Source: Escherichia coli
GTDB lineage: Bacteria > Pseudomonadota > Gammaproteobacteria > Enterobacterales > Enterobacteriaceae
Assembly: GCF_050320075.1 (NCBI RefSeq)
Contig: NZ_CP190018.1
Direction: 5' to 3' (one strand)
DNA length: 64,000 nucleotides
In this document: positions 1-64,000 of the stretch, piece by piece
Layout: every line of letters begins with the position of its first letter
Position numbering within the stretch: the first letter of the stretch is position 1
The notes under the pieces: generated by a model
Told to the model about the DNA's origin: nothing
The model's database searches: none
What the model saw: the letters and a program-made list of their open reading frames with translations, nothing else
Position numbers and translations under genes: made by a program

Positions 1-1278
1 AACACACAGTAGTGTCCCGTATGGCACGCGGAAACGATATCCTTGCGCGGCAATGGTTGCACTTTCCATATCAATTGCTACGGCCCGGCTTAAGTTAAAA
101 CGAAGTGCAGAAGCTGAGTAACGTAATTCCCAGTTCCTGTCATCTGTGGTTACCACAGTACCAGTACGTAGCCGCTGTTTGACTTCCTCACCGGGCCTGC
201 CGCTGACTAACTTGGTGGCGTCATAAAGCGCACGTTGCACTTCAGCAATACTCGGAATAGGAATATCGGGCGGCAGTACCGCATCAAGAACGTGGTCATC
301 GCGTAAATAAGCGTGTGCAAGTACATAATCTCCAATGGCCTGGCTTTCACGTAAGCCACCACAGTGACCAATCATCAACCAGACATCCGGGCGCAGCACC
401 GCCAGATGATCGCAGATGGTTTTAGCATTTGACGGTCCCACGCCAATATTCACCAGAGTAATACCCTGACCATCGGCGGTAATTAAATGCCATGCGGGCA
501 TCTGGTGTTTTTTCCATGCAAGGTCGGAAATGGCTTCTTCTGGCGCTTCGGTTTCGGCGGTGATCCAGTTCCCGCCAGCACAAGAAAGGGCAATGTAGGG
601 ACTATCAGGATCGAGGATCTGGCTGCATCCCCAACGAACGAATTCATCCACATAACGTGTGTAGTTGGTAAACAAGACGAACGGCTGAAAATGTTCAACT
701 GGCGTACCGGTATAATGGCGCAACCGCGCAAGGGAAAAATCGACGCGGCGCGCATCAAAATGCGATAGCGGGGAGAATTCCGTTGGATGATAAATGCCGT
801 CTGCAGTTTCATCGCCAATTTGCGCCAGTTCTGTTGTCGGGAAATAGCGAGTTAACCCAGCGCTCATTGAGCGATCAAGTGTCAATTCAGAGCCATCGAT
901 GACATAAGGATAAGGGATTTCATGCTGCGAGGGTTGCACCGAGATATGCGCACCATAATCCTGATACAGCAACGTAAGTTGTTCATTGAGATACGAACGA
1001 AAGAGAGTAGGGCGAGTAATCGTGGTGGTGTAGCTGCCTGCGTGGGTAAAACGACCAAATGCGCGCGTTTTGGGGGGATTGGTTGTGCTACCGTCCCAGG
1101 TTACGGTCAGTGATGGATAGACAAAAAGACCTTGTTTGCGGGCGTTTTCATCAGGTAATTCGCCACTTGTAATATATTTGCCAATGGCGTTGCGTAAAGC
1201 GACTACAGATTGCTCATACAGCGCGTCGAGTTTATCCAGTGCCTGAGCTGGGGTCAGACCGGAGCCCTTATTATTCAT
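1..1278 (-). CDS. amn: AMP nucleosidase, N-terminal ~426 codons; 3' end runs off window start
   Basis: Minus-strand frame open to position 1 with ATG at 1278-1276; N-terminus MNNKGSGLTPAQALDKLDALYEQSVVALRNAIG matches my recollection of E. coli Amn. Confidence 0.8.
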   Translation of the reverse strand, partial: MNNKGSGLTPAQALDKLDALYEQSVVALRNAIGKYITSGELPDENARKQGLFVYPSLTVTWDGSTTNPPKTRAFGRFTHAGSYTTTITRPTLFRSYLNEQLTLLYQDYGAHISVQPSQHEIPYPYVIDGSELTLDRSMSAGLTRYFPTTELAQIGDETADGIYHPTEFSPLSHFDARRVDFSLARLRHYTGTPVEHFQPFVLFTNYTRYVDEFVRWGCSQILDPDSPYIALSCAGGNWITAETEAPEEAISDLAWKKHQMPAWHLITADGQGITLVNIGVGPSNAKTICDHLAVLRPDVWLMIGHCGGLRESQAIGDYVLAHAYLRDDHVLDAVLPPDIPIPSIAEVQRALYDATKLVSGRPGEEVKQRLRTGTVVTTDDRNWELRYSASALRFNLSRAVAIDMESATIAAQGYRFRVPYGTLLCV

Positions 1279-1379
1279 GTGTGTCTCCTGTTCCATACAA
1301 TTACCGCACATCCGATAGTATGTCACAGGAATGTGAAACAAAAGTGTAAGGCGAAGATCGGATGATCTTCGCCAGGCTA

Positions 1380-2696
1380 TTAAGCGCGTTGATTGTCTTT
1401 CATCAACAAAGCGGTCATTGCGGAAATCAGGCATCCAGCCAGCAAATAAATAGCGACGCTATGCCAGTTCCCGGCAAAGTAAGTGATGAGTGCAGCGGCA
1501 ATAAAAGGTGTAAATCCACCGCCAACCACACTGGCAACCTGATAACCGACTCCAGCGCCACTATAGCGATAACTGGCACCAAACATTTCGGTAAACATCG
1601 GTTGTTGTACACACACCACCATATCATGCGCAATGTTTGCCAGCATGATGGAGAAGAAAACTATCCAGAAAATAGATTGTGCTTCAAGCGCCATAAAGAA
1701 AGGAAATGCGCTCAACGTTCCGAATAACGCACCTGTGATATAAACCCTGCGGCGACCAAAACGATCGGCAAGCCAGGCAAAACAGGGAATTGTCAGGCAG
1801 CTTAATCCACCGACCAGCAAACCAATATTAAGGAAAAGTTCGCGCGATAACCCCATATTCTGGGTTGAATAATTAAGTGCAAAGGCAGTAACAATGTACA
1901 TCGTCAGCAACTCGCACAGTCGTAGTGCAATAATCTTCAGGAAAGCACCGGGATGTCGTAACAGAGCTTCGATAACCGGGATGCGTTTTTTCGCGGCCGC
2001 TTGATTATGTTGCTGTTGTTCAAATTCCGCGGACTCCTCCATGCCATTGCGCACCCACAATGCTCCCAGTACCAGTACGATGCTAAACAGGAAAGGAATG
2101 CGCCAGCCCCAGCTCAAAAACTGTTCGTCAGTCGTCATCATACTGATCAATGAAACCAGTCCGGTTGAAAGCAGTAAACCTACTCCGTAGCCAACTTGTA
2201 CACCGCTACTGTAAAAGGCTTTTTTATTTTTCGGCGCACTTTCAACGGAAAGCAACGCTGCGCCTCCCCATTCGCCGCCGACGGCAAATCCCTGAATGGC
2301 ACGCAGTGTCACCAGCAAAATAGGTGCCCACCACCCAATGGTCGAGAATGAAGGAAGAATACCAATCAAGGCTGTCGCGATGCCCATCATCCAGACGGTC
2401 AGCATTAACATGCGCTTACGTCCCAGTCGGTCGCCAAAGTGACCGAAAATGACACCGCCTAGCGGTCGGAAAAGGAAGCCGACACCAAAGGTGGCAAATG
2501 CGGCGAGCGTTCCCATCGCCGGGCTTACTTGCGGGAAAAACTCGCGATTAAACACCAGTGCGGCGGTAATGCCATAGAGTAAAAAATCATACCAGTCGAC
2601 GACGGCACCAGCGAAACTGCCTAACGCAGCTCGTCGGGCGCGACTTAACGAAAGCGTCCCTTCATCGGGACGAGTGGAGATGAGCGTGGAGTCCAT
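1380..2696 (-). CDS. shiA: Shikimate transporter, MFS family
   Basis: 438-aa ORF with 12-TM MFS features (GHFGDRLGRKR motif); conserved position next to amn. Confidence 0.85.
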   Translation of the reverse strand: MDSTLISTRPDEGTLSLSRARRAALGSFAGAVVDWYDFLLYGITAALVFNREFFPQVSPAMGTLAAFATFGVGFLFRPLGGVIFGHFGDRLGRKRMLMLTVWMMGIATALIGILPSFSTIGWWAPILLVTLRAIQGFAVGGEWGGAALLSVESAPKNKKAFYSSGVQVGYGVGLLLSTGLVSLISMMTTDEQFLSWGWRIPFLFSIVLVLGALWVRNGMEESAEFEQQQHNQAAAKKRIPVIEALLRHPGAFLKIIALRLCELLTMYIVTAFALNYSTQNMGLSRELFLNIGLLVGGLSCLTIPCFAWLADRFGRRRVYITGALFGTLSAFPFFMALEAQSIFWIVFFSIMLANIAHDMVVCVQQPMFTEMFGASYRYSGAGVGYQVASVVGGGFTPFIAAALITYFAGNWHSVAIYLLAGCLISAMTALLMKDNQRA

Positions 2697-3010
2697 AATG
2701 ATCCTGTTTGTACTGTCTTTTTATAATTAGTATGGAAAAGGTAACTCACATTGCCGTCGATCTATAAACGAACCTTATGAGACTACCTCGACAGAGCGCA
2801 TCTGCAAATGATTTTATGGCTGATTAGCGGCAACATGAAAAATTCGATGGAAGATGAAAGCACGGGCGTTGCTGGTGTTGTTTAAGGATTAAGCAGAGCA
2901 CCCACAGGTTCGAGATATGAAACATAAAAGTCCGCATATGTACAAAATAGCACCCTGATGAGTCTGATAGACTGCATTGCATTATAACCAGTAGGGAGGC
3001 GAGGTTAGGT

Positions 3011-4063
3011 ATGTTTTTAGCATCATTGTTGAGACGTATTGCATTTAGTTACTACGATTATAAAGCTAATAATTTCAATATTGGAAAAACAGACTTTGTT
3101 GTCATCCATATTCCCGATCAAATTGGCGATGCTATGGCCATCTTTCCAGTTATTCGGGCGATTGAAATGCATAAAATAAAGCATCTTTTAATTGTTACTT
3201 CGACTATTAATTTAGAAGTCTTTAATGCGCTCAAACTTGAACAGACTAAATTAACATTAGTTACAATGACTATGCAGGATCACGCAACATTAAAAGAAAT
3301 AAAAAATTTAGCGAAGAACATAACACTGCAATACGGTACGCCGGATCTTTGTATAGAGGCGATGCGTAAAAAGAACCTGAAAACGATGATATTTATCAGT
3401 CAGTTGAAAGCAAAAACGAATTTTCAGGTTGTTGGTTTAACCATGAAGTGCTATTCCCCTTTGTGTAAGGACGCGTCCCGGATGGATCAGAGTCTCCGGG
3501 CTCCCGTACCCATGACATGGGCATTTATGATGCGTGAGGCGGGTTTTCCAGCAGTCAGGCCAATATATGAATTGCCACTAAGTGAGGATGTACTCGATGA
3601 GGTGCGCGAGGAAATGCGATCGTTAGGAGCTTACATTGCGCTCAATTTAGAAGGTAGTGCACAGGAACGTACATTTTCATTATCGATAGCAGAAAATCTA
3701 ATAGCAAAAATTCAAAGTGAAACAGATATGCCAATAGTGATCGTTCATGGACCAAAAGGGGAAGATAAAGCCAGGGTATTAGTGGATTGTTATAATAATG
3801 TCTTCCGTTTATCCTTATCACCCTCGATTAAACGTTCGGCAGCAATCATAAAAGATGCTTATATCGCAATAACTCCTGACACCTCAATATTACATATGGC
3901 AAGTGCCTATAATACCCCCGTTGTTGCAATTTATGCTGATTACAAAACGCGATGGCCCGCAATGGCCGATGTTTCGGAGTCAGTCGTCGTTGGGCAAAAA
4001 ATTGACAATATAAGTCTGGATGAATTCGCAAAGGCATTAAAAAGTGTTTTGGCGAGAATATGA
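3011..4063 (+). CDS. yeeL: Putative glycosyltransferase (family 9 / heptosyltransferase-like), intact
   Basis: 350-aa ORF with good RBS, markedly AT-rich versus flanks; sits between shiA and yeeJ where K-12 carries the split yeeL pseudogene (from memory). Confidence 0.55.
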   Translation: MFLASLLRRIAFSYYDYKANNFNIGKTDFVVIHIPDQIGDAMAIFPVIRAIEMHKIKHLLIVTSTINLEVFNALKLEQTKLTLVTMTMQDHATLKEIKNLAKNITLQYGTPDLCIEAMRKKNLKTMIFISQLKAKTNFQVVGLTMKCYSPLCKDASRMDQSLRAPVPMTWAFMMREAGFPAVRPIYELPLSEDVLDEVREEMRSLGAYIALNLEGSAQERTFSLSIAENLIAKIQSETDMPIVIVHGPKGEDKARVLVDCYNNVFRLSLSPSIKRSAAIIKDAYIAITPDTSILHMASAYNTPVVAIYADYKTRWPAMADVSESVVVGQKIDNISLDEFAKALKSVLARI

Positions 4064-4324
4064 GGCAGTATTTATGCATATTAATGCCGATCTGTTATGA
4101 ACGGTGGTGTCATCAATACTCTGTGGCTGGTCAATCATTACAGAAAGCCAGTCTTTGGAGCAAAGCTGTACTCACCGGATACAACCATAGTCACACCGAA
4201 CGCGAATCTGGCGGTATCGCATTTTTATTTATTCATTTTCTGTGAGAGAAGGGCAAGTTCTGTAGAGGGAATGTAAAAAAGAGTGCCCCGAATGGAGCAC
4301 TCTTTAAGGAATTATAGCGGAAAA

Positions 4325-12307
<7,983 letters not shown>

Positions 12308-12619
12308 GCTTACCTTCCCTGAACGAGCTAACATAAATGCGCCCTTTCTAGCACAGCGAAAAAATATAAATCCTGATAGCAATATGATTGAAAATTAATA
12401 ACTTTTCGTTAGGTAGTTTTGGGTGTGAGTTGCAAGAGGGGAGACTACTGAATTACTCAAGTTTTATAATCGAGGGGAAAATGGTGATGGCGTCCATAGC
12501 AAAACGCCCTCAACCATTAAGGTCGAGGGCGCTTAAGATGTCAAAAACCCGCTATCCGTTAAAAAGCAATGCTCAACTAAGATCAGTGACATTGCGCTAA
12601 AAAGCGAATTTTTAGAATT

Positions 12620-12695
12620 TGGCTCCTCTGACTGGACTCGAACCAGTGACATACGGATTAACAGTCCGCCGTTCTACCGACTGAACTACAGAGGA
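12620..12695 (-). tRNA. asnT: tRNA-Asn (GUU)
   Basis: 76-nt reverse complement reads TCCTCTGTAGTTCAGTCGGTAGAACGGCGGACTGTTAATCCG...GAGCCA, canonical E. coli tRNA-Asn. Confidence 0.9.
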
Positions 12696-12795
12696 ATCGT
12701 GTGAACGGGGCGCATATTACTTAGCGGTACCTTGTCTGTCAACACTAAATTTCATAAGTCATTTCAATTGGTTAATTAATCTGCAAAGTTGTTAA

Positions 12796-13593
12796 TTAAT
12801 GAACATTCGTCGCCGAAAACGAGTCTGTATCATTAGCGTGATGCAGTCTCTGCAAAGGATCTTGTTGATAAAATTGGCAGAAACGTTGCCACAATGAAGG
12901 GAAACGAGGAGCAAAAAGTTCTGGGGCGCTAAAGAAATATTCAGAAAGTACGGCAAAACACTCAGCAGGATCACTGGCAGCATAAGCATCGATGCTCGCC
13001 GCATTCTCGCCAACTAATTCGATTTCTTCCTGAATATTGTTCATTGCAGCATGAAGATCGTGTTCCCAGCCAGCAACCTCACGCAACGGAATAAAGGGAA
13101 CTCCGCTTGCGCGATCGCCATTACGGGTGTCCAGCTTATGAGCGACTTCATGAATAATCAGGTTAAAACCAGAAGCATCAAAAGAATCTTGTATATCCAA
13201 CCAGTTCAAAACGATAGGCCCTTGCTGCCAGCTCTGACCTGACTGAACAATACGTTGGTTATGCACCAGACCGATATCGTCTTCCCATTCGTCATCGACC
13301 ACAAATGGCGCAGGATAAATTAAGACTTCATGAAAACCATCCAGCCATTCCAGTCCTAACTCCAGAACGGGCAGGCAAAATAGAAGTGCTATCCGGCAGC
13401 TTCTTAATGAATCCAGTTCAAAGCCCTGTAAAGGAACAAGCCGCTTTTGCTGTAAAAAACGTTCGGCAAGAGTGACTAATTTGCTTTGTTCCTGTTCCGT
13501 CAGACACGTTAAAAGGGGGATCGATAGTGCTTCCTGCCAGGGAAGGGCAGTTTGATGTGCTGATTCTTGTACTTTCCAGGGCCACTTAATCAT
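12796..13593 (-). CDS. mtfA: Mlc titration factor A (zinc-dependent peptidase fold)
   Basis: ORF 12796..13632; likely start [14 protein letters not shown] at 13593; HEVAH motif present. Confidence 0.8.
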
Positions 13594-13686
13594 CGTTTTG
13601 CTCGCAAACTCGTCACTTGAACAAAATTGCACGGACAGGGACTGTTAAAATGCCAAATTTCCTGGCATCATGGCAACCATCTGAAC

Positions 13687-13776
13687 GGAGAGATGCCGGA
13701 GCGGCTGAACGGACCGGTCTCGAAAACCGGAGTAGGGGCAACTCTACCGGGGGTTCAAATCCCCCTCTCTCCGCCA
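13687..13776 (+). tRNA. serU: tRNA-Ser (CGA), integration target of the prophage
   Basis: GGAGAGATGCCGGAGCGGCTGAACGGACCGGTCTCGAAAACCGG...CTCTCCGCCA, 90 nt with long variable arm; 3' 62 nt repeated at 61595-61656. Confidence 0.9.
13715..13776 (+). repeat. attL core (3' 62 nt of serU)
   Basis: Identical to 61595-61656. Confidence 0.85.
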
Positions 13777-13828
13777 AAATTCAATCACTTATACATCATT
13801 AAGTCAGTGACAAAAATCACACTTGGAA

Positions 13829-14854
13829 TTACTTGGAATATTTTCTTGGAATATTTTCAGGTAACGGGACATCAAGTGTCGGTGAAACTTTAACCTTCCT
13901 GTCATAGATTAGCACTTGCCCCTCGGTTTTGTGACCAGAGAAAAGTTGCTTATCCCGACTGCTTCCTTCATAGTCTGAAATTCCTTTCGCCTTCAGATCA
14001 TGAAAGGTGAAGTCGGTTAAAATACCTGAAATTTTGCCTGCGCGATTTCTTGCTTCTACCCACATTTCGTTAAAGCCTTTGTACATATATCGGTTGCCGT
14101 ATTGATTGCTGATTACATAGGCGGATGTTGGTAACTGTTTTGCTTTTTCGATCGCCGCCTGTAATCGTGGACTCCATGCTTTTATCTGTTTTTTTCCTGT
14201 TTTCCCTTGCTGGATAAAGATCCCGTCGTTTCCAATCTGCTCCCATTTCAGCGATAACACATCGGAAACCCTCGCTGCACACAGATAGGCAATTTCCATT
14301 GCGATAAAAACAGGAAGAGGTGCAACGCTTAATACTGCCTGGTATTCTTTGTCGGTTACATATCGTTCGCGGTTTTTGGCCTTGAATTTACTTACACCTG
14401 CACATGGGTTAGCCTTCACGTACCCTCGCTCATACCCCCAACTGTAAACGCGGGACATACTGCTTTTTTCATGGTTGGCTTGCGTTTTACTCTGTTCCCC
14501 TCTCTTGTCCATGTATCGACGGATGTGTTCTGGTTTTATGGAATCTGCCGGCACCTTACCGAATACGGCAAGCAACTTTTTTTGATGTTGCAGATAATCT
14601 TTTTGTGTTCTTGGACTGAGGTCACTGTAATAGGCGCTGGCGAGGAATTTTTCCCACAAGCGACCGAATGTCATTGCACGATCGCGATTATTTACAGTTT
14701 CCTCATACTTTTTCCATAAAGCAGCTAAACCATCCTTGATGGCGGTTAGTGTTACAGATTCTCTGGATGTTGGTTTCCATACATAACTATATTTATTTGG
14801 GTATACATTTGGAGGTAATTTTTCGTGTTCAGGATTTTTCCTTCGTCTTCCCAT
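13829..14854 (-). CDS. int: Phage integrase, tyrosine recombinase
   Basis: 341-aa ORF immediately adjacent to tRNA att site; typical lambdoid Int length and position. Confidence 0.8.
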   Translation of the reverse strand: MGRRRKNPEHEKLPPNVYPNKYSYVWKPTSRESVTLTAIKDGLAALWKKYEETVNNRDRAMTFGRLWEKFLASAYYSDLSPRTQKDYLQHQKKLLAVFGKVPADSIKPEHIRRYMDKRGEQSKTQANHEKSSMSRVYSWGYERGYVKANPCAGVSKFKAKNRERYVTDKEYQAVLSVAPLPVFIAMEIAYLCAARVSDVLSLKWEQIGNDGIFIQQGKTGKKQIKAWSPRLQAAIEKAKQLPTSAYVISNQYGNRYMYKGFNEMWVEARNRAGKISGILTDFTFHDLKAKGISDYEGSSRDKQLFSGHKTEGQVLIYDRKVKVSPTLDVPLPENIPRKYSK

Positions 14855-15057
14855 CAGATCGCACCAAAATTCGGCTCTACCTCGCGTGGTGGTAAAGTTT
14901 TATTGCAGGTAAATAGATCCCGGCTGACAATCGGTTTGCCACTACGATTGGTATAGAACGGAAGCCCGTTTTCCATTAACCATTTTCGCTGGTGGCTTGC
15001 ATATTTGCAGCCCGTTAATATTAGCAATTCATCTTCGGTTAAAAATAAGCTGCTCAT
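14854..15057 (-). CDS. Putative excisionase-like small protein
   Basis: 67-aa ORF directly upstream of and overlapping int start; position typical of xis. Confidence 0.45.
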   Translation of the reverse strand: MSSLFLTEDELLILTGCKYASHQRKWLMENGLPFYTNRSGKPIVSRDLFTCNKTLPPREVEPNFGAI

Positions 15058-15115
15058 AGCTATATCTCATAACCGCCGCTAACTATATACGGTTAGCGGC
15101 AATTAGGGTTGAACA

Positions 15116-17416
15116 TTAAAAATCAGCCTGACTCGGGATCAGTTTTTGCCAGATAGCTGAAACGTATTTTGCCTGGTAACGAGCGTCATCAAGTGCATTA
15201 TGGCGCTCACCTTCGAATGGAATAGCCGTTCTGGCATCGAAGTCTATGGCTTTCCCCAGCTCAACGATTGTGCGTACATCGCGATCGTTGTAGTAACGCC
15301 ACGGGCAGGGGATCCCCTGCCGTTCGTATGAACGGCGCAAAATCGTGTTGTCGAAGTTGGCTCCATTTCCCCAGACCTGAACAAAAAATTCACCGGAGTT
15401 TTCGTCGATAAATTCCCGCAATTGTAACAGTGCATCATCTAACGGGATTTCATCGGTCATAATGGCAGATTGCGCTTCGCGTGATTGCTTAAGCCACCAT
15501 TTAATGGTGTCCCGATCAATGACTCCGCCAGCAGTTTCCAGATCGATAGTCTTACTAAATTCCGGTCCCATATCTCCGGTTTGCGGATCGAAAAATATTG
15601 CACCTATTGAGATGATCGGGGCATCAGGATTTTTTCCCATGGTTTCAAGGTCGATCATTAGATGGTCACACGTCCTGCTGGTGGATGTGATTTCGTGATG
15701 ACCATTCACCGTAATTAAGGGATCTGCCGTCTCGCCAGTTTTACTATCGCTGGCGTGGTCCTGAGCGCTGCCAGCATTCTCCTTGTGTGGATGTTCAGCG
15801 CCTTCCATTTCCTCCGGATCATTTTCCTGAACTTCAACCTGATTCTCTTCATCGAATGTTTTCTGGTATGTTGCGTCGCCCATCACCGCGCCACAATCAG
15901 GGCAGTTGCCGCCACCGCTCTGACCGCAGGCGGAGCAGACTTTTTCCGGTTCCTGTTGCGCTACTGGTTCGGATTGTTTCGTTTCTGGCTCGTTTTGTAA
16001 CGCATTTGGGCTGTTTTGTTCCGCTTTTTGGTCGTTCCGTTCCGATTCATGCTGGTTCTGGTTCACAGAATCGCGAGTCTGGATCCCCTTGACCCATTTC
16101 GGATCATTAGGGTCGCTAATCCCCTCAACAAATTCACCACGCGATACAGCAAGTAACTTATCGGCGTCAGGCTGGCTGATATTGGCTGCCTGCATAATTT
16201 TGTTTACTTCGTCAGCGGTGACTTTTACTTGGTTAGCGGAACTCACCTGCGACTGAGCATCCAGCGACTGCGCGTTCTGGCAATGTTCAGTTGTATCCGG
16301 TTCCATTGTTTCAGTTGTTGCCTGTTCACCTGCCATTGCGTCAGATGGTTGTGGTTTTTCTTCTTCTGTTTCACGCTCAGTAACCACCTCGCGGTTAATT
16401 TCTTCCAGGATATCTTTTTCCGGCGTATGCCGGGCAGCTGTGAGAGTTTCCTTGCTGGGGTTCTCGTGATCAGTTTCCGTCAAATAGGCGTTGATATACC
16501 CCTGAAGGCGTCCCGGGTAGTGATAAAATTCAGGGTGTGCGCTTCGGATAAGTGCAAAAATAGCGGCGCGGGAATAGTCCAGAATACCCGGGGTTGCACG
16601 AAGTGCTGCGGACCATTCTTTGAACGGACTTTCTTTTTTCAGGACTACTTCTTTTGCGCGACGATAAACGCTGCCCGGAATTTCATAAATATTAAAATCC
16701 ATCGGAAGTGTGGCTGCTGCAATCTCCACATCCAGTGTGTCGAGGGTGTGTACTAAATTCGGACTGCGATCGGTTTTGTTCCCACCGCCAGCATTAGCAC
16801 CGGAAGCCGTGCGGGTGATGCGTGAAACACGATTTCCTTTCATCCACTCTTTTGTCAGCAGACCCCGATCAGTGTAGTCAGCGTCCAGGTATGCTTCGAA
16901 AAAAGCAGTTATTAGTCCCAGGTCTGAATTACCAGGATTAGGGAAAACTTTGTCAGTGTCACGAACCAGTTTGTGGAGGTCGCGAATCTCCAGCGAGTCG
17001 AGCAGACTGGTTTTATGCGAAATAGCCAGGGCAGTAACAGCCGGTAGTTCTTCAGCCCGTGCAATGTGTAATGCCTGGAGTTCGTCGCGTGAAACGTGCG
17101 TTACTGGTTTTTCGCTGCCGTGTTGAGCAAGCCAACGAATGGGCAGTTCCTGACCGGAGACAGGTAGAAGCATGCTCTCCTCAATCTCAGTCATGTCTTC
17201 GCCGTTGATGTTGGTATTATCAGTGCTGGCTGATTTGTCCTGAACAGAGGGGGAAGGGCCGATAAATGTCATTGTGATGCCATCTTTCCCGCCTTTTTCA
17301 TAGCGGTTGCAGAATTCAGTATCAAACACGCCTTCTGGCGGAAGGTCGTCAACAACGGGCAAATTGACGCGGACGGGTTTTTTAAAGTCGTCTTCATCAT
17401 AATCGTTGTCATCCAT
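15116..17416 (-). CDS. Large phage protein with C-terminal DnaQ-like (DEDDh) 3'-5' exonuclease domain and central Cys4 zinc ribbon
   Basis: 766 aa; motifs [27 protein letters not shown] in C-terminal 180 aa; CSACG...CPDCG ribbon; acidic/Gln-rich linker. Confidence 0.6.
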
Positions 17417-17649
17417 TGCGGTAATGCAGCGGGAGATTGCAACAGATAATTTTTTTGCTGTAGTCCAGTAAAAACCACCTTTAATTCCAGGCGTTTTCTT
17501 ACTTTGTCATTTTTTGCTTCGCAATATAGTGCAAATTCTTCTTTATCAGTGCTCATTATTGATAAACCTCATCACAGATTTAAGGGTGAACAAATCTCTG
17601 CCATTGCTGACATATAAGAATGAAACTGGATATTTATTACGGTGCTGTT

Positions 17650-17841
17650 TTAAAATCCTGCCGGGATTTCGTTATTATCCTGGTGAATAACTTTATCGAC
17701 CGGATAACAGTTGCCTGGAATTTTCTGTTCGGTTGCTGCTGCCATACATTCCTGCATTGTTCTGTGAACACTGACTGCAATATCAACTGGCTCTCCGGAA
17801 ACAAGAAAAACCGTCAGAATAAGTGCAAATACTGGATTCAT
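17650..17841 (-). CDS. YdfD-like small protein (Qin-type)
   Basis: MNPVFALILTVFLVSG... hydrophobic N-terminus; immediately downstream of dicB as in Qin (recollection). Confidence 0.45.
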   Translation of the reverse strand: MNPVFALILTVFLVSGEPVDIAVSVHRTMQECMAAATEQKIPGNCYPVDKVIHQDNNEIPAGF

Positions 17842-18026
17842 TGTGCACATCCTTTTGGCATCAGACGTAAACGGGCCAGCATTGAAACAATGCATACTTT
17901 ATTTAATAACTCCCGTTCGTGTTTTCTTTTGTTAATGGCCTCTTCAGTAAATACAGGATTACTGATAGTGACACCAATTTCAAAACAACCTTCAGACGTA
18001 TTAACGTTTGGTAATAACGTTTTCAT
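17838..18026 (-). CDS. dicB: Cell division inhibitor DicB
   Basis: 62-aa MKTLLPNVNTSEGCFEIGVTISNPVFTEEAINKRKHERELLNKVCIVSMLARLRLMPKGCAQ, matches my recollection of K-12 DicB almost residue for residue. Confidence 0.75.
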   Translation of the reverse strand: MKTLLPNVNTSEGCFEIGVTISNPVFTEEAINKRKHERELLNKVCIVSMLARLRLMPKGCAQ

Positions 18027-18195
18027 TATCGCGCCCTCAACAATGAGTTTTGTGATGCGGTGCCTGGTGCCTCCAGGTGACGTTAACCAGTTAACAATTA
18101 ACGCCGGATACAGAGAATCCACCCATAACACTGTTTTTGGTTTTAACTGTTCCGCGTGCGCTTAGCCGCATTCACCGCATCACAAAATTCACTTT

Positions 18196-18253
18196 AAAAA
18201 GGGCGGCAGAGCAGTCACGGAGTAAAACTGATACCGCCAAACGTCACCAGAAA
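18196..18253 (-). ncRNA. dicF: DicF small RNA (ftsZ-targeting)
   Basis: Reverse complement reads TTTCTGGTGACGTTTGGCGGTATCAGTTTTACTCCGTGACTGCTCTGCCGCCCTTTTT, matching the DicF sequence I recall; lies just upstream of dicB. Confidence 0.7.
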
Positions 18254-18594
18254 ATTGATAACAGAGGGCGTTGCAGCGGGGTTGTCACTTAAGCGTATGG
18301 TCAACCTGACAACCCGGTGTCCTCAACGGGGGAAGGAATAACCCCGCCATACTTACCGCCGCGCCATTTCGCGGATTGCCACAACCGGAAGCGCACGGTC
18401 GACGAAAATTTAACGACAGGCTATCTATGAACCAGCTACCTCGCCGTGCGCTTTCGCGTTATGGTCTGACTTTTCAGGGAAATATCCTTTCAGTAAACTG
18501 TCAGTGCCGGATGCTCACCCGTGTCCGGCGCACGCACTCCACCTCACCCGTGGAGAACTCCTTAATTGCTAACCTTAGCTTTGTTGATTAGCTA

Positions 18595-18813
18595 CTAACG
18601 CGGGTATGTAATCATTCTGGCAATGCTTAATGCCGCTGCTTTTTCCAGATTGGTGATATCCTGCTCCAGAGCGGACAGATTTTCAGCCTGCTTAGCCCTG
18701 GCTTCATTAGCCCATTTCAGATCCTGCGCTGCATTAATTTTCTGGCGCATCCACTCATAAAGATCATCATCGGTATAGTCTGGCGCGATGATGACGGGTT
18801 CTCGTTTCTGCAC
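18595..18813 (-). CDS. YdfC-like small protein
   Basis: 72-aa ORF in the ydfABC position of a dicB operon. Confidence 0.45.
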   Translation of the reverse strand: MQKREPVIIAPDYTDDDLYEWMRQKINAAQDLKWANEARAKQAENLSALEQDITNLEKAAALSIARMITYPR

Positions 18814-18842
18814 GCTGATTCCTCGCGGTGCTGTTTCGCTTA

Positions 18843-18971
18843 TCAGCCGTTAGATTTTGCCGAACTGGAAAGCGCCTGTTTAAATTCGCTGAAGCTGAGA
18901 GCTTCTTCGCCTTCGGCAAGGCCTTCGAAGTATTCTTCGTAAGCCTTTTCCATGATTGTGTCGAAATCCAT
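18843..18971 (-). CDS. YdfB-like small acidic protein (42 aa)
   Basis: Sub-threshold ORF MDFDTIMEKAYEEYFEGLAEGEEALSFSEFKQALSSSAKSNG, tightly packed between neighbours. Confidence 0.4.
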   Translation of the reverse strand: MDFDTIMEKAYEEYFEGLAEGEEALSFSEFKQALSSSAKSNG

Positions 18972-18972
18972 A

Positions 18973-28053: not shown

Positions 28054-29096
28054 ATACATATCTGGATTATCACCTGTTACGGTAAAAAGTGATTGCTTAC
28101 TGTTTTTGTGAATGGCATTGCAGCAGCCGGATAATGTCAGTGCTGGCTGACGGTGTGCTGGTGGCGGGTGTGGTGGTTGTTGCTTTCCCGTTGCTGAAAA
28201 AGAAAACGCCAGACTGTTAGCCGGGTATCAGTTAGCGGGAGAAATTTTTAAATACTTCACAATTCAGGCGGTTGACTGTTGTCTGGTTTGCGGGGAGTTT
28301 GTTAAAAGAAACTGGCATGGTGAATCCCCCTGTGCGGAGGGGCAATCAGCGAGTAGGTATATGGGATAATCGCGGATTCAGGTGCTGGTACTGAATTCAC
28401 CGGGAGGCACCCGGCACCATGCAATGGCACATAGCGCCACTCTCCAGCCCCTCTCCGGAGGGGCTGTTTATATTGATTTTGTCAGATGTGAGTAAACTCC
28501 TTATGGACTTTGTTGTTTTAGTCCATAAGGACATATTTGCAGAGTGCAACGGTTATTAAAGCATTCATTCAATACGTTATCTGTATTTGTAGGGCATTCC
28601 TGGCTGTTTTTGATTAAATTCCAGAATGTTTTATTGAATGGTACTACGTTGTAAATGGTTACAGGTAGCACTTTGTTATTGAGCATGATACCTGTGTGAG
28701 TCAGTGTAAATATACTTTCAGGAGGTAAGAAAGCATCCGATTGATATCAGATTATTAATTTTACTTTACTCCATATGACTGAAAAAGATATTCCGCATGA
28801 TGGCTGGATAACTGTATCAATCACAATCCACTTCATTTAGCTTCCTTGTTTATGCCTTGCTGGTGATGTTCTGAAAAGTATAAATGATATTTTTGAATGT
28901 AAACCATAGCGCAGAATTATTTTTCTGATGTTGTTTATTGTTTATTTAAATGCAGGGTGGTTTATATCTCGTCTTGTAGTTTATCCATGCATATCTGCTT
29001 GATAATCAGGTTTTTATTTAAGGTATGGTTTTGTGTTTTTTCTGTATTACATATCCGGTATTTTAAAGAATTATTTTTCAGATAGTGGAAAGAACC

Positions 29097-29285
29097 ATGG
29101 CATTTAAACACTATGATGTTGTCAGGGCGGCGCCGCCGTCAGATCTTGCGGAAAAGCTGACACATAAACTGAAAGAGGGCGGGCAGCCGTTTGGTAGTCC
29201 GGTGGCCATAACCCCTTATACCCTGATGCAGGCGATTGCAGCAGAAGGTGATGTGGTGGTCAGTGGTGCAACTGAGCCGGAGTGA
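29097..29285 (+). CDS. Small conserved phage protein upstream of lysis genes
   Basis: 62-aa ORF MAFKHYDVVRAAPPSDLAEKL... Confidence 0.4.
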   Translation: MAFKHYDVVRAAPPSDLAEKLTHKLKEGGQPFGSPVAITPYTLMQAIAAEGDVVVSGATEPE

Positions 29286-29592
29286 TACTACGTCATCGTA
29301 CTGGCCCGGCATTCCAGGCCATAAAAGACAGTCTGGCAGTGGGACTAAATGCACTGACGCTGATGGATATTACCAAAAATGTAACGTATGGCGTTGAGAT
29401 AGAAAGTCTGGCGCTGGAGATAAATGCACCGGCATCATCATAAAAAGTGAGCCAGTCAAATGGAAGGTATCGTTAAACTCACCGGTAGTGTCAGTGGGTC
29501 GTCTGAGACGCTTGCATGAGTTATCAGAGCCATCAGTAGTTAACTGGTGGCTTTTTTATTGTTTTCAGCTTCCGGATAACGGGAGACGGGGT

Positions 29593-29808
29593 ATGGACCA
29601 GATGGAAAAAATCACAACAGGTGTGTCATACACCACGTCAGCGGTGGGAACGGGCTACTGGTTCCTGCAGTTGCTGGACAGGGTTTCCCCGTCTCAGTGG
29701 GCGGCAATAGGCGTGCTGGGGAGTCTGCTGTTTGGGCTGCTGACATATCTGACTAACCTGTATTTCAAAATCAGAGAGGACCGTCGTAAGGCGGCACGGG
29801 GAGAGTAA
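29593..29808 (+). CDS. Holin, EssD/S21 pinholin type
   Basis: 71 aa [71 protein letters not shown]; close match to recalled K-12 EssD; dual-start M..M. Confidence 0.8.
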
Positions 29809-29812
29809 TTCA

Positions 29813-30157
29813 ATGACTCAAAACTATGAACTGATTGTGAAAGGGATCCGCAATTTTGAGAATAAAGTTACGGTAACTTTAGCATTACAGGACAAAGAAC
29901 GCTTTGACGGTGAAATTTTTGACCTGGACATCTCGCTGGACCGTGTTGAAGGTGCTGCGCTGGAGTTTTATGAGGCAGCGGCCAGAAGGAGCATCAGACA
30001 GGTCTTCCTGGATGTCGCTGCCGGGTTATGTGAAGGGGATGAGCAGTCGCCGGAAAAGCGCCCCGTAATTTTAGAGGCGCAGAATGTATGGATAACCTAC
30101 AAAGGAAAGCTACCGGGAAGGATTACTGGTTCCCTGAAGACTCCGCCGAAATGGTAG
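29813..30157 (+). CDS. Hypothetical protein inserted between holin and endolysin
   Basis: 114-aa ORF, GGAGAG RBS, 5 bp after holin stop. Confidence 0.45.
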   Translation: MTQNYELIVKGIRNFENKVTVTLALQDKERFDGEIFDLDISLDRVEGAALEFYEAAARRSIRQVFLDVAAGLCEGDEQSPEKRPVILEAQNVWITYKGKLPGRITGSLKTPPKW

Positions 30158-30395
30158 TTTTGCCAGCATAATTTTCTTCCAGCAATGCCGCCAGCCACTT
30201 GAAAGAATTTTGTTGTTCCTGGGACCATTTGGGGTTGCGTGATTCAAAATGAATGGATGCCAGCGTTGGCAGCATTTGCTCCCTGGGAATTGATAAGGCC
30301 AGATGTGAAAATGCAACAGTGAGGGCATTTACATCATCCCGAAGCCTGAAAATGCAGTCGAGCAACTCCTGTAGAGAAATGGTGCTATTGTCCAT
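30123..30395 (-). CDS. Hypothetical protein, antisense to late operon
   Basis: 90-aa ORF with AGAGGA RBS; converges on and overlaps previous ORF by 35 bp. Confidence 0.3.
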   Translation of the reverse strand: MDNSTISLQELLDCIFRLRDDVNALTVAFSHLALSIPREQMLPTLASIHFESRNPKWSQEQQNSFKWLAALLEENYAGKTTISAESSGNQ

Positions 30396-30500
30396 AAATA
30401 ATCCTCTTGATTGTCTTTACCTTTTCCCCGCCTGATTCAACAGGCCGGGACAGATAAACATATCCAGGGTTCAGAAACCGATAAATCCTGATAAATATCC

Positions 30501-31034
30501 ATGAACGCAAAAATCAAATACGGCCTGTCAGCTGCAGTTCTGGCGCTGATTGGAGCAGGCGCATCAGCTCCTCAGATACTTGACCAGTTTCTGGATGAAA
30601 AAGAGGGTAACCACACTACGGCATACCGCGATGGTTCCGGCAACTGGACCATCTGTCGGGGGGCCACGATGGTGGATGGAAAACCCGTTTTTCCCGGTAT
30701 GAAACTGTCGAAGGAAAAATGCGACCAGGTCAACGCCATTGAGCGTGATAAGGCGCTGGCATGGGTGGAGAAAAACATCAAAGTGCCATTGAGCGAACCC
30801 CAGAAAGCGGGGATCGCGTCATTCTGTCCGTACAACATTGGTCCCGGTAAGTGTTTCCCGTCGACGTTTTATAAACGAATTAATGCAGGTGATCGCAGGG
30901 GAGCGTGTGAGGCGATTCGCTGGTGGATTAAGGACGGTGGCAGAGACTGCCGTATTCGTTCAAACAACTGCTACGGTCAGGTATCCCGTCGTGACCAGGA
31001 GAGCGCGCTGGCGTGCTGGGGTATCGACAGATAA
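30501..31034 (+). CDS. SAR endolysin (lysozyme family)
   Basis: 177 aa; Gly/Ala-rich N-terminal SAR segment GLSAAVLALIGAGASA; lysozyme-like body; follows holin. Confidence 0.75.
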   Translation: MNAKIKYGLSAAVLALIGAGASAPQILDQFLDEKEGNHTTAYRDGSGNWTICRGATMVDGKPVFPGMKLSKEKCDQVNAIERDKALAWVEKNIKVPLSEPQKAGIASFCPYNIGPGKCFPSTFYKRINAGDRRGACEAIRWWIKDGGRDCRIRSNNCYGQVSRRDQESALACWGIDR

Positions 31035-31232
31035 GCAGAATATTTTGCTGAAAAATAAGGCATGGCCACGCGGGCGGATAACATGAAATCCTGCGAAGTG
31101 GCGAAACGTAAGTGAATAAAAGTAAAAACCCCGTTTGTTGGCACCAAGCGGGGTTTTGTGTTTCCTGACTCCGGAAAAGTCAAAGGAGAAAGTGTGTTTG
31201 ATTTTAGCAAACTGATTCGGGAGATTCGAGTG

Positions 31233-31331
31233 ATGGCTGAAAAATTATCCACCTGGAAGTTCATTCTTATCTGGCTGGTGTTTGTGATTATGGCCTCTGG
31301 TTATTTCATCGGTCAGATACGCTGGTGGTGA
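31233..31331 (+). CDS. Small single-TM peptide (32 aa) translationally coupled to Rz
   Basis: [32 protein letters not shown]; stop 2 nt before Rz ATG. Confidence 0.3.
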
Positions 31332-31332
31332 A

Positions 31333-31797
31333 ATGAACCGCGTACTGTGCGTGGTCATCATTGCCCTGCTGGTGGCCTGTGGTGCGCTTAGTCTGGGGCT
31401 GAATCATTACCGTGATAACGCCATTACCTACAAAGCCCAGCGCGACAAAAATGTCAGAGAACTGAAGCTGGCGAACGCGGCAATTACTGACATGCAGATG
31501 CGTCAGCGTGATGTTGCTGCGCTCGATGCAAAATACACGAAGGAGTTAGCTGATGCGAAAGCTGAAAATGATGCTCTGCGTGATGATGTTGCCGCTGGTC
31601 GTCGTCGGTTGCACATCAAAGCAGTCTGTCAGTCAGTGCGTGAAGCCACCACCGCCTCCGGCGTGGATAATGCAGCCTCCCCCCGATTGGCAGACACCGC
31701 TGAACGGGATTATTTCACCCTCAGAGCGCGACTGATAATAATGCAAAAACAACTTGAAGGGGCACAGCTATACATTCGAGAGCAATGCCTCAGATAA
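31333..31797 (+). CDS. Spanin, inner-membrane subunit (Rz)
   Basis: 154 aa; N-terminal TM then coiled-coil; embedded +1-frame lipoprotein gene. Confidence 0.75.
31553..31735 (+). CDS. Spanin, outer-membrane lipoprotein subunit (Rz1), embedded in Rz
   Basis: 60 aa; lipobox LVVVGC; proline-rich ([15 protein letters not shown]). Confidence 0.65.
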
Positions 31798-32104
31798 AAA
31801 CCGGCCAAGGATAATCCGCTGAAGATTCGCCGGTGGCTAAAGTGTGCCAAGAGTTCAATTTACGCAATTACTCCTGTCGATGCTATGTACCGTCTTTGTG
31901 AAGTCAATGGATACCTGATTTATTTCTGTGCGCTGTATCGTCGCTGTACTCTTGCATTAATTATGACTGTAGCCTGACGGGGAACTCCTTCTGCACAAGT
32001 GTGGGGGAATAATCAAAAACGATGCACACCGGGGTTACCGGGTACACATATTTCATCATGCCAGCGAGTCCGGTTCTGGCACGGAAGAAACCGGACGTTA
32101 TGAT

Positions 32105-32530
32105 TTAGTGCGGAAATATTTGTGTAGTGTTCTGAATGTTCTCAGTAAAGAGTAATGAATTATCAAAGGTATAGTAATACCTTTTGTTTTCGTGGATATT
32201 TGTAATCCATCTGAAAACCCCTGCTGTAGCAAGATTTTTCCTGTATTCGTAAAATGATAACTCTCCTGATTTGAATCCTTTTAAGGTGGCTTCTATAAGG
32301 CATTTATTTTTTGAAAATCTTACATTTACAACCTTACCCTGTCCTTTTATTAAAACCGTATTATCGTTTTCAAGAACAAGATGAATATTCTCTGTGGCTA
32401 AATAGTAAATGTAATGTGAGACATTGTGACGTTTTAGTTCAGAATAAAACCAGTGATAGTTTAAATTATTTCGCACTTTATCGAATATTTGTTTAAAAAT
32501 GGCAATCTGAGCCATTGTAGTACCTTCCAT
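32105..32530 (-). CDS. Hypothetical protein, AT-rich moron
   Basis: 141-aa ORF (alternative start at M6, 32515), Tyr/Asn/Lys-rich, ~30% GC, antisense to late operon. Confidence 0.4.
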
Positions 32531-32572
32531 GTGATATGAGGGGGCGTAGTCTGCACGATTATCTAAATTGCT

Positions 32573-32806
32573 TCAATCTGGTCTGACCTGTTTTCTGAGC
32601 AATTCAGTAATGTCACTCTTTTCTTTGTTTGCTTCAGGCGAAACTCTTTTTTCTGAGCACAGTCTCCGGCGGCAGGCTTCAATGACCCAGGCTGAGAAAT
32701 TCCCGGACCCTTTTTGAACAAGAGCGATGTTAATTTGTTCAATCATTTGGTTAGGAAAGCGGATGTTGCGGGTTGTTGTTCTGCGGGTTCTGTTCTTCGT
32801 TGACAT
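32573..32806 (-). CDS. Putative ribbon-helix-helix DNA-binding protein
   Basis: 77 aa; basic N-terminal tail then NIRFPNQMIEQINIALVQKGSGNFSAWVIEACRRRL, RHH-like pattern (inference). Confidence 0.35.
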   Translation of the reverse strand: MSTKNRTRRTTTRNIRFPNQMIEQINIALVQKGSGNFSAWVIEACRRRLCSEKRVSPEANKEKSDITELLRKQVRPD

Positions 32807-33005
32807 GAGGTTGCCCTGTATTCAGTGTCGCTGATTTGTATTGTCTGAAGTTGTTTTTACGTTAGGTTGATGCAGATCAATTAATACGATACCTGCGTCA
32901 TAATTGATTATTTGACGTGGTTTGATGGCCTCCACGCACGTTGTGATATGTAGATGATAATCATTATCGCTTTACGGGTCCTTTCCGGTGATCCGACAGG
33001 TTACG

Positions 33006-33017
33006 GGGCGGCGACCT
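33006..33017 (+). other. cosN 12-nt cohesive end (GGGCGGCGACCT)
   Basis: Matches lambda cohesive end and flanking ...ACAGGTTACG / CGCGGGTTTTCGCTATTTATGAAAATTTTC. Confidence 0.8.
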
Positions 33018-33193
33018 CGCGGGTTTTCGCTATTTATGAAAATTTTCTGGGGAAAATCATGTCGGTACTTCTCGAACATAACTATTTGTTTTTTCTAATA
33101 TCGAATCCGTAAAAGGTCCGACATGAAAACGCCTAAAAAAGTCATTTTCGGGCACTTTCATGTCGGCCCCTGTATTTATTGTGAGACTGTTTC

Positions 33194-33713
33194 ATGAAGG
33201 TTAATAAAAAGAAACTTGCCGAAATTTTCAACGTGGATCCGCGAACGATTGAACGCTGGCAGTCTCAGGGACTCCCTTGCGTCTCCGGAGGTGGTAAGGG
33301 CGTTGAATCTGTATTTGATACCGCCATGGCAATTCAGTGGTATGCGCAGAGGGAAGCTGATATCGAAAATGAAAAACTCCGTAAAGAGGTTGAGGATTAC
33401 AGGGCTGCCAGTGAGGCAGATCTCCAGCCTGGGACTATTGAGTACGAACGCCATCGACTTACGCGTGCGCAGGCCGACGCACAGGAGCTGAAGAATGCCA
33501 GAGACTCCGCAGAGGTGGTGGAAACCGCATTCTGTACTTTCGTGCTGTCACGGATCGCAGGTGAAATTGCCAGTATTCTTGACGGGATCCCTCTCTCGGT
33601 ACAGCGGCGTTTTCCGGAACTGGAAAACCGACATGTTGATTTCCTGAAACGGGATATCATCAAAGCCATGAACAAAGCAGCCGCGCTGGATGAACTGATA
33701 CCGGGGTTGCTGA

Positions 33714-33739
<26 letters not shown>
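33194..33739 (+). CDS. nu1: Terminase small subunit
   Basis: 181 aa, near-identical to lambda Nu1 over most of its length as I recall it. Confidence 0.9.
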
Positions 33740-37420
<3,681 letters not shown>

Positions 37421-37440
<20 letters not shown>

Positions 37441-38740
37441 TCTCCCGCATATTGCCAGCATGGCTTTTAATGAGCCGCTGATGCTTGAACCCGCCTATGC
37501 GCGGGTTTTCTTTTGTGCGCTTGCAGGCCAGCTTGGGATCAGCCGCCTGACGGATGCAGTATCCGGCGACAGCCTGACTGCCGGAGAGGCACCCGCGGCG
37601 CTGGCGTTATCCGGTGATGATGACGGACCACGACAGGCCCGCAGTTATCAGGTCATGAACGGCATCGCCGTGCTGCCGGTGTCCGGTACGCTGGTCAGCC
37701 GGACGCGGGCGCTGCAGCCGTATTCGGGAATGACCGGTTACAACGGCATTATCGCCCGTCTGCAACAGGCTGCCAGCGATCCGATGGTGGACGGCATTCT
37801 GCTGGATATGGACACACCGGGCGGGATGGTGGCGGGAGCATTTGACTGTGCTGACATCATCGCCCGTGTGCGAGACATAAAACCGGTATGGGCGCTGGCC
37901 AACGACATGAACTGCAGTGCAGGTCAGCTGCTTGCCAGCGCCGCCTCCCGGCGTCTGGTCACGCAGACCGCCCGGACAGGCTCCATCGGCGTCATGATGG
38001 CTCACAGTAATTACGGTGCTGCGCTGGAGAAACAGGGCGTGGAAATCACGCTGATTTACAGCGGCAGCCATAAGGTGGATGGCAACCCCTACAGCCATCT
38101 ACCGGATGATGTCCGGGAAACACTGCAGTCCCGGATGGATGCAACCCGCCGGATGTTTGCACAGAAGGTGTCGGCATATACCGGCCTGTCCGTGCAGGCT
38201 GTGCTGGATACCGAGGCTGCAGTGTACAGCGGTCAGGAGGCCATTGATGCCGGACTGGCTGATGAACTTGTGAACAGTACCGATGCGATCACCGTCATGC
38301 GTGATGCACTGGATGCACGTAAATCCCGTCTCTCAGGAGGGCGAATGACCAAAGAGACTCAATCAACAACTGTTTCAGCCACTGCTTCGCAGGCTGACGT
38401 TACTGGCGTGGTGCAAGCGACGGAGGGCGAGAACGCCAGCGCTGCGCAGCCGGACGTGAACGCGCAGATCACCGCAGCGGTTGCGGCAGAAAACAGTCGC
38501 ATTATGGGGATCCTCAACTGTGAGGAGGCTCACGGACGCGAAGAACAGGCATGCGTGCTGGCCGAAACCCCTGGTATGACCGTGGAAACGGCCCGCCGTA
38601 TTCTGGCCGCAGCACCACAGAGTGCACAGACGCGCAGTGACACTGCGCTGGATCGTCTGATGCAGGGGGCACCGGCACCGCTGGCTGCAGGTAACCCGGC
38701 ATCTGATGCCGTTAACGATTTGCTGAACACACCAGTGTAA
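37421..38740 (+). CDS. C: Head maturation protease / scaffold C
   Basis: GTG start overlapping B; 439 aa, same length as lambda gpC; ORF track shows longer frame 37286..38740. Confidence 0.85.
38345..38740 (+). CDS. nu3: Scaffolding protein Nu3 (in-frame internal start within C)
   Basis: ATG 38345 in C frame, MTKETQSTTVS...; lambda arrangement. Confidence 0.5.
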   Translation: MTKETQSTTVSATASQADVTGVVQATEGENASAAQPDVNAQITAAVAAENSRIMGILNCEEAHGREEQACVLAETPGMTVETARRILAAAPQSAQTRSDTALDRLMQGAPAPLAAGNPASDAVNDLLNTPV

Positions 38741-38749
38741 GGGATGTTT

Positions 38750-39082
38750 ATGACGAGCAAAGAAACCTTTACCCATTACCAGCCGCTGGGCAACAGTGAC
38801 CCGGCTCATACCGCAACCGCGCCCGGCGGATTGAGTGCGAAAGCGCCTGCAATGACCCCGCTGATGCTGGACACCTCCACCCGTAAGCTGGTTGCGTGGG
38901 ATGGCACCACCGACGGTGCTGCCGTTGGCATTCTTGCAGTTGCTGCTGACCAGACCAGCACCACACTGACGTTCTACAAGTCCGGCACGTTCCGTTATGA
39001 GGATGTGCTCTGGCCGGAGGCTGCCAGCGACGAGACGAAAAAACGGACCGCGTTTGCCGGAACGGCAATCAGCATCGTTTAA
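38750..39082 (+). CDS. D: Head decoration protein D
   Basis: 110 aa [12 protein letters not shown]..., lambda gpD-like. Confidence 0.9.
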
Positions 39083-39229
39083 CTTTACCCTTCATCACTA
39101 AAGGCCGCCTGTGCGGCTTTTTTTACGGGATTTTTTTTATGTCGATGTACACAACCGCCCAGCTGCTGGCGGCAAATGAGCAGAAATTTAAGTTTGATCG
39201 TAAGCGACTCGTCAGAACCGTATTGATAT

Positions 39230-40801
39230 TTACTGAGAGCTCAGATCAACTTTCCAGGGCAACAGATCGCGTACCCGGTTTGCCGGCCAGTCCTGGATAT
39301 GTTCAATGACGTAACGCAGCCACTTTTCTGGCTCCACATTGTTCAGACGGCATGTGCCGATCAGCGAGTACAACACCGCCGCATGTTCACCACCGCTGTC
39401 GGAACCCGCGAACATCCAGTTTTTCCGGCCTACGGCCACTCCCCGTAAGGCGTTCTCTGCGATGTTGTTGTCGATTTCCACCCAGCCATTACTGCAGTAC
39501 ACGTTCAGTGCATCCCACTGTTTCAGCAGGTATGCGAACGCTTTTGCCGTATCTGAGTGACGCGACAGTGTTTTCATCTGTTGCTGTATCCAGTCATACA
39601 GTGACTGCATCAGTGGCGCGGCTCTGGCTTTTCTTGCCGCCAGACGCTGTTCTGCTGAACAGCCCCGGACCTCTGCCTCGATGGCATACAGTTCACCGAT
39701 ACGCTGCAGGGCTTCCGTGGTGATGTAGGTGGGCGCTCTTGCATGCACATCGTGGATTTTTCTCCGGGCATGAGCCATACACGCGGCTTCCGTTATTCTG
39801 CCGGATTCGTATAACGCCCGGTAACCACCGTAAGCATCGGCCTGAAGCACACCGCTGTAACCGGCCAGGTGATTTTGTGGATGGATACCTTTCCGGTCCG
39901 GACTGTACGCGAACCAGACCGCCGGGGGCATCTGTGAACCGGCGTTACGGTCATCACGGACGTAGACCCACAGCCGGGCTGTCCGGGTTTTACCGCTGCC
40001 CGGCTCCTGGACCGGGACGGGGATATCATCAGCATGGACTTTACCGGGCATCAGCACATACTGGCGCAGGACGTCATACAGCGGCTCCAGCAGTTCAGCA
40101 ACAGCACCTGTCCAGCGCCCCAGTGTGGCACGGCTCAGCTCCACTCCCTGACGACGGTATATTTCTGACTGGCGGTATAACGGCAGATGGTCTGCATATT
40201 TCCCGGTGACAACATGGGCCAGAAGCCCCGCTCCGGCATAACTGCGTGCAATGGGTTTTGAAGGTACTGGTGCCTGCACGATATGGTCGCACCGGCAACA
40301 GGCCTGTTTCGGACGTTGTGTTTCGATAACCTTAAAGGCGCTGCTGATAAGCTCCAGTTGCTCTGACACATCACATCCCAGAGAACTGAGTTCACCACCA
40401 CAGGCAGGACAGCATTCCTCTTCCGGCCGGATAACCCGGGTTTCACGGGGAAGTGAGGCCGGTAACGGTTTACGGGCTGAAGACTGGCGCAGGGCGGATG
40501 GCAGTACCGGGTCATATTGCTCACCCAGCGTTTCCGCCATTTCTTCCTGAAGTGCGCTGATTCGCTCCTGTGCTTCCTGTATCTGCCGTTCGGTTTTTGC
40601 ACGAAGTTTTTCTGAGCTTTTACCGAACTGCATACGTTGCAGTTTCGCAACCAGCGCCTTCAGCCGGTTGATTTCGGAAGCATAAGCCGCCACCCGCTGT
40701 GAGAGCAGGCGGTTGTATTCAGCCATCTGGCGGATGGTGTCCTGTTGCGTCTGCAACAGTGCCCGCAGGCGGGCGTTCTCATGAGCAAGTGAGGTGTCCA
40801 T
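39230..40801 (-). CDS. IS66-family transposase (TnpC)
   Basis: 523 aa with coiled-coil N-terminus, Cys-rich zinc motif and DDE core. Confidence 0.85.
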
Positions 40802-40820
40802 ATCCTCACTTTACAACGGG

Positions 40821-41168
40821 TTATATGCGGATTCCAGCGCGTTCCGTTCGTTTCGGGTGCTTCCAGTTGATACCTTCAAGAAGCATGGATAACTGAGCCG
40901 GAGTAAGGTGCACCTTGCCGTCACGGGTGACTGGCCAGACGAAGCGGCCCCGCTCCAGGCGTTTGGTGAAGAGGCACAGTCCGTCACTGTCAGCCCACAA
41001 CACTTTTATCTGGTCACCCCGGCGTCCGCGGAAGATGAACAGGTGTCCGGAGAACGGGTCATCCTTCAGGACGTTCTGAACTTTTGATGCCAGGCCGTTA
41101 AAGCCATTTCGCATATCGGTGATACCTGCAACCAGCCAGATACGCGAACCTGCAGGGAGAGATATCAT
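40821..41168 (-). CDS. IS66 Orf2 (TnpB)
   Basis: 115 aa, conserved IS66 accessory protein. Confidence 0.8.
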   Translation of the reverse strand: MISLPAGSRIWLVAGITDMRNGFNGLASKVQNVLKDDPFSGHLFIFRGRRGDQIKVLWADSDGLCLFTKRLERGRFVWPVTRDGKVHLTPAQLSMLLEGINWKHPKRTERAGIRI

Positions 41169-41845
41169 CAGTGGCTGCTCCCTTTTATTTCGCGGATAAG
41201 TGTCTGTAATAACGCCGGCGTCAGTTTACCTTTAAGCCTGAGAGTTCCGGCCGGCAGAACCAGCTCACAACACAGACTGTCGGACGGTGTATTTATCTGC
41301 TCTGGTTCCTGTGCGGGGGCCGGGATTTTATTATCCGGCTCCGGCGTTAACGTCACGGGAAGCAGTGCCGGCATATTTTTTCCGGAAGGCAGCAGGCCAC
41401 CTTTCCGGTATTGATGGCGCCAGTTGAAGAGCAGGTTATCGTTGATTCCGTTTTCCCGGGCGATCTGCGCCACACAGGCTCCGGGCTGCAGTGACTGCTC
41501 CACTAAGGCGATTTTAAACTCATAAGGGAAGTTGGGCCGCCGGGGACGTTTTTTTACCACGGGGGCTTCGGATATAACGGTGCTTTCAGGACGTACGACT
41601 GGTACCGTGGAAAATTGTCCGTAAAGGCAGGCATCAAGTTCCTGCTCCGACATGCCTGCGGGCAAAGGCCACGAAAGGCCAGCTCTCCGAAAGCGCACGA
41701 ACATACTACAAACTGTTGATTTTGGTACACCCAGGCGACGCCCGGCCACAACCCGGGGTAAATGTTCTTCAAAGTGAAGACGTAAAGCTTCAGTGATCCA
41801 GGTCCGGTGTTTCATACGATAGTGTCCATTAAAAATGATGGACAT
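41168..41845 (-). CDS. IS66 Orf1 (TnpA-like), possibly from internal start
   Basis: 225-aa ORF immediately upstream of Orf2. Confidence 0.6.
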   Translation of the reverse strand: MSIIFNGHYRMKHRTWITEALRLHFEEHLPRVVAGRRLGVPKSTVCSMFVRFRRAGLSWPLPAGMSEQELDACLYGQFSTVPVVRPESTVISEAPVVKKRPRRPNFPYEFKIALVEQSLQPGACVAQIARENGINDNLLFNWRHQYRKGGLLPSGKNMPALLPVTLTPEPDNKIPAPAQEPEQINTPSDSLCCELVLPAGTLRLKGKLTPALLQTLIREIKGSSH

Positions 41846-42912
41846 TATTTTTGTAGAGCCGGAGGAAACAGACCAGACGGTTTAAATGAGCCGGTTACGT
41901 TTGATCCGCTGTTTCTGCGTCTCTTTTTCCGTGAGAGCTATCCCTTCACCACGGAGAAAGTCTATCTCTCACAAATTCCGGGACTGGTAAACATAGCGCT
42001 GTACGTTTCGCCGATTGTTTCCGGTGAGGTTATCCGTTCCCGTGGCGGCTCCACCTCTGAATTTACGCCGGGATATGTCAAGCCGAAGCATGAAGTGAAT
42101 CCGCAGATGACCCTGCGTCGCCTGCCGGATGAAGATCCGCAGAATCTGGCGGACCCGGCTTACCGCCGCCGTCGCATCATCCTGCAGAACATGCGTGACG
42201 AAGAGCTGGCCATTGCTCAGGTCGAAGAGATGCAGGCAGTTTCTGCCGTGCTCAAGGGCAAATACACCATGACCGGTGAAGCCTTCGATCCGGTTGAGGT
42301 GGATATGGGCCGCAGTGAGGCGAATAACATCACGCAGTCCGGCGGCACGGAGTGGAGCAAGCGTGACAAGTCCACGTATGACCCGACCGACGATATCGAA
42401 GCCTACGCGCTGAACGCCAGCGGAGTGGTGAATATCATCGTGTTTGATCCGAAAGGCTGGGCGCTGTTCCGTTCCTTCAAAGCCGTCAGGGAGAAGCTGG
42501 ATACTCGTCGCGGCTCTCATTCCGAGCTGGAGACAGCGGTGAAAGACCTGGGCAAAGCGGTGTCCTACAAGGGGATGTATGGCGATGTGGCCATCGTCGT
42601 GTATTCCGGACAGTACGTGGAAAACGGCGTCAAAAAGAACTTCCTGCCGGACAACACGATGGTGCTGGGGAACACTCAGGCACGCGGTCTGCGCACCTAT
42701 GGCTGCATTCAGGATGCGGACGCACAGCGCGAAGGCATTAACTCCTCTGCCCGTTACCCGAAAAACTGGGTGACCACCGGCGATCCGGCGCGTGAGTTCA
42801 CCATGATTCAGTCAGCACCGCTGATGCTGCTGGCTGACCCTGATGAGTTCGTGTCCGTACAACTGGCGTAATCGTGGCCCTTCGGGGCCATTTTCTCTCT
42901 GTGGAGGAGTCC

Positions 42913-43308
42913 ATGACGAAAGATGAACTGATTGTCCGTCTCCGGTCGCTGGGTGAGCAACTGAACCGTGATGTCAGCCTGACGGGGACGAAAGAAGAAC
43001 TGGCGCTCCGTGTGGCAGAGCTGGAAGAGGAGCTTGATGACACGGATGACGCTGCCGGTCAGGATACCCCTCTCAGACCGGAAAATGCGCTGACCGGACA
43101 TGAAAATGAGGTGGTATCAGAGCAGCCGGATACCATGATTGATACGGCTGCTCTGGTCACGGTCGTGGCACTGGTGACGCTGCATACTGATGCACTTCAC
43201 GCCACGCGGGATGAACCTGTGGCATTTGTGCTGCCGGGAACGGCGTTTCGTGTCTCTGTCGGTGTGGCAGCTGAAATGACAGAGCGCGGCCTGGCCAGAA
43301 TGCAATAA
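42913..43308 (+). CDS. FI: DNA packaging protein FI
   Basis: 131 aa MTKDELIVRLRSLGEQLNRDVSL..., lambda-like. Confidence 0.85.
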   Translation: MTKDELIVRLRSLGEQLNRDVSLTGTKEELALRVAELEEELDDTDDAAGQDTPLRPENALTGHENEVVSEQPDTMIDTAALVTVVALVTLHTDALHATRDEPVAFVLPGTAFRVSVGVAAEMTERGLARMQ

Positions 43309-43319
43309 CGGGAGGCGCT

Positions 43320-43673
43320 GTGGCTGATTTCGATAACCTGTTCGATGCTGCCATTGCCCGCGCCGATGAAACGATACGCGGGTACATGGGAACGTCAGCC
43401 ACCATGACATCCGGTGAGCAGTCCGGCGCAGTAATACGTGGTGTTTTTGATGACCCTGAAAATATCAGCTATGCCGGACAGGGCGTACGCGTTGAAGGCT
43501 CCAGCCCGTCCCTGTTTGTCCGGACTGATGATGTGCGGCAGCTGCGGCGTGGAGACACGCTGATCATCGGTGAGGAAAACTTCTGGGTAGATCGGGTTAC
43601 GCCGGATGATGGCGGAAGCTGTCATCTCTGGCTTGGGCGGGGCGTACCGCCTGCCGTTAACCGTCGCCGCTGA
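43320..43673 (+). CDS. FII: Head-tail connector FII
   Basis: 117 aa, lambda-like. Confidence 0.85.
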   Translation: MADFDNLFDAAIARADETIRGYMGTSATMTSGEQSGAVIRGVFDDPENISYAGQGVRVEGSSPSLFVRTDDVRQLRRGDTLIIGEENFWVDRVTPDDGGSCHLWLGRGVPPAVNRRR

Positions 43674-43684
43674 AAGGGGGATGT

Positions 43685-44263
43685 ATGGCCATAAAAGGTC
43701 TTGAGCAGGCCGTTGAAAACCTCAGCCGTATCAGCAAAACGGCGGTGCCCGGTGCCGCCGCAATGGCCATTAACCGCGTTGCTTCATCCGCGATATCGCA
43801 GTCTGCGTCACAGGTTGCCCGTGAGACAAAGGTACGCCGGAAACTGGTAAAGGAAAGGGCCAGGCTGAAAAGGGCCACGGTCAAAAATCCGCAGGCCAGA
43901 ATCAGGGTTAACCGGGGGGATTTGCCCGTAATCAGGCTGGGTAATGCGCGGGTTGTCCTGTCCCGCCGCAGGCGTCGTAAAAAGGGGCAGCGTTCATCCC
44001 TGAAAGGTGGCGGCAGCGTGCTTGTGGTGGGAAACCGTCGTATTCCCGGCGCGTTTATTCAGCAACTGAAAAATGGCCGGTGGCATGTCATGCAGCGTGT
44101 GGCCGGGAAAAACCGTTACCCCATTGATGTGGTGAAAATCCCGATGGCGGTGCCGCTGACCACGGCGTTTAAACAGAATATTGAGCGGATACGGCGTGAG
44201 CGTCTTCCGAAAGAGCTGGGCTATGCGCTGCAGCATCAACTGAGAATGGTAATAAAGCGATGA
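43685..44263 (+). CDS. Z: Tail completion protein Z
   Basis: 192 aa, lambda-like. Confidence 0.85.
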   Translation: MAIKGLEQAVENLSRISKTAVPGAAAMAINRVASSAISQSASQVARETKVRRKLVKERARLKRATVKNPQARIRVNRGDLPVIRLGNARVVLSRRRRRKKGQRSSLKGGGSVLVVGNRRIPGAFIQQLKNGRWHVMQRVAGKNRYPIDVVKIPMAVPLTTAFKQNIERIRRERLPKELGYALQHQLRMVIKR

Positions 44264-44655
44264 AACATACTGAACTCCGTGCAGCCGTACTGGATGCACT
44301 GGAGAAGCATGACACCGGGGCGACGCTTTTTGATGGTCGCCCCGCTGTTTTTGATGAGGCGGATTTTCCGGCAGTTGCCGTTTATCTCACCGGCGCTGAA
44401 TACACGGGCGAAGAGCTGGACAGCGATACCTGGCAGGCGGAGCTGCATATCGAAGTTTTCCTGCCTGCTCAGGTGCCGGATTCAGAGCTGGATGCGTGGA
44501 TGGAGTCCCGGATTTATCCGGTGATGAGCGATATCCCGGCACTGTCAGATTTGATCACCAGTATGGTGGCCAGTGGCTATGACTACCGGCGCGACGATGA
44601 TGCGGGCCTGTGGAGTTCAGCCGATCTGACTTATGTCATTACCTATGAAATGTGA
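44260..44655 (+). CDS. U: Tail terminator U
   Basis: 131 aa, lambda-like. Confidence 0.85.
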
Positions 44656-44662
44656 GGACGAT

Positions 44663-45403
44663 ATGCCAACACCAAATCCTCTGGCACCGGTGAAAGGGGC
44701 CGGGACCACACTGTGGGTTTATAAGGGGAACGGTGACCCTTATGCGAACCCGCTTTCAGACGTTGACTGGTCGCGTCTGGCAAAAGTTAAAGACCTGACA
44801 CCCGGCGAACTGACCGCTGAGTCCTATGACGACAGCTATCTCGATGATGAAGATGCGGACTGGACTGCGACCGGGCAGGGGCAGAAATCCGCCGGAGATA
44901 CCAGCTTCACGCTGGCGTGGATGCCCGGAGAGCAGGGGCAGCAGGCGCTGCTGGCGTGGTTTAATGAAGGTGATACCCGTGCCTATAAAATCCGCTTCCC
45001 GAACGGCACGGTCGATGTGTTCCGCGGCTGGGTCAGCAGTATCGGTAAGGCGGTGACGGCGAAGGAAGTGATCACCCGCACGGTGAAAGTCACCAATGTG
45101 GGACGTCCGTCGATGGCAGAAGATCGCAGCACGGTAACAGCGGTAACCGGTATGACCGTGACGCCAGCCAGCGCTTCCGTAGTGAAAGGGAAGAGCACCA
45201 CGCTGAGCGTGGCATTCCAGCCGGAAGGCGCAACCGACAAGAGCTTCCGTGCGGTGTCAGCGGATAAAACAAAAGCCACCGTGTCGGTCAGTGGTATGAC
45301 CATCACCGTGAATGGCGTTGCTGCAGGCAAGGTCAACATTCCGGTTGTATCCGGTAATGGTGAGTTTGCTGCGGTTGCAGAAATCACCGTCACCGCCAGT
45401 TAA
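44663..45403 (+). CDS. V: Major tail tube protein V (with C-terminal Ig-like domain)
   Basis: 246 aa from ATG 44663 ([14 protein letters not shown]...), lambda-like. Confidence 0.85.
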
Positions 45404-45418
45404 TCCGGAGAATCAGAG

Positions 45419-45841
45419 ATGTTCCTGAAAACCGAATCATTTGAACATAACGGTGTGACCGTCACGCTTTCTGAACTGTCAGCCCTGCAGCGTATTGAGC
45501 ATCTCGCCCTGATGAAACGGCAGGCAGAACAGGCGGAGTCAGACAGCAACCGGAAGTTTACTGTGGAAGACGCCATCAGAACCGGCGCGTTTCTGGTGGC
45601 GATGTCCCTGTGGCATAACCATCCGCAGAAGACAAAGCAGCCTTCCATGAATGAAGCCGTTAAACAGATTGAGCAGGAAGTGCTTACCACCTGGCCCACA
45701 GAGGCAATTTCTCATGCTGAAAACGTGGTGTACCGGCTGTCTGGTATGTATGAGTTTGTGGTGAATAATGCCCCTGAACAGGAAGAGGACGCCGGGCCCG
45801 CAGAGCCTGTTTCTGCGGGAAAGTGTTCGACGGTGAGCTGA
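45419..45841 (+). CDS. G: Tail assembly chaperone G
   Basis: 140 aa, lambda-like. Confidence 0.85.
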   Translation: MFLKTESFEHNGVTVTLSELSALQRIEHLALMKRQAEQAESDSNRKFTVEDAIRTGAFLVAMSLWHNHPQKTKQPSMNEAVKQIEQEVLTTWPTEAISHAENVVYRLSGMYEFVVNNAPEQEEDAGPAEPVSAGKCSTVS

Positions 45842-46257
45842 GTTTTGCCCTGAAACTGGCGCGTGAGATGGGGCGACCCGACTGGCGTGCCATGCTTGCC
45901 GGGATGTCATCCACGGAGTATGCCGACTGGCACCGCTTTTACAGTACCCATTATTTTCATGATGTTCTGCTGGATATGCACTTTTCCGGGCTGACGTACA
46001 CCGTGCTCAGCCTGTTTTTCAGCGATCCGGATATGCATCCGCTGGATTTCAGTCTGCTGAACCGGCGCGAGGCTGACGAAGAGCCTGAAGATGATGTGCT
46101 GATGCAGAAAGCGGCAGGGCTTGCCGGAGGTGTCCGCTTTGGCCCGGACGGGAATGAAGTTATCCCCGCTTCCCCGGATGTGGCGGACATGACGGAGGAT
46201 GACGTAATGCTGATGACAGTATCAGAAGGGATCGCAGGAGGAGTCCGGTATGGCTGA
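45419..46257 (+). CDS. G-T: G-T fusion by programmed -1 frameshift
   Basis: Slippery heptamer GGGAAAG at 45817-45823; downstream -1 frame ORF 45823..46257. Confidence 0.75.
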
Positions 46258-48811
46258 ACCGGTAGGCGATCTGGTCGTTGATTTGAGTCTGGATGCGGCC
46301 AGATTTGACGAGCAGATGGCCAGAGTCAGGCGTCATTTTTCCGGTACGGAAAGTGATGCGAAAAGAACAGCGGCAGTCGTTGAACAGTCGCTGAGCCGAC
46401 AGGCGCTGGCTGCACAGAAAGCGGGGATTTCCGTCGGGCAGTATAAAGCCGCCATGCGTATGCTGCCTGCACAGTTCACCGACGTGGCCACGCAGCTTGC
46501 AGGCGGGCAAAGCCCGTGGCTGATCCTGCTGCAACAGGGTGGTCAGGTTAAGGACTCCTTCGGCGGGATGATCCCCATGTTCCGGGGGCTTGCCGGTGCG
46601 ATCACCCTGCCGATGGTCGGGGCCACCTCGCTGGCGGTGGCGACCGGTGCGCTGGCGTATGCCTGGTATCAGGGTAACTCAACCCTGTCCGATTTCAACA
46701 AAACGCTGGTCCTTTCCGGTAATCAGTCGGGTCTGACGGCAGATCGTATGCTGGTCCTGTCCAGAGCCGGGCAGGCGGCAGGGCTGACGTTTAACCAGAC
46801 CAGCGAGTCACTCAGTGCACTGGTTAAGGCGGGGGTAAGCGGTGAGGCTCAGATTGCGTCCATCAGCCAGAGTGTGGCGCGTTTCTCTTCTGCATCCGGT
46901 GTGGAGGTGGACAAGGTCGCTGAAGCCTTCGGGAAGCTGACCACTGACCCGACGTCGGGGCTGACGGCGATGGCGCGCCAGTTCCATAACGTGACGGCGG
47001 AGCAGATTGCGTATGTTGCTCAGTTGCAGCGTTCCGGCGATGAAGCCGGGGCATTGCAGGCGGCGAACGAAGCCGCAACGAAAGGGTTTGATGACCAGAC
47101 CCGCCGCCTGAAAGAGAACATGGGCACGCTGGAGACCTGGGCAGACAGGACAGCGCGGGCATTCAAATCCATGTGGGATGCGGTGCTGGATATTGGTCGT
47201 CCTGATACCGCGCAGGAGATGCTGATTAAGGCAGAGGCTGCGTTTAAGAAAGCAGACGACATCTGGAATCTGCGCAAGGATGATTATTTTGTTAACGATG
47301 AAGCGCGGGCGCGTTACTGGGATGATCGTGAAAAGGCCCGTCTTGCGCTTGAAGCCGCCCGAAAGAAGGCTGAGCAGCAGACTCAACAGGACAAAAATGC
47401 GCAGCAGCAGAGCGATACCGAAGCGTCACGGCTGAAATATACCGAAGAGGCGCAGAAGGCTTACGAACGGCTGCAGACGCCGCTGGAGAAATATACCGCC
47501 CGTCAGGAAGAACTGAACAAGGCACTGAAAGACGGGAAAATCCTGCAGGCGGATTACAACACGCTGATGGCGGCGGCGAAAAAGGATTATGAAGCGACGC
47601 TGAAAAAGCCGCAACAGTCCGGCGTGAAGGTGTCTGCGGGCGATCGTCAGGAAGACAGTGCTTATGCTGCCCTGCTGACGCTTCAGGCAGAACTCCGGAC
47701 GCTGGAGAAGCATGCCGGAGCGAATGAGAAAATCAGCCAGCAGCGCCGGGATTTGTGGAAGGCGGAGAGTCAGTTCGCGGTACTGGAGGAGGCGGCGCAA
47801 CGTCGCCAGCTGTCTGCACAGGAGAAATCCCTGCTGGCGCATAAAGATGAGACGCTGAAGTACAAACGCCAGCTGGCTGCACTTGGCGACAAGGTTACGT
47901 ATCAGGAGCGCCTGAACGCGCTGGCGCAGCAGGCGGATAAATTCGCACAGCAGCAACGGGCAAAACGGGCCGCCATTGATGCGAAAAGCCGGGGGCTGAC
48001 TGACCGGCAGGCAGAACGGGAAGCCACGGAACAGCGCCTGAAGGAACAGTATGGCGATAATCCGCTGGCGCTGAATAACGTCATGTCAGAGCAGAAAAAG
48101 ACCTGGGCGGCTGAAGACCAGCTTCGCGGGAGCTGGATGGCAGGCCTGAAGTCCGGCTGGAGTGAGTGGGAAGAGAGCGCCACGGACAGTATGTCGCAGG
48201 TTAAAAGTGCAGCCACGCAGACCTTTGATGGTATTGCACAGAATATGGCGGCGATGCTGACCGGCAGTGAGCAGAACTGGCGCAGCTTCACCCGTTCCGT
48301 GCTGTCCATGATGACAGAAATTCTGCTTAAGCAGGCAATGGTGGGGATTGTCGGGAGTATCGGCAGCGCCATTGGCGGTGCTGCCAGTGGTGGAGCATCC
48401 GCGTCAGGCGGTACAGCCATTCAGGCCGCTGCGGCGAAATTCCATTTTGCGACCGGGGGATTTACGGGAACCGGCGGCAAATATGAGCCAGCGGGGATTG
48501 TTCACCGTGGTGAATTTGTCTTCACGAAGGAGGCAACCAGCCGGATTGGTGTCGGCAACCTGTACCGCCTGATGCGGGGCTATGCGGAAGGTGGTTATGT
48601 GGGCGGTGCCGGAAGTCCGGCGCAGATGCGGCGGGCTGAAGGCATTAATTTTAATCAGAACAATCACGTGGTGATTCAGAACGACGGTACGAATGGTCTG
48701 CCAGGTCCACAGATGATGAAGGCAGTGTATGACATGGCCCGCAAGGGTGCCCGTGATGAAATTCAGGCACAGATGCGTGATGGTGGTCTGTTCTCCGGAG
48801 GTGGACGATGA
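46250..48811 (+). CDS. H: Tail tape measure protein H
   Basis: 853 aa, same length as lambda gpH. Confidence 0.9.
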   Translation: MAEPVGDLVVDLSLDAARFDEQMARVRRHFSGTESDAKRTAAVVEQSLSRQALAAQKAGISVGQYKAAMRMLPAQFTDVATQLAGGQSPWLILLQQGGQVKDSFGGMIPMFRGLAGAITLPMVGATSLAVATGALAYAWYQGNSTLSDFNKTLVLSGNQSGLTADRMLVLSRAGQAAGLTFNQTSESLSALVKAGVSGEAQIASISQSVARFSSASGVEVDKVAEAFGKLTTDPTSGLTAMARQFHNVTAEQIAYVAQLQRSGDEAGALQAANEAATKGFDDQTRRLKENMGTLETWADRTARAFKSMWDAVLDIGRPDTAQEMLIKAEAAFKKADDIWNLRKDDYFVNDEARARYWDDREKARLALEAARKKAEQQTQQDKNAQQQSDTEASRLKYTEEAQKAYERLQTPLEKYTARQEELNKALKDGKILQADYNTLMAAAKKDYEATLKKPQQSGVKVSAGDRQEDSAYAALLTLQAELRTLEKHAGANEKISQQRRDLWKAESQFAVLEEAAQRRQLSAQEKSLLAHKDETLKYKRQLAALGDKVTYQERLNALAQQADKFAQQQRAKRAAIDAKSRGLTDRQAEREATEQRLKEQYGDNPLALNNVMSEQKKTWAAEDQLRGSWMAGLKSGWSEWEESATDSMSQVKSAATQTFDGIAQNMAAMLTGSEQNWRSFTRSVLSMMTEILLKQAMVGIVGSIGSAIGGAASGGASASGGTAIQAAAAKFHFATGGFTGTGGKYEPAGIVHRGEFVFTKEATSRIGVGNLYRLMRGYAEGGYVGGAGSPAQMRRAEGINFNQNNHVVIQNDGTNGLPGPQMMKAVYDMARKGARDEIQAQMRDGGLFSGGGR

Positions 48812-49137
48812 AAACCTTCCGCTGGAAAGTGAAACCCGGTATGGATGTGGCTTCGGCCCCTTCCGTAAGAAAGGTGCGCTTTGGTGATGGCTATTCCCAG
48901 CGAGCGCCTGCCGGGCTGAACGCTGACCTGAAAACGTACAGCGTGACGCTTTCTGTTCACCGTTGGGAGGCCACGGCGCTGGAGTCGTTTCTGGCTGAGC
49001 ACGGGGGCTGGAAGGCCTTTCTGTGGACGCCGCCTTATGAGTGGCGGCAGATAAAGGTGACCTGCGCAAAATGGACGTCGCGGGTCAGTATGCTGCGTGT
49101 TGAGTTCAGCGCAGAGTTTGAACAGGTGGTGAACTGA
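48808..49137 (+). CDS. M: Minor tail protein M
   Basis: 109 aa, lambda-like. Confidence 0.85.
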   Translation: MKTFRWKVKPGMDVASAPSVRKVRFGDGYSQRAPAGLNADLKTYSVTLSVHRWEATALESFLAEHGGWKAFLWTPPYEWRQIKVTCAKWTSRVSMLRVEFSAEFEQVVN

Positions 49138-49835
49138 TGCAGGATATCCGGCAGGAAACACTGAATGAATGCACCCGTGCGGAGCAGTCGGCCAGCGTGG
49201 TGCTCTGGGAAATCGATCTGACAGAGGTCGGTGGAGAACGTTATTTTTTCTGTAATGAGCAGAACGAAAAAGGTGAGCCGGTCACCTGGCAGGGGCGGCA
49301 GTATCTGGCGTATCCCATTCAGGGGAGTGGTTTTGAACTGAATGGCAAAGGCACCAGTACGCGCCCCATGCTGGCAGTCTCTAACCTGTACGGCATGGTC
49401 ACCGGGATGGCGGAAGACCTGCAGAGTCTGGTCGGCGGAACGGTGGTCAGGCGTAAGGTTTACGCCCGTTTTCTGGATGCGGTGAACTTCGTCAACGGAA
49501 ACAGCGATGCCGATCCGGAGCAGGAGGTGATCAGCCGCTGGCGCATCGAACAGTGCAGCGAACTGAGCGCGGTCAGTGCCTCTTTTGTACTGTCCACACC
49601 GACGGAAACGGACGGCGCTGTTTTTCCGGGGCGCATCATGCTGGCCAACACCTGCACCTGGACCTATCGCGGTGATGAGTGCGGTTATCACGGTCCGGCG
49701 GTCGCGGATGAATATGACCAGCCGACGTCCGATATCACGAAGGATAAATGCAGCAAATGCCTGAGTGGCTGTAAGTTTCGCAATAATGTCGGCAACTTTG
49801 GCGGCTTCCTTTCCATTAACAAACTTTCGCAGTAA
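49137..49835 (+). CDS. L: Minor tail protein L
   Basis: 232 aa, lambda-like. Confidence 0.85.
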   Translation: MQDIRQETLNECTRAEQSASVVLWEIDLTEVGGERYFFCNEQNEKGEPVTWQGRQYLAYPIQGSGFELNGKGTSTRPMLAVSNLYGMVTGMAEDLQSLVGGTVVRRKVYARFLDAVNFVNGNSDADPEQEVISRWRIEQCSELSAVSASFVLSTPTETDGAVFPGRIMLANTCTWTYRGDECGYHGPAVADEYDQPTSDITKDKCSKCLSGCKFRNNVGNFGGFLSINKLSQ

Positions 49836-49840
49836 ATCCC

Positions 49841-50584
49841 ATGACAGAGACAGAATCAGCGATTCTGGCGCACGCCCGGCGATGTGCGCCAGCGGAGTCG
49901 TGCGGCTTCGTGGTGAGAACGCCGGAGGGGGAAAGATATTTTCCCTGCGTGAATATCTCCGGTGAGCCGGAGGATTATTTCCGGATGTCGCCGGAGGACT
50001 GGCTGCAGGCAGAGATGCAGGGTGAGATTGTGGCGCTGGTCCACAGTCATCCCGGTGGTCTGCCCTGGCTGAGTGAGGCTGACCGGTGGCTGCAGGTGCA
50101 GAGTGATTTGCCGTGGTGGCTGGTCTGCCGGGGGGCGATTCACAAGTTCCGCTGTGTGCCGCATCTCACCGGGCGGCGCTTTGAGCACGGGGTGACGGAC
50201 TGTTACACGCTGTTCCGGGACGCTTACCATCTGGCGGGGATTGAGATGCCGGATTTTACGCGGGAGGATGACTGGTGGCGTCACGGTCAGAATCTCTATC
50301 TGGATAATCTGGAGGCCACAGGGCTGTATCAGGTGCCGTTGTCAGCGGCGCAGCCGGGCGATGTGCTGCTGTGCTGTTTTGGTTCATCGGTGCCGAATCA
50401 CGCCGCAATTTACTGCGGCGACGGCGAGCTGCTGCACCATATTCCTGAACAACTGAGCAAACGAGAGAGGTATACCGACAAATGGCAGCGACGCACACAC
50501 TCCCTCTGGCGTCACCGGGCATGGCGCGCATCTGCCTTTACGGGGATTTACAACGATTTGGTCGCCGCATCGACCTTCGTGTGA
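49841..50584 (+). CDS. K: Tail tip assembly protein K (JAB/NlpC-P60-like)
   Basis: 247-aa ORF with HSHPGG motif; 3' end overlaps I in another frame. Confidence 0.75.
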   Translation: MTETESAILAHARRCAPAESCGFVVRTPEGERYFPCVNISGEPEDYFRMSPEDWLQAEMQGEIVALVHSHPGGLPWLSEADRWLQVQSDLPWWLVCRGAIHKFRCVPHLTGRRFEHGVTDCYTLFRDAYHLAGIEMPDFTREDDWWRHGQNLYLDNLEATGLYQVPLSAAQPGDVLLCCFGSSVPNHAAIYCGDGELLHHIPEQLSKRERYTDKWQRRTHSLWRHRAWRASAFTGIYNDLVAASTFV

Positions 50585-51123
50585 AAACGGGGGCTGAAGC
50601 CATCCGGGCGCTGGCCACACAGCTCCCGGCGTTTCGTCAGAAACTGAGCGACGGCTGGTATCAGGTACGGATTGCCGGGCGTGATACAGGTGAAACGGAA
50701 TTATCAGCCCGTCTTAATGAACCGCTGGCAAATGGTGCTGTGATCCATATCGTGCCGCGTCTGGCAGGAGCCAAAAGTGGCGGTGTGTTTCAGGCTGTGC
50801 TGGGGGCGGCTGTTATGGCGGTTGCTATATGGATGCCGGGGGTAGGAATTATGGCGAGTAATCTGCTGTTTTCTCTCGGTGCCAGTATGACGCTTGGCGG
50901 TGTTGCACAGATGCTGGCCCCTAAACCCAAAACCCCCCGCACACAGACAACGGATAACGGCAAACAGAACACCTATTTTTCTTCACTGGATAATATGGTT
51001 GCCCAGGGCAATGTTCTGCCCGTTCTGTACGGTGAAATGCGCGTGGGATCACGTGTGGTATCTCAGGAGATCAGCACAGCAGATGAAGGTGATGGTGGTC
51101 AGGTTGTGGTGATTGGTCGCTGA
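50482..51123 (+). CDS. I: Tail tip assembly protein I
   Basis: 213 aa MAATHTLPLASPGMARICLYGDLQRFG..., lambda-like. Confidence 0.85.
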   Translation: MAATHTLPLASPGMARICLYGDLQRFGRRIDLRVKTGAEAIRALATQLPAFRQKLSDGWYQVRIAGRDTGETELSARLNEPLANGAVIHIVPRLAGAKSGGVFQAVLGAAVMAVAIWMPGVGIMASNLLFSLGASMTLGGVAQMLAPKPKTPRTQTTDNGKQNTYFSSLDNMVAQGNVLPVLYGEMRVGSRVVSQEISTADEGDGGQVVVIGR

Positions 51124-51183
51124 TGAAAAACGTTTTATGTGAAACCGCCTCCGGGCGGTTTTATCGTTTATGGAGCATGACGA

Positions 51184-64000: not shown

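Follow-up and report, generated by a model that had tools for sequence, protein, structure and literature searches.

An intact, AT-rich family 9 glycosyltransferase gene, yeeL, adjoins the adhesin gene yeeJ of Escherichia coli and is distributed independently of it

The stretch of Escherichia coli DNA analysed here (64,000 nucleotides, hereafter the window) carries an intact yeeL gene, an uninterrupted ORF of 350 codons plus stop with an ATG start (3011..4063, plus strand), which encodes a GT-B glycosyltransferase of CAZy/Pfam family 9 (GT9) and belongs to a distinct subfamily of it. This bears out the first-pass annotation in its description of a full-length, 350-residue, glycosyltransferase-like gene of distinctly low GC content (39.0% against 49.8% for the window) next to yeeJ, from which it is separated by 261 bp between the stop codons. 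The further suggestion that the product may be a functional partner of the YeeJ adhesin, for example through glycosylation, is not supported by comparison with other genomes. We favour instead, with modest confidence, a reading in which yeeL is an independent, horizontally acquired orphan, the product of which most likely adds a sugar to the lipopolysaccharide (LPS) core or to another envelope glycolipid shared by its hosts.

A Shine-Dalgarno-like purine run, GGGAGGCGAGG (2994..3004, plus strand), is placed 6 nt before the ATG, and the start codon is sound because homologues from six genera align with the YeeL N-terminus starting at Met1. The GC content of the gene is 0.390, and 0.353 at third codon positions, compared with 0.498 for the whole window, 0.502 for shiA and 0.500 for yeeJ; equal AT-richness is reached in just 4.6% of 1053-bp windows of the 64 kb, most of them in prophage, and AT-rich genes like this one may be silenced. 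On one side yeeL is divergent from the shikimate transporter gene shiA (1380..2696, minus strand), with an intergenic region of 314 bp (2697..3010, GC 0.414) that presumably holds the promoters of both genes. A promoter-consensus scan of 2600-4400 was uninformative, since it returned 5 sites where 4.8 are expected by chance, none of the five being in this intergenic region. On the other side yeeL is convergent with yeeJ (4325..12307, minus strand), an intact inverse-autotransporter adhesin gene, across the 261 bp at 4064..4324, in which a hairpin terminator with a 12-bp stem (4278-4305, minus strand) directly follows the yeeJ stop codon. This yeeJ is the long, UMN026-type variant, 2660 residues counted from MATKKRSG and equal in length to the O157 protein. 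Beyond it lie asnT, mtfA and serU, in the same order as the mtfA-asnT-yeeJ-yeeL-shiA-amn arrangement of K-12.

Assignment of YeeL to GT9 is supported by profile, fold and active site. The Pfam profile PF01075 (Glyco_transf_9) matches above its cutoff (E 7.6e-7, 29.1 bits against a cutoff of 22), over residues 233-321 only, and orthologues are labelled 'glycosyltransferase family 9 protein' in RefSeq. Searched against the PDB, a YeeL family profile found WaaC (E 5e-4) and WaaF, and no other meaningful match. An AF2 model built from 20 homologues (pLDDT 85.8, pTM 0.84) has two Rossmann-like domains, a helix at residues 2-13 preceding the canonical beta-alpha-beta Rossmann domain that begins at residue 29, and Foldseek placed WaaF, 3TOV (a GT9 protein of Veillonella) and WaaC at the top of its matches (E 1e-12 to 1e-10). 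A domain search for GT9 or heptosyltransferase membership therefore comes out in favour of a glycosyltransferase fold. Identity to these structures (WaaC/WaaF, 2H1F/2GT1/6DFE and 1PSW, and 3TOV) is only 12-15%, and equivalence to WaaC, WaaF or WaaQ is ruled out by the NCBIfam equivalogs, which score far under their cutoffs (TIGR02193, 38.1 against 185.3; TIGR02195, 18.7 against 134.6; TIGR02201, 16.9 against 170.2).

The residues of the active site are retained. Asp40 (codon 3128..3130, plus strand) corresponds to WaaC Asp13, the catalytic base, and the G39-D40 motif to which it belongs is invariant in 20 family members and aligns with the GD of WaaF and the LGD of WaaU. Arg220 (codon 3668..3670, plus strand), in an N-L-E-G-S-x-x-x-R-T motif of which R220-T221 is invariant in the YeeL family alignment, occupies the donor phosphate-binding position of WaaC Lys192. 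The GT9 donor-site motif is present as D290-T-S-I-L-H295 (codons 3878..3895, plus strand), equivalent to WaaC D261-T-G-L-S-H266, and D290, T291 and H295 are invariant in the 20 sequences and aligned to WaaC, WaaF and WaaU. Asp40 is also the counterpart of Asp110 of the glycosyltransferase TibC, for which a catalytic role has been described (PMC4358343). YeeL is thus probably catalytically active. It differs from WaaC in that the Glu222 position of the latter is not conserved in the family, and from WaaC and WaaF in that their N-terminal acceptor domain cannot be aligned with YeeL by sequence. This acceptor-side domain is nevertheless strongly conserved within the family and contains 79 of the 134 positions of YeeL that are invariant or nearly so, among them the nearly invariant cysteines 114, 147 and 152, all in the N-domain; the highly conserved loop 142-159 is placed with low confidence in the model. 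No signal peptide or transmembrane segment is found in YeeL (Kyte-Doolittle maximum 1.37, 19-residue window).

The first-pass annotation described the K-12 gene as a disrupted yeeL pseudogene represented by fragments. MG1655 yeeL (b4497) is indeed annotated as a pseudogene, although it is not fragmented: gene and locus (shiA-yeeL-yeeJ-asnT-mtfA) are those of the window, the length is again 1053 bp and the nucleotide sequences are 95.6% identical, and translation together with a three-way DNA alignment locates the sole lesion of the K-12 copy at codon 235, a CAA to TAA change, with neither frameshift nor deletion. In the window this codon (3713..3715, plus strand) is CAA, encoding Gln, and the copy is therefore intact. 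The TAA235 allele is common to K-12, BL21, ABWA45, Jtgc-02-2, APEC37 and PM22, the wild isolates among these coming from wastewater, urine, chicken and pig, and is therefore an inherited lineage allele and not a laboratory accident of K-12.

The yeeL locus is matched in 5,343 of 5,426 complete E. coli genomes (98%), and in 4,939 of the 5,426 at least 80% of the coding sequence is present in one piece. Records with 99% identity or more to the K-12 allele number 960, about 18% of complete genomes; among the K-12-like alleles sampled the stop is present in two at 99.7-99.8% identity and absent from one at 98.6%, and TAA235 thus appears to be common to about 18% of complete E. coli genomes. When 12 genomes were taken at even steps down the ranking, the 350-codon frame was intact in nine and interrupted by TAA235 in three. 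Together with the population counts this indicates that intact yeeL is the norm, the state of roughly three quarters of the 5,426 genomes, and so not unusual. A few genomes have IS1 insertions or deletions in yeeL, and Shigella sonnei has truncated forms, which marks yeeL as dispensable and repeatedly lost. In itself an intact copy is an ordinary finding, since annotations of the gene exist in thousands of genomes and the pseudogene of K-12 has been recorded; in strain KE55 the protein WP_000477867.1 ('glycosyltransferase family 9 protein' in RefSeq) is 100% identical across the coding sequence, and the genome is identical to the window over the yeeL region, 2697-4324. In KE55 a copy of ISEc31 is present in the shiA-yeeL intergenic region, upstream of the identical yeeL (locus coordinates 3204-4417), where it could change expression of shiA or yeeL.

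These losses raise the question of whether yeeL is a horizontally acquired passenger, functionless in E. coli now, which is silent or drifting to loss and is still intact only for lack of time. The several independent inactivations are what such a passenger would show, as are the AT-richness of the gene relative to its host in most Enterobacteriaceae, the lack of a promoter signal above chance in the 2600-4400 scan, and a dN/dS three- to six-fold above that of shiA. The values themselves (0.15-0.38 for diverged allele pairs, against 0.04-0.09 for shiA) are however well below 1 in pairs drawn from across the phylogroups, and suggest that yeeL is constrained, less tightly than shiA. The frame is intact in most genomes, the gene is kept even where the flanking yeeJ has decayed, and the catalytic and acceptor-domain residues are invariant across six genera. 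We consequently regard decay of a functionless passenger as quite unlikely. Horizontal acquisition is a separate matter: the AT content of yeeL exceeds that of the DNA around it in Escherichia, Pantoea, Pseudocitrobacter and Hafnia, and not in Rosenbergiella or Carnimonas, a pattern that fits spread as a single gene.

The proposed partnership with YeeJ would make YeeL a dedicated glycosyltransferase that acts on the adhesin passenger while it is still in the cytoplasm, in the way that TibA is modified by TibC and AIDA-I by AAH. The arrangement of the genes does not support it. They are convergent, and therefore not co-transcribed, and an operon with yeeJ is ruled out by this orientation and by the strong hairpin terminator after yeeJ. 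Function dissociates as well. YeeJ of MG1655 is surface-displayed and promotes biofilm formation (PMC5595812), and MG1655, the strain in which it was characterised there, is yeeL-null; conversely, in the B2 strains JJ1886 and Seattle 1946 yeeL is intact and the adjoining yeeJ is a frameshifted, truncated remnant. The intactness of the two genes therefore dissociates in both directions. In these B2 strains the yeeJ remnant is followed by the yersiniabactin island (fyuA, ybtE). Across the species the mismatch is equally plain, since yeeL DNA is present in 98% of genomes and intact yeeJ, according to two papers, in 35-40% of the complete genomes surveyed. Two papers on YeeJ and inverse autotransporters, PMC5595812 among them, make no mention of glycosylation.

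Outside E. coli the association disappears altogether. No inverse autotransporter was found within 10 kb of yeeL at any of 20 species-level loci, or in any of ten individually inspected contexts; when 21 species-representative loci were screened by tblastn, the sole one with YeeJ-like sequence was on a contig derived from E. coli, and the loci inspected outside E. coli held no long adhesin-like ORFs near the yeeL homologues. Some relatives even keep the E. coli neighbourhood (shiA and/or mtfA) without yeeJ: the order is amn-shiA-yeeL-mtfA in Pseudocitrobacter and shiA-yeeL-LysR-LysR-mtfA in Enterobacteriaceae bacterium G50, both of which thus retain the shiA-yeeL pairing, and yeeL adjoins mtfA in Escherichia sp. 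MOD1-EC7003. Other Escherichia lineages have hchA-yeeL-mtfA-shiA, E. albertii has yeeL directly upstream of yciA and adjoining an unannotated 240-residue ORF (possibly tonB), another taxon has it between maeB and eut, and in Erwinia, Pantoea, Hafnia and Rosenbergiella it occupies yet other settings. The yeeL homologue of E. whittamii adjoins a gene for an OLD-family AAA/TOPRIM nuclease and ORFs of 819 and at least 1112 residues (locus coordinates 7216-16950), a region that may be a defence island; when these large ORFs were checked as possible adhesins, one proved to be the OLD-family ATPase/nuclease and the other two had no Pfam or YeeJ similarity.

Nor does YeeL resemble the glycosyltransferases known to modify autotransporters. 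The hallmarks of TibC are an N-terminal beta-barrel of about 97 residues, a Cys4 iron finger formed by C339, C342, C358 and C370 as an insertion in the C-lobe, and a beta-hairpin thumb (PMC4358343). All three features of this BAHT class (TibC, AAH) are absent from the 350-residue YeeL model and sequence, and where the C-lobe of TibC has four cysteines the C-terminal half of YeeL has one, C260, which is unconserved. Sequence searching gave no match to TibC at E<=10. The genetic setting and the substrate differ too: BAHT genes lie upstream of the adhesin gene and are co-oriented with it, whereas yeeL is convergent with yeeJ, and BAHT substrates are of the AIDA-type beta-helix, whereas YeeJ is an inverse autotransporter composed of Ig-like Big_1 domains. 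A TibC/AAH-like identity is ruled out by sequence, by fold ranking, by the missing beta-barrel and iron finger and by gene orientation, and we consider a dedicated YeeJ-modifying role to be very unlikely. A looser arrangement, in which glycosylation by YeeL of the YeeJ passenger, or of some other surface protein, might be facultative in strains with both genes intact, as in the window, has in our estimate hardly any probability; were it true, no glycosyltransferase for an inverse (type Ve) autotransporter would have been described before YeeL. Comparative evidence contradicts any coupling of the adhesin to the glycosyltransferase encoded next to it, and such a pairing is unfit as an annotation.

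The relatives of YeeL point instead to LPS. Full-length orthologues of 52-74% identity are found in Escherichia, Pseudocitrobacter, Hafnia, Erwinia, Pantoea and Rosenbergiella, and a profile search of 1.8 billion representatives returned 34 proteins at E<1e-30 and 499 at E<1e-10. The next-nearest relatives, 25-35% identical over their full length (E 1e-27 to 1e-73) and far closer than any K-12 Waa paralogue, provide three contexts on which the LPS link is based, in LPS-core/O-antigen clusters with Wzy_C ligase genes and genes of the GT2, GT4 and GT9 families. In Carnimonas bestiolae, P0108 and another YeeL-like paralogue are accompanied by two Wzy_C (WaaL-type) genes and by genes of families GT2 and GT4; a metagenomic relative (P0109) adjoins an epimerase gene, a GT2 gene and a Wzy_C ligase gene; and an uncultured bacterium encodes a 780-residue fusion (P0266; also P0136) of a Wzy_C (WaaL-like) domain to a full-length YeeL-like GT9 domain, the gene for which adjoins hldD, hldE and an lpxL-like gene for a lipid-A acyltransferase (locus coordinates 10001-12343). 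A fourth relative in this identity range is an orphan, like yeeL of E. coli, which stands alone where the Carnimonas, metagenomic and fusion genes are within LPS clusters or fused to a ligase-like domain. The 4-kb contig of another distant match, P0106, was too short to give a context.

Among the GT9 paralogues of K-12 the best match, and the only one of near-full length, is WaaU (RfaK of K-12), a putative ADP-heptose:LPS heptosyltransferase IV of the outer core; WaaC, WaaQ and WaaF match the C-terminal donor domain only. The hhalign alignment of WaaU with YeeL (E 6e-8, probability 94.7%, 292 columns, about 20% identity; 21.7 bits by hmmsearch) spans both the GD and the D-T-x-x-x-H motifs, and the waaU gene is AT-rich as well (GC 0.31). 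It sits in the waa cluster beside waaL, in contrast to the orphan yeeL between shiA and yeeJ, and as K-12 has both loci the two are not orthologues; the comparison indicates that YeeL and WaaU represent related subfamilies. Conservation of the acceptor domain across genera that have no YeeJ, and that have little in common beyond the enterobacterial envelope, argues for an acceptor common to all hosts. Taken with the relatives in LPS clusters and the WaaU alignment, it leads us to favour an orphan glycosyltransferase of the LPS-core type.

The acceptor could nonetheless be something else, whether a different surface or periplasmic protein, enterobacterial common antigen, an intermediate of capsule or colanic acid, or a small molecule. 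The close orthologues (at least 52% identity) have no waa or hld homologues within 10 kb, and lie outside LPS clusters among varied neighbours, such as MFS transporters and LysR regulators in Erwinia and Rosenbergiella; the conserved loop and cysteines of the acceptor domain set it apart from that of WaaC and WaaF; and Wzy_C domains, as in the ligases of the remoter relatives, also occur in protein O-oligosaccharyltransferases. Yet no partner gene is conserved beside the close orthologues in the contexts examined, the nearest structural and profile neighbours of YeeL are all LPS-core enzymes, and the remote family members accompany hldD/hldE, a lipid-A acyltransferase gene and core glycosyltransferase genes. 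We judge such an alternative acceptor unlikely.

Assembly of these observations suggests how an LPS-directed YeeL might work. The stand-alone, AT-rich gene, which most E. coli keep, would have been acquired horizontally, and its cytoplasmic product would act independently of the adhesin gene, transferring a single sugar onto the LPS core or onto some other glycolipid of the envelope that all hosts have in common. By analogy with the precedent of the family this sugar would be heptose, donated by ADP-heptose; the donor may alternatively be a UDP-sugar, GT9 also including a GlcNAc transferase. The modification would be a non-essential side branch, which K-12 and BL21, having the null allele, would lack. 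More specifically, in most wild E. coli the LPS core might bear a side-branch sugar, as yet undescribed, that is added by YeeL, a proposal that we put forward tentatively and consider somewhat doubtful; we know of no residue left unassigned in the published E. coli core structures, R1-R4 and K-12. Such a sugar, if real, would have been overlooked because K-12 and BL21 both carry TAA235. Literature searches turned up yeeL only through use of the K-12 pseudogene as a neutral integration site. K-12 and BL21 are in effect natural nulls for a glycosyltransferase that remains intact in roughly three quarters of the complete genomes of E. coli; should YeeL modify LPS or some other glycan of the envelope, the modification would have escaped studies of laboratory strains.

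Much of the remainder of the window is a lambdoid prophage (about 13800 to about 61000; terminase, portal, S49 peptidase, tail fibres) integrated at the tRNA-Ser gene serU (13687-13776, plus strand), with its integrase gene at 13829-14854 (minus strand). An Rfam scan of 1-16000 found two tRNAs only. The first 25 kb of the prophage are at least 80% covered in just 32 of the 5,426 complete E. coli genomes, and KE55 has no insert at serU. At the prophage end, directly before zinT (62324-62974), an AT-rich stretch (about 59300-62500, GC 0.28-0.32) includes a gene for a MASE4-GGDEF diguanylate cyclase of 443 residues (59671-61002, minus strand). The neighbouring 129-residue ORF (59213-59602) has no Pfam match, and the MASE4-GGDEF gene itself looks like prophage cargo.

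What the first reader, a model, noticed from the sequence alone, without database searches (positions are those of the whole stretch)
15116..17416. Large DnaQ-like exonuclease in the recombination-module slot, with no partner annealase
Where lambda has exo-bet-gam, this prophage has one 766-aa protein whose C-terminus carries all three DEDDh motifs, preceded by a zinc ribbon and a long acidic linker. No RecT/Bet/Erf-like gene is found between it and the repressor. The N-terminal ~500 aa are unassigned.
Basis: partly seen in the sequence, partly recalled or inferred. Interest (0 to 1): 0.4.

Follow-up and report, generated by a model that had tools for sequence, protein, structure and literature searches.

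The report
RecE scaffold carrying a DexA-like exonuclease
This is a very common E. coli prophage gene in which the non-catalytic front part of the RecE recombination nuclease is joined to a 3'-to-5' exonuclease like phage T4 DexA; it has no annealing partner because this type of phage appears to rely on the host's RecBCD/Chi recombination, and the copy in this window has a frameshift near its start.

Summary

1. The "unassigned" N-terminus, the zinc ribbon and the acidic linker are the non-catalytic region of Rac RecE (59% identity to RecE residues 50-592). Only RecE's PD-(D/E)XK nuclease has been replaced, at a sharp junction at window 15714. The replacement is a DEDDh domain whose closest solved relative is T4 DexA, a 3'-5' DNA exonuclease.

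2. The 766-aa ORF is the remainder of an 813-aa gene. This window has a 1-nt deletion at codon 23/24.

3. In Rac, recT lies downstream of recE. Here xis and int follow directly.

In 71 related viral loci, 61 of 61 DEDDh-headed genes lack RecT and 10 of 10 RecE-headed genes have it.

The prophage (13715-61656) has 12 Chi sites, 10 in the active orientation, all in the right arm. [quoted passage not shown]

The gene covers at least 80% of its length in 1234 of 5426 complete E. coli genomes and occurs in viable phages (mEp460, Tritos). Its biochemistry is well predicted, but its biological role has not been tested. The finding is ordinary as a sequence and modestly interesting as a module swap.

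The parts
15116..17416 (-). 766-aa ORF as reported; it equals residues 48-813 of the common 813-aa protein
   Evidence: ORF list. It is 100% identical to P0001 (766 aa) and to residues 48-813 of P0002.
17417..17556 (-). 5' remnant of the gene: the native ATG at 17556 and codons 1-47 of the 813-aa form, put out of frame by a 1-nt deletion between 17489 and 17488
   Evidence: DNA alignment with the intact XJ6.1 allele (A1), the sequence itself, and the 813-aa homologues. The resulting 95-aa ORF 17269..17556 is the frameshift product.
15714..17556 (-). RecE-type non-catalytic scaffold, with folded domains at about aa 1-103, 120-250 and 259-400 of the 813-aa form, then a disordered acidic linker with a conserved SDPNDPKW motif and the Cys4 motif
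   Evidence: BLASTP to K-12 RecE 50-592 at 59% identity. PF06630. NF007259 positions 1-603. AlphaFold2 model with 290 residues at pLDDT >= 90. DNA homology to RecE-type genes ends at 15714.
15893..15937 (-). CxxC-x7-CxxC motif (aa 494-508), a putative zinc ribbon
   Evidence: Present in the sequence and in K-12 RecE. Weak DZR hit, E 0.08. Low AlphaFold2 confidence. The cysteines occur in only a minority of scaffold homologues.
15116..15713 (-). DEDDh head cassette (aa ~568-766), the part that replaces RecE's PD-(D/E)XK nuclease and recT
   Evidence: Mosaic junction at 15714 against three RecE-type genes. The head is 99% identical in proteins with different N-termini.
15149..15664 (-). DexA-like / Rv2179c-like DEDDh 3'-5' exonuclease domain (aa 585-756) with catalytic residues D589, E591, D689, H739 and D744
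   Evidence: PF16473, E 7e-68. phmmer to PDB 8KEL, E 1.6e-6. Invariant columns in the alignment. AlphaFold2 pLDDT 89.6, with the best Foldseek match to T4 DexA at E 1.5e-11.
14854..15057 (-). Excisionase (DUF4224), 59 nt downstream of the exonuclease stop codon, so there is no room for recT
   Evidence: Pfam and PHROG matches.
13829..14854 (-). Tyrosine integrase
   Evidence: Pfam PF00589 and PHROG 1.
17650..17841 (-). ydfD-like gene (DUF1482), immediately upstream in the operon
   Evidence: Pfam and NCBI annotation of the identical prophage.
17838..18026 (-). dicB, a cell-division inhibitor gene
   Evidence: Pfam DicB, E 2e-38, and NCBI annotation.
18201..18252 (-). DicF small RNA
   Evidence: Rfam RF00039, 76.7 bits against a cut-off of 48.
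18595..19128 (-). ydfC, ydfB and ydfA, the small genes at the start of the Qin-type dicBF early-left operon
   Evidence: Pfam DUF1391 and PHROG matches, and NCBI annotation.
19426..19845 (-). HTH repressor (DicA/CI-like)
   Evidence: Pfam HTH_3 and PHROG transcriptional regulator families.
13715..13776 (+). attL core, the 3' end of tRNA-Ser(CGA); the identical 62-nt copy at 61595-61656 is attR, so the prophage spans 13715-61656
   Evidence: Direct repeat D2 and the tRNA scan.
14988..31375 (+). Cluster of 12 Chi sites (GCTGGTGG). Ten are on the + strand (14988, 15677, 20436, 22750, 25102, 25160, 28157, 30919, 31321, 31368) and two on the - strand (25566, 25618). There are none in the late region 33.2-61.6 kb.
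   Evidence: Pattern search found 14 in the window against 1.97 expected, with 0 of 100 shuffles reaching 14. Chi is the commonest octamer of the right arm.

Best explanation
**What it is (shown).** The gene is a mosaic. Its first ~570 codons are the non-catalytic N-terminal scaffold of RecE (exonuclease VIII of the Rac prophage). RecE's 5'-3' PD-(D/E)XK nuclease domain, together with the downstream recT gene, has been replaced at one sharp junction (window 15714) by a DEDDh 3'-5' exonuclease domain whose closest characterised relative is phage T4 DexA. It is the last gene of a Qin-type early-left operon (ydfA-ydfB-ydfC-dicF-dicB-ydfD-exo) and lies just before xis and int.

**Expression (inferred).** It is probably transcribed from the repressor-controlled early-left promoter on induction.

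**How it most likely works (inferred).** It is a metal-dependent 3'-5' exonuclease acting on DNA ends or single-stranded DNA. The RecE-type scaffold would bring it to whatever partner or substrate that scaffold recognises in RecE itself, which is still unknown. It is not one half of an exonuclease/annealase recombinase: its polarity is wrong for making the 3' tails an annealase needs, and the DEDDh-headed form never has RecT next to it.

**Why there is no annealase (Chi pattern shown, dependence on the host inferred).** The prophage has no recombination module of its own. It belongs to the class of lambdoid phages that carry many correctly oriented Chi sites near the right end and use host RecBCD/RecA.

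**The copy in this window (deletion shown, consequence inferred).** A 1-nt deletion at codon 23/24 separates the native start from the rest of the gene. The 766-aa product would lack half of the first folded domain and has no ribosome-binding site of its own, so this copy is probably weakly expressed or inactive.
For: **Architecture**
- PF06630 plus PF16473.
- 59% identity to RecE 50-592 and none to RecE 606-866.
- NF007259 matched only at positions 1-603 of 877.

**Junction**
- DNA homology to three RecE-type genes stops at 15714 in every case.

**Catalytic centre and fold**
- The DEDDh residues are invariant across 50 sequences that include T4 DexA.
- Best sequence match in the PDB is 8KEL/8KEN.
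- The AlphaFold2 model (pLDDT 89.6) best matches DexA at E 1.5e-11, ahead of RNase T at about 1e-7 and oligoribonucleases.
- DexA is a 3'-5' DNA exonuclease (PMC12153337; T4 record).

**Partner linkage**
- Of 71 classifiable IMG/VR loci sharing >= 93% identical scaffold, 61 of 61 with a DEDDh head have no RecT and 10 of 10 with a RecE head have RecT directly downstream (Fisher p 2e-12, but the loci are related to each other).
- The same pattern holds in distant relatives at 38-48% identity: P0126, P0142 and P0149 are followed directly by xis-int, while P0164 and P0176 are followed by RecT.

**Host-recombination strategy**
- Ten of 12 Chi sites are in the active orientation, all in the right arm, and Chi is the top octamer there.
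- The viable phages Tritos and mEp460 carry the gene, have no annotated annealase, and have 9/2 and 7/2 Chi sites on top/bottom strands.
- Upstream regions of DEDDh loci have 0.18 active Chi per kb against 0.02 per kb for RecET loci.
- This matches the class defined in PMC12315714.

**Frameshift**
-.

**Operon**
-.
- No separate promoter or terminator signal above chance.
Against: - No activity, polarity or substrate has been measured for this protein or any close relative that I could identify. DNA rather than RNA is inferred only from its being closer to DexA than to RNase T, Orn or Rv2179c.
- A 3'-5' exonuclease might interfere with RecBCD/Chi recombination rather than help it. The Chi association may simply reflect the absence of recET, not a positive role for this gene.
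- Zheng et al. explicitly decline to count int-proximal DnaQ-type nucleases as recombination genes.
- One RecET-type locus (L011) also has several Chi sites.
- The linkage statistics come from closely related, non-independent prophages.
Confidence: 0.6

Rival explanations
1. It is an exclusion or defence nuclease, like the HREX protein EcD. The DexA-like head would selectively degrade cytosine-modified (5hmC-type) DNA of incoming T-even phages, protecting the lysogen or the induced cell rather than serving the prophage's own DNA metabolism.
For: - Kang et al. 2025 (PMC12153337) show that an E. coli DexA homologue, EcD, degrades 5hmC-DNA but not unmodified DNA and protects against T4 even at leaky expression.
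- They report that DexA homologues are most frequent in Escherichia and absent from K-12. That fits this prophage family, because K-12's copy (ydfE) is cut off by IS2 before the head.
- The paper never mentions prophages, so many of their "bacterial" homologues may be genes like this one.
- The catalytic residues are conserved.
- Its neighbours in the operon, such as DicB, are accessory genes.
Against: - The residues the paper ties to 5hmC recognition are not both kept. W152 aligns with Tyr709. D169 aligns with Ala723, although Asp725 and Asp727 are nearby and the alignment is uncertain there.
- The Asp equivalent to D90, whose loss defines EcD, is retained as D661.
- No PADLOC model matches.
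- The gene lies in a repressor-controlled lytic operon with no promoter of its own above chance.
- I could not establish how EcD (HAK9828821.1) is related to this head.
- This idea does not explain the fusion to a RecE scaffold.
Confidence: 0.2
2. It is an exoribonuclease, as the Pfam and NCBI names suggest. The head would trim or degrade RNA 3' ends, for example host or phage transcripts or the DicF precursor made from the same operon.
For: - PF16473 is named after the Mycobacterium exoribonuclease Rv2179c, and NCBI's annotation calls many copies "3'-5' exoribonuclease".
- The next-best structural matches are RNase T and oligoribonucleases.
- DicF is processed from this operon's transcript (established knowledge; DicF located).
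Against: - The closest relative by both sequence and structure is the DNA exonuclease DexA.
- Rv2179c itself is not found in the PDB search at E <= 1.
- RNase T also acts on DNA; the matched structures are complexes with DNA.
- The scaffold comes from a DNA recombination nuclease.
- The annotated name follows the Pfam label, not an experiment.
Confidence: 0.1
3. It is half of an unrecognised two-component recombinase: an annealase of a new type is hidden among the small neighbouring genes or within the N-terminal scaffold itself.
For: - The scaffold's three confidently folded domains have no informative structural match, so a DNA-binding or annealing activity cannot be formally excluded.
- Full-length RecE improves linear-linear recombination relative to the nuclease domain alone (PMC11611040).
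Against: - All neighbouring ORFs are 42-72 aa proteins or known families, which is too small for known annealases.
- RecE-type proteins with the same scaffold still keep RecT in 10 of 10 loci, so the scaffold does not replace an annealase.
- 3'-5' polarity yields 5' tails, not the 3' tails used by known annealases.
- The Chi pattern points to use of the host pathway.
Confidence: 0.04

Closest known systems
RecE (exodeoxyribonuclease VIII) of the Rac prophage, E. coli K-12
   Same: - The N-terminal ~570 residues are homologous (59% overall, above 90% in blocks), including the Cys4 motif and the acidic linker.
- It occupies the same place in the early-left operon, after a kil-type division inhibitor and before xis-int.
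   Different: - The catalytic PD-(D/E)XK domain (RecE 606-866, DUF3799) is absent and is replaced by a DEDDh domain of opposite polarity.
- There is no recT, racC or ralR.
- It scores below the NCBIfam equivalog cut-off, 946 bits against 1269.
- The "exodeoxyribonuclease VIII" label on phage records is therefore a mis-annotation.
T4 DexA (exonuclease A; PDB 8KEL/8KEN) and its E. coli homologue EcD
   Same: - The DEDDh fold and all five catalytic residues are shared.
- DexA is the best match by both sequence and structure.
- Both fall in Pfam PF16473.
   Different: - Only about 22-27% identity.
- DexA's extra loops are missing.
- The residues DexA uses for tetramer formation (S87) and 5hmC recognition (W152, D169) align with Pro, Tyr and Ala.
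- DexA and EcD are small single-domain proteins, whereas here the domain is the C-terminal head of an 813-aa protein.
YdfE of the K-12 Qin prophage and the mEp460 / CP-933P-type 823-aa exonuclease
   Same: - Same operon (dicB-ydfD-exo), same linker and a 99% identical DEDDh head.
- K-12 ydfE is the first 256 aa of that form, cut by IS2.
   Different: - The first ~245 residues are unrelated to RecE's N-terminus.
- The window's form instead carries the RecE-type N1/N2 domains.
[quoted passage not shown] 2025, PMC12315714; Bobay et al. 2013, as cited there)
   Same: - No annealase, SSB or RecBCD inhibitor was found.
- There are 10 Chi sites in the active orientation and 2 in the inactive one, clustered toward the right end.
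- Chi is the commonest octamer, followed by TGCTGGTG, just as described for LLS.
   Different: - LLS's early-left genes are different (yfbR, yfdQ, yfdP).
- That paper mentions int-proximal DnaQ-type nucleases only in passing and does not treat them as recombination genes.
- Dependence on RecBCD has not been tested for this prophage.
Lambda Exo-Bet-Gam and other exonuclease/annealase (SynExo) pairs
   Same: An early-left position and a DNA-end-processing nuclease.
   Different: The polarity is opposite and the fold is unrelated. There is no annealase and no RecBCD inhibitor.

Membership tests
DEDDh (DnaQ-like) 3'-5' exonucleases, PF16473 / DexA-like branch | Exo I motif D-x-E | tested here: met
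   D589 and E591 (DLET) are invariant in 50 of 50 aligned sequences including T4 DexA D7/E9.
DEDDh (DnaQ-like) 3'-5' exonucleases, PF16473 / DexA-like branch | Exo II aspartate | tested here: met
   D689 (NFDN) is invariant and aligns with DexA D119.
DEDDh (DnaQ-like) 3'-5' exonucleases, PF16473 / DexA-like branch | Exo III motif H-x4-D (the 'h' subtype) | tested here: met
   H739 is invariant and D744 is present in 49 of 50; they align with DexA H186/D191.
DEDDh (DnaQ-like) 3'-5' exonucleases, PF16473 / DexA-like branch | Full-length profile match above the curated threshold | tested here: met
   PF16473: 228 bits against a cut-off of 27, covering profile positions 2-177 of 177.
DEDDh (DnaQ-like) 3'-5' exonucleases, PF16473 / DexA-like branch | RNase H-like DEDD fold | tested here: met
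   AlphaFold2 pLDDT 89.6. Foldseek finds DexA at E 1.5e-11 and TM 0.65, then RNase T and Orn.
DEDDh (DnaQ-like) 3'-5' exonucleases, PF16473 / DexA-like branch | Metal-dependent 3'-5' exonuclease activity | not testable with these tools
   Needs an enzyme assay.
RecE / exodeoxyribonuclease VIII (NCBIfam NF007259 equivalog) | N-terminal non-catalytic region (PF06630 and beyond) | tested here: met
   PF06630, E 6e-36. 59% identity to RecE 50-592.
RecE / exodeoxyribonuclease VIII (NCBIfam NF007259 equivalog) | C-terminal PD-(D/E)XK 5'-3' nuclease domain (DUF3799; RecE 606-866) | tested here: not met
   No DUF3799 hit, whereas K-12 RecE gives E 4e-28. No BLASTP similarity beyond RecE residue 592.
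RecE / exodeoxyribonuclease VIII (NCBIfam NF007259 equivalog) | Whole-protein score at or above the curated cut-off | tested here: not met
   946 bits against a cut-off of 1269, matching only positions 1-603 of 877.
RecE / exodeoxyribonuclease VIII (NCBIfam NF007259 equivalog) | recT immediately downstream | tested here: not met
   xis follows after 59 nt. 0 of 61 DEDDh-headed loci have RecT, against 10 of 10 RecE-headed loci.
Two-component exonuclease/annealase recombinase (SynExo: Exo-Bet, RecE-RecT) | A 5'-3' dsDNA exonuclease plus an adjacent single-strand annealing protein | tested here: not met
   The fold implies 3'-5' polarity. No RecT, Bet or Erf family hit in the early-left or early-right genes, nor in the NCBI annotation of the same prophage.
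[quoted passage not shown] 2025) | No recognisable annealase, SSB, Rec nuclease or anti-RecBCD gene in the early-left operon | tested here: met
   The only nuclease is the int-proximal DnaQ-type gene, which that paper does not count as a Rec-module gene.
[quoted passage not shown] 2025) | Eight or more Chi sites in the active orientation and six or fewer in the inactive one, concentrated toward the right end | tested here: met
   Ten on the + strand and two on the - strand, all between 14988 and 31375, upstream of the terminase genes at about 33.2 kb. None lie in the late region.
[quoted passage not shown] 2025) | Growth enhanced by host RecBCD | not testable with these tools
   Needs phage growth assays in recB/recC hosts.
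HREX / EcD-type modified-DNA-specific exonuclease (Kang et al. 2025) | Trp (DexA W152) and Asp (D169) used for 5hmC recognition | tested here: inconclusive
   W152 aligns with Tyr709. D169 aligns with Ala723, with Asp725 and Asp727 nearby. The alignment of this loop is uncertain.
HREX / EcD-type modified-DNA-specific exonuclease (Kang et al. 2025) | Loss of the tetramer-forming Asp (DexA D90 is Ala in EcD) | tested here: not met
   The D90 equivalent is Asp661. The S87 equivalent is Pro658.
HREX / EcD-type modified-DNA-specific exonuclease (Kang et al. 2025) | Selective degradation of 5hmC-DNA and protection against T4 | not testable with these tools
   Needs nuclease assays and plaque assays.

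The most novel reading that the evidence does not exclude
The long-unexplained N-terminal ~570 residues of RecE are a portable scaffold. In nature the scaffold is exchanged, at one fixed junction, between two alternative cassettes of opposite polarity: [PD-(D/E)XK nuclease + RecT] or [DexA-like DEDDh nuclease, no annealase]. A third form carries no recognised nuclease. The DEDDh cassette marks phages that have given up their own recombinase and become rich in Chi sites. Its product would then have a dedicated role that has not been described, either cooperating with host RecBCD/RecA at phage DNA ends or acting as an exclusion nuclease against modified DNA. In either case the scaffold supplies a function that does not depend on which nuclease it carries.
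Probability: 0.3. Interest if true: 0.55.

Novelty: new variant of a known kind. Interest (0 to 1): 0.33.

Why it matters
- **As a sequence it is ordinary.** The identical protein is in public databases under generic names, and the gene is present in about a quarter of complete E. coli genomes.
- **Annotation.** "Exodeoxyribonuclease VIII" on phage records and "exoribonuclease" on bacterial records both mislead. The protein lacks RecE's nuclease, and its nearest characterised relative is a DNA exonuclease.
- **RecE's N-terminal region.** The strict either/or linkage (RecE head with RecT, DEDDh head without) on an almost identical scaffold gives a clean natural experiment. What the N-terminal 600 residues of RecE do has been unknown since the protein was described, and whatever it is must make sense with nucleases of either polarity.
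- **DexA homologues.** The "bacterial" DexA homologues recently proposed as an anti-T4 defence are, at least in this family, prophage early genes, which changes how that proposal should be read.
- **Chi-rich, Rec-module-less phages.** The window adds a fully worked example, with Chi counts and orientation, to this recently defined class of lambdoid phages.

Tried and rejected
**Checks that led nowhere**
- **Programmed frameshift at the 5' end.** I first suspected slippage at the A7 run (CAAAAAAAT). Alignment with the intact allele instead shows a simple 1-nt deletion 30 nt upstream, at CCTAGGA. The 813-aa form is read in one frame through the A7 run.
- **ATT start.** NCBI's annotation of strain Ec-U3 uses an ATT start giving 789 aa. 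This looks like a workaround for the same deletion, not a real start.
- **Zinc ribbon as a defining feature.** It is weak in profiles and present in only a minority of scaffold homologues.
- **Own promoter or terminator around the gene.** Nothing above the shuffled background.
- **Known defence-system models.** PADLOC gave no hit for the protein or its small neighbours.
- **Identifying EcD (HAK9828821.1).** I looked among cluster members of short homologues and did not find it. The paper's supplements are not held as text.
- **Supplements of Zheng et al.** These are not held either, so I could not see how mEp460-type phages were classified there.

**Searches that failed**
I replaced it with a single conserved segment.
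- One literature search matched "receptor" instead of RecE, and one was rejected for a short term.
- The literature search for Rv2179c in phages found nothing relevant.
Full report
**Observation.** The ORF at 15116..17416 (minus strand, 766 aa) exists as described.
- Its C-terminus matches Pfam PF16473, the Rv2179c-like 3'-5' exonuclease domain, over the whole profile (aa 585-756, E 7e-68). It also gives a weak RNase_T hit.
- I aligned it with 48 diverse homologues taken from a search of 1.84 billion cluster representatives, plus T4 DexA. D589, E591, D689 and H739 are invariant, and D744 is present in 49 of 50. These are exactly the DexA catalytic residues D7, E9, D119, H186 and D191.
- An AlphaFold2 model of the domain (pLDDT 89.6) finds T4 DexA (8KEN/8KEL) as the best solved structure at E 1.5e-11. 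RNase T follows at about 1e-7, then the oligoribonucleases.
- DexA is also the only PDB sequence hit.

**The N-terminus is not unassigned.**
- Residues 11-569 align with residues 50-592 of K-12 RecE at 59% identity, with long blocks above 90%. This stretch includes the CxxC-x7-CxxC motif and the acidic linker.
- Pfam PF06630 (Exonuc_VIII) and positions 1-603 of the 877-position NCBIfam RecE model match.
- RecE's PD-(D/E)XK nuclease (DUF3799, residues 606-866) is absent. The protein scores 946 bits against the model's cut-off of 1269, so it is not a RecE equivalog.
- At the DNA level, homology to three RecE-type genes (two IMG/VR loci and K-12 Rac) stops at the same base, window 15714, which is codon ~568. 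The last ~199 codons are therefore a separate cassette.
- A review of the field states that the RecE N-terminal domain has unknown function and that full-length RecE improves linear-linear recombination (PMC11611040).

**The 766-aa ORF is a truncated reading.**
- Nearly all close homologues are 813 aa. For example, P0005 is seen on 474 contigs, whereas the 766-aa form is seen on 39.
- They start [28 protein letters not shown]....
- The window has the same ATG at 17556 but lacks one base between 17489 and 17488 (CCTAGGA > CCTGGA) relative to the otherwise identical XJ6.1 allele.
- The native reading frame therefore ends as a 95-aa ORF (17269..17556). The long ORF restarts at Met48, which has no Shine-Dalgarno sequence.
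- NCBI's annotation of a strain with the same allele used an ATT start to bridge this.
- In the AlphaFold2 model, residues 1-103 form one compact alpha/beta domain. A product starting at Met48 would lack half of it.

**Surroundings.**
- The prophage runs from 13715 to 61656. It is bounded by a 62-nt repeat of the 3' end of tRNA-Ser(CGA), next to mtfA.
- The early-left operon is of the Qin type: repressor, ydfA, ydfB, ydfC, DicF RNA (Rfam 76.7 bits), dicB, ydfD, the exonuclease, xis, int.
- K-12's ydfE pseudogene is the first 256 aa of the mEp460-type version of this gene, cut off by IS2.
- In Rac the order is kilR-ydaE-racC-recE-recT-ralR-...-xis-int. The annealase would therefore be expected downstream of the nuclease, not between it and the repressor. 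Here xis begins 59 nt after the stop codon.
- No annealase family appears among the early-left or early-right products, nor in NCBI's annotation of the same prophage.

**How general is this?**
- The gene covers at least 80% of its length in 1234 of 5426 complete E. coli genomes. It is also present in isolated phages such as mEp460, Tritos, HannyBb and PhiR42_1.
- Among cluster representatives, the RecE-type scaffold occurs with three kinds of C-terminus: the DEDDh head, the RecE nuclease, or no recognised domain. One protein is fused directly to RecT.
- Gene context is consistent. Three DEDDh-headed relatives at only 38-48% identity are followed directly by xis-int. Two RecE-headed relatives are followed by RecT.
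- I scanned IMG/VR with a conserved scaffold segment and obtained 80 loci at 93-100% identity.
  - 61 have the DEDDh head, and none of them has RecT.
  - 10 have the RecE nuclease, and all have RecT directly downstream.
  - 9 are cut off.
  - Fisher p is 2e-12, although the loci are not independent.
- The nuclease head and RecT thus travel as a unit, and are swapped for the DEDDh head on an almost identical scaffold.

**Why there is no annealase.**
- Zheng, Casjens, Smith and colleagues (PMC12315714) showed that 22% of lambdoid phages have no recombination module. These phages instead carry many Chi sites in the active orientation, concentrated near the right end, and one of them grows better with RecBCD.
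- That paper also notes sporadic DnaQ-type nuclease genes near int, which it does not count as recombination genes.
- The window has 14 Chi sites against 1.97 expected, and 0 of 100 shuffles reach 14. Twelve lie in the prophage: ten on the + strand, which is the lambda-active orientation for entry from the right cos end, and two on the - strand.
- All twelve lie between int and the lysis genes. None lies in the 28 kb of late genes.
- Chi is the commonest octamer of that arm and TGCTGGTG is the second, as reported for phage LLS.
- Tritos and mEp460_ev081 have 9/2 and 7/2 Chi sites (top/bottom strand) and no annotated annealase.
- In the ~6.3 kb upstream of the gene, DEDDh-type loci have 0.18 active-orientation Chi per kb and none in the inactive orientation. 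RecET-type loci have 0.02 per kb.

**Mechanism.**
- *Shown:* the architecture, the intact catalytic centre, the fold, the operon position, the junction, the RecT linkage, the Chi pattern and the frameshift.
- *Inferred:*
  - The head is a metal-dependent 3'-5' exonuclease, most likely acting on DNA.
  - The scaffold brings it to the same unknown partner or substrate as in RecE.
  - It is not part of an exonuclease/annealase pair.
  - The phage uses host RecBCD/RecA.
- The biological role remains open.
- The main rival is the HREX idea of Kang et al. (PMC12153337). In that work an E. coli DexA homologue (EcD) degrades only 5hmC-DNA and protects against T4.
- In this protein the residues they assign to 5hmC recognition align with Tyr and Ala rather than Trp and Asp. 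The Asp whose loss characterises EcD is retained. PADLOC has no matching model, and the gene sits in a repressed lytic operon.
- I could not determine how EcD relates to this head, and the loop alignment is uncertain, so I keep this rival at about 0.2.
- An RNA-directed role gets about 0.1 and a hidden annealase about 0.04.

**Scaffold structure.**
- The AlphaFold2 model of residues 1-560 of the 813-aa form is confident for three domains (1-103 alpha/beta, 120-250 and 259-400 helical). It is disordered in the acidic linker.
- The most conserved stretches across 62 homologues are PVVDDLPxEG (about 61-80) and residues 220-340, which include GxNAGGGxxTDR and PGILDYSRA.

**Verdict.**
- The gene is a common, generically annotated prophage gene whose biochemistry is predictable and whose role is untested.
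- What I could not find stated in the papers I read is that it is a RecE scaffold with a swapped head, and that head type predicts RecT presence without exception in the loci examined.
- This makes it a variant of a known kind, of modest interest.

Noticed in passing
window 24935-25984: The DUF968/YdfU-type HNH gene carries four Chi sites in a symmetric arrangement: two on the + strand (25102, 25160) and two on the - strand (25566, 25618). The same two-plus-two pattern occurs in the homologous gene of phages Tritos and mEp460_ev081.
   Followed up: partly
window 15677-15684: A Chi site in the active orientation lies inside the DEDDh head, only 30 nt from the mosaic junction at 15714. Another lies in xis (14988).
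   Followed up: no
window 18201-18252 (-): A DicF small RNA (Rfam 76.7 bits) lies between ydfC and dicB, so the whole early-left operon is of the Qin dicBF type.
   Followed up: yes
window 13715-13776 and 61595-61656: An exact 62-nt direct repeat of the 3' end of tRNA-Ser(CGA) marks attL and attR of a 47.9-kb prophage inserted next to mtfA and the yeeJ-like adhesin gene.
   Followed up: yes
window 13829-14854 (-): The integrase reads as an intact 341-aa ORF here. NCBI's annotation marks the integrase of the otherwise identical prophages in strains XJ6.1 and Ec-U3 as frameshifted.
   Followed up: no
window 20797-20817 and 21067-21087: An exact 21-nt direct repeat (GCGCGTCACGAAATGTCACGC), 270 nt apart, lies inside the replication-initiator gene. 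It may be an origin element.
   Followed up: no
window 55890-56267: A 189-nt tandem duplication (85% identity) lies inside the 801-aa tail-fibre-like ORF.
   Followed up: no
window 27333-27589: Two prophage-borne tRNA genes (anticodons CAT and TCT) lie downstream of the Q antiterminator. NCBI annotates the CAT one as tRNA-Ile in strain XJ6.1.
   Followed up: no
proteins P0127, P0074, P0137 (database relatives): P0127 (703 aa) is a RecE-type scaffold fused directly to a RecT domain. P0074 (905 aa) has an internal duplication within the DEDDh domain. P0137 (814 aa) has the scaffold but no recognised nuclease, and is followed by a Sipho_Gp157 gene.
   Followed up: partly
L006, L008, L009 (relatives in other genera): In distant DEDDh-headed relatives, the gene just upstream is a small Rrf2-like protein instead of dicB/ydfD. 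L006 lies next to the host exoX gene.
   Followed up: no
phage records ON470612, ON470619, ON470583, OV696610: Close homologues of this gene are labelled 'exodeoxyribonuclease VIII' in deposited phage genomes, although they lack RecE's nuclease domain.
   Followed up: yes

Follow-up and report, generated by a model that had tools for sequence, protein, structure and literature searches.

The two open reading frames (ORFs) at positions 29813-30395 of our window, a 64,000-nucleotide stretch of Escherichia coli DNA (GCF_050320075.1 NZ_CP190018.1), are best explained as a common accessory gene, ydfR, followed by a separately acquired small gene of the "moron" type, ORF2. We give this explanation, in which two mosaic modules lie side by side between a pinholin and a SAR endolysin gene, a probability of about 0.75. 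An earlier note on this DNA had seen here an unusual two-ORF insertion, with a lysis-timing regulator or a late-expressed cargo pair as candidates. The ORFs are in fact widespread and carry known annotation: ORF1 belongs to the YdfR family/DUF1327, and PGAP annotates the whole holin-ydfR-ORF2-lysozyme layout in over 1,100 genomes, which is roughly one in five of the complete genomes of E. coli. With both genes catalogued and their arrangement widely annotated, the locus is already known and ordinary.

Upstream of ORF1 lies the gene for an S21-type (class II) pinholin of 71 aa with dual starts at Met1 and Met4 (29593-29808, plus strand; stop codon TAA at 29806-29808). Its product matches the Pfam family PF04971, "phage P21 holin S," with 112.5 bits, has a hydrophobic core at residues 36-54 (maximum 19-residue hydropathy, 1.70), and shows a Nei-Gojobori dN/dS of 0.08. 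Downstream of ORF2 lies the gene for an R21/RrrQ-type lysozyme of 177 aa (30501-31034, plus strand), which is intact in the window, matches PF00959 at 85.7 bits, and begins with a hydrophobic, Gly/Ala-rich segment at residues 9-27, LSAAVLALIGAGASA (also given as LSAAVLALIGAGASAPQIL), of predicted SAR-type membrane topology. The lysis cassette ends with the Rz spanin gene (31333-31797, plus strand; 154 aa; PF03245 at 177.7 bits), in which the ORF table places an embedded Rz1 with the lipoprotein signal ...VVVGC (31553-31735, plus strand). A dual-start S21-family holin, a lysozyme with a SAR segment, and Rz with an embedded Rz1 together identify a pinholin/SAR-endolysin cassette, and the earlier note had named both flanks correctly. 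Just 5' of the holin gene, a terminator-like hairpin (29526-29554, plus strand) consists of a 12-bp stem followed by the T-run TTTATTGTTT; it is likely a barrier that only antiterminated late transcription passes. An antiterminator gene is found upstream in the near-identical ATCC 11775 locus, and the window region is 99.9 to 100% identical to many E. coli chromosomes. PGAP labels the four genes, in order, "class II holin family protein," "YdfR family protein," "hypothetical protein" (WP_001351274.1), and "lysozyme" (also "rrrQ lysozyme").

The geometry described in the earlier note stands. ORF1 (29813-30157, plus strand, 114 aa) has a good ribosome-binding site, and ORF2 (30123-30395, minus strand, 90 aa) converges on it with a 3' overlap of 35 bp (30123-30157); the distance from the holin stop codon to the ATG of ORF1 comes to 4 nt. 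The Shine-Dalgarno sequence of ORF1, GGGGAGAG, is contained within the last holin codons. Against PF07041 (DUF1327), ORF1 scores 148.4 bits (gathering cutoff, 25), with residues 1-112 aligned to profile positions 1-92 of 93, and it matches phrog_406 with an E value of 2.7e-68. By profile match and genomic slot alike, ORF1 is a member of the YdfR family/DUF1327. The gene is located 4 to 5 nt behind the holin gene in all four ydfR-bearing architectures that we distinguish (types B to E, the window being type D).

YdfR proteins are 103, 114, 116, 176, 183, or 211 aa long; residues 1-112 are common to all except the K-12 form, and the sequences diverge thereafter. The window protein is made up of these family-conserved residues, two cassette-encoded codons (KW), and a stop, and it is called a short form here because the tail of the long YdfR of type E is itself under purifying selection (pN/pS, 0.30). 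For codons 1-72 (29813-30028, plus strand), an AlphaFold2 model predicts a beta-beta-beta-alpha domain with strands at residues 5-14, 18-27, and 34-43 and a helix at residues 50-73 (pLDDT, 65 to 85 over residues 5-73); over residues 1-72, the window and K-12 proteins are identical at 61 of 72 positions (85%). Codons 73-112 (30029-30148, plus strand) make up a second conserved module, CEGDEQSPEKRP...GSLKTPP, whose columns are nearly invariant in an alignment of 26 sequences; this module is missing from K-12 YdfR and is modeled with a pLDDT below 50. YdfR lacks both a signal sequence and membrane segments, is acidic (pI of about 5), and reaches a maximum 19-residue hydropathy of only 0.69. We picture it as soluble and located in the cytoplasm, its N terminus forming the small predicted beta-beta-beta-alpha domain. 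Family searches revealed no similarity of YdfR to a known antiholin or lysis regulator (S107/S21-71, LydB, RI, RIII, LysA/B) and no informative fold match, and a sequence search of solved structures returned nothing for either the YdfR or the ORF2 family.

Sequence comparison indicates that ORF1 and ORF2 are genuine genes under purifying selection, beyond what chance would give. Selection was assessed by Nei-Gojobori dN/dS on 80 IMG/VR loci found with ORF2, which yielded 53 unique sequences. The holin-ORF1-ORF2-lysozyme geometry, overlap and spacing included, was identical in all 80 loci. ORF1 was intact in 53 of the 53 unique sequences, with a dN/dS of 0.35. The minus-strand ORF, whose conservation the earlier note had named as a check, proved to be conserved as well: it was intact in 50 of 53, with a dN/dS of 0.33 (0.29 outside the overlap). 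For both ORFs, the two shifted same-strand frames gave about 0.8 to 1.3. The frame on the other strand with which ORF2 shares wobble positions gives a value as low as that of ORF2 itself, and so the strand of ORF2 is decided by its intactness, its conserved start and Shine-Dalgarno sequence, its PHROG family, and its protein relatives. These relatives, at identities down to 24%, keep the helix pattern and the motif ELL..I..LR..VN.L..AF.YL.F in unrelated DNA.

ORF2 belongs by profile to PHROG 2411, matching phrog_2411 from end to end (residues 1-90 on profile positions 1-90 of 90; E value, 6.6e-54), and it has 61 close and more than 60 distant homologs. Nothing significant was found in Pfam, NCBIfam, or PADLOC, either for ORF2 or for 11 diverse family members scanned singly; the best NCBIfam line, the anti-silencing protein Mip, had an E value of 0.09, below any threshold, and was set aside. 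In the AlphaFold2 model (pLDDT, 78), helices are predicted at residues 8-35, 38-52, and 59-77, and residues 80-90 are disordered. A Foldseek comparison of this model with the PDB gave a best E value of 1.7 and no informative structural neighbor. The protein has no transmembrane segment or signal sequence, a pI of 4.9, and a maximum 19-residue hydropathy of 0.85; going by the model, it is an acidic, soluble, three-helix protein. The 86-aa PHROG 2572 protein found in type E loci looks similar to ORF2 by eye in its N-terminal pattern, but BLASTP found nothing and hhalign gave a probability of 0.2%, and this relationship was rejected. As judged from their sequences, neither ORF product is an envelope protein, since both lack a hydrophobic segment and have a pI of about 5. 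The earlier note had recognized no lysis protein in either ORF, and indeed neither has a family match to one.

The region in front of ORF2 (30396-30485, minus strand), as read from the sequence, contains its leader and a candidate promoter. The Shine-Dalgarno sequence AAGAGGA (30402-30408) precedes the ATG by 6 nt; a hairpin, CCCGGCCTG-TTGAAT-CAGGCGGGG, is located at about 30427-30450, and the leader folds at -24 kcal/mol. Further up on the minus strand are a -10-like TATGTT (30457-30462) and a -35-like TTTATC (30480-30485), spaced by 17 nt, which match the consensus at 7 of 12 positions. A simple sigma-70 consensus scan called no promoter for ORF2, and we infer TTTATC/TATGTT to be a candidate. 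The sequence shared with the type E cassette stops exactly at TATGTT, which is the cassette boundary. No intrinsic terminator was found after ORF2 and none on the minus strand between ORF2 and the holin gene. No Rfam family matched 29000-32000 or the leaders of distant ORF2 relatives. In distant relatives, the leader shows a hairpin whose stem covaries and whose loop, GAUGGCUGAUUA(A)C, is conserved. The window lacks this hairpin; most of the 120 matches to the 14-mer GATGGCTGATTAAC in IMG/VR are due to chance, and 2 (L197 and L220) lie upstream of an ORF2-family member. Two further regulatory candidates were discarded. For SOS control of ORF2, no upstream LexA box (CTGT-N8-ACAG with an AT-rich core) was found, the sole core match, in relative L091, being a hairpin stem; and homology between the upstream regions of ORF2 and its distant relative L093 was marginal (z of 4.1, with 1 in 300 shuffles scoring as high).

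The distribution of the two genes was determined over 5,426 complete E. coli genomes. The S21-type holin occurs at 13,415 places in 4,295 genomes, ydfR (codons 1-112) at 8,615 places in 4,348 genomes (80%), often in several copies, and ORF2-specific DNA at 1,353 places in 1,220 genomes. About two thirds of S21-type holin loci thus have ydfR behind the holin, that of the K-12 Qin prophage included, so that in E. coli prophages S and R are more often separated by a gene than not, and little is left of the supposed unusual insertion. The starting premise of the earlier note, that pinholin and SAR endolysin genes are normally adjacent, holds for phage 21-type phages, DLP12, many Stx phages, and many related phages (VT2-Sakai, Min27, P27, and others) and fails for these ydfR-bearing loci. 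ORF2 DNA adjoins a YdfR-family gene in nearly all sampled records, whereas most ydfR loci are without ORF2. An exhaustive profile search additionally recovered distant ORF2 relatives (24 to 40% identity) at other kinds of sites: antiparallel between the lambda-like tail genes tape measure, M, L, and K (L093, L101, L276, L277, and L279), antiparallel beside the terminase region (L091), on the chromosome between dinI and bssS (L099 and L100), and at other chromosomal sites (L096, L102, and L272). None of the distant relatives' loci inspected has a DUF1327 neighbor, and the convergent neighbors of the relatives are mutually unrelated. An LK(T/K)PP C terminus common to the window ydfR and a 71-aa ORF at L093 was dismissed as a coincidence, the underlying DNA being nonhomologous.

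Pairwise distances among type D loci point in the same direction. The correlation (rho) is 0.37 between ydfR and ORF2 and -0.02 between holin and ydfR, compared with 0.67 between ORF2 and its leader and 0.40 to 0.53 between ORF2 and the endolysin; the weak values indicate mosaic recombination rather than coevolution. Together, these sequence data indicate that ydfR and ORF2 are two independent mosaic modules at one recombination-prone junction and not a two-gene unit.

Mapping of the window against types B, C, and E located that junction precisely. Homology breaks at 30149-30152 on the left and resumes at 30445-30457 on the right, and the intervening DNA specific to type D (30153-30444, about 300 bp) is the ORF2 cassette, which takes the place of everything after ydfR codon 112. 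Its GC content is 0.452, versus 0.542 for the holin gene and 0.532 for the lysozyme gene. Other prophages fill the same space differently. In type C (L085), there is nothing between the junctions and YdfR ends in ...KTPPESQP; in type D, ORF2 lies between them and YdfR ends in ...KTPPKW; and in type E (L088, phage PhiR5_1), YdfR runs on for 64 to 99 extra residues and meets an 86-aa minus-strand gene, phrog_2572, with a 53-bp overlap of their ends. One type C prophage has a bor gene at the equivalent position of its lysis region. ORF2 has its last ~9 codons and its stop in DNA that belongs to the shared part of ydfR, where they lie antisense to codons ~104-114 of that gene. We propose that the cassette swap gave ydfR its two-codon tail and left ORF2 reading about 9 codons into antisense ydfR until it reached a stop. 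On this comparison, the 35-bp overlap simply follows from the place at which the cassette was joined, ~27 bp upstream of the first antisense stop.

How these two modules would operate can be outlined with varying confidence. In E. coli, S21-type lysis cassettes regularly carry ydfR as an accessory gene, and it would be made together with holin and endolysin from the late, Q-antiterminated transcript; we place it on that transcript because it starts 4 nt behind the pinholin gene and has its Shine-Dalgarno sequence inside the holin codons. ORF2 has the features of a moron, namely, presence or absence among collinear prophages with sharp junctions and a deviant GC content. As a small gene complete in itself, it has a ribosome-binding site and would probably be served by a promoter of its own on the side of the endolysin gene. 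The earlier idea of late-expressed cargo does not suit ORF2, which is not carried by the late transcript because it lies on the opposite strand; transcription against the late operon would most plausibly come from the resting prophage. From its sequence and setting, ORF2 may encode a small effector that is expressed by the prophage and whose gene runs against the late operon.

For YdfR, the available experimental evidence comes from K-12. A two-hybrid screen in which RNase G served as bait yielded residues 1-72 of the K-12 protein, which also interacted with RNase E constructs, and full-length K-12 YdfR gave a signal with Rne(1-597) and copurified with Rne(1-598) and RNA (PMC13232886). The authors of that study were unable to exclude that a contaminant held the RNA in their YdfR preparation (PMC13232886). 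Overproduction of YdfR changed few transcripts, did not slow growth, and was not toxic (PMC13232886). The literature on "DUF1327" and "YdfR family" contained no functional study beyond that one; separately, essQ-ydfR-rrrQ is listed as one operon in K-12 (PMC3946193). These RNase E assays used the K-12 allele, whose sequence departs from that of the window after residue ~70. By analogy with this orthologue, the N-terminal domain of YdfR may bind the catalytic, N-terminal half of RNase E and perhaps RNA as well. Because the K-12 domain is reported to bind RNase E, modulation of RNA turnover late in infection, rather than direct action on the envelope, is our leading if tentative suggestion for what YdfR does.

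The alternative raised in the earlier note for this locus, a regulator of lysis timing, would have YdfR, produced in parallel with the pinholin, act on the cytoplasmic tail of the latter or on SAR endolysin release, delaying or sharpening triggering. P1 LydB and T4 RI/RIII modulate their holins, and YdfR is placed where such a regulator might be sought: it lies invariably and directly behind an S21-type holin gene, with the 4-nt gap and the Shine-Dalgarno sequence in holin codons, is present in about two thirds of S21-type cassettes, and in K-12 has a stop codon that overlaps the rrrQ start. A fixed slot in thousands of prophages would also be expected of a lysis regulator. Yet S and R are directly adjacent in DLP12 and in many related phages (VT2-Sakai, Min27, P27, and others), so that ydfR is dispensable for lysis; the protein has no membrane segment or signal sequence and no similarity to known antiholins or lysis regulators; and its forms of 103, 114, 116, and 176 to 211 aa show that the C-terminal half can be swapped or cut short freely. 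Being soluble, dispensable in related phages, and so variable in its C-terminal half, YdfR makes an unlikely lysis-timing regulator, and we rank this role second, behind RNA turnover. Its overproduction, moreover, caused no growth defect (PMC13232886). A K-12 ydfR mutant did score in an envelope-integrity screen, going by the citation of that screen in PMC13232886, but this phenotype could, on our own reading, reflect the polarity of a cassette placed between essQ and rrrQ. A broader scheme would join several of these elements: YdfR as a late RNase E/RNA-binding factor that sets the stability or stoichiometry of the S/R/Rz message and hence lysis timing, the PHROG 2411 moron as a lysogen-expressed small effector whose family has an undescribed cis-regulatory leader hairpin, and terminator-less transcription as an antisense brake on leaky holin expression. 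We think it improbable that all of these hold together.

Two other explanations concern ORF2 and its relation to ydfR, and both fare worse. If ORF2 were untranslated, an antisense RNA or merely tolerated sequence, its transcription through ydfR and S might dampen leaky expression of lysis genes in the lysogen. The missing minus-strand terminator is compatible with this, as transcription, once begun, would continue through ydfR and S on their antisense strand; the leader is able to fold stably; and dN/dS is unable to separate ORF2 from the wobble-sharing plus-strand frame (0.29 versus 0.23). Against it, a 273-nt frame with conserved ATG, Shine-Dalgarno sequence, and stop stays open in 50 of 53 unique sequences whose DNA differs by as much as 16%, the model of its product is confident (pLDDT, 78), and only a protein accounts for a motif that is kept at 24% identity in unrelated DNA, which makes a noncoding ORF2 very unlikely. 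Still less credible is that ORF1 and ORF2 form one unit, toxin-antitoxin-like or a coadapted cargo pair, with expression coupled through the 35-bp overlap. Such a unit would fit the constant overlap and spacing in 80 of 80 IMG/VR loci and more than 1,100 genomes, as well as the purifying selection on both ORFs. However, each gene occurs without the other, ydfR being found at 8,615 places and the cassette at 1,353 and ORF2 relatives having no DUF1327 neighbor; the overlap is set by the cassette junction and encodes a disordered ORF2 tail; their divergence is weakly correlated (rho, 0.37) and no more so than that of ORF2 and the endolysin; and neither gene has a PADLOC match. The pairing proposed in the earlier note is thus largely refuted by the distribution of the sequences, and the reading that we prefer remains that of a common accessory gene and a separately acquired moron.

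With both gene families already catalogued, the locus itself adds little. Its interest lies in what it represents: ydfR is the gene that most often fills the space between holin and endolysin genes in E. coli prophages, and the single experimental lead on it points to RNase E and not to the envelope. The junction also shows lambdoid prophages swapping small opposite-strand cargo genes at fixed boundaries.

Several known systems provide points of comparison. YdfR of the K-12 Qin cryptic prophage (b1555, P76160) shares with the window protein the DUF1327/PF07041 domain and the slot between essQ (S21-type holin) and rrrQ (lysozyme). Unlike the window form, it has 103 aa, diverges after residue ~70, and is without the 73-112 module; in K-12, the ydfR stop codon overlaps the start of rrrQ, with no gene behind it on the minus strand. 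PHROG 2572 loci (PhiR5_1 and E. coli CP026836) share with the window both junctions, a convergent 3' overlap (53 bp versus 35 bp), and the stretch in front of R as far as the TATGTT on the minus strand. They differ in that YdfR runs on for 64 to 99 aa as a coiled-coil-like tail and in that their 86-aa protein is unrelated to ORF2.

The lambda-type morons bor and lom resemble ORF2 in being small genes set against the late operon, variably present, and of lower GC content. The bor gene lies on the opposite strand next to Rz, and lom lies in the tail region; the ORF2 relatives that sit between tail genes recall the placement of lom. Both Bor and Lom are exported to the envelope and are known to be expressed in the lysogen, whereas ORF2 would be soluble and acidic, has no signal sequence, and has only putative lysogen expression. 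For YdfR, the holin-adjacent regulators (P1 LydB, T4 RI/RIII, and the S107/S21-71 antiholins) are alike in position, beside the holin and presumably coexpressed with it. YdfR departs from them in having no sequence or fold similarity to them and no membrane segment, in being dispensable, and in being neither toxic nor protective when overproduced. A further known system for comparison is that of the phage-encoded RNase E binders, T4 Srd, phiKZ Dip/gp37, and T7 gp0.7.

Comparison of the holin-ydfR segment of the window (29593-30157) with 53 related sequences revealed a sharp mosaic break between the S21-type pinholin gene and ydfR (ORF1, DUF1327, 29813-30157). Across these sequences the holin alleles differed by up to 29%, the neighboring ydfR genes were 94-100% identical, and the pairwise distances of the two genes were uncorrelated (rho -0.02). 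Public collections also hold proteins of 139 to 187 aa that combine P21-holin and DUF1327 domains (P0062, P0066, P0097, P0148, P0159, and P0172). Such holin-YdfR fusion products require a frameshift at the 4-nt junction between the two genes, and they may be either assembly errors or natural frameshift variants.

On the other side of the insertion, the DNA 5' of the endolysin gene (window 30445-30520) is common to architectures that carry different minus-strand cargo, namely, PHROG 2411, the family of ORF2 (30123-30395, minus strand), or the unrelated PHROG 2572. This shared homology stops exactly at a -10-like hexamer, TATGTT, on the minus strand (30457-30462). This arrangement suggests a candidate single promoter module that would be used by exchangeable minus-strand cargo genes.

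Within ORF2 itself, codon 16 (window 30348-30350) encodes Phe, whereas Ser occupies this site in at least 90% of the 24 family members aligned. The substitution is specific to this allele and falls on a conserved residue of helix 1. DNA identical to the Phe16 allele was found in three genomes. The endolysin gene is intact in the window (30501-31034), whereas in ATCC 11775, the type strain of E. coli, it is a frameshifted pseudogene (L001:7002-7536) in a prophage that is otherwise 99.9% identical.

Phage-borne distant relatives of ORF2 have in common a leader of ~100 nt (L091:3850-4000, L093:3850-4000, L271:~1140-1268, L097:670-820, L220:~4700-4846, L101:305-455, L276:~845-972, and L279:1-114), in which a hairpin is placed 8 to 15 nt 5' of the Shine-Dalgarno sequence. 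Its loop is conserved, GATGGCTGATTA(A/C)C, and its stems covary (AAAGAGG/CCTCTTT, CCGAAG/CTTCGG, GCGGAG/CTCTGC, and CCGGAGG/CCTCTGG). Paired cells made up 81%, versus 59% in shuffles, and compensatory changes occurred at six of the seven stem pairs, a level reached by 0 of 500 shuffles; two G-U pairs favor the mRNA strand. Alignment of the L097 and L220 leaders gave a score of 128 (z 40), far above what would be expected from their divergent proteins. The leader had no match in Rfam, and the hairpin motif is not present in the leader of the window's own ORF2.

An E. coli relative of ORF2 with 62% identity (L102:2542-2811) lies 3' of an AIDA-type autotransporter gene and not within any lysis cassette. 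About 170 nt beyond it, at L102:2985-3127, is a full-length match (134 bits) to isrN (RF01396), an Hfq-binding sRNA family.

The lysis cassette of the window also holds a second small insertion, located between R, the endolysin gene, and Rz. Here, a strong terminator-like hairpin (31125-31157) is followed by an ORF of 45 aa (31194-31331, phrog_6632), which has the Shine-Dalgarno sequence AAGGAG and ends 1 nt before the start of Rz. Its predicted product has one clear membrane segment of 19 residues and, being a membrane protein, is a priori more likely than ORF1 or ORF2 to modulate lysis.

Upstream of the holin gene, tRNA genes with a CAT anticodon and for Arg-TCT (27333-27589) lie 3' of the antiterminator/methylase region. 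Between them and the holin gene is ~1.9 kb of ORF-poor DNA of low GC content (0.42; 27600-29500), and in its ATCC 11775 counterpart DUF1737 pseudogene remnants are annotated. This tRNA/low-GC slot ahead of the holin gene (27333-29500) corresponds to the position that stx occupies in Stx phages.

What the first reader, a model, noticed from the sequence alone, without database searches (positions are those of the whole stretch)
31233..31331. Extra 32-aa TM peptide gene between endolysin and Rz
A short ORF encoding a single hydrophobic helix ends 2 nt before the Rz start. Canonical cassettes have no gene here; it could be a lysis-timing factor or a spurious ORF.
Basis: seen in the sequence. Interest (0 to 1): 0.25.

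Follow-up and report, generated by a model that had tools for sequence, protein, structure and literature searches.

The report
Portable antisense-gated small membrane-peptide cassette
The short ORF between the endolysin and Rz genes is a real, conserved 45-codon phage gene for a tiny membrane protein; it travels as a compact cassette with its own RNA hairpins and a probable built-in antisense promoter, and it also sits outside lysis cassettes in many phages.

Summary
The 32-aa ORF exists as described (ATG 31233, stop 31329-31331, one base before the Rz ATG). It is the shorter reading of a conserved 45-codon gene that starts at GTG 31194 behind a strong Shine-Dalgarno. RefSeq annotates it as WP_000459345.1, and it matches PHROG 6632 (function unknown).

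It is not spurious. The frame and length hold from Escherichia to Pseudomonas, Azoarcus and Pasteurellaceae. Median dN/dS is 0.18 with saturated synonymous sites.

It is not specific to lysis. The same gene sits between baseplate genes, between head genes and in toxin-antitoxin islands. It is always preceded by the same about 80-nt leader: an A-tract, a GC hairpin, a T-tract and a covarying mini-hairpin next to the Shine-Dalgarno.

Codons 3-5 carry a -10-like hexamer on the opposite strand. It is at a fixed position in 26 of 27 cassette ORFs, across five unrelated N-terminal peptide types.

Best reading (inferred, no expression data): a cis-antisense RNA of about 80 nt covers the start site and ends at the hairpin. 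It would gate a bitopic membrane peptide and, through the UGA-A-AUG junction, Rz. [quoted passage not shown]

Toxicity, the RNA itself and any role in lysis are untested.

The parts
31114..31128 (.). A-rich tract 5' of the hairpin (GAATAAAAGTAAAAA). Read on the minus strand it is the U-tract of a terminator.
   Evidence: Conserved as AAAAGC(G/A)AAA(A/G) in all cassette copies. It holds 8.5 A in 12 nt, against 5.0 in generic terminators caught by the same pattern.
31125..31157 (.). GC-rich hairpin (13 pairs, 7-nt loop) flanked by A- and T-runs; it looks like a bidirectional intrinsic terminator.
   Evidence: Terminator scan. RNAalifold pairs with compensatory changes. The covariance model also matches the hairpin on the reverse strand.
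31154..31165 (+). Pyrimidine-rich T-tract (TTTTGTGTTTCC) after the hairpin.
   Evidence: Conserved as TTTTCTGTTTC in most copies.
31166..31182 (.). Mini-hairpin TGACT-CCGGAAA-AGTCA abutting the Shine-Dalgarno.
   Evidence: The stem covaries across copies: CCTTG/CAAGG, CGTTA/TAACG, CCTTCTG/CAGAAGG, CCTG/CAGG, CATT/AATG, TAAT/ATTA.
31183..31189 (+). Shine-Dalgarno 1 (AAGGAGA) for the long form.
   Evidence: It lies 5 nt before GTG 31194. It is conserved as AAGGGAGAA in the homologues.
31194..31331 (+). The 45-codon gene (GTG start), [45 protein letters not shown]. It has an N-terminal amphipathic helix, a transmembrane helix and an RWW end.
   Evidence: RefSeq WP_000459345.1. PHROG 6632. 58 clusters at 50% identity. 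dN/dS 0.18. AlphaFold2 gives helices 4-17 and 20-44 at pLDDT 84.
31201..31209 (-). Candidate extended -10 promoter element on the minus strand (TGCTAAAAT), inside codons 3-6.
   Evidence: These codons show no synonymous variation. The same position scores as a -10 in 26 of 27 cassette ORFs of five N-terminal types, against 1 of 10 controls.
31224..31229 (-). Weak candidate -35 (TCGAAT, 17-nt spacer).
   Evidence: The rare Arg codon CGA is invariant in 12 of 12 enteric copies and in Pseudomonas and Aquitalea; it supplies the T and G of the hexamer. This assignment is inferred.
31113..31195 (-). Predicted cis-antisense RNA of about 80 nt: 5' anti-Shine-Dalgarno stretch, a stem-loop, then the terminator.
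   Evidence: Fold energy -23.2 kcal/mol, z-score -3.0. The ends are inferred from the promoter and terminator positions. There is no expression data.
31219..31235 (+).
   Evidence: Met14 is invariant in the close homologues, and position 9 uses only the rare Arg codons CGG or AGG. Vibrio carries a tandem copy that has only this short form.
31322..31335 (+). Junction GGTGGTGA-A-ATG: the peptide stop lies one base before the Rz start, and the WW-stop codons are Shine-Dalgarno-like.
   Evidence: 79 of 80 copies have TGA-A-ATG. Similar 1-10 nt junctions to whatever gene follows are seen in other contexts.
31333..31797 (+). Rz i-spanin, with Rz1 embedded at 31553-31735; the downstream neighbour, possibly translationally coupled.
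   Evidence: Pfam PF03245, E = 1e-52. ORF list.

Best explanation
The ORF is the payload of a portable cassette of about 215 nt (31114-31331) found in the late operons of temperate phages.

Shown: it encodes a conserved 45-aa bitopic inner-membrane peptide, with a possible 32-aa short form from the internal ATG. It is always preceded by a conserved structured leader, consisting of a terminator-like hairpin with A- and T-tracts and then a covarying mini-hairpin next to the Shine-Dalgarno.

Inferred: a promoter inside codons 3-12, on the opposite strand, makes a cis-antisense RNA of about 80 nt. This RNA covers the start codon, the Shine-Dalgarno and the leader, and stops at the hairpin. It would block translation of the peptide, and of Rz through the UGA-A-AUG junction, whenever sense transcription is low, as in the lysogen or with leaky read-through. 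When Q-antiterminated late transcription floods the locus, the antisense RNA would be titrated or its promoter occluded, and the peptide would be made.

The peptide resembles a type I toxin: small, one transmembrane helix, a basic-aromatic C-terminus, and weak GTG or TTG start codons. It most likely perturbs the inner membrane late in infection. That last step is the least certain.
For: Real gene: dN/dS is 0.18 with dS above 1. All 80 IMG/VR copies keep 45 codons. There are 58 clusters at 50% identity and a full-length PHROG 6632 match.

Portable unit: the same leader and ORF occur in endolysin-Rz slots of three different cassette types, between baseplate genes, among the tail genes of a Pseudomonas phage, between head genes and in toxin-antitoxin islands. 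The unit ends exactly at the stop codon.

Structured leader: 11 of 15 RNAalifold pairs have compensatory changes. The covariance model finds it in front of at least five small-TM PHROG families.

Antisense promoter: codons 3-6 and 10-12 show no synonymous variation, and codon 9 uses only CGG or AGG, while other sites vary freely. A -10-like hexamer lies at ORF nt 8-13 on the minus strand in 26 of 27 cassette ORFs with unrelated N-terminal sequences, against 1 of 10 controls; the mean score is 6.6 there and about -4 elsewhere.

Antisense terminator: the upstream A-tract is conserved. In Azoarcus only the antisense direction has a good U-tract.

Toxin-like traits follow the criteria of Fozo et al. 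2010 (PMC2887945). Copies occur in tandem, and some neighbours are ParE, RelB and HicAB modules.
Against: There are no transcript or toxicity data. G-U versus C-A counts in the hairpins do not say which strand folds. The window's own hairpin is slightly better on the sense strand. Pasteurellaceae members lack the extended -10. The candidate -35 is weak. The invariant synonymous sites could instead serve the internal Shine-Dalgarno or the structure of the sense mRNA. The cassette has no sense promoter of its own, unlike classical type I loci. The most conserved part of the protein is the cytoplasmic N-terminal helix rather than the transmembrane segment, which fits a specific protein partner better than a simple pore former. 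No Hfq-CRAC peak lies in the endolysin-Rz gaps of the Sakai prophages examined; the only gap whose sequence was read (Sp12) lacks the hairpin cassette.
Confidence: 0.5

Rival explanations
1. It is a dedicated lysis accessory factor for the pinholin and SAR-endolysin system. It would act like a releasin or an antiholin to tune endolysin release or spanin action, and the hairpin would be no more than the terminator of the endolysin gene.
For: The position fits: it lies between a SAR-type lysozyme and Rz, behind an S21-type pinholin. The stop is one base from the Rz start. Other small transmembrane genes occupy the same slot in other prophages. There are precedents: Mu gp25 releasin (PMC9239132) and LambdaSo Lcc6, a 65-aa transmembrane protein needed for pinholin and SAR-endolysin lysis (bioRxiv 10.1101/2024.01.23.576932). 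A possible long and short form recalls the dual-start design of holins.
Against: The same gene and leader lie between baseplate genes, among tail genes, between head genes and in toxin-antitoxin islands far from lysis genes. It also occurs with a GH19 endolysin, a Phage_holin_8 holin and a DUF2514 spanin. It has no similarity to Mu gp25 (hhalign probability 0.7%) or to any holin Pfam family. The hairpin travels with the ORF, not with the endolysin gene.
Confidence: 0.15
2. It is an ordinary moron expressed from the prophage. The membrane peptide would benefit the lysogen, for example through superinfection exclusion as with HK97 gp15 (recalled from the literature, not checked here). The upstream hairpin would only insulate it from neighbouring transcription.
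For: It is inserted between otherwise adjacent genes at several sites in late operons. Some phages carry several paralogous copies. Some copies sit in accessory islands.
Against: No sigma-70-like sense promoter lies between the hairpin and the Shine-Dalgarno, and the space is too short for one. There is no terminator downstream. Instead the stop abuts the next gene's start, so expression looks tied to the late operon. PADLOC gives no hit.
Confidence: 0.15
3. The peptide has no function of its own. The cassette would be a translational adapter whose translated ORF, ending in the Shine-Dalgarno-like GGTGGTGA, re-delivers ribosomes to the downstream gene after an internal terminator.
For: Junctions to the downstream start are 1-10 nt in nearly all contexts, often with no separate Shine-Dalgarno. 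The WW-stop sequence resembles a Shine-Dalgarno.
Against: There is strong purifying selection on the amino-acid sequence along the whole ORF, including the transmembrane segment. The protein family is conserved at 30-40% identity. Some members do not end in RWW.
Confidence: 0.07
4. It is a chance ORF in a non-coding spacer.
For: It is short, lies in an intergenic gap, and RefSeq annotates it only in some genomes.
Against: The frame and length are conserved across orders of bacteria. dN/dS is 0.18. There are 58 sequence clusters and a PHROG family.
Confidence: 0.01

Closest known systems
SymE-SymR type I toxin-antitoxin locus of E. coli (from my own knowledge of Kawano et al. 2007; mentioned in PMC2887945)
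   Same: The antisense RNA promoter is embedded a few nucleotides inside the 5' end of the toxin ORF. The RNA is about 77 nt and covers the start codon and the Shine-Dalgarno.
   Different: SymE is a soluble AbrB-fold protein with its own SOS promoter. Here the product is a 45-aa membrane peptide with no sense promoter of its own. The antisense RNA is only predicted.
Hydrophobic type I toxins (Hok/Sok, including the prophage locus hokW-sokW of Sp5, PMC8621323; Ldr, Ibs, TisB, ZorO)
   Same: The peptide is under 70 aa, has one transmembrane helix and a polar-aromatic C-terminus, occurs in tandem copies, and resides on mobile elements. hokW-sokW is made on prophage induction and helps phage release.
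   Different: There is no sequence similarity. The conserved part here is the cytoplasmic N-terminal helix. The cassette sits inside late operons and relies on their transcription. Toxicity is untested.
P22 sar RNA and lambda OOP (phage cis-antisense RNAs listed in PMC12197685)
   Same: They are short (about 69-77 nt) phage-encoded antisense RNAs. [quoted passage not shown]
   Different: Their targets (ant, cII) and sequences differ, and they are not portable cassettes.
Small transmembrane lysis helpers: Mu gp25 releasin (PMC9239132) and LambdaSo Lcc6 (bioRxiv 10.1101/2024.01.23.576932)
   Same: They are small membrane proteins acting with SAR endolysins or pinholins, encoded in or near lysis genes.
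   Different: There is no homology to gp25. Lcc6 is encoded far from the lysis genes. The present family also occurs well away from any lysis gene.
PeSL regulatory cassettes of T4-type phages (Arbiol et al. 2010; from my own knowledge)
   Same: A conserved stem-loop-containing regulatory module fronts many different small ORFs, and could mediate shuffling by recombination.
   Different: PeSLs carry a sense early promoter. Here no sense promoter is seen and the promoter-like element faces the other way.

Membership tests
PHROG 6632 (phage protein, unknown function) | Full-length match to the family profile | tested here: met
   E = 1.2e-29 over residues 1-45 of a 45-position profile. The 32-aa form matches profile positions 14-45.
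Type I toxin-antitoxin system | Toxin under 70 aa with a transmembrane helix and a polar or aromatic C-terminal tail | tested here: met
   45 aa, AlphaFold2 helix 20-44, C-terminus QIRWW. The criteria are those stated in PMC2887945.
Type I toxin-antitoxin system | An antisense RNA complementary to the toxin mRNA that blocks its translation | tested here: inconclusive
   A conserved minus-strand -10 lies at ORF nt 8-13 and the terminator looks bidirectional. There is no transcript evidence and no Rfam family.
Type I toxin-antitoxin system | The toxin gene has its own promoter | tested here: not met
   No sigma-70-like sense promoter lies in or just upstream of the cassette. The sequence upstream of the hairpin differs between contexts.
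Type I toxin-antitoxin system | Overproduction of the peptide is toxic and the RNA rescues it | not testable with these tools
   This needs an expression experiment.
Holin / antiholin | Membership of a holin family, and control of lysis timing | tested here: not met
   The peptide has no holin Pfam hit, whereas the cassette's own S21-type pinholin at 29593-29808 does. Timing itself could not be tested.
Holin / antiholin | Dual-start motif giving two products | tested here: inconclusive
   A GTG start and an internal Met14, each with its own Shine-Dalgarno, are conserved. They lie 13 codons apart, unlike the 2-3 codons in S105/S107 or S21 68/71.
Releasin (Mu gp25, DUF2730) | Sequence or profile similarity to gp25 | tested here: not met
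   hhalign probability 0.7%.
Moron (sensu Juhala et al. 2000) | An extra gene inserted between genes that are adjacent in related phages | tested here: met
   K-12 Qin has rrrQ abutting rzpQ. The unit is inserted between endolysin and Rz, between baseplate genes and between head genes in other phages.
Moron (sensu Juhala et al. 2000) | Own promoter upstream and terminator downstream | tested here: not met
   The terminator-like hairpin lies upstream, no sense promoter is found, and the stop abuts the next gene.
Known anti-phage defence proteins (PADLOC) | Match to a PADLOC model | tested here: not met
   No hit for this peptide or for three slot-mates.

The most novel reading that the evidence does not exclude
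One conserved RNA front end serves as a plug-in module for at least five unrelated families of small membrane peptides. The front end comprises a bidirectional terminator, a covarying mini-hairpin, a Shine-Dalgarno and an antisense promoter placed at nt 8-13 of the ORF. The peptide families are PHROGs 6632, 1115/4493, 12997, an INFSG type and others. The module occurs in the late operons of temperate phages across Gamma- and Betaproteobacteria. If confirmed, this would be a previously undescribed, horizontally shuffled superfamily of type I-toxin-like, antisense-gated cassettes. They borrow the phage's late transcription instead of having their own toxin promoter, and they pass ribosomes on to the next gene.
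Probability: 0.35. Interest if true: 0.75.

Novelty: new variant of a known kind. Interest (0 to 1): 0.55.

Why it matters
It would give a function-bearing architecture to several widespread 'hypothetical' small phage proteins, which are present in about one in six complete E. coli genomes, including Stx1 and Stx2 phages. It would add a layer of RNA control inside lysis and morphogenesis operons. It would also explain how tiny genes can be dropped between translationally coupled essential genes without breaking them. In Stx-converting phages any factor that alters membrane integrity or spanin expression bears on the timing of lysis and toxin release. For annotation, the gene is often missed or called from the wrong start (32, 37 or 45 aa), and the leader is not in Rfam.

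Tried and rejected
- **Protein and RNA libraries.** Rfam found nothing in the window or in eight related loci, apart from a chance-level rimP-leader hit on the minus strand at 31115-31190. Pfam, NCBIfam, PADLOC and PDB sequence searches found nothing meaningful.
- **Mu gp25 releasin.** The profile comparison shows it is unrelated.
- **Sense promoter.** None was found. The only scan hit is a non-conserved minus-strand site at 31316..31287.
- **Which strand folds.** G-U versus C-A counts were ambiguous: 11 against 9 in the large hairpin and mixed in the mini-hairpin.
- **Published EHEC data.**
  - The peptide and its O157 variant are absent from the supplements of the Sakai ribosome-profiling paper.
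  - The two Hfq-CRAC 'EcOnc' peaks checked (EcOnc52 in Sp4, EcOnc33 in Sp6) lie elsewhere, and no listed peak falls at the expected position after the endolysin in Sp12 or Sp6. Sakai Sp12 carries an antirepressor moron and a different small transmembrane gene instead of this cassette.
  - Pas, AgvB and AsxR sRNAs sit upstream of the holin or elsewhere, not here.
- **K-12.** Qin lacks the unit.
- **Searches that gave little.** The first viral contigs protein scan returned only near-identical E. coli copies. A 32-sequence alignment was too diverse for the locus search.
- **Window identity.** I had assumed the window equals CP033092.2. It does not: the endolysin gene is intact in the window but frameshifted in that record, and the tRNA genes differ.

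Full report
**Observation**

The window carries a lambdoid lysis cassette. By Pfam it has an S21-type pinholin (29593-29808), a DUF1327/YdfR gene (29813-30157), a Phage_lysozyme with a SAR-like N-terminus (30501-31034) and an Rz i-spanin (31333-31797). Rz1 is embedded in Rz at 31553-31735.

The frame is open further upstream. RefSeq annotates a 45-aa hypothetical protein, WP_000459345.1, from GTG 31194, which lies 5 nt after AAAGGAGA. PHROG 6632 (45 positions, unknown function) matches it end to end at E = 1e-29. Pfam, NCBIfam, PADLOC and PDB give nothing.

**Is it a gene?**

Yes.
- The gap region occurs at 80% coverage or more in 870 of 5426 complete E. coli genomes and in many Stx1 and Stx2 phages, including H-19B.
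- All 80 IMG/VR copies retrieved keep exactly 45 codons, and 79 of them keep the TGA-A-ATG junction.
- Protein searches find homologues in E. albertii, E. fergusonii, Salmonella, Citrobacter, Yersinia, Edwardsiella, Sodalis, Pantoea, Providencia, Vibrio, Pseudomonas, Azoarcus, Aquitalea and Pasteurellaceae. There are 58 clusters at 50% identity.
- Among 11 diverged 45-codon copies the median dN/dS is 0.18, with synonymous sites saturated. For example, E. coli against E. fergusonii has 16 synonymous and 9 non-synonymous differences.
The conserved gene is therefore the 45-aa one.
- AlphaFold2 on the family alignment gives an N-terminal helix (4-17), a break, and a helix at 20-44 that covers the hydrophobic stretch, at pLDDT 84. 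The N-terminal side has five basic residues against three acidic. I infer an N-in, C-out topology from the positive-inside rule.

**It is not specific to lysis, and it travels with a leader**

The same gene lies in several settings:
- between a GH19 endolysin and a DUF2514 spanin, behind a Phage_holin_8 holin, in E. fergusonii;
- between a lysozyme and Rz in Salmonella;
- between baseplate genes in SEN34, Rac-SA53, Yersinia and Pantoea, and among the tail genes of a Pseudomonas phage;
- between a Mu-F-like gene and a scaffold gene;
- next to ParE/RelB and HicAB modules near the terminase.

In every case the conserved DNA begins at the same point upstream and ends at the stop codon. The order is an A-rich tract, a GC hairpin, a T-rich tract, a 4-7 bp mini-hairpin with a loop of about 7 nt, a strong Shine-Dalgarno (AAGGGAGAA), and usually a non-ATG start. 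The start is GTG in enterics and TTG in Edwardsiella, Pseudomonas, Azoarcus and Aquitalea.

RNAalifold recovers both hairpins, and 11 of 15 pairs show compensatory changes. The mini-hairpin stem is TGACT/AGTCA in the window and CCTTG/CAAGG, CGTTA/TAACG, CCTTCTG/CAGAAGG, CCTG/CAGG, CATT/AATG or TAAT/ATTA elsewhere.

A covariance model of the leader finds one copy in the window (31115-31211, 90 bits). It also finds the hairpin on the reverse strand, which shows how symmetrical the hairpin is. In other loci it finds extra copies in front of different small transmembrane ORFs.

In E. coli prophages with the same endolysin, the endolysin-Rz slot carries the same leader but other cargo: a 60-aa ORF followed by a 43-aa ORF, or the O157:H7 variant, which also ends in AIRWW-TGA-T-ATG. 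These cargos belong to PHROGs 1115, 4493, 3246, 12997 and 4906, all of unknown function.

**An overlapping signal on the other strand**

Synonymous variation is free along most of the ORF; Gly36, Arg43 and Val29 each use four codons. It is absent in codons 3-6 (GAT TTT AGC AAA in 12 of 12 copies, or in every copy that has that residue). It is also absent in codons 10-12 (GAG, TTG, CGA), and codon 9 uses only CGG or AGG. These include rare Arg codons.

On the minus strand, codons 3-6 read TGCTAAAAT, an extended -10. Random synonymous recoding gives an equally good site in only about 4% of trials per sequence.

The stronger evidence comes from a scan that used no protein information. I searched IMG/VR with a DNA pattern for the hairpin and T-tract and recovered 120 sites. 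About half were unrelated terminators, which serve as controls. Among the 27 distinct small transmembrane ORFs found downstream, 26 have a -10-like hexamer on the minus strand at exactly ORF nt 8-13, against 1 of 10 other downstream ORFs. The mean score is 6.6 at that position and about -4 at all others.

The hexamer persists although the encoded residues differ: D-F-S gives TAAAAT or TAATAT, K-Y-K gives TATACT, I-N-F-S gives TAAAAT, and K-N-N-S or K-E-S-S gives TATTAT or TAGACT.

A transcript started about 7 nt downstream of the hexamer would begin at the start codon. It would run antisense through the Shine-Dalgarno and the mini-hairpin and reach the GC hairpin. On that strand the conserved A-tract becomes a U-tract; the tract holds 8.5 A in 12 nt against 5.0 in generic terminators. 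In Azoarcus only that direction has a good U-tract.

The predicted 83-nt RNA from the window folds into a free 5' anti-Shine-Dalgarno stretch, a stem-loop and the terminator, at -23.2 kcal/mol with a z-score of -3.0.

This is the layout of SymR/SymE and of P22 sar (my own knowledge; both are named). None of it is shown by expression data. G-U counts do not identify the folding strand, the candidate -35 is weak, and Pasteurellaceae copies lack the TG extension.

**Two starts?**

Met14 is invariant in the close homologues and nearly so in a slightly wider set. It is preceded at 9-10 nt by GGGAG-like sequence, built from the rare Arg codons CGG or AGG followed by GAG. Vibrio salinus carries a tandem copy that retains only this internal Shine-Dalgarno and the short form. 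The KYK-type cargos also have an internal Met with a GAGG upstream, and RefSeq annotates the O157 one from that Met. This is inferred.

**Link to Rz**

The stop lies 1 nt before the Rz ATG, and the preceding TGG TGG TGA resembles a Shine-Dalgarno. In other contexts the next gene's ATG follows within 1-10 nt, often with no Shine-Dalgarno of its own. Translational coupling is likely, so whatever gates the peptide may also gate the downstream gene. This too is inferred.

**Mechanism I commit to**

The cassette is an antisense-gated small membrane peptide of the type I toxin kind. It is silent in the lysogen and made when late transcription is high.

I put about 0.95 on 'real conserved gene in a portable cassette with a structured leader'. 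I put about 0.6 on the antisense RNA, and about 0.35 on a membrane-perturbing or lysis-helping activity. That gives about 0.5 overall.

The rival readings are scored in the report sections: a dedicated lysis helper like Mu releasin or LambdaSo Lcc6, a prophage-expressed moron, and a pure translational adapter. The chance-ORF reading is excluded.

**Comparison with what is known**

The peptide meets the descriptive criteria for type I toxins in Fozo et al. 2010. hokW-sokW of prophage Sp5 shows that such a module can aid phage release.

The peptide fails one feature of classical type I loci, an own toxin promoter. It also fails the moron definition of promoter, gene, terminator. It is unrelated to holin families and to Mu gp25. 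The leader is absent from Rfam 15. I found no paper describing it in five full-text searches.

**Verdict**

The 'spurious' reading is refuted and the 'lysis-timing' reading is not specifically supported.

The interest lies in the cassette architecture and its predicted antisense control. Both are new as far as these tools show, but both rest on comparative sequence evidence only.

Noticed in passing
window 31035-31113: An approximately 80-nt spacer lies between the endolysin stop and the cassette. It is conserved in E. coli and in Salmonella phage SPN3UB. It is also kept in Sakai Sp12, where an antirepressor moron replaces the hairpin cassette right after GAATAAAG. Its function is unknown.
   Followed up: partly
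L118/L120 1657-1985; L119 1581-1835; L124 1612-1758: The endolysin-Rz slot of other E. coli prophages carries alternative small transmembrane genes. One arrangement has a 60-aa KYKR-type ORF followed by a 43-49-aa MSDKLITL-type ORF. O157:H7 has a 50-aa variant ending in AIRWW, one base before Rz. Sakai ECs_5732 (48 aa) lies 7 nt before Rz. All are PHROGs of unknown function.
   Followed up: partly
L119 about 1660-1690; also L165 and L220: In the O157-type variant a 24-nt insert after the Shine-Dalgarno creates an 8-codon mini-ORF (MCREVYSL or MGREVLSL). Its TGA stop overlaps the GTG start of the peptide gene (GTGA), which looks like an extra layer of translational coupling.
   Followed up: no
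L008/L010 2676-2890; L113 3621-3879 and 5147-5384; L107 2739-3108: Some prophages carry two or three cassettes in tandem or nearby, each with its own hairpin leader. Examples are E. fergusonii, the locus that encodes P0049, and Vibrio salinus. In L113 they are interleaved with ParE/RelB- and YafQ/RelB-type modules.
   Followed up: partly
window 30123-30395 (minus strand): A 90-aa ORF lies on the opposite strand between the DUF1327 gene and the endolysin, overlapping the 3' end of the DUF1327 gene. RefSeq annotates it as a hypothetical protein (WP_001351274.1). It has no Pfam hit.
   Followed up: no
window 30501-31034: The endolysin gene is intact in the window (177 aa). It is frameshifted by one base in the ATCC 11775 record CP033092.2, whose endolysin-Rz gap is otherwise 100% identical. 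The tRNA genes upstream also differ, so the window comes from a related strain or prophage, not from that record.
   Followed up: partly
window 27333-27408 and 27513-27589: Two tRNA genes, one with anticodon CAT and one tRNA-Arg (TCT), lie upstream of the lysis cassette. This is the usual late-region tRNA site of lambdoid phages.
   Followed up: no
L014 4060-4143 (minus strand): Phage Rac-SA53 has a strong Rfam match to sRNA-Xcc1 (78 bits, above the gathering score), about 1 kb downstream of its copy of the cassette.
   Followed up: no

Follow-up and report, generated by a model that had tools for sequence, protein, structure and literature searches.

The two genes considered here form a pair that is already known, being annotated in Escherichia coli K-12 as ynfO-ydfO and ylcI-ybcV and also present in phage lambda. 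In the Qin prophage the order is nohA-ynfO-ydfO, with a 77-aa YnfO and a 136-aa protein of the DUF1398 family. The right end of lambda carries bor, lambdap78 (DUF1398), the divergent ybcW-like gene lambdap79 and an unannotated 64-aa ylcI-like ORF (48139-48303), which lies about 200 bp from the right end, and the DLP12 prophage has the same layout (borD-ybcV-ybcW-ylcI-nohD). Both families are functionally blank, are part of the E. coli 'y-ome' and include some of the last lambda ORFs still to be characterised; in the literature we found no paper giving a function to either DUF3950 (the YlcI/YnfO family) or DUF1398. With respect to expression, ydfO is induced 12- to 116-fold under ionic-liquid stress (PMC4077768), and in K-12 ylcI is expressed from the ybcW-ylcI excludon, in which the two transcripts converge and overlap (PMC12288877). 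The lambdap78 gene was non-essential in a genome-wide CRISPRi screen of lambda (PMC10695390), and an antisense position has been described as characteristic of moron loci (PMC7067206).

We analysed a stretch of E. coli DNA of 64,000 nucleotides (NCBI RefSeq assembly GCF_050320075.1, contig NZ_CP190018.1), referred to below as the window, and judging from its sequence it is close to certain that the pair found there is a Qin-/lambda-type DUF3950 and DUF1398 accessory cassette of a lambda-like prophage. An earlier note on this DNA had described two antisense ORFs between Rz and cos. The six-frame ORF list indeed contains both on the minus strand (32573..32806, 77 aa, and 32105..32530, 141 aa), and the placement is borne out by Rz on the one side and an exact cosN on the other. 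The features of the locus are the following:

31333-31797, plus strand: Rz (ORF list)
31553-31735: Rz1 lipoprotein ORF, embedded in Rz (ORF list)
31798..31927: post-Rz junction of 130 bp without lambda homology, occupying the bor position of lambda and DLP12 (the blastn alignment to lambda breaks at 31788/31928)
32010..32049, minus strand: terminator-like hairpin followed by UUUUUGAUUAUU (MFE -14.5 kcal/mol, z -2.9; none of 200 shuffled sequences folds equally well)
32068..32096, minus strand: GC-rich hairpin right after the DUF1398 stop, without a U-run (MFE -13.4 kcal/mol, z -2.5)
32105..32515, minus strand: gene of the DUF1398 (YdfO/YbcV/lambdap78) family, 136 aa (RefSeq start at the second ATG, 32515)
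32523..32528, minus strand: Shine-Dalgarno sequence GGAAGG, 7 nt before the 32515 ATG (read from the sequence; agrees with the RefSeq start)
32573..32806, minus strand: ynfO-type gene encoding a 77-aa YlcI/YnfO (DUF3950) protein (ORF list, Pfam, NCBIfam, RefSeq)
32576..32592, minus strand: PdhR-type box AACAGGTCAGACCAGAT with the palindromic core GGTCAGACC (exact, unique in the window, 0.02 expected)
32876..32908: inverted repeat with 13-nt arms and a 7-nt gap, 85% complementary, 70-100 nt upstream of the ynfO ATG (repeat search)
32950..32968, plus strand: Fur-box-like site matching GATAATGATAATCATTATC at 16 of 19 positions, between ynfO and cos/Nu1 (sole match in the window, 0.01 expected)
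33006-33017, plus strand: cosN, the 12-nt cohesive end GGGCGGCGACCT (exact lambda sequence), marking the cassette boundary and, at the same time, the right terminus of the packaged DNA
33194-33739, after cosN: Nu1, the terminase small subunit (ORF list, RefSeq)

As the cosN sequence is exact, the end of the interval that had been marked as the cassette (33005) is the right end of the virion DNA. The cassette is antisense to the late operon and sits between functional modules, and the prophage appears intact around cos, with full Nu1 and A genes in the ORF list, whereas Qin is a defective prophage. In gene order, orientation, spacing and the sizes of both products the locus is otherwise the same as nohA-ynfO-ydfO of Qin, the difference being that gnsB, ynfN and cspI come between the Qin cassette and rzpQ, while in the window the cassette abuts Rz via a non-coding stretch of 300 bp. 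Lambda and DLP12 likewise have homologues of both genes on the same strand between Rz and cos, and share with the window a conserved region spanning the Fur box and cosQ/cosN and a conserved downstream linker; at the amino acid level the window and lambda are 76% identical in DUF1398 and about 95% identical in the YnfO core. The blastn alignment with lambda falls into three blocks, namely Rz, 31928-32589 and 32644-33799. Lambda and DLP12 differ from the window in having bor and, between the two genes of the pair, a 614-bp segment with the divergent ybcW/lambdap79 gene. This segment is replaced by 54 bp in the window, and as a consequence YnfO reads into the upstream region of the DUF1398 gene and is 77 rather than 64 aa long.

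The cassette of the window is thus one that lacks both bor and the intervening ybcW-like gene. No Bor-like ORF occurs at the locus in the ORF list, the alignment to lambda skips bor, and 80 related loci gave no hit in a tblastn search with lambda Bor as the query. The cassette is no substitute for bor: 130 bp of unrelated DNA lie where lambda has bor, and the cassette is the element that comes after, both being present in lambda and DLP12. Its DUF1398 gene resembles bor and lom of lambda in being non-essential, atypical in GC content and presumably expressed in the lysogen and, like bor, it runs against the late operon where two modules meet. The products differ, in that Bor and Lom have signal sequences and reside in the outer membrane, whereas the DUF1398 protein is soluble, with neither a signal peptide nor a transmembrane segment (maximum Kyte-Doolittle value 0.39).

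The base composition is less uniform than had been thought. An island of about 1.2 kb with 30-35% GC had been claimed, and this value applies to the DUF1398 gene only (411 bp, GC fraction 0.311); it is overstated for the interval as a whole (31800-33005), which stands at 0.405 against 0.498 for the window. The ynfO gene (0.449) is mildly lower than Rz, Nu1 and the window, which lie at 0.50-0.53, and the 307 bp of 31798-32104 have a value of 0.476; it is the DUF1398 gene that is distinct in composition. The 'operon arrangement' likewise requires qualification. Here the two genes are on the same strand, 57 nt apart and with no terminator between them, but the spacer contains a regulatory box of its own, and the pair is split in lambda and DLP12 by a divergent gene. 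A regulator-first order on one strand with a short spacer is also what would be expected of a type II toxin-antitoxin or abortive-infection module, which the earlier note thought the pair to resemble; YnfO would then be a ribbon-helix-helix (RHH) antitoxin, repressing the operon and using its C-terminal tail to neutralise DUF1398 as the toxin. The divergently transcribed gene between the two in lambda and DLP12 speaks against such a module, as does much of the evidence from the proteins themselves.

The larger protein, which the earlier note could not place in any family, is a full-length DUF1398 protein (Pfam PF07166, hmmscan E 3.9e-43, model positions 1-119 of 119; phrog_413, E 1.9e-89). Its identity to YdfO of E. 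coli K-12, for which an NMR structure has been determined (PDB 2HH8), is about 80%, and it contains the duplicated helix-helix-three-strand unit of the YdfO fold. Residues R15, Y35, T41, N43, W103, R112 and Y114 are conserved on its surface. The gene itself was called correctly, but its length was not: the 141-aa version begins at an upstream ATG (32530) that has no Shine-Dalgarno sequence, whereas the RefSeq start is preceded by GGAAGG. The fold is an orphan α/β fold, and in comparisons with toxin, defence and nuclease families and folds and with structural proteins no match was recovered. Neither this protein nor YnfO had a significant defence or toxin match in PADLOC or NCBIfam, PADLOC giving only Csx23 with an E-value of 0.026 over 49 residues, far below significance. 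A dN/dS of 0.32 indicates that the gene is under purifying selection. Some database labels describe DUF1398 as a 'head protein' (phrog_413, RefSeq lambda) or an 'envelope protein'; we reject both, because the protein is soluble, has an orphan fold, is non-essential in lambda and is common as a solitary chromosomal gene.

With regard to toxicity, the second gene of the pair thus belongs to no toxin family or fold, and YdfO was overproduced for the NMR work, which would argue against strong toxicity. The ASKA clone of ybcV is viable and has a glycogen-deficient phenotype (PMC2853380). The presence of ybcV overexpression in the glycogen-deficient list alongside the toxins yoeB and hokA in that study is a weak hint in the opposite direction. 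A weak PHROG HicB-like match (E 0.055) also speaks for the toxin-antitoxin reading.

The 77-aa protein matches Pfam DUF3950 (PF13132) with an E-value of 3.7e-20 and passes the curated cut-off of the NCBIfam model NF041551 (YlcI/YnfO) with 35.2 bits against 30; at E. coli chromosomal loci that are 100% identical, RefSeq names it 'YlcI/YnfO family protein'. All members of the DUF3950 alignment were scanned against Pfam and matched DUF3950 only. In YnfO the N-terminal arm is basic and conserved and the C-terminal tail is variable, with an RHH-like core (residues ~13-54) between them, and the order of the elements in the family alignment is a conserved Arg/Thr-rich N-terminal arm, an NIRFP motif, a helix, a Gly turn and a second helix (NFSAWVIEACRRRL). 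The tails differ among the Qin, lambda and Stx-phage types. In the window the coding sequence of the C-terminal third comes in part from the junction and in part from DNA that is non-coding in lambda, upstream of lambdap78, and the conserved functional unit of YnfO is therefore residues 1-54. A tail of this origin, a junction product encoded in part by the upstream regulatory DNA of DUF1398, is hard to reconcile with a toxin-neutralising element. The core, with a dN/dS of 0.13-0.28, is under purifying selection.

The view that YnfO is an RHH protein is plausible, not proven. In hhalign comparisons the DUF3950 profile aligned in register with the RHH domain of NikR over 40 columns (E 0.0054), and its alignment with Arc covered the strand and helix A (E 0.012), both values being below conventional significance; no alignment was obtained with Mnt, CopG or ParD. 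On the other side, profile searches linked DUF3950 to no solved structure, an hmmsearch of the PDB returning no match. The AF2 monomer (pLDDT 67) has coil at residues 1-18 followed by helices at 19-32 and 37-55, and the strand could be formed only in a dimer. YnfO differs from the established RHH regulators and antitoxins (Arc, the NikR N-domain, RelB, ParD and the CopG family) in that all its scores are under conventional significance and no PDB profile matches it. It further differs from RHH antitoxins in that the partner gene is no known toxin and is often absent.

The two families differ in their distribution. Of 5426 complete E. coli genomes, 5375 match the DUF1398 gene at the DNA level (8874 places) and 4186 match ynfO (9863 places, with up to 12 per genome), and these unequal numbers do not favour a toxin-antitoxin pair. 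In the phage collection tblastn detected DUF3950 in 155 records and DUF1398 in 43, and many Stx phages have DUF3950 without DUF1398. One such case is BP-4795, with a solo DUF3950 gene, antisense, between Rz and an HNH endonuclease/TerS packaging module. Here DUF3950 keeps its terminase-adjacent place even with a different packaging system, an observation that runs counter to a moron reading and could point to a role in phage development. A search of 1.84 billion representative sequences recovered only 188 DUF1398 relatives at the sequence level. The distant ones that are full-length (25-44% identity) are solitary chromosomal genes with unrelated neighbours, namely a GerE regulator, MetQ-like and add genes, and ycgX next to bluR. 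Foldseek added structural relatives annotated as DUF1398 in Bacteroidota, Firmicutes and α-proteobacteria. Obligatory co-occurrence of the kind expected of a toxin and its antitoxin is hence not seen for the two families, although the Qin-type variant is itself always paired: at IMG/VR loci with a 77-aa YnfO of 97-100% identity, DUF1398 follows about 60 nt downstream in 80 of 80 cases. At the same loci Rz identity ranges from 49 to 100% and Nu1 identity from 34 to 100%. As all 80 loci have a nearly identical YnfO, they are informative on pairing and mosaicism and not on covariation; the constant pairing next to variable Rz and Nu1 indicates that the Qin-type pair travels through mosaic lambdoid genomes as one unit.

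To the left of cos, the first regulatory element is the Fur-box-like site, which is at the same relative position as the K-12 Fur sites at nohA (-233) and nohB (-133). These are strong predicted Fur clusters, among the strongest, and the nohA site was gel-shifted by Fur (PMC2189734). They were assigned to the noh genes before ynfO and ylcI were annotated. Lying in a divergent region, the noh sites could equally serve the antisense gene (ynfO or ylcI). The inverted repeat at 32876-32908 may serve as an operator or a promoter element; it is in a region that is nearly invariant among lambda-type loci, while the upstream region of BP-4795 is unrelated. The whole 190 nt from ynfO to cosN are almost invariant, in contrast to the 34-100% identity of Nu1. 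A scan for consensus sigma-70 promoters on the minus strand upstream of either gene found none, and the total was no higher than in shuffled sequences. Rfam recorded no family over the region, only sub-threshold miRNA noise in the cosB hairpin.

The PdhR-type box falls in the final codons of ynfO and precedes the DUF1398 start by about 60 nt; a PdhR site of identical sequence was reported from gSELEX at ynfO/ydfO of Qin (PMC7660256). In DLP12 a related PdhR box lies between ybcV and ybcW, and the mRNAs of both genes drop about 10-fold in a pdhR mutant (PMC7660256). We consider the box a candidate for an independent regulatory site of the DUF1398 gene. The authors of the Fur and PdhR studies assigned their sites to neighbouring genes or left them uninterpreted, and an effect of either site on the cassette is putative. 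Beyond the DUF1398 gene, the hairpin and U-run at 32010-32049, some 55 nt downstream of the stop, are likely to form the 3' end of the antisense transcript. This element was not flagged by the consensus scan. The linker that holds it (31928-32104) is conserved both in lambda and in BP-4795, where it is downstream of the lone DUF3950 gene.

On balance we favour, if only by a modest degree of confidence, the interpretation of the cassette as an accessory 'moron' expressed in the lysogen and dispensable for lytic growth, which would encode an RHH-like DNA-binding protein and a soluble protein of orphan fold and appears to be wired to Fur and PdhR. Under this interpretation, the cassette would be transcribed leftward in the lysogen, with no need of the Q-dependent late transcript, and transcription would stop at the hairpin and U-run. 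YnfO may be a small dimeric RHH regulator, with its basic N-terminal arm, β-strand and two helices, acting on its own upstream region and possibly elsewhere. The wiring to host regulators would consist of the Fur box upstream of ynfO and the PdhR-type box upstream of DUF1398, and the latter gene probably has additional regulatory input of its own. The DUF1398 product, in which no catalytic site is recognisable, might be a cytoplasmic binding protein that benefits the lysogen through modulation of host physiology or some form of exclusion, rather than through virion production. The Fur box, PdhR box, candidate operator and terminator provide concrete handles for a simple genetic test.

Among the alternatives, phage exclusion or defence of a kind other than toxin-antitoxin, in which one or both prophage-expressed proteins would keep out superinfecting phages as lambda Rex or SieB do, has in its favour the moron position antisense to the late genes, the AT-rich effector gene, the very wide spread of the cassette in E. 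coli prophages and the general principle that many prophage morons at such sites proved to be exclusion genes (PMC7067206). It is in our estimation unlikely, since PADLOC offered nothing beyond the Csx23 hit, DUF1398 outside the enterics is mostly chromosomal and non-phage, and there is no reported phenotype, the loss of ydfO in one phage-resistant APEC mutant being anecdotal.

A role in phage development, with YnfO/YlcI as a cos- or terminase-proximal regulator (for example of late read-through, packaging or the lysis-packaging boundary) and DUF1398 as a dispensable passenger, would account for the antisense DUF3950 gene directly upstream of the small-terminase gene both in lambda-type cos phages and in the HNH/TerS-type BP-4795, and for the constancy of the 190 nt next to a variable Nu1. 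We nevertheless find it distinctly improbable: cosQ and cosN can themselves explain invariance near cosN, the BP-4795 upstream region is unrelated, the right end of lambda is classically dispensable and lambdap78 non-essential by CRISPRi, and defective, virion-less prophages such as Qin keep the gene under purifying selection.

We would assign a similarly low likelihood to a module gated by host signals, in which an antitoxin-like RHH protein, responding to iron via Fur and to pyruvate via PdhR, would repress or neutralise an orphan-fold DUF1398 effector that excludes other phages or reprogrammes host metabolism. Were it correct, it would supply the first function for two families that lambda itself and almost all E. 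coli genomes carry, and the 'nohA/nohB' Fur sites would be re-assigned to the divergent ynfO/ylcI gene. The toxin-antitoxin or abortive-infection model is the least probable of all and is not supported, in spite of the regulator-first layout and the constant pairing of the 77-aa variant, as DUF1398 matches no toxin fold, DUF3950 occurs solo, and distant DUF1398 genes are solitary and chromosomal.

Finally, a claim that YdfO overexpression raises oxidative-stress resistance (PMC4077768, citing Wang et al. 2010) was considered and discarded as a mix-up of names, because Wang et al. 2010 do not include ydfO and the result concerns YfdK, YfdO and YfdS of CPS-53. The confusion of YdfO with YfdO, which could otherwise pass as functional evidence, is hereby corrected together with the misleading labels of DUF1398.

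The bor gene is absent from the window after Rz, and the 130-bp stretch directly following Rz (31798-31927) shows no lambda homology. Elsewhere the window contains the following elements, in addition to the ynfO (DUF3950) and DUF1398 genes:

30123-30395, minus strand: 90-aa ORF, 'hypothetical protein' in RefSeq (region 29813-30395, paired with 1114-1696 of comparison locus L001)
31928-32104: conserved linker of 177 bp
32576-32592: PdhR-type box, identical in sequence to the Qin gSELEX PdhR site
32950-32968: Fur-box-like sequence, 16/19 to the consensus and the sole such match in the window
33110-33174: inverted repeat with 30-nt arms (77% complementary) and a 5-nt gap

The linker, within which a terminator-like hairpin is situated, is kept both in lambda, where it follows bor, and in phage BP-4795, where it follows Rz. 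The PdhR-type box lies upstream of the DUF1398 gene and overlaps the final codons of ynfO. The Fur-box-like sequence is found 38 nt to the left of cosN, in the same relative position as the published Fur sites of K-12 nohA and nohB. The original publication attributed the two K-12 sites to the noh genes (PMC2189734), but they lie in the divergent region common to noh and ynfO/ylcI. The inverted repeat belongs to the cosB region and shortly precedes Nu1; the sub-threshold Rfam matches to miRNA families that it attracts are spurious. The lysis cassette holds a further small antisense gene, namely the 90-aa ORF, which is flanked by the YdfR-family and lysozyme genes and overlaps the YdfR-family gene at its 3' end.

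In the lambda reference genome (NC_001416, locus L007) the ylcI-like ORF (48139-48303, minus strand; L007 200-364) is unannotated, and the DUF1398 protein lambdap78 (L007 928-1461; phrog_413) appears as an N-terminally extended CDS of 177 aa. RefSeq labels the latter a 'head protein' and other records name it 'putative envelope protein', both without support. The literature also mixes up ydfO (Qin, DUF1398) and yfdO of CPS-53 (PMC4077768, PMC9181523 versus PMC3105296): the oxidative-stress phenotype cited for YdfO (PMC4077768) belongs to YfdO (PMC3105296), and the SrsR paper writes "ydfO" where its own text means the yfdO-yfdP spacer (PMC9181523).

Protein database matches included hundreds of ENA contigs of about 3.5 kb coding noisy, length-variable forms of the YnfO-type and DUF1398 proteins, along with near-identical sequences filed under Staphylococcus aureus, Bacillus sp., Klebsiella, the spider Caerostris extrusa and 'Campylobacter phage CJLB-4'. 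These contigs and odd-taxon matches appear to be lambda control DNA that has contaminated public assemblies.

A DUF3950 gene in a position other than that between Rz and terminase was observed in Escherichia phage vB_KppS-Ant (LR881103, locus L008), a 16.5-kb element. This 67-aa DUF3950-like ORF (L008 2501-2704; 40% identical) adjoins a primase gene and runs antisense within an annotated 324-aa hypothetical CDS, which may itself be a mis-call.

Follow-up and report, generated by a model that had tools for sequence, protein, structure and literature searches.

The cos site analysed here, lying in a lambdoid Escherichia coli prophage within a window of 64 kb (the whole stretch of DNA under study), very probably has the packaging specificity of phage 21 on a packaging motor of lambda type. 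The segment 33006–33193 can be identified as the cos site of a lambda-like E. coli prophage, with the lysis genes ending near 31.8 kb, cos coming next and the terminase genes thereafter. The initial annotation of this DNA had proposed a packaging specificity distinct from that of lambda within an otherwise lambda-like terminase, a proposal that our results supported: with cosB being only 52% identical to that of lambda, with different boxes and with a different winged-HTH domain in the small terminase, the reading of a non-lambda specificity was correct. Repeats, box positions and recognition helix all correspond to phage 21, however, and the specificity is almost certainly the known one of that phage rather than a new one.

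The packaging specificities of lambda and 21 make up a textbook system. Both genetic and structural work has characterised the difference between the two (PMC4669245, PMC9026076); with either phage, packaging of the homologous DNA exceeds that of the other phage's DNA more than 1000-fold, and genetic evidence has assigned the discrimination to residues 20 and 24 of the small terminase and to bp 56 and 59 of the R3 box (PMC4669245). Furthermore, a laboratory hybrid from the Feiss laboratory, lambda-21 hy51, carries a chimeric TerS with the N-terminus of 21 and the C-terminus of lambda, and is both viable and 21-specific, serving in that laboratory as the helper of 21 specificity (PMC4669245, PMC9026076). 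The arrangement described in this study is accordingly common and already understood biology, for which hy51 is a direct laboratory precedent of the chimeric terminase.

Features of the cos site

The features of the site are collected in Table 1. The 7-bp cosQ, which is highly conserved (PMC4669245), was invariant in an alignment of the window with the lambda-type DE3, phage 21 and IdasGreatGrand, and its position falls within the element annotated as R4 in M81255. It is found about 30 bp upstream of the 12-nt GGGCGGCGACCT, as in a lambda-like cos site. This cohesive end, annotated as the cos site in DE3 and as bp 1–12 in OL657228, is the same in lambda, 21 and the window, just as the initial annotation had stated with regard to lambda. 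Its further statement that about 40 bp after the cohesive end are also lambda-like held for the identity up to bp 42 and was otherwise slightly generous: compared with DE3, the window was identical from as far upstream as 32915, in cosQ, cosN and I2 (bp 18–50; PMC4856287), through bp 42, with a lone mismatch at bp 43 and a collapse of similarity from bp 46 onwards. Staggered nicking of cosN, giving 12-nt cohesive ends, would be predicted for this site by analogy.

Table 1. Features of the cos site and the terminase genes in the window, together with aligned segments and their identities to lambda and phage 21.
Feature or segment	Position	Strand	Description	Identity to lambda (%)	Identity to phage 21 (%)
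Aligned segment	32915..33005			98.9	60.4
cosQ GGGTCCT	32976..32982	+	Packaging-termination subsite, 7 bp; lambda-type context		
Aligned segment	33006..33050			97.8	88.9
cosN cohesive end GGGCGGCGACCT	33006..33017	+	bp 1–12 of the virion chromosome; 33006 is bp 1		
I2 spacer	33023..33055	+	bp 18–50; left recombination junction at right end, about 33047–33051		
cosB	33051..33193			52.4	80.0
R3 box AATCATGTCGGTACTT	33055..33070	+	bp 50–65; 21-type; predicted critical small-terminase binding site		
I1, predicted IHF site AAACAAATAGTTA	33079..33091	-	bp 74–86		
R2 box TTTCATGTCGGACCTT	33113..33128	-	Inverted relative to R3 and R1		
R1 box TTTCATGTCGGCCCCT	33156..33171	+	Matches the R1 annotated in phage 21, TTTCATGTCGGGCCTT, at 14/16 positions		
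Small terminase, codons 1–64	33194..33385	+	21-type winged-HTH DNA-binding domain	60.9	92.7 (DNA)
Small terminase, codons 65–181	33386..33739	+	Junction, then lambda-type oligomerisation and TerL-binding part		
Aligned segment	33413..33739			96.0	58.7
Large terminase, gpA type	33714..35639	+	641 aa, GTG start; overlaps end of small terminase gene (stop 33739); lambda-type	97.8	65.6 (gene 2; DNA)

Three copies of the octamer CATGTCGG follow, located at 33058–33065 (+), 33118–33125 (-) and 33159–33166 (+). All three had been noticed initially, with the middle one inverted and correctly placed at 33118, whereas the two others had been placed one position off (33059 and 33160 in place of 33058 and 33159). 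It had also been claimed that the lambda R-site motif was replaced, and indeed the lambda R core CGTTTCC did not occur anywhere in 33006–33193, with the other repeat being found at the positions of R3, R2 and R1. The octamer was seen 5 times in the whole 64 kb, as compared with 2.19 expected copies, and the probability of having three of them within 109 bp was about 9e-9, or about 5e-6 when corrected for all positions of the window. A repeat finder independently gave a direct repeat (33044–33065 and 33145–33166) together with inverted repeats around 33118. Considering this corrected probability and the conservation of the boxes amid diverged spacers, we rejected the notion of the trio being a chance repeat.

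When compared with the annotated boxes of phage 21, R3 was identical at 15/16 positions (to AATCGTGTCGGTACTT) and R2 at 16/16, while one of the two differences in R1 was found just after the GG, at a position that is variable among the three boxes of 21 itself. All three boxes of the window have the 21-type core (C/G)(A/G)TGTCGG. The bases at bp 56 and 59 of R3 are both G, as in the R3 of 21, with T and C being the corresponding bases in lambda; bp 54 is A in the window and G in the R3 of 21, with A being present in R2 and R1 of 21. The cores are located at bp 53–60, 113–120 (-) and 154–161 in the window, at 53–60, 112–119 (-) and 153–160 in 21, and at 53–59, 114–120 (-) and 154–160 in lambda. 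The predicted IHF site I1 has one mismatch to WATCAANNNNTTR and is identical at 12/13 positions to the I1 of phage 21 (OL657228), located at the same position. With three R boxes, of which R2 is inverted, an IHF site separating R3 from R2, and the ATG of the small terminase coming next at 33194, the region has the order R3-I1-R2-R1 of a standard lambda-like complex cosB (PMC9026076). The four functional boxes were identical to phage 21 at 58/62 positions, as compared with 58/83 for the spacers (Fisher p=2.6e-4), which is the pattern to be expected if the boxes are selected elements. The IHF-like site I0, annotated in phage 21 immediately ahead of gene 1 (AAACAACCCATTA, differing from the consensus at one position), had no counterpart at 33179–33191, where the corresponding sequence of the window showed at least three mismatches.

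A fourth perfect CATGTCGG was seen at 33628–33635 (-), in that stretch of the small terminase gene which is of lambda type, and lambda Nu1 has this octamer as well. We rejected this copy as an accessory site resembling rR2 of N15, which lies inside gene 1, with the region being of lambda type and the copy being compatible with chance (2.2 per 64 kb).

Mosaic structure of cos and terminase

A three-way alignment of the window with lambda-type DE3 and phage 21 was scored at those sites where lambda and 21 differ. At these informative sites the window was lambda-type up to about 33045, 21-type up to about 33385, and then again lambda-type throughout gpA and past its end, in agreement with the segment identities given in Table 1. 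The switch on the left side separates bp 45 from bp 46, which places it at I2's right end, and the junction on the right side falls within 33386–33412, i.e. codons 64–73, at the end of the DNA-binding domain. Using megablast of 32950–33750 against phage records, the matches of lambda-type phages were split into two segments, together 64% of the query, while the match to phage 21 (M81255) continued across cosB. There was no full alignment to the cosB of lambda (52% over 33051–33193) that could have removed the difference claimed by the initial annotation, and the comparison with the cos region of phage 21 that it had suggested gave a colinear match to both M81255 and OL657228. The cosB boxes, together with the domain reading them, make up a single 21-type segment (about 33046–33385, some 340 bp), which adjoins the conserved cosN-I2 sequence on its left and has lambda-type flanks on both sides. 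A complete left end of phage 21 was rejected as an explanation, with bp 1–45, the upstream region and the small terminase from codon 65 all being of lambda type.

The same mosaic was seen in the encoded small terminase. Among its residues 1–64, 58 match gp1 of phage 21 and 38 match Nu1 of lambda; the 26 residues differing from Nu1 include positions 20, 21 and 24 of the recognition helix, which bears out the earlier remark that the N-terminal HTH differs from that of lambda. The recognition helix (residues 16–27, with E20, R21 and S24) is identical to that of 21 gp1 at 12/12 positions. Structures have been solved for the domains of both phages, covering residues 1–68 for lambda (PDB 1j9i) and residues 1–54 for 21 (7lwr), and the N-terminal domain of the window was 49/54 identical to the latter, the sequence of which equals residues 1–54 of 21 gp1; a literature search for PDB entry 7LWR gave nothing relevant. 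Differences from 21 are found in helix 1 (K7R) and in the wing around Lys35, which reads SGGGKGV as compared with SKGSKGI in 21 (V30A, G32K, G34S and V37I). We also considered whether the lambda-like wing tip GGGKG could be a micro-conversion from lambda, an option that was rejected with ordinary point variation being more likely, in view of the intermediate GGSKG of E. coli 536.

For residues 73–181 the relation is the reverse, with 107/109 residues matching Nu1 and 54/109 matching gp1. The protein as a whole matched the profile Phage_Nu1 (PF07471) over positions 1–164 of 164 (E = 6.9e-91, 302.6 bits with a cut-off of 30). Having a C-terminal domain of lambda type and a length of 181 instead of 182 aa, the small terminase is recognizable as a chimera rather than as a full-length orthologue of gp1. 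The large terminase, with matches to GpA_ATPase (PF05876, 2.2e-50) and GpA_nuclease (PF20454, 1.2e-74), is 91% identical to lambda and 53% identical to phage 21 over its first 80 residues. The C-terminal half of the small terminase and gpA are both of lambda type, and therefore match each other. One divergent patch was noted in gpA at residues 8–21 (33735–33776), as compared with QVNRLRHFVRAGLRSL of lambda in a gpA that is otherwise 98% identical, and this patch is shared with IdasGreatGrand. It is located at the extreme N-terminus of gpA, the region that binds the small subunit.

Compared with the cos region of phage 21 (M81255 and OL657228, with curated R4, I2, R3, I1, R2, R1 and I0), the window hence has the R boxes and I1 in a colinear order, with the same orientation and positions, the same cohesive end, the same gp1 recognition helix and closely similar boxes (R2 identical, R3 15/16, R1 14/16). 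It differs from 21 by its diverged spacers (cosB at 80%), by one extra base between I1 and R2, by the unmatched I0, and by the lambda-type nature of bp 1–45 with the upstream region, of the small terminase from codon 65 and of the large subunit. With lambda, the window shares the tripartite architecture of cosB at the same coordinates and a terminase that is 96–98% identical from Nu1 codon 73 onward, with the differences being CATGTCGG as R core instead of CGTTTCC and 26/64 residues of the DNA-binding domain. A further parallel can be seen in lambda-21 hy51, of which the window arrangement is a natural counterpart: in both cases cosB-21 and the 21 DNA-binding part are fused to the lambda TerL-binding part and combined with lambda gpA. 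However, the whole left end (about 600 bp) was replaced in the hybrid, as compared with only about 340 bp (bp 46 to about 380) in the window with its lambda-type bp 1–45 retained, and the natural 21-like donor is about 7–20% diverged from phage 21 itself.

Distribution and predicted packaging specificity

Among 5,426 complete genomes of E. coli, 539 matched the 771-bp module over at least 80% of its length; identity reached 99% or more in 115 records, and in many unrelated E. coli strains the module was 100% identical. The sequenced phage IdasGreatGrand (PP925829) carries it at 99% identity, its small terminase being the same protein and its 641-aa ORF for gpA being intact, and the same chimera was seen in the sampled O157 180-PT54, E. 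coli 536 and strain 144. IdasGreatGrand and the prophages of O157:H7, 536, strain 144 and Ec-U3 share the cosB subtype and the chimeric 181-aa small terminase with the window at 99–100%, but differ from it upstream of cosQ and elsewhere in the genome, as lambdoid phages, being mosaics, would be expected to.

Using cosB alone (33046–33193) as query we found 1,213 genomes, divided into two discrete subtypes with almost nothing between them. The window-like subtype (at least 95% identity) comprised 566 records, including O157:H7 strains and E. coli 536, with the sampled members (O157 180-PT54 and E. coli 536) encoding the 181-aa chimera. The 21-like subtype, at 80–90% identity to the window, comprised 627 records, including Nissle 1917 and ABU 83972, with the sampled members (Nissle 1917 and M719) encoding the full 182-aa gp1. 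About one-fifth of the complete E. coli genomes thus carry a 21-type cosB, and about one-tenth the chimeric version.

The type of box and the type of helix were found to segregate together. Eighty IMG/VR loci were retrieved by alignment of the small terminase, all with a C-terminus of lambda type. The helix RTIERWQSQ was found in 21 of these loci, each with three CATGTCGG and no GTTTCC upstream, and the helix RTIQNWQ(E/D)Q in 58 loci, with two to three GTTTCC and no CATGTCGG; a mismatch between repeat type and helix type was never seen among these 79 IMG/VR loci, although the loci from IMG/VR and E. coli are close relatives, so that the counts reflect co-inheritance and not independent events.

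Two further observations were made among these relatives. In PhiR5_1 (PV340545, L007; 1489–2225), the R boxes GCATGTCAGTTCTTCT, CTGATGTCGTTTCT (reverse complement) and TTTCATGTCGTAACT have a 21-like CATGTC core with a lambda-like TTCT tail, and the recognition helix reads RTIDRWQTQG (D20, T24); this phage may represent yet another packaging specificity among the lambdoid phages of E. coli. In many IMG/VR loci, moreover, GGGCGGAAGGCG replaced GGGCGGCGACCT some 190 bp ahead of the gene for the small terminase, occurring together with either 21-type or lambda-type cosB (L019-L024, L033, L035, L042, L046, L049, L060-L062, L064, L073, L075, L076 and L082), and additional variants of the cohesive end were GGGCGACGACCT (L043), GGGCGGTGACCT (L067) and GGGCGGCGTCCG (L085). 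This suggests that the alleles of cosN and cosB assort independently.

With regard to specificity, the window has the determinants of the 21 type, i.e. E20 and S24 in the helix together with G and G at bp 56 and 59 of R3, and lacks those of lambda, with CGTTTCC being absent from 33006–33193, Q20 and E24 being replaced by E20 and S24, and cosB being 52% identical. From these determinants, and from the viable precedent of hy51, we conclude that the site in all likelihood follows the specificity of 21 on a lambda-type motor. Binding and cutting at this cos site, as well as discrimination against lambda including the more than 1000-fold preference, would be expected by analogy with the characterised phages. 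The specificity may nevertheless not be fully equivalent to that of 21, since both the spacers and the wing differ from those of 21 and cosB is 80% identical overall.

A mechanism can be drawn by homology with lambda and 21 (PMC9026076, PMC4856287, PMC4669245). IHF would bend the DNA at I1, making R3 and R2 face each other, whereupon a dimer of the 21-type winged-HTH domains of the small terminase would dock on the CATGTCGG boxes by means of the recognition helix. The C-terminal portion of the small terminase, being of lambda type, would hold the lambda-type gpA, and gpA positioned in this manner would nick cosN accurately, with packaging starting rightwards.

Other readings of the data were weighed against this one. 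One of them, a third packaging specificity that is related to that of 21 but where the terminases of 21 and the window discriminate against each other's DNA, we regard as quite unlikely. It would agree with the two well-separated 21-type cosB subtypes in E. coli (566 versus 627 records), with the four differences from 21 in the wing flanking Lys35 and its lambda-like GGGKG tip, with the A in place of G at bp 54 of R3, and with the intermediate flavours of box and helix that PhiR5_1 shows to occur in nature. However, an A at this position is found already in R2 and R1 of 21, one wing difference is bridged by the natural intermediate SGGSKG of E. coli 536, and the recognition helix (12/12), the critical bp 56 and 59 and the R2 box (16/16) are all as in 21. 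It is likewise unlikely, in our judgement, that the window belongs to a widespread natural lineage in which the divergence of cosB (80%) and of the wing signifies either a partly separate third specificity or wing and minor-groove contacts that are freely changeable; if this were true, in either version, cosB and the reader domain would move together in the wild, as one segment of some 340 bp, from one lambdoid packaging motor to another. To the possibility of a diverged lambda cosB that has kept the lambda specificity, or of octamers being a chance repeat, we give practically no credence. Although cosN, cosQ, I2 and the C-terminal parts of the terminase are of lambda type, identity of cosB to lambda is only 52%, the CGTTTCC core is absent and the helix carries S24 and E20 in place of E24 and Q20 of lambda, where Glu24 of lambda has been inferred from genetics to clash with the G-C pair at bp 56 of R3-21 (PMC4669245). 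The alignments together with the clustering statistic (about 5e-6) ruled out both of these options.

It could also be argued that the prophage is defective and its cos and terminase module an inert relic, being either non-functional or free of selection. The prophage does have an ISCro1 element at 39200–41894 in capsid gene E, at codon 17–20, and its integrase has been annotated as frameshifted in NZ_CM192149. We nonetheless consider this reading of the module highly improbable, with cosQ, cosN, R3, R2, R1, I1 and the ORFs of both terminase subunits being intact, the module recurring at 100% identity in many E. coli strains that are unrelated and at 99% in a sequenced phage, and the conservation of the boxes exceeding that of the spacers. 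Furthermore, a 21-specific helper could still cut the cos site of a defective prophage.

The window also provides a clear case from nature in which a DNA site has been exchanged together with the domain that reads it, at a protein-domain boundary. As a discovery it carries little weight, the sequence being present in hundreds of public genomes and the lambda/21 pair being well known; only the natural chimeric lineage as such offers a mildly new angle, as we found no published description of it in the literature that was searched, with the matches being laboratory hybrids only. The practical bearing is modest and concerns the range of co-resident prophages, cosmids or phage-inducible islands open to cross-packaging.

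State of the prophage and its surroundings

The ISCro1 element, which belongs to the IS66 family and carries tnpA, tnpB and a transposase gene, is inserted into gene E, for the major capsid protein, at its 5' end. Its transposase ORF occupies 39230–40801 (-), and homology to lambda gpE does not begin before residue 19. Formation of capsids of its own is therefore probably impossible for the prophage, in spite of cos and both terminase genes being intact. The prophage adjoins tRNA-Ser(cga) (13687–13776) and mtfA, with an integrase ORF at 13829–14854 (-). The integrase frameshift annotated in NZ_CM192149, a record that is 99.994% identical to the window over 7100–56900, adds another indication of prophage decay, and this copy is probably defective. 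Owing to the insertion in gene E together with the frameshifted integrase, the cos site of the window may no longer serve self-packaging.

Upstream of cos, the region of the Rz-like lysis gene (31333–31797 / 31553–31735) has a proline-rich, lipoprotein-like ORF embedded in the +1 frame, which reads as the usual Rz/Rz1 spanin arrangement. Downstream of the Rz-like gene, on the opposite strand, a DUF1398 gene (32105–32530) and a YlcI/YnfO (DUF3950) gene (32573–32806) were found.

Follow-up and report, generated by a model that had tools for sequence, protein, structure and literature searches.

The mechanism of IS66-family transposition is, to our knowledge, little characterized. ISCro1 belongs to this family; it was first catalogued in Citrobacter rodentium and is common across E. 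coli. Insertion of an IS is a routine route of prophage decay. The element described here shares with many annotated copies of ISCro1 its nucleotide sequence, and with ISCro1 the gene set tnpA-tnpB-tnpC, GTAA-type ends and an 8-bp duplication. In the literature that we searched, no target preference or capsid-gene hot spot was found reported for ISCro1 or the IS66 family, and the sole related report concerns the region upstream of afaA in ST131, described as an IS "hotspot" (PMC8764528). A different kind of mobile element, the helper-embedded PICI, integrates in the lambdoid capsid gene E at codon 80 (E:Phage_cap_E:80; Mageeney et al. 2023, PMC10111431). PICIs use a tyrosine integrase, are cooriented with the late genes and excise on induction. 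The locus described here, a prophage in which E is split, can be compared with the IS-inactivated cryptic lambdoid prophages of E. coli.

The stretch of E. coli DNA analyzed here (64,000 nucleotides; the window) carries one complete ISCro1 within E, with its transposition genes antisense to E (Table 1). The element had been assigned to the IS66 family in the original prediction, and the assignment held, as all three of its proteins exceeded the NCBIfam cutoffs: tnpC scored 477.9 bits against transpos_IS66 (cutoff, 180; residues 106 to 501 of 523), tnpB scored 128.9 bits (cutoff, 50), and tnpA scored 295.8 bits (cutoff, 150). The gene for TnpC, a DDE transposase of the IS66 type, is preceded on the same strand by tnpA and tnpB, and the three are close-set: tnpA and tnpB overlap, stop on start, at 41168, and tnpC begins 19 nt past the end of tnpB. 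The element ends, GTAAGCGACTC... and ...GAGCCGGTTAC, are GTAA-type imperfect terminal inverted repeats of approximately 20 to 30 bp, in which GTAAGCGACTC... and GTAACCGGCTC... agree at 16 of 22 terminal positions and at 18 of 30. Moreover, a perfect 8-bp duplication, GTTTGATC, directly abuts both ends of the element (39200-41898), and the ends, duplication and coordinates given in the original prediction were correct to the base. Duplications of 8 bp were likewise perfect at 12 of the 13 other distinct ISCro1 insertion sites examined. The element is 100% identical over its full 2,699 bp to many E. coli copies annotated as ISCro1 family, for which NCBI names the transposase "IS66-like element ISCro1 family transposase," and a near-complete copy is present in 1,492 of 5,426 E. 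coli genomes. Relative to known ISCro1, the element itself is no different, and its location alone is particular.

Table 1. Features of the split capsid gene and the inserted element (window coordinates)
Feature	Position	Strand	Basis or remark
Prophage	~13.8-59.6 kb
D, head decoration gene, upstream neighbor	38744..39082	+	ORF; equivalent RefSeq locus annotated "head decoration protein"
D-E intergenic GC hairpin, then T-run	39103..39124	+	Read from sequence
E, 5' fragment, codons 1-20 plus 1 nt	39139..39199	+	ORF list, sequence
Left arm (GCAGAAA) of 7-bp inverted repeat centered on target duplication	39180..39186	+
Left copy of 8-bp target-site duplication	39192..39199		GTTTGATC
ISCro1 (IS66 family), complete, 2,699 bp	39200..41898	-	Transposition genes antisense to E
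Terminal inverted repeat, tnpC-proximal end	39200..39221		GTAAGCGACTCGTCAGAACCGT
tnpC, IS66-family DDE transposase, 523 aa	39230..40801	-	NF033517
tnpB, IS66 accessory protein, 115 aa	40821..41168	-	NF033819
tnpA, IS66-like accessory protein, 225 aa	41168..41845	-	NF038385
ORF that begins within the IS and enters E, GTG, 354 aa	41807..42871	+	Mechanical ORF; no evidence of expression
Terminal inverted repeat, tnpA-proximal end	41877..41898		Reverse complement GTAACCGGCTCATTTAAACCGT
Right copy of 8-bp target-site duplication	41899..41906		GTTTGATC
E, 3' remnant, codons 19/21 to 341 plus stop, without own start codon	41899..42871	+
Right arm (TTTCTGC) of the inverted repeat	41912..41918	+

The interrupted gene encodes a lambda gpE-type (HK97-fold) major capsid protein, as indicated by full-length homology and a lambda-like head gene order. 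E codons 1 to 20 (39139-39198) are of the lambda type (MSMYTTAQLLAANEQKFKFD), and the reading frame is regained after the IS, where the duplication re-creates codons F19 and D20 at 41900-41905. In silico removal of the IS and one duplicate restored an open 1,026-nt ORF of 341 aa, in agreement with the prediction that E breaks off at 39198 and resumes in frame from 41899. The repaired product aligned with lambda gpE (PDB 7VI9 chain A) over residues 1 to 341 (E=2e-226) with 6 substitutions, approximately 98% identity. In the split gene, the native start opens a 56-aa ORF (39139-39309) of 20 gpE residues and 36 IS-encoded residues, and the 321 codons downstream of the split are left without a start codon of their own. 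D precedes E and FI follows it, and the gene order of the prophage is like that of phage lambda (Nu1-A-W-B-C-D-E-FI-FII-Z-U-V-G-T-H...), whereas its early region is Qin/Rac-like (dicB, ydfA-D, hokD) and unlike that of lambda. We note that RefSeq (PGAP) lists 41909-42871, from a CTG, as an intact, nonpseudogene CDS for a 320-aa "major capsid protein." This call results from the automatic choice of a start, and that the 3' remnant of E stands in RefSeq as an intact gene is a matter of annotation quality.

How E came to be split is simple. ISCro1 is a known IS whose insertion, an ordinary event, leaves this lambdoid prophage with a plain null allele of E, and nothing contradictory to the insertion itself was found. 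Identical E-IS junctions are present in the independently assembled complete E. coli genomes YZLc1-3 and Ec-U3, which are 99.98 to 99.99% identical to the window over 40 to 64 kb, and the empty E site is intact in 3,188 genomes. We are highly confident in the explanation as a whole, that ISCro1 transposed into E at a recurrent target and left a prophage that alone is head defective. By analogy to the family, TnpC would cut the target strands with an 8-bp stagger, and repair of the staggered cuts would duplicate GTTTGATC. With E split after codon 20, the prophage by itself would be unable to build heads unless the IS were excised precisely between the 8-bp repeats, a rare event, or gpE came from another lambdoid prophage. 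Late transcription under Q antitermination probably continues across the IS and still reaches the tail genes. The prediction that no capsid can be made unless the IS excises likely holds for the prophage alone, but an E query matched two places in YZLc1-3 and Ec-U3, and the second E-like locus, outside the window, could complement gpE in trans. The split E would mark this prophage as head defective, which bears on predicting inducibility or transduction from the genome.

How ISCro1 selects this site is explained in part. A weight matrix of 14 positions, built from 192 unrelated ISCro1 flanks, revealed a weak, palindromic preference (G-N-W-T-A-W-N-C, flanked immediately by G/C) with its symmetry centered on the 8-bp duplication, and the E site ranked 183 among 61,233 window positions (top 0.3%, 99.70th percentile). 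A 24-position matrix put the site in the 99.97th percentile but was discounted for the 14-position one, as its distal columns looked like noise. ISCro1 resembles the palindromic target model of DDE transposons (PMC2577343) in its symmetric preference and in a hot site centered in an inverted repeat. The recurrent target position fits the preference well and lies at the center of the 7-bp inverted repeat. The matrix accounts for the coincidence only partly, however, as several positions within 1 kb score just as well but carry no insertion. Two neighboring insertion sites score no better than average. Moreover, the inverted-repeat arm was not enriched at its register relative to other offsets among 193 distinct unrelated flanks from viral and metagenomic contigs. 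A general rule, TSD-N5-TTTCTGC, had been suggested by BLAST-selected flanks but was rejected by this unbiased set and is retained as a feature of the E site only. A target consensus from the top BLAST matches was likewise rejected as biased, because their high rank came from resemblance of the flanks to the query. A scan of species-representative genomes for the IS end gave a single match, too few for a sample. Finally, mimicry of the IS end was considered and set aside; the 8-mer AAATGAGC is common to E and the tnpA-proximal end, with a chance expectation of approximately 0.1 by rough count.

ISCro1 has also inserted at or near this site in other strains. In TUM12368, it sits at the identical nucleotide with the same TSD and orientation in a different prophage, the flanks differ from those of the window at 53 of 2,400 positions, and the IS carries a distinct SNP. 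In DLI.6n, ETEC H10407 and ABW_A19, it occupies the identical nucleotide in the opposite orientation. Four other strains carry it at -176, -76, -39 and +12 bp from the site. In strain 2EC1, the element lies in the D-E intergenic T-run (39103..39124) with the TSD GCTTTTTT. Junction searches found no occupied position in the next 750 bp of E beyond the cluster. For five of six events to fall within 88 bp, P was ~0.0015 if the null was uniform and ~0.01 if it was weighted by the target preference, and total occupancy was approximately 9 genomes versus 4,726 intact sites. ISCro1 apparently has a modest, hitherto unreported insertion hot spot at E. We lean toward the interpretation that E codons 18 to 21 form, with the ~190-bp region of the D-E junction, a genuine hot spot that arises from the weak palindromic preference and a further local feature. 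The further feature could be the 7-bp inverted repeat centered on the target or bent, T-rich D-E intergenic DNA. If so, ISCro1 has entered at the same phosphodiester bonds on at least two independent occasions, and probably on four or five, with both orientations and more than one prophage represented.

Alternatively, there may be no hot spot, and homologous recombination within the conserved head genes may have carried one ancestral E::ISCro1 allele per orientation from one lambdoid prophage to another. Lambdoid head modules form a mosaic with ~97% identity, such that double crossovers could bring the IS along, and the ISCro1 copies differ by only 0 to 3 SNPs, so the events are not dated by them. 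Spread by recombination nonetheless seems unlikely. Insertions in opposite orientations share their phosphodiester bonds and TSD, and at least two of them must therefore be independent. Moreover, the TUM12368 flanks diverge from the window within 44 to 70 bp of the IS on both sides. ABW_A19, ABWA45 and ECONIH5 share one flank haplotype (2 of 2,400 positions differ between the prophage flanks of ABWA45 and ECONIH5), yet no two of their ISCro1 copies agree in both position and orientation, and each copy has its own IS SNP. Finally, four further positions are occupied within 190 bp and none in the 750 bp of E that follow. If the hot spot is genuine, ISCro1 would be a recurrent, semispecific inactivator of lambdoid prophage heads, and the poorly studied IS66 family would gain a defined natural target for mechanistic work. 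Repeated landing at one nucleotide of a highly conserved phage gene offers a rare natural handle on IS66 target choice.

A working capsid protein might still be made from the split gene, either from the GTG at 41807 or from the CTG at 41909 chosen in RefSeq. The ORF predicted to begin within the IS and continue into E is present (41807-42871), its frame is open, and its product would replace gpE residues 1 to 18 with 31 foreign residues. PGAP, too, annotates a nonpseudogene CDS. Shine-Dalgarno pairing is weak for the fusion ORF (-3.2 kcal/mol), but weak pairing alone does not rule out translation because pairing at the native E start is also weak by this measure (-4.1 kcal/mol). Production of a functional capsid protein is nevertheless highly improbable. 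Both starts are non-ATG, and a sequence scan found no sigma-70-like promoter in 38700-42300, such that an outward IS promoter driving the E remnant was rejected as well. Moreover, the products would lack gpE residues 1 to 18 (or 1 to 21), part of the N-terminal strand that pairs with the gpD N terminus and the E-loop of the neighboring subunit; the gpD/E-loop sheet of which this strand is part acts as a staple of the lambda capsid (PMC5701804). The PGAP call reflects start selection. With a GTG start, weak pairing and no promoter found, the fusion ORF is real as a reading frame but doubtful as the source of an N-terminally altered capsid protein.

Helper-embedded PICIs, like ISCro1 here, are mobile elements that interrupt the same lambdoid capsid gene, and E is a target common to two unrelated kinds of element: ISCro1 at codons 18 to 21 and PICIs at codon 80. 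A helper-embedded PICI would be expected to have a tyrosine integrase beside the split late gene, an alpA/primase module, an att identity block and coorientation with the late genes. The insert in the window instead encodes three IS66 proteins only, is bounded by a transposition-type 8-bp duplication and is found in both orientations in other strains. The 10-bp att core used by PICIs lies deeper in E, by ~180 bp, and ISCro1, a DDE transposon, differs from PICIs in lacking programmed excision. The insertion might be selected and quasi-regulatory in the manner of a PICI, either because the IS rides the prophage or because the host gains from a disarmed one. Repeated ISCro1 insertion and the use of E by PICIs (the codon 80 junction is in 173 of 5,426 genomes, and PICIs at E were also found in E04 and ABW_A19) are consistent with selection, but we consider it very doubtful. 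ISCro1 encodes neither an integrase nor an excisionase and lacks any other route to programmed precise excision, it occurs in both orientations, and its occupancy of E is very low. Finally, if capsid loss were selected, insertion anywhere in E or in other head genes would do equally well, so selection leaves the concentration in the first 70 nt unaccounted for. A left-junction match in E04 was unrelated, as ISCro1 there interrupts a satellite integrase, and it is the satellite that occupies E.

That the assembler misplaced the IS into a truly intact E is effectively refuted, even though IS copies often cause misassembly and the host lineage carries several ISCro1 copies (junction queries match 6 places in YZLc1-3), because the same junction is present in the independent complete assemblies YZLc1-3 and Ec-U3; the perfect duplication at both ends, the exact in-frame restoration on IS removal and occupancy of the site in four further strains also speak against an artifact. 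We note that PGAP calls the integrase "frameshifted," which was set aside as evidence of a second lesion. The integrase has an unbroken frame of 341 aa in the window, which runs through the presumed catalytic-Tyr region and comes within ~25 nt of where the annotation ends.

The lambdoid prophage's major capsid gene, E, is interrupted after codon 20, leaving the 321 codons that follow without a start codon. Rereading the sequence reproduced exactly what the original prediction had described: the element, its ends, the octamer, and the split E (table). Imperfect GTAA-type inverted repeats bound the element (GTAAGCGACTC... versus the reverse complement GTAACCGGCTC...); they agree at 16 positions among the first 22 and at 18 among the first 30, and an octamer directly abuts each end. 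When the element and one octamer were removed in silico, a 1,026-nt ORF was restored, the 341-aa product of which aligned with phage lambda gpE (PDB 7VI9) over residues 1 to 341 with six substitutions (E=2e-226). Moreover, the full element was 100% identical to copies named "IS66-like element ISCro1 family" by NCBI, and among 5,426 complete E. coli genomes, 1,492 have a copy with at least 80% of the element covered (14,204 matching places overall). We conclude that the gene is lambda-type E and that the element is ISCro1, a catalogued insertion sequence, in an ordinary copy that was probably active recently.

Features of the window and ISCro1 insertions near the D-E junction (insertions in bp relative to position 0, the insertion site in the window; TSD, 8-bp target-site duplication)
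Feature	Position	Strand or orientation	Details
E 5' part	start 39139, coding to 39198	+	lambda-type; encodes MSMYTTAQLLAANEQKFKFD
Inserted element	39200-41898		2,699 bp; sequence reading
Octamer	39192-39199 and 41899-41906		GTTTGATC
tnpA	41845-41168	-	225 aa; NCBIfam IS66 TnpA equivalog, 295.8 bits (cutoff 150)
tnpB	41168-40821	-	115 aa; NCBIfam IS66 TnpB equivalog, 128.9 bits (cutoff 50)
tnpC	40801-39230	-	523 aa; NCBIfam IS66 transposase equivalog, 477.9 bits (cutoff 180)
ORF from native E start	39139-39309	+	56 aa
Fusion ORF	from GTG 41807		354 aa
E 3' remnant	41909-42871		= NZ_CP123240.1 2136180-2137142 = 8960-9922 of retrieved locus L001
Prophage integrase	13804-14854	-	341 aa
Diguanylate cyclase	59671-61002	-	443 aa
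G-run	~27470-27478		between prophage tRNA-Ile and tRNA-Arg
Window, YZLc1-3, Ec-U3	0	same orientation	TSD GTTTGATC
TUM12368	0	same as window	TSD GTTTGATC
DLI.6n, ETEC H10407 (= SEC470), ABW_A19	0	opposite to window	TSD GTTTGATC
ECONIH5	+12	opposite to window	TSD GTTTCTGC
ABWA45	-39 (E codons 6-8)	same as window	TSD AACCGCCC
2EC1	-76 (D-E intergenic T-run; E intact)	same as window	TSD GCTTTTTT
MS 119-7	-176 (3' end of D)	opposite to window	TSD GGAGGCTG

An assembly artifact is effectively excluded by the same ISCro1 junctions in E. coli YZLc1-3 (chicken, China; 99.98% identical to the window) and Ec-U3 (human urine, Burkina Faso; 99.99% identical). As RefSeq annotates the corresponding region, the prophage is ~46 kb, is integrated beside tRNA-Ser/mtfA, and combines a Qin/Rac-like early region (dicB, ydfA-D, hokD) with a lambda-like late operon (Nu1, A, W, B, C, D, E, FI, FII, Z, U, V, G, T, H, M, L, K, I, J, lom, tail fibers). 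In RefSeq/PGAP the E 3' remnant carries no pseudogene label and is listed, from a CTG start, as a complete "major capsid protein" of 320 aa, and the remnants in TUM12368, DLI.6n, and H10407 are likewise annotated as normal capsid coding sequences. That annotation is misleading, and because of it the lesion in E would escape automated prophage-completeness calls.

The original prediction held that the prophage cannot make capsid unless the element excises precisely; the finding is real, and its interpretation is correct. Judging from the sequence, the prophage would be unable to build its own heads, and reversion of E would require precise excision across the 8-bp repeats. Precise excision is rare for DDE elements. 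Q-antiterminated late transcription probably crosses the element, which is antisense to it, so expression of the tail genes may persist. The native E start, in its late-operon context, now opens an ORF of 20 aa of gpE and 36 aa from the end of the element, and the product would presumably be made on induction, with no function implied. The predicted ORF that starts within the element and reads into the E body is present, and its candidacy as a capsid source is weak. A scan of 38700-42300 revealed no sigma-70-like promoter, and the fusion product would be missing gpE's N-terminal strand, which in the lambda capsid forms a four-stranded sheet together with the gpD N terminus and a neighboring E-loop (PMC5701804). 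Shine-Dalgarno pairing at its GTG start is weak (-3.2 kcal/mol) and is not decisive, as the native E start itself reaches only -4.1 when scored in this way. Alternatively, gpE could be supplied in trans, as YZLc1-3 (NZ_CP123240.1) and Ec-U3 (NZ_CM192149.1) each contain, outside the window, a second place matching the E body that is probably another lambdoid prophage.

Prophage decay through insertion sequences is routine, and the window holds an ordinary, already known kind of case, in which a known element has knocked out a prophage gene. What may be new is the repeated use by ISCro1 of the same nucleotide and its surroundings, for which the support is comparative. Junction-spanning queries returned very few genomes, a chimeric opposite-orientation query returned more, and exact mapping placed insertions at five positions, all of them complete 2,699-bp copies with a perfect 8-bp duplication. 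No further ISCro1 insertions were found in either orientation from about -250 to +750 bp, the detection range of the queries, and 3,188 genomes have the empty site intact (4,726 places in total). At least two events are required at position 0 because two orientations occupy the same bonds. Moreover, the prophage that holds the TUM12368 insertion is another lambdoid one: its early region is of the N/cI/cII/DnaB type, it carries iss, and its attachment site is not the same. The flanks of the TUM12368 insertion differ from those of the window at 53 of 2,400 positions, starting 44 to 70 bp from the element on each side, and the elements differ at 1 of 2,699. The prophage flanks of ABWA45 and ECONIH5 differ at 2 of 2,400 positions, and the left-flank haplotype is also found in ABW_A19; in these three strains, ISCro1 differs in position or orientation from one to the next, and each copy has its own SNP. 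The strict minimum is six independent insertions; parsimony favors eight or nine at five positions, four or five of these at the identical nucleotide.

Target preference may account in part for the choice of position 0. Viral and metagenomic contigs scanned for exact element termini yielded an unbiased sample of 193 distinct outward flanks, none at the window's site, and a 14-position weight matrix was built from 192 of them (retrieved loci L020-L219), leaving out the D-E region flank of L093. The preference is weak, and its two halves mirror each other across the duplication (approximately G-N-W-T-A-W-N-C, plus a bias toward G and C 2 to 3 nt outside); no earlier description of it was found in the literature searched. 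Among 61,233 window positions, the matrix placed position 0 at rank 183 (top 0.3%) and the +12 site at rank 150, with the -76 site within the top 1.4%; the scores at -39 and -176 were unremarkable, and several nearby positions with equally good scores were unused. In simulations of the six minimal events across the 1-kb detection range, the probability that five fall within 88 bp was 0.0015 under a uniform null and about 0.01 under a matrix-weighted null, and that of any coincidence was 0.014 and 0.35, respectively. Thus, we attribute much of the exact coincidence at position 0 to the intrinsic preference of ISCro1, which leaves a regional excess around the D-E junction. Position 0 is also the exact center of a perfect inverted repeat, GCAGAAA-N5-GTTTGATC-N5-TTTCTGC, an arrangement found at 8 of ~64,000 window positions. 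The repeat is at most a property of position 0 alone, as its arm was not enriched among the unrelated flanks of the 193-flank sample. Selection for capsid loss is rejected as the cause of the regional excess, as every position in E would be equally effective.

In the literature that could be searched, neither a hot spot in a capsid gene nor a target preference is reported for ISCro1 or for IS66 elements generally, and the sole related remark concerns the region upstream of afaA in ST131, described as an "IS hotspot" (PMC8764528). Helper-embedded PICIs, a different kind of element, also target E and integrate at codon 80 via a 10-bp att core (PMC10111431); the window insert lacks the defining features of such satellites. 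They were met in E04 and ABW_A19 (locus L011), and their junction occurs in 173 of 5,426 genomes. In E04 (NZ_CM143912.1 3247190-3264119, locus L220; also locus L004 5434-5600) and ABW_A19, E is split at ~nt 236-246 by a ~17-kb island encoding an integrase, a primase, an Icd-like protein, its own capsid and decoration genes, and TIR, HEPN, and DUF262 proteins, a position that matches the published site E:Phage_cap_E:80 (PMC10111431). The E04 PICI integrase is itself broken by ISCro1 (TSD TACTAAAG). In 2EC1 (NZ_CP047571.1, locus L003 5175-7873), ISCro1 lies within the T-run after the D-E intergenic hairpin, with the E ORF and start intact. The 2EC1 prophage might still make capsid if Q-antiterminated transcription crosses the element, and if so, it would be a natural test of IS polarity in the late operon.

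Three smaller observations came from comparing the window with YZLc1-3. The G-run is 3 nt shorter in the window, either a length polymorphism or a sequencing artifact. The diguanylate cyclase gene adjoining the prophage is an intact ORF in the window and is annotated as frameshifted in YZLc1-3, where one T is missing at the equivalent of 59830; either the strains differ here or the YZLc1-3 assembly contains a homopolymer sequencing error. Finally, PGAP flags the prophage integrase of YZLc1-3 as frameshifted; the window gene reads in one frame from the annotated start past the presumed catalytic-Tyr region and stops ~25 nt short of the annotated end, so that the effect is confined to the extreme C terminus.
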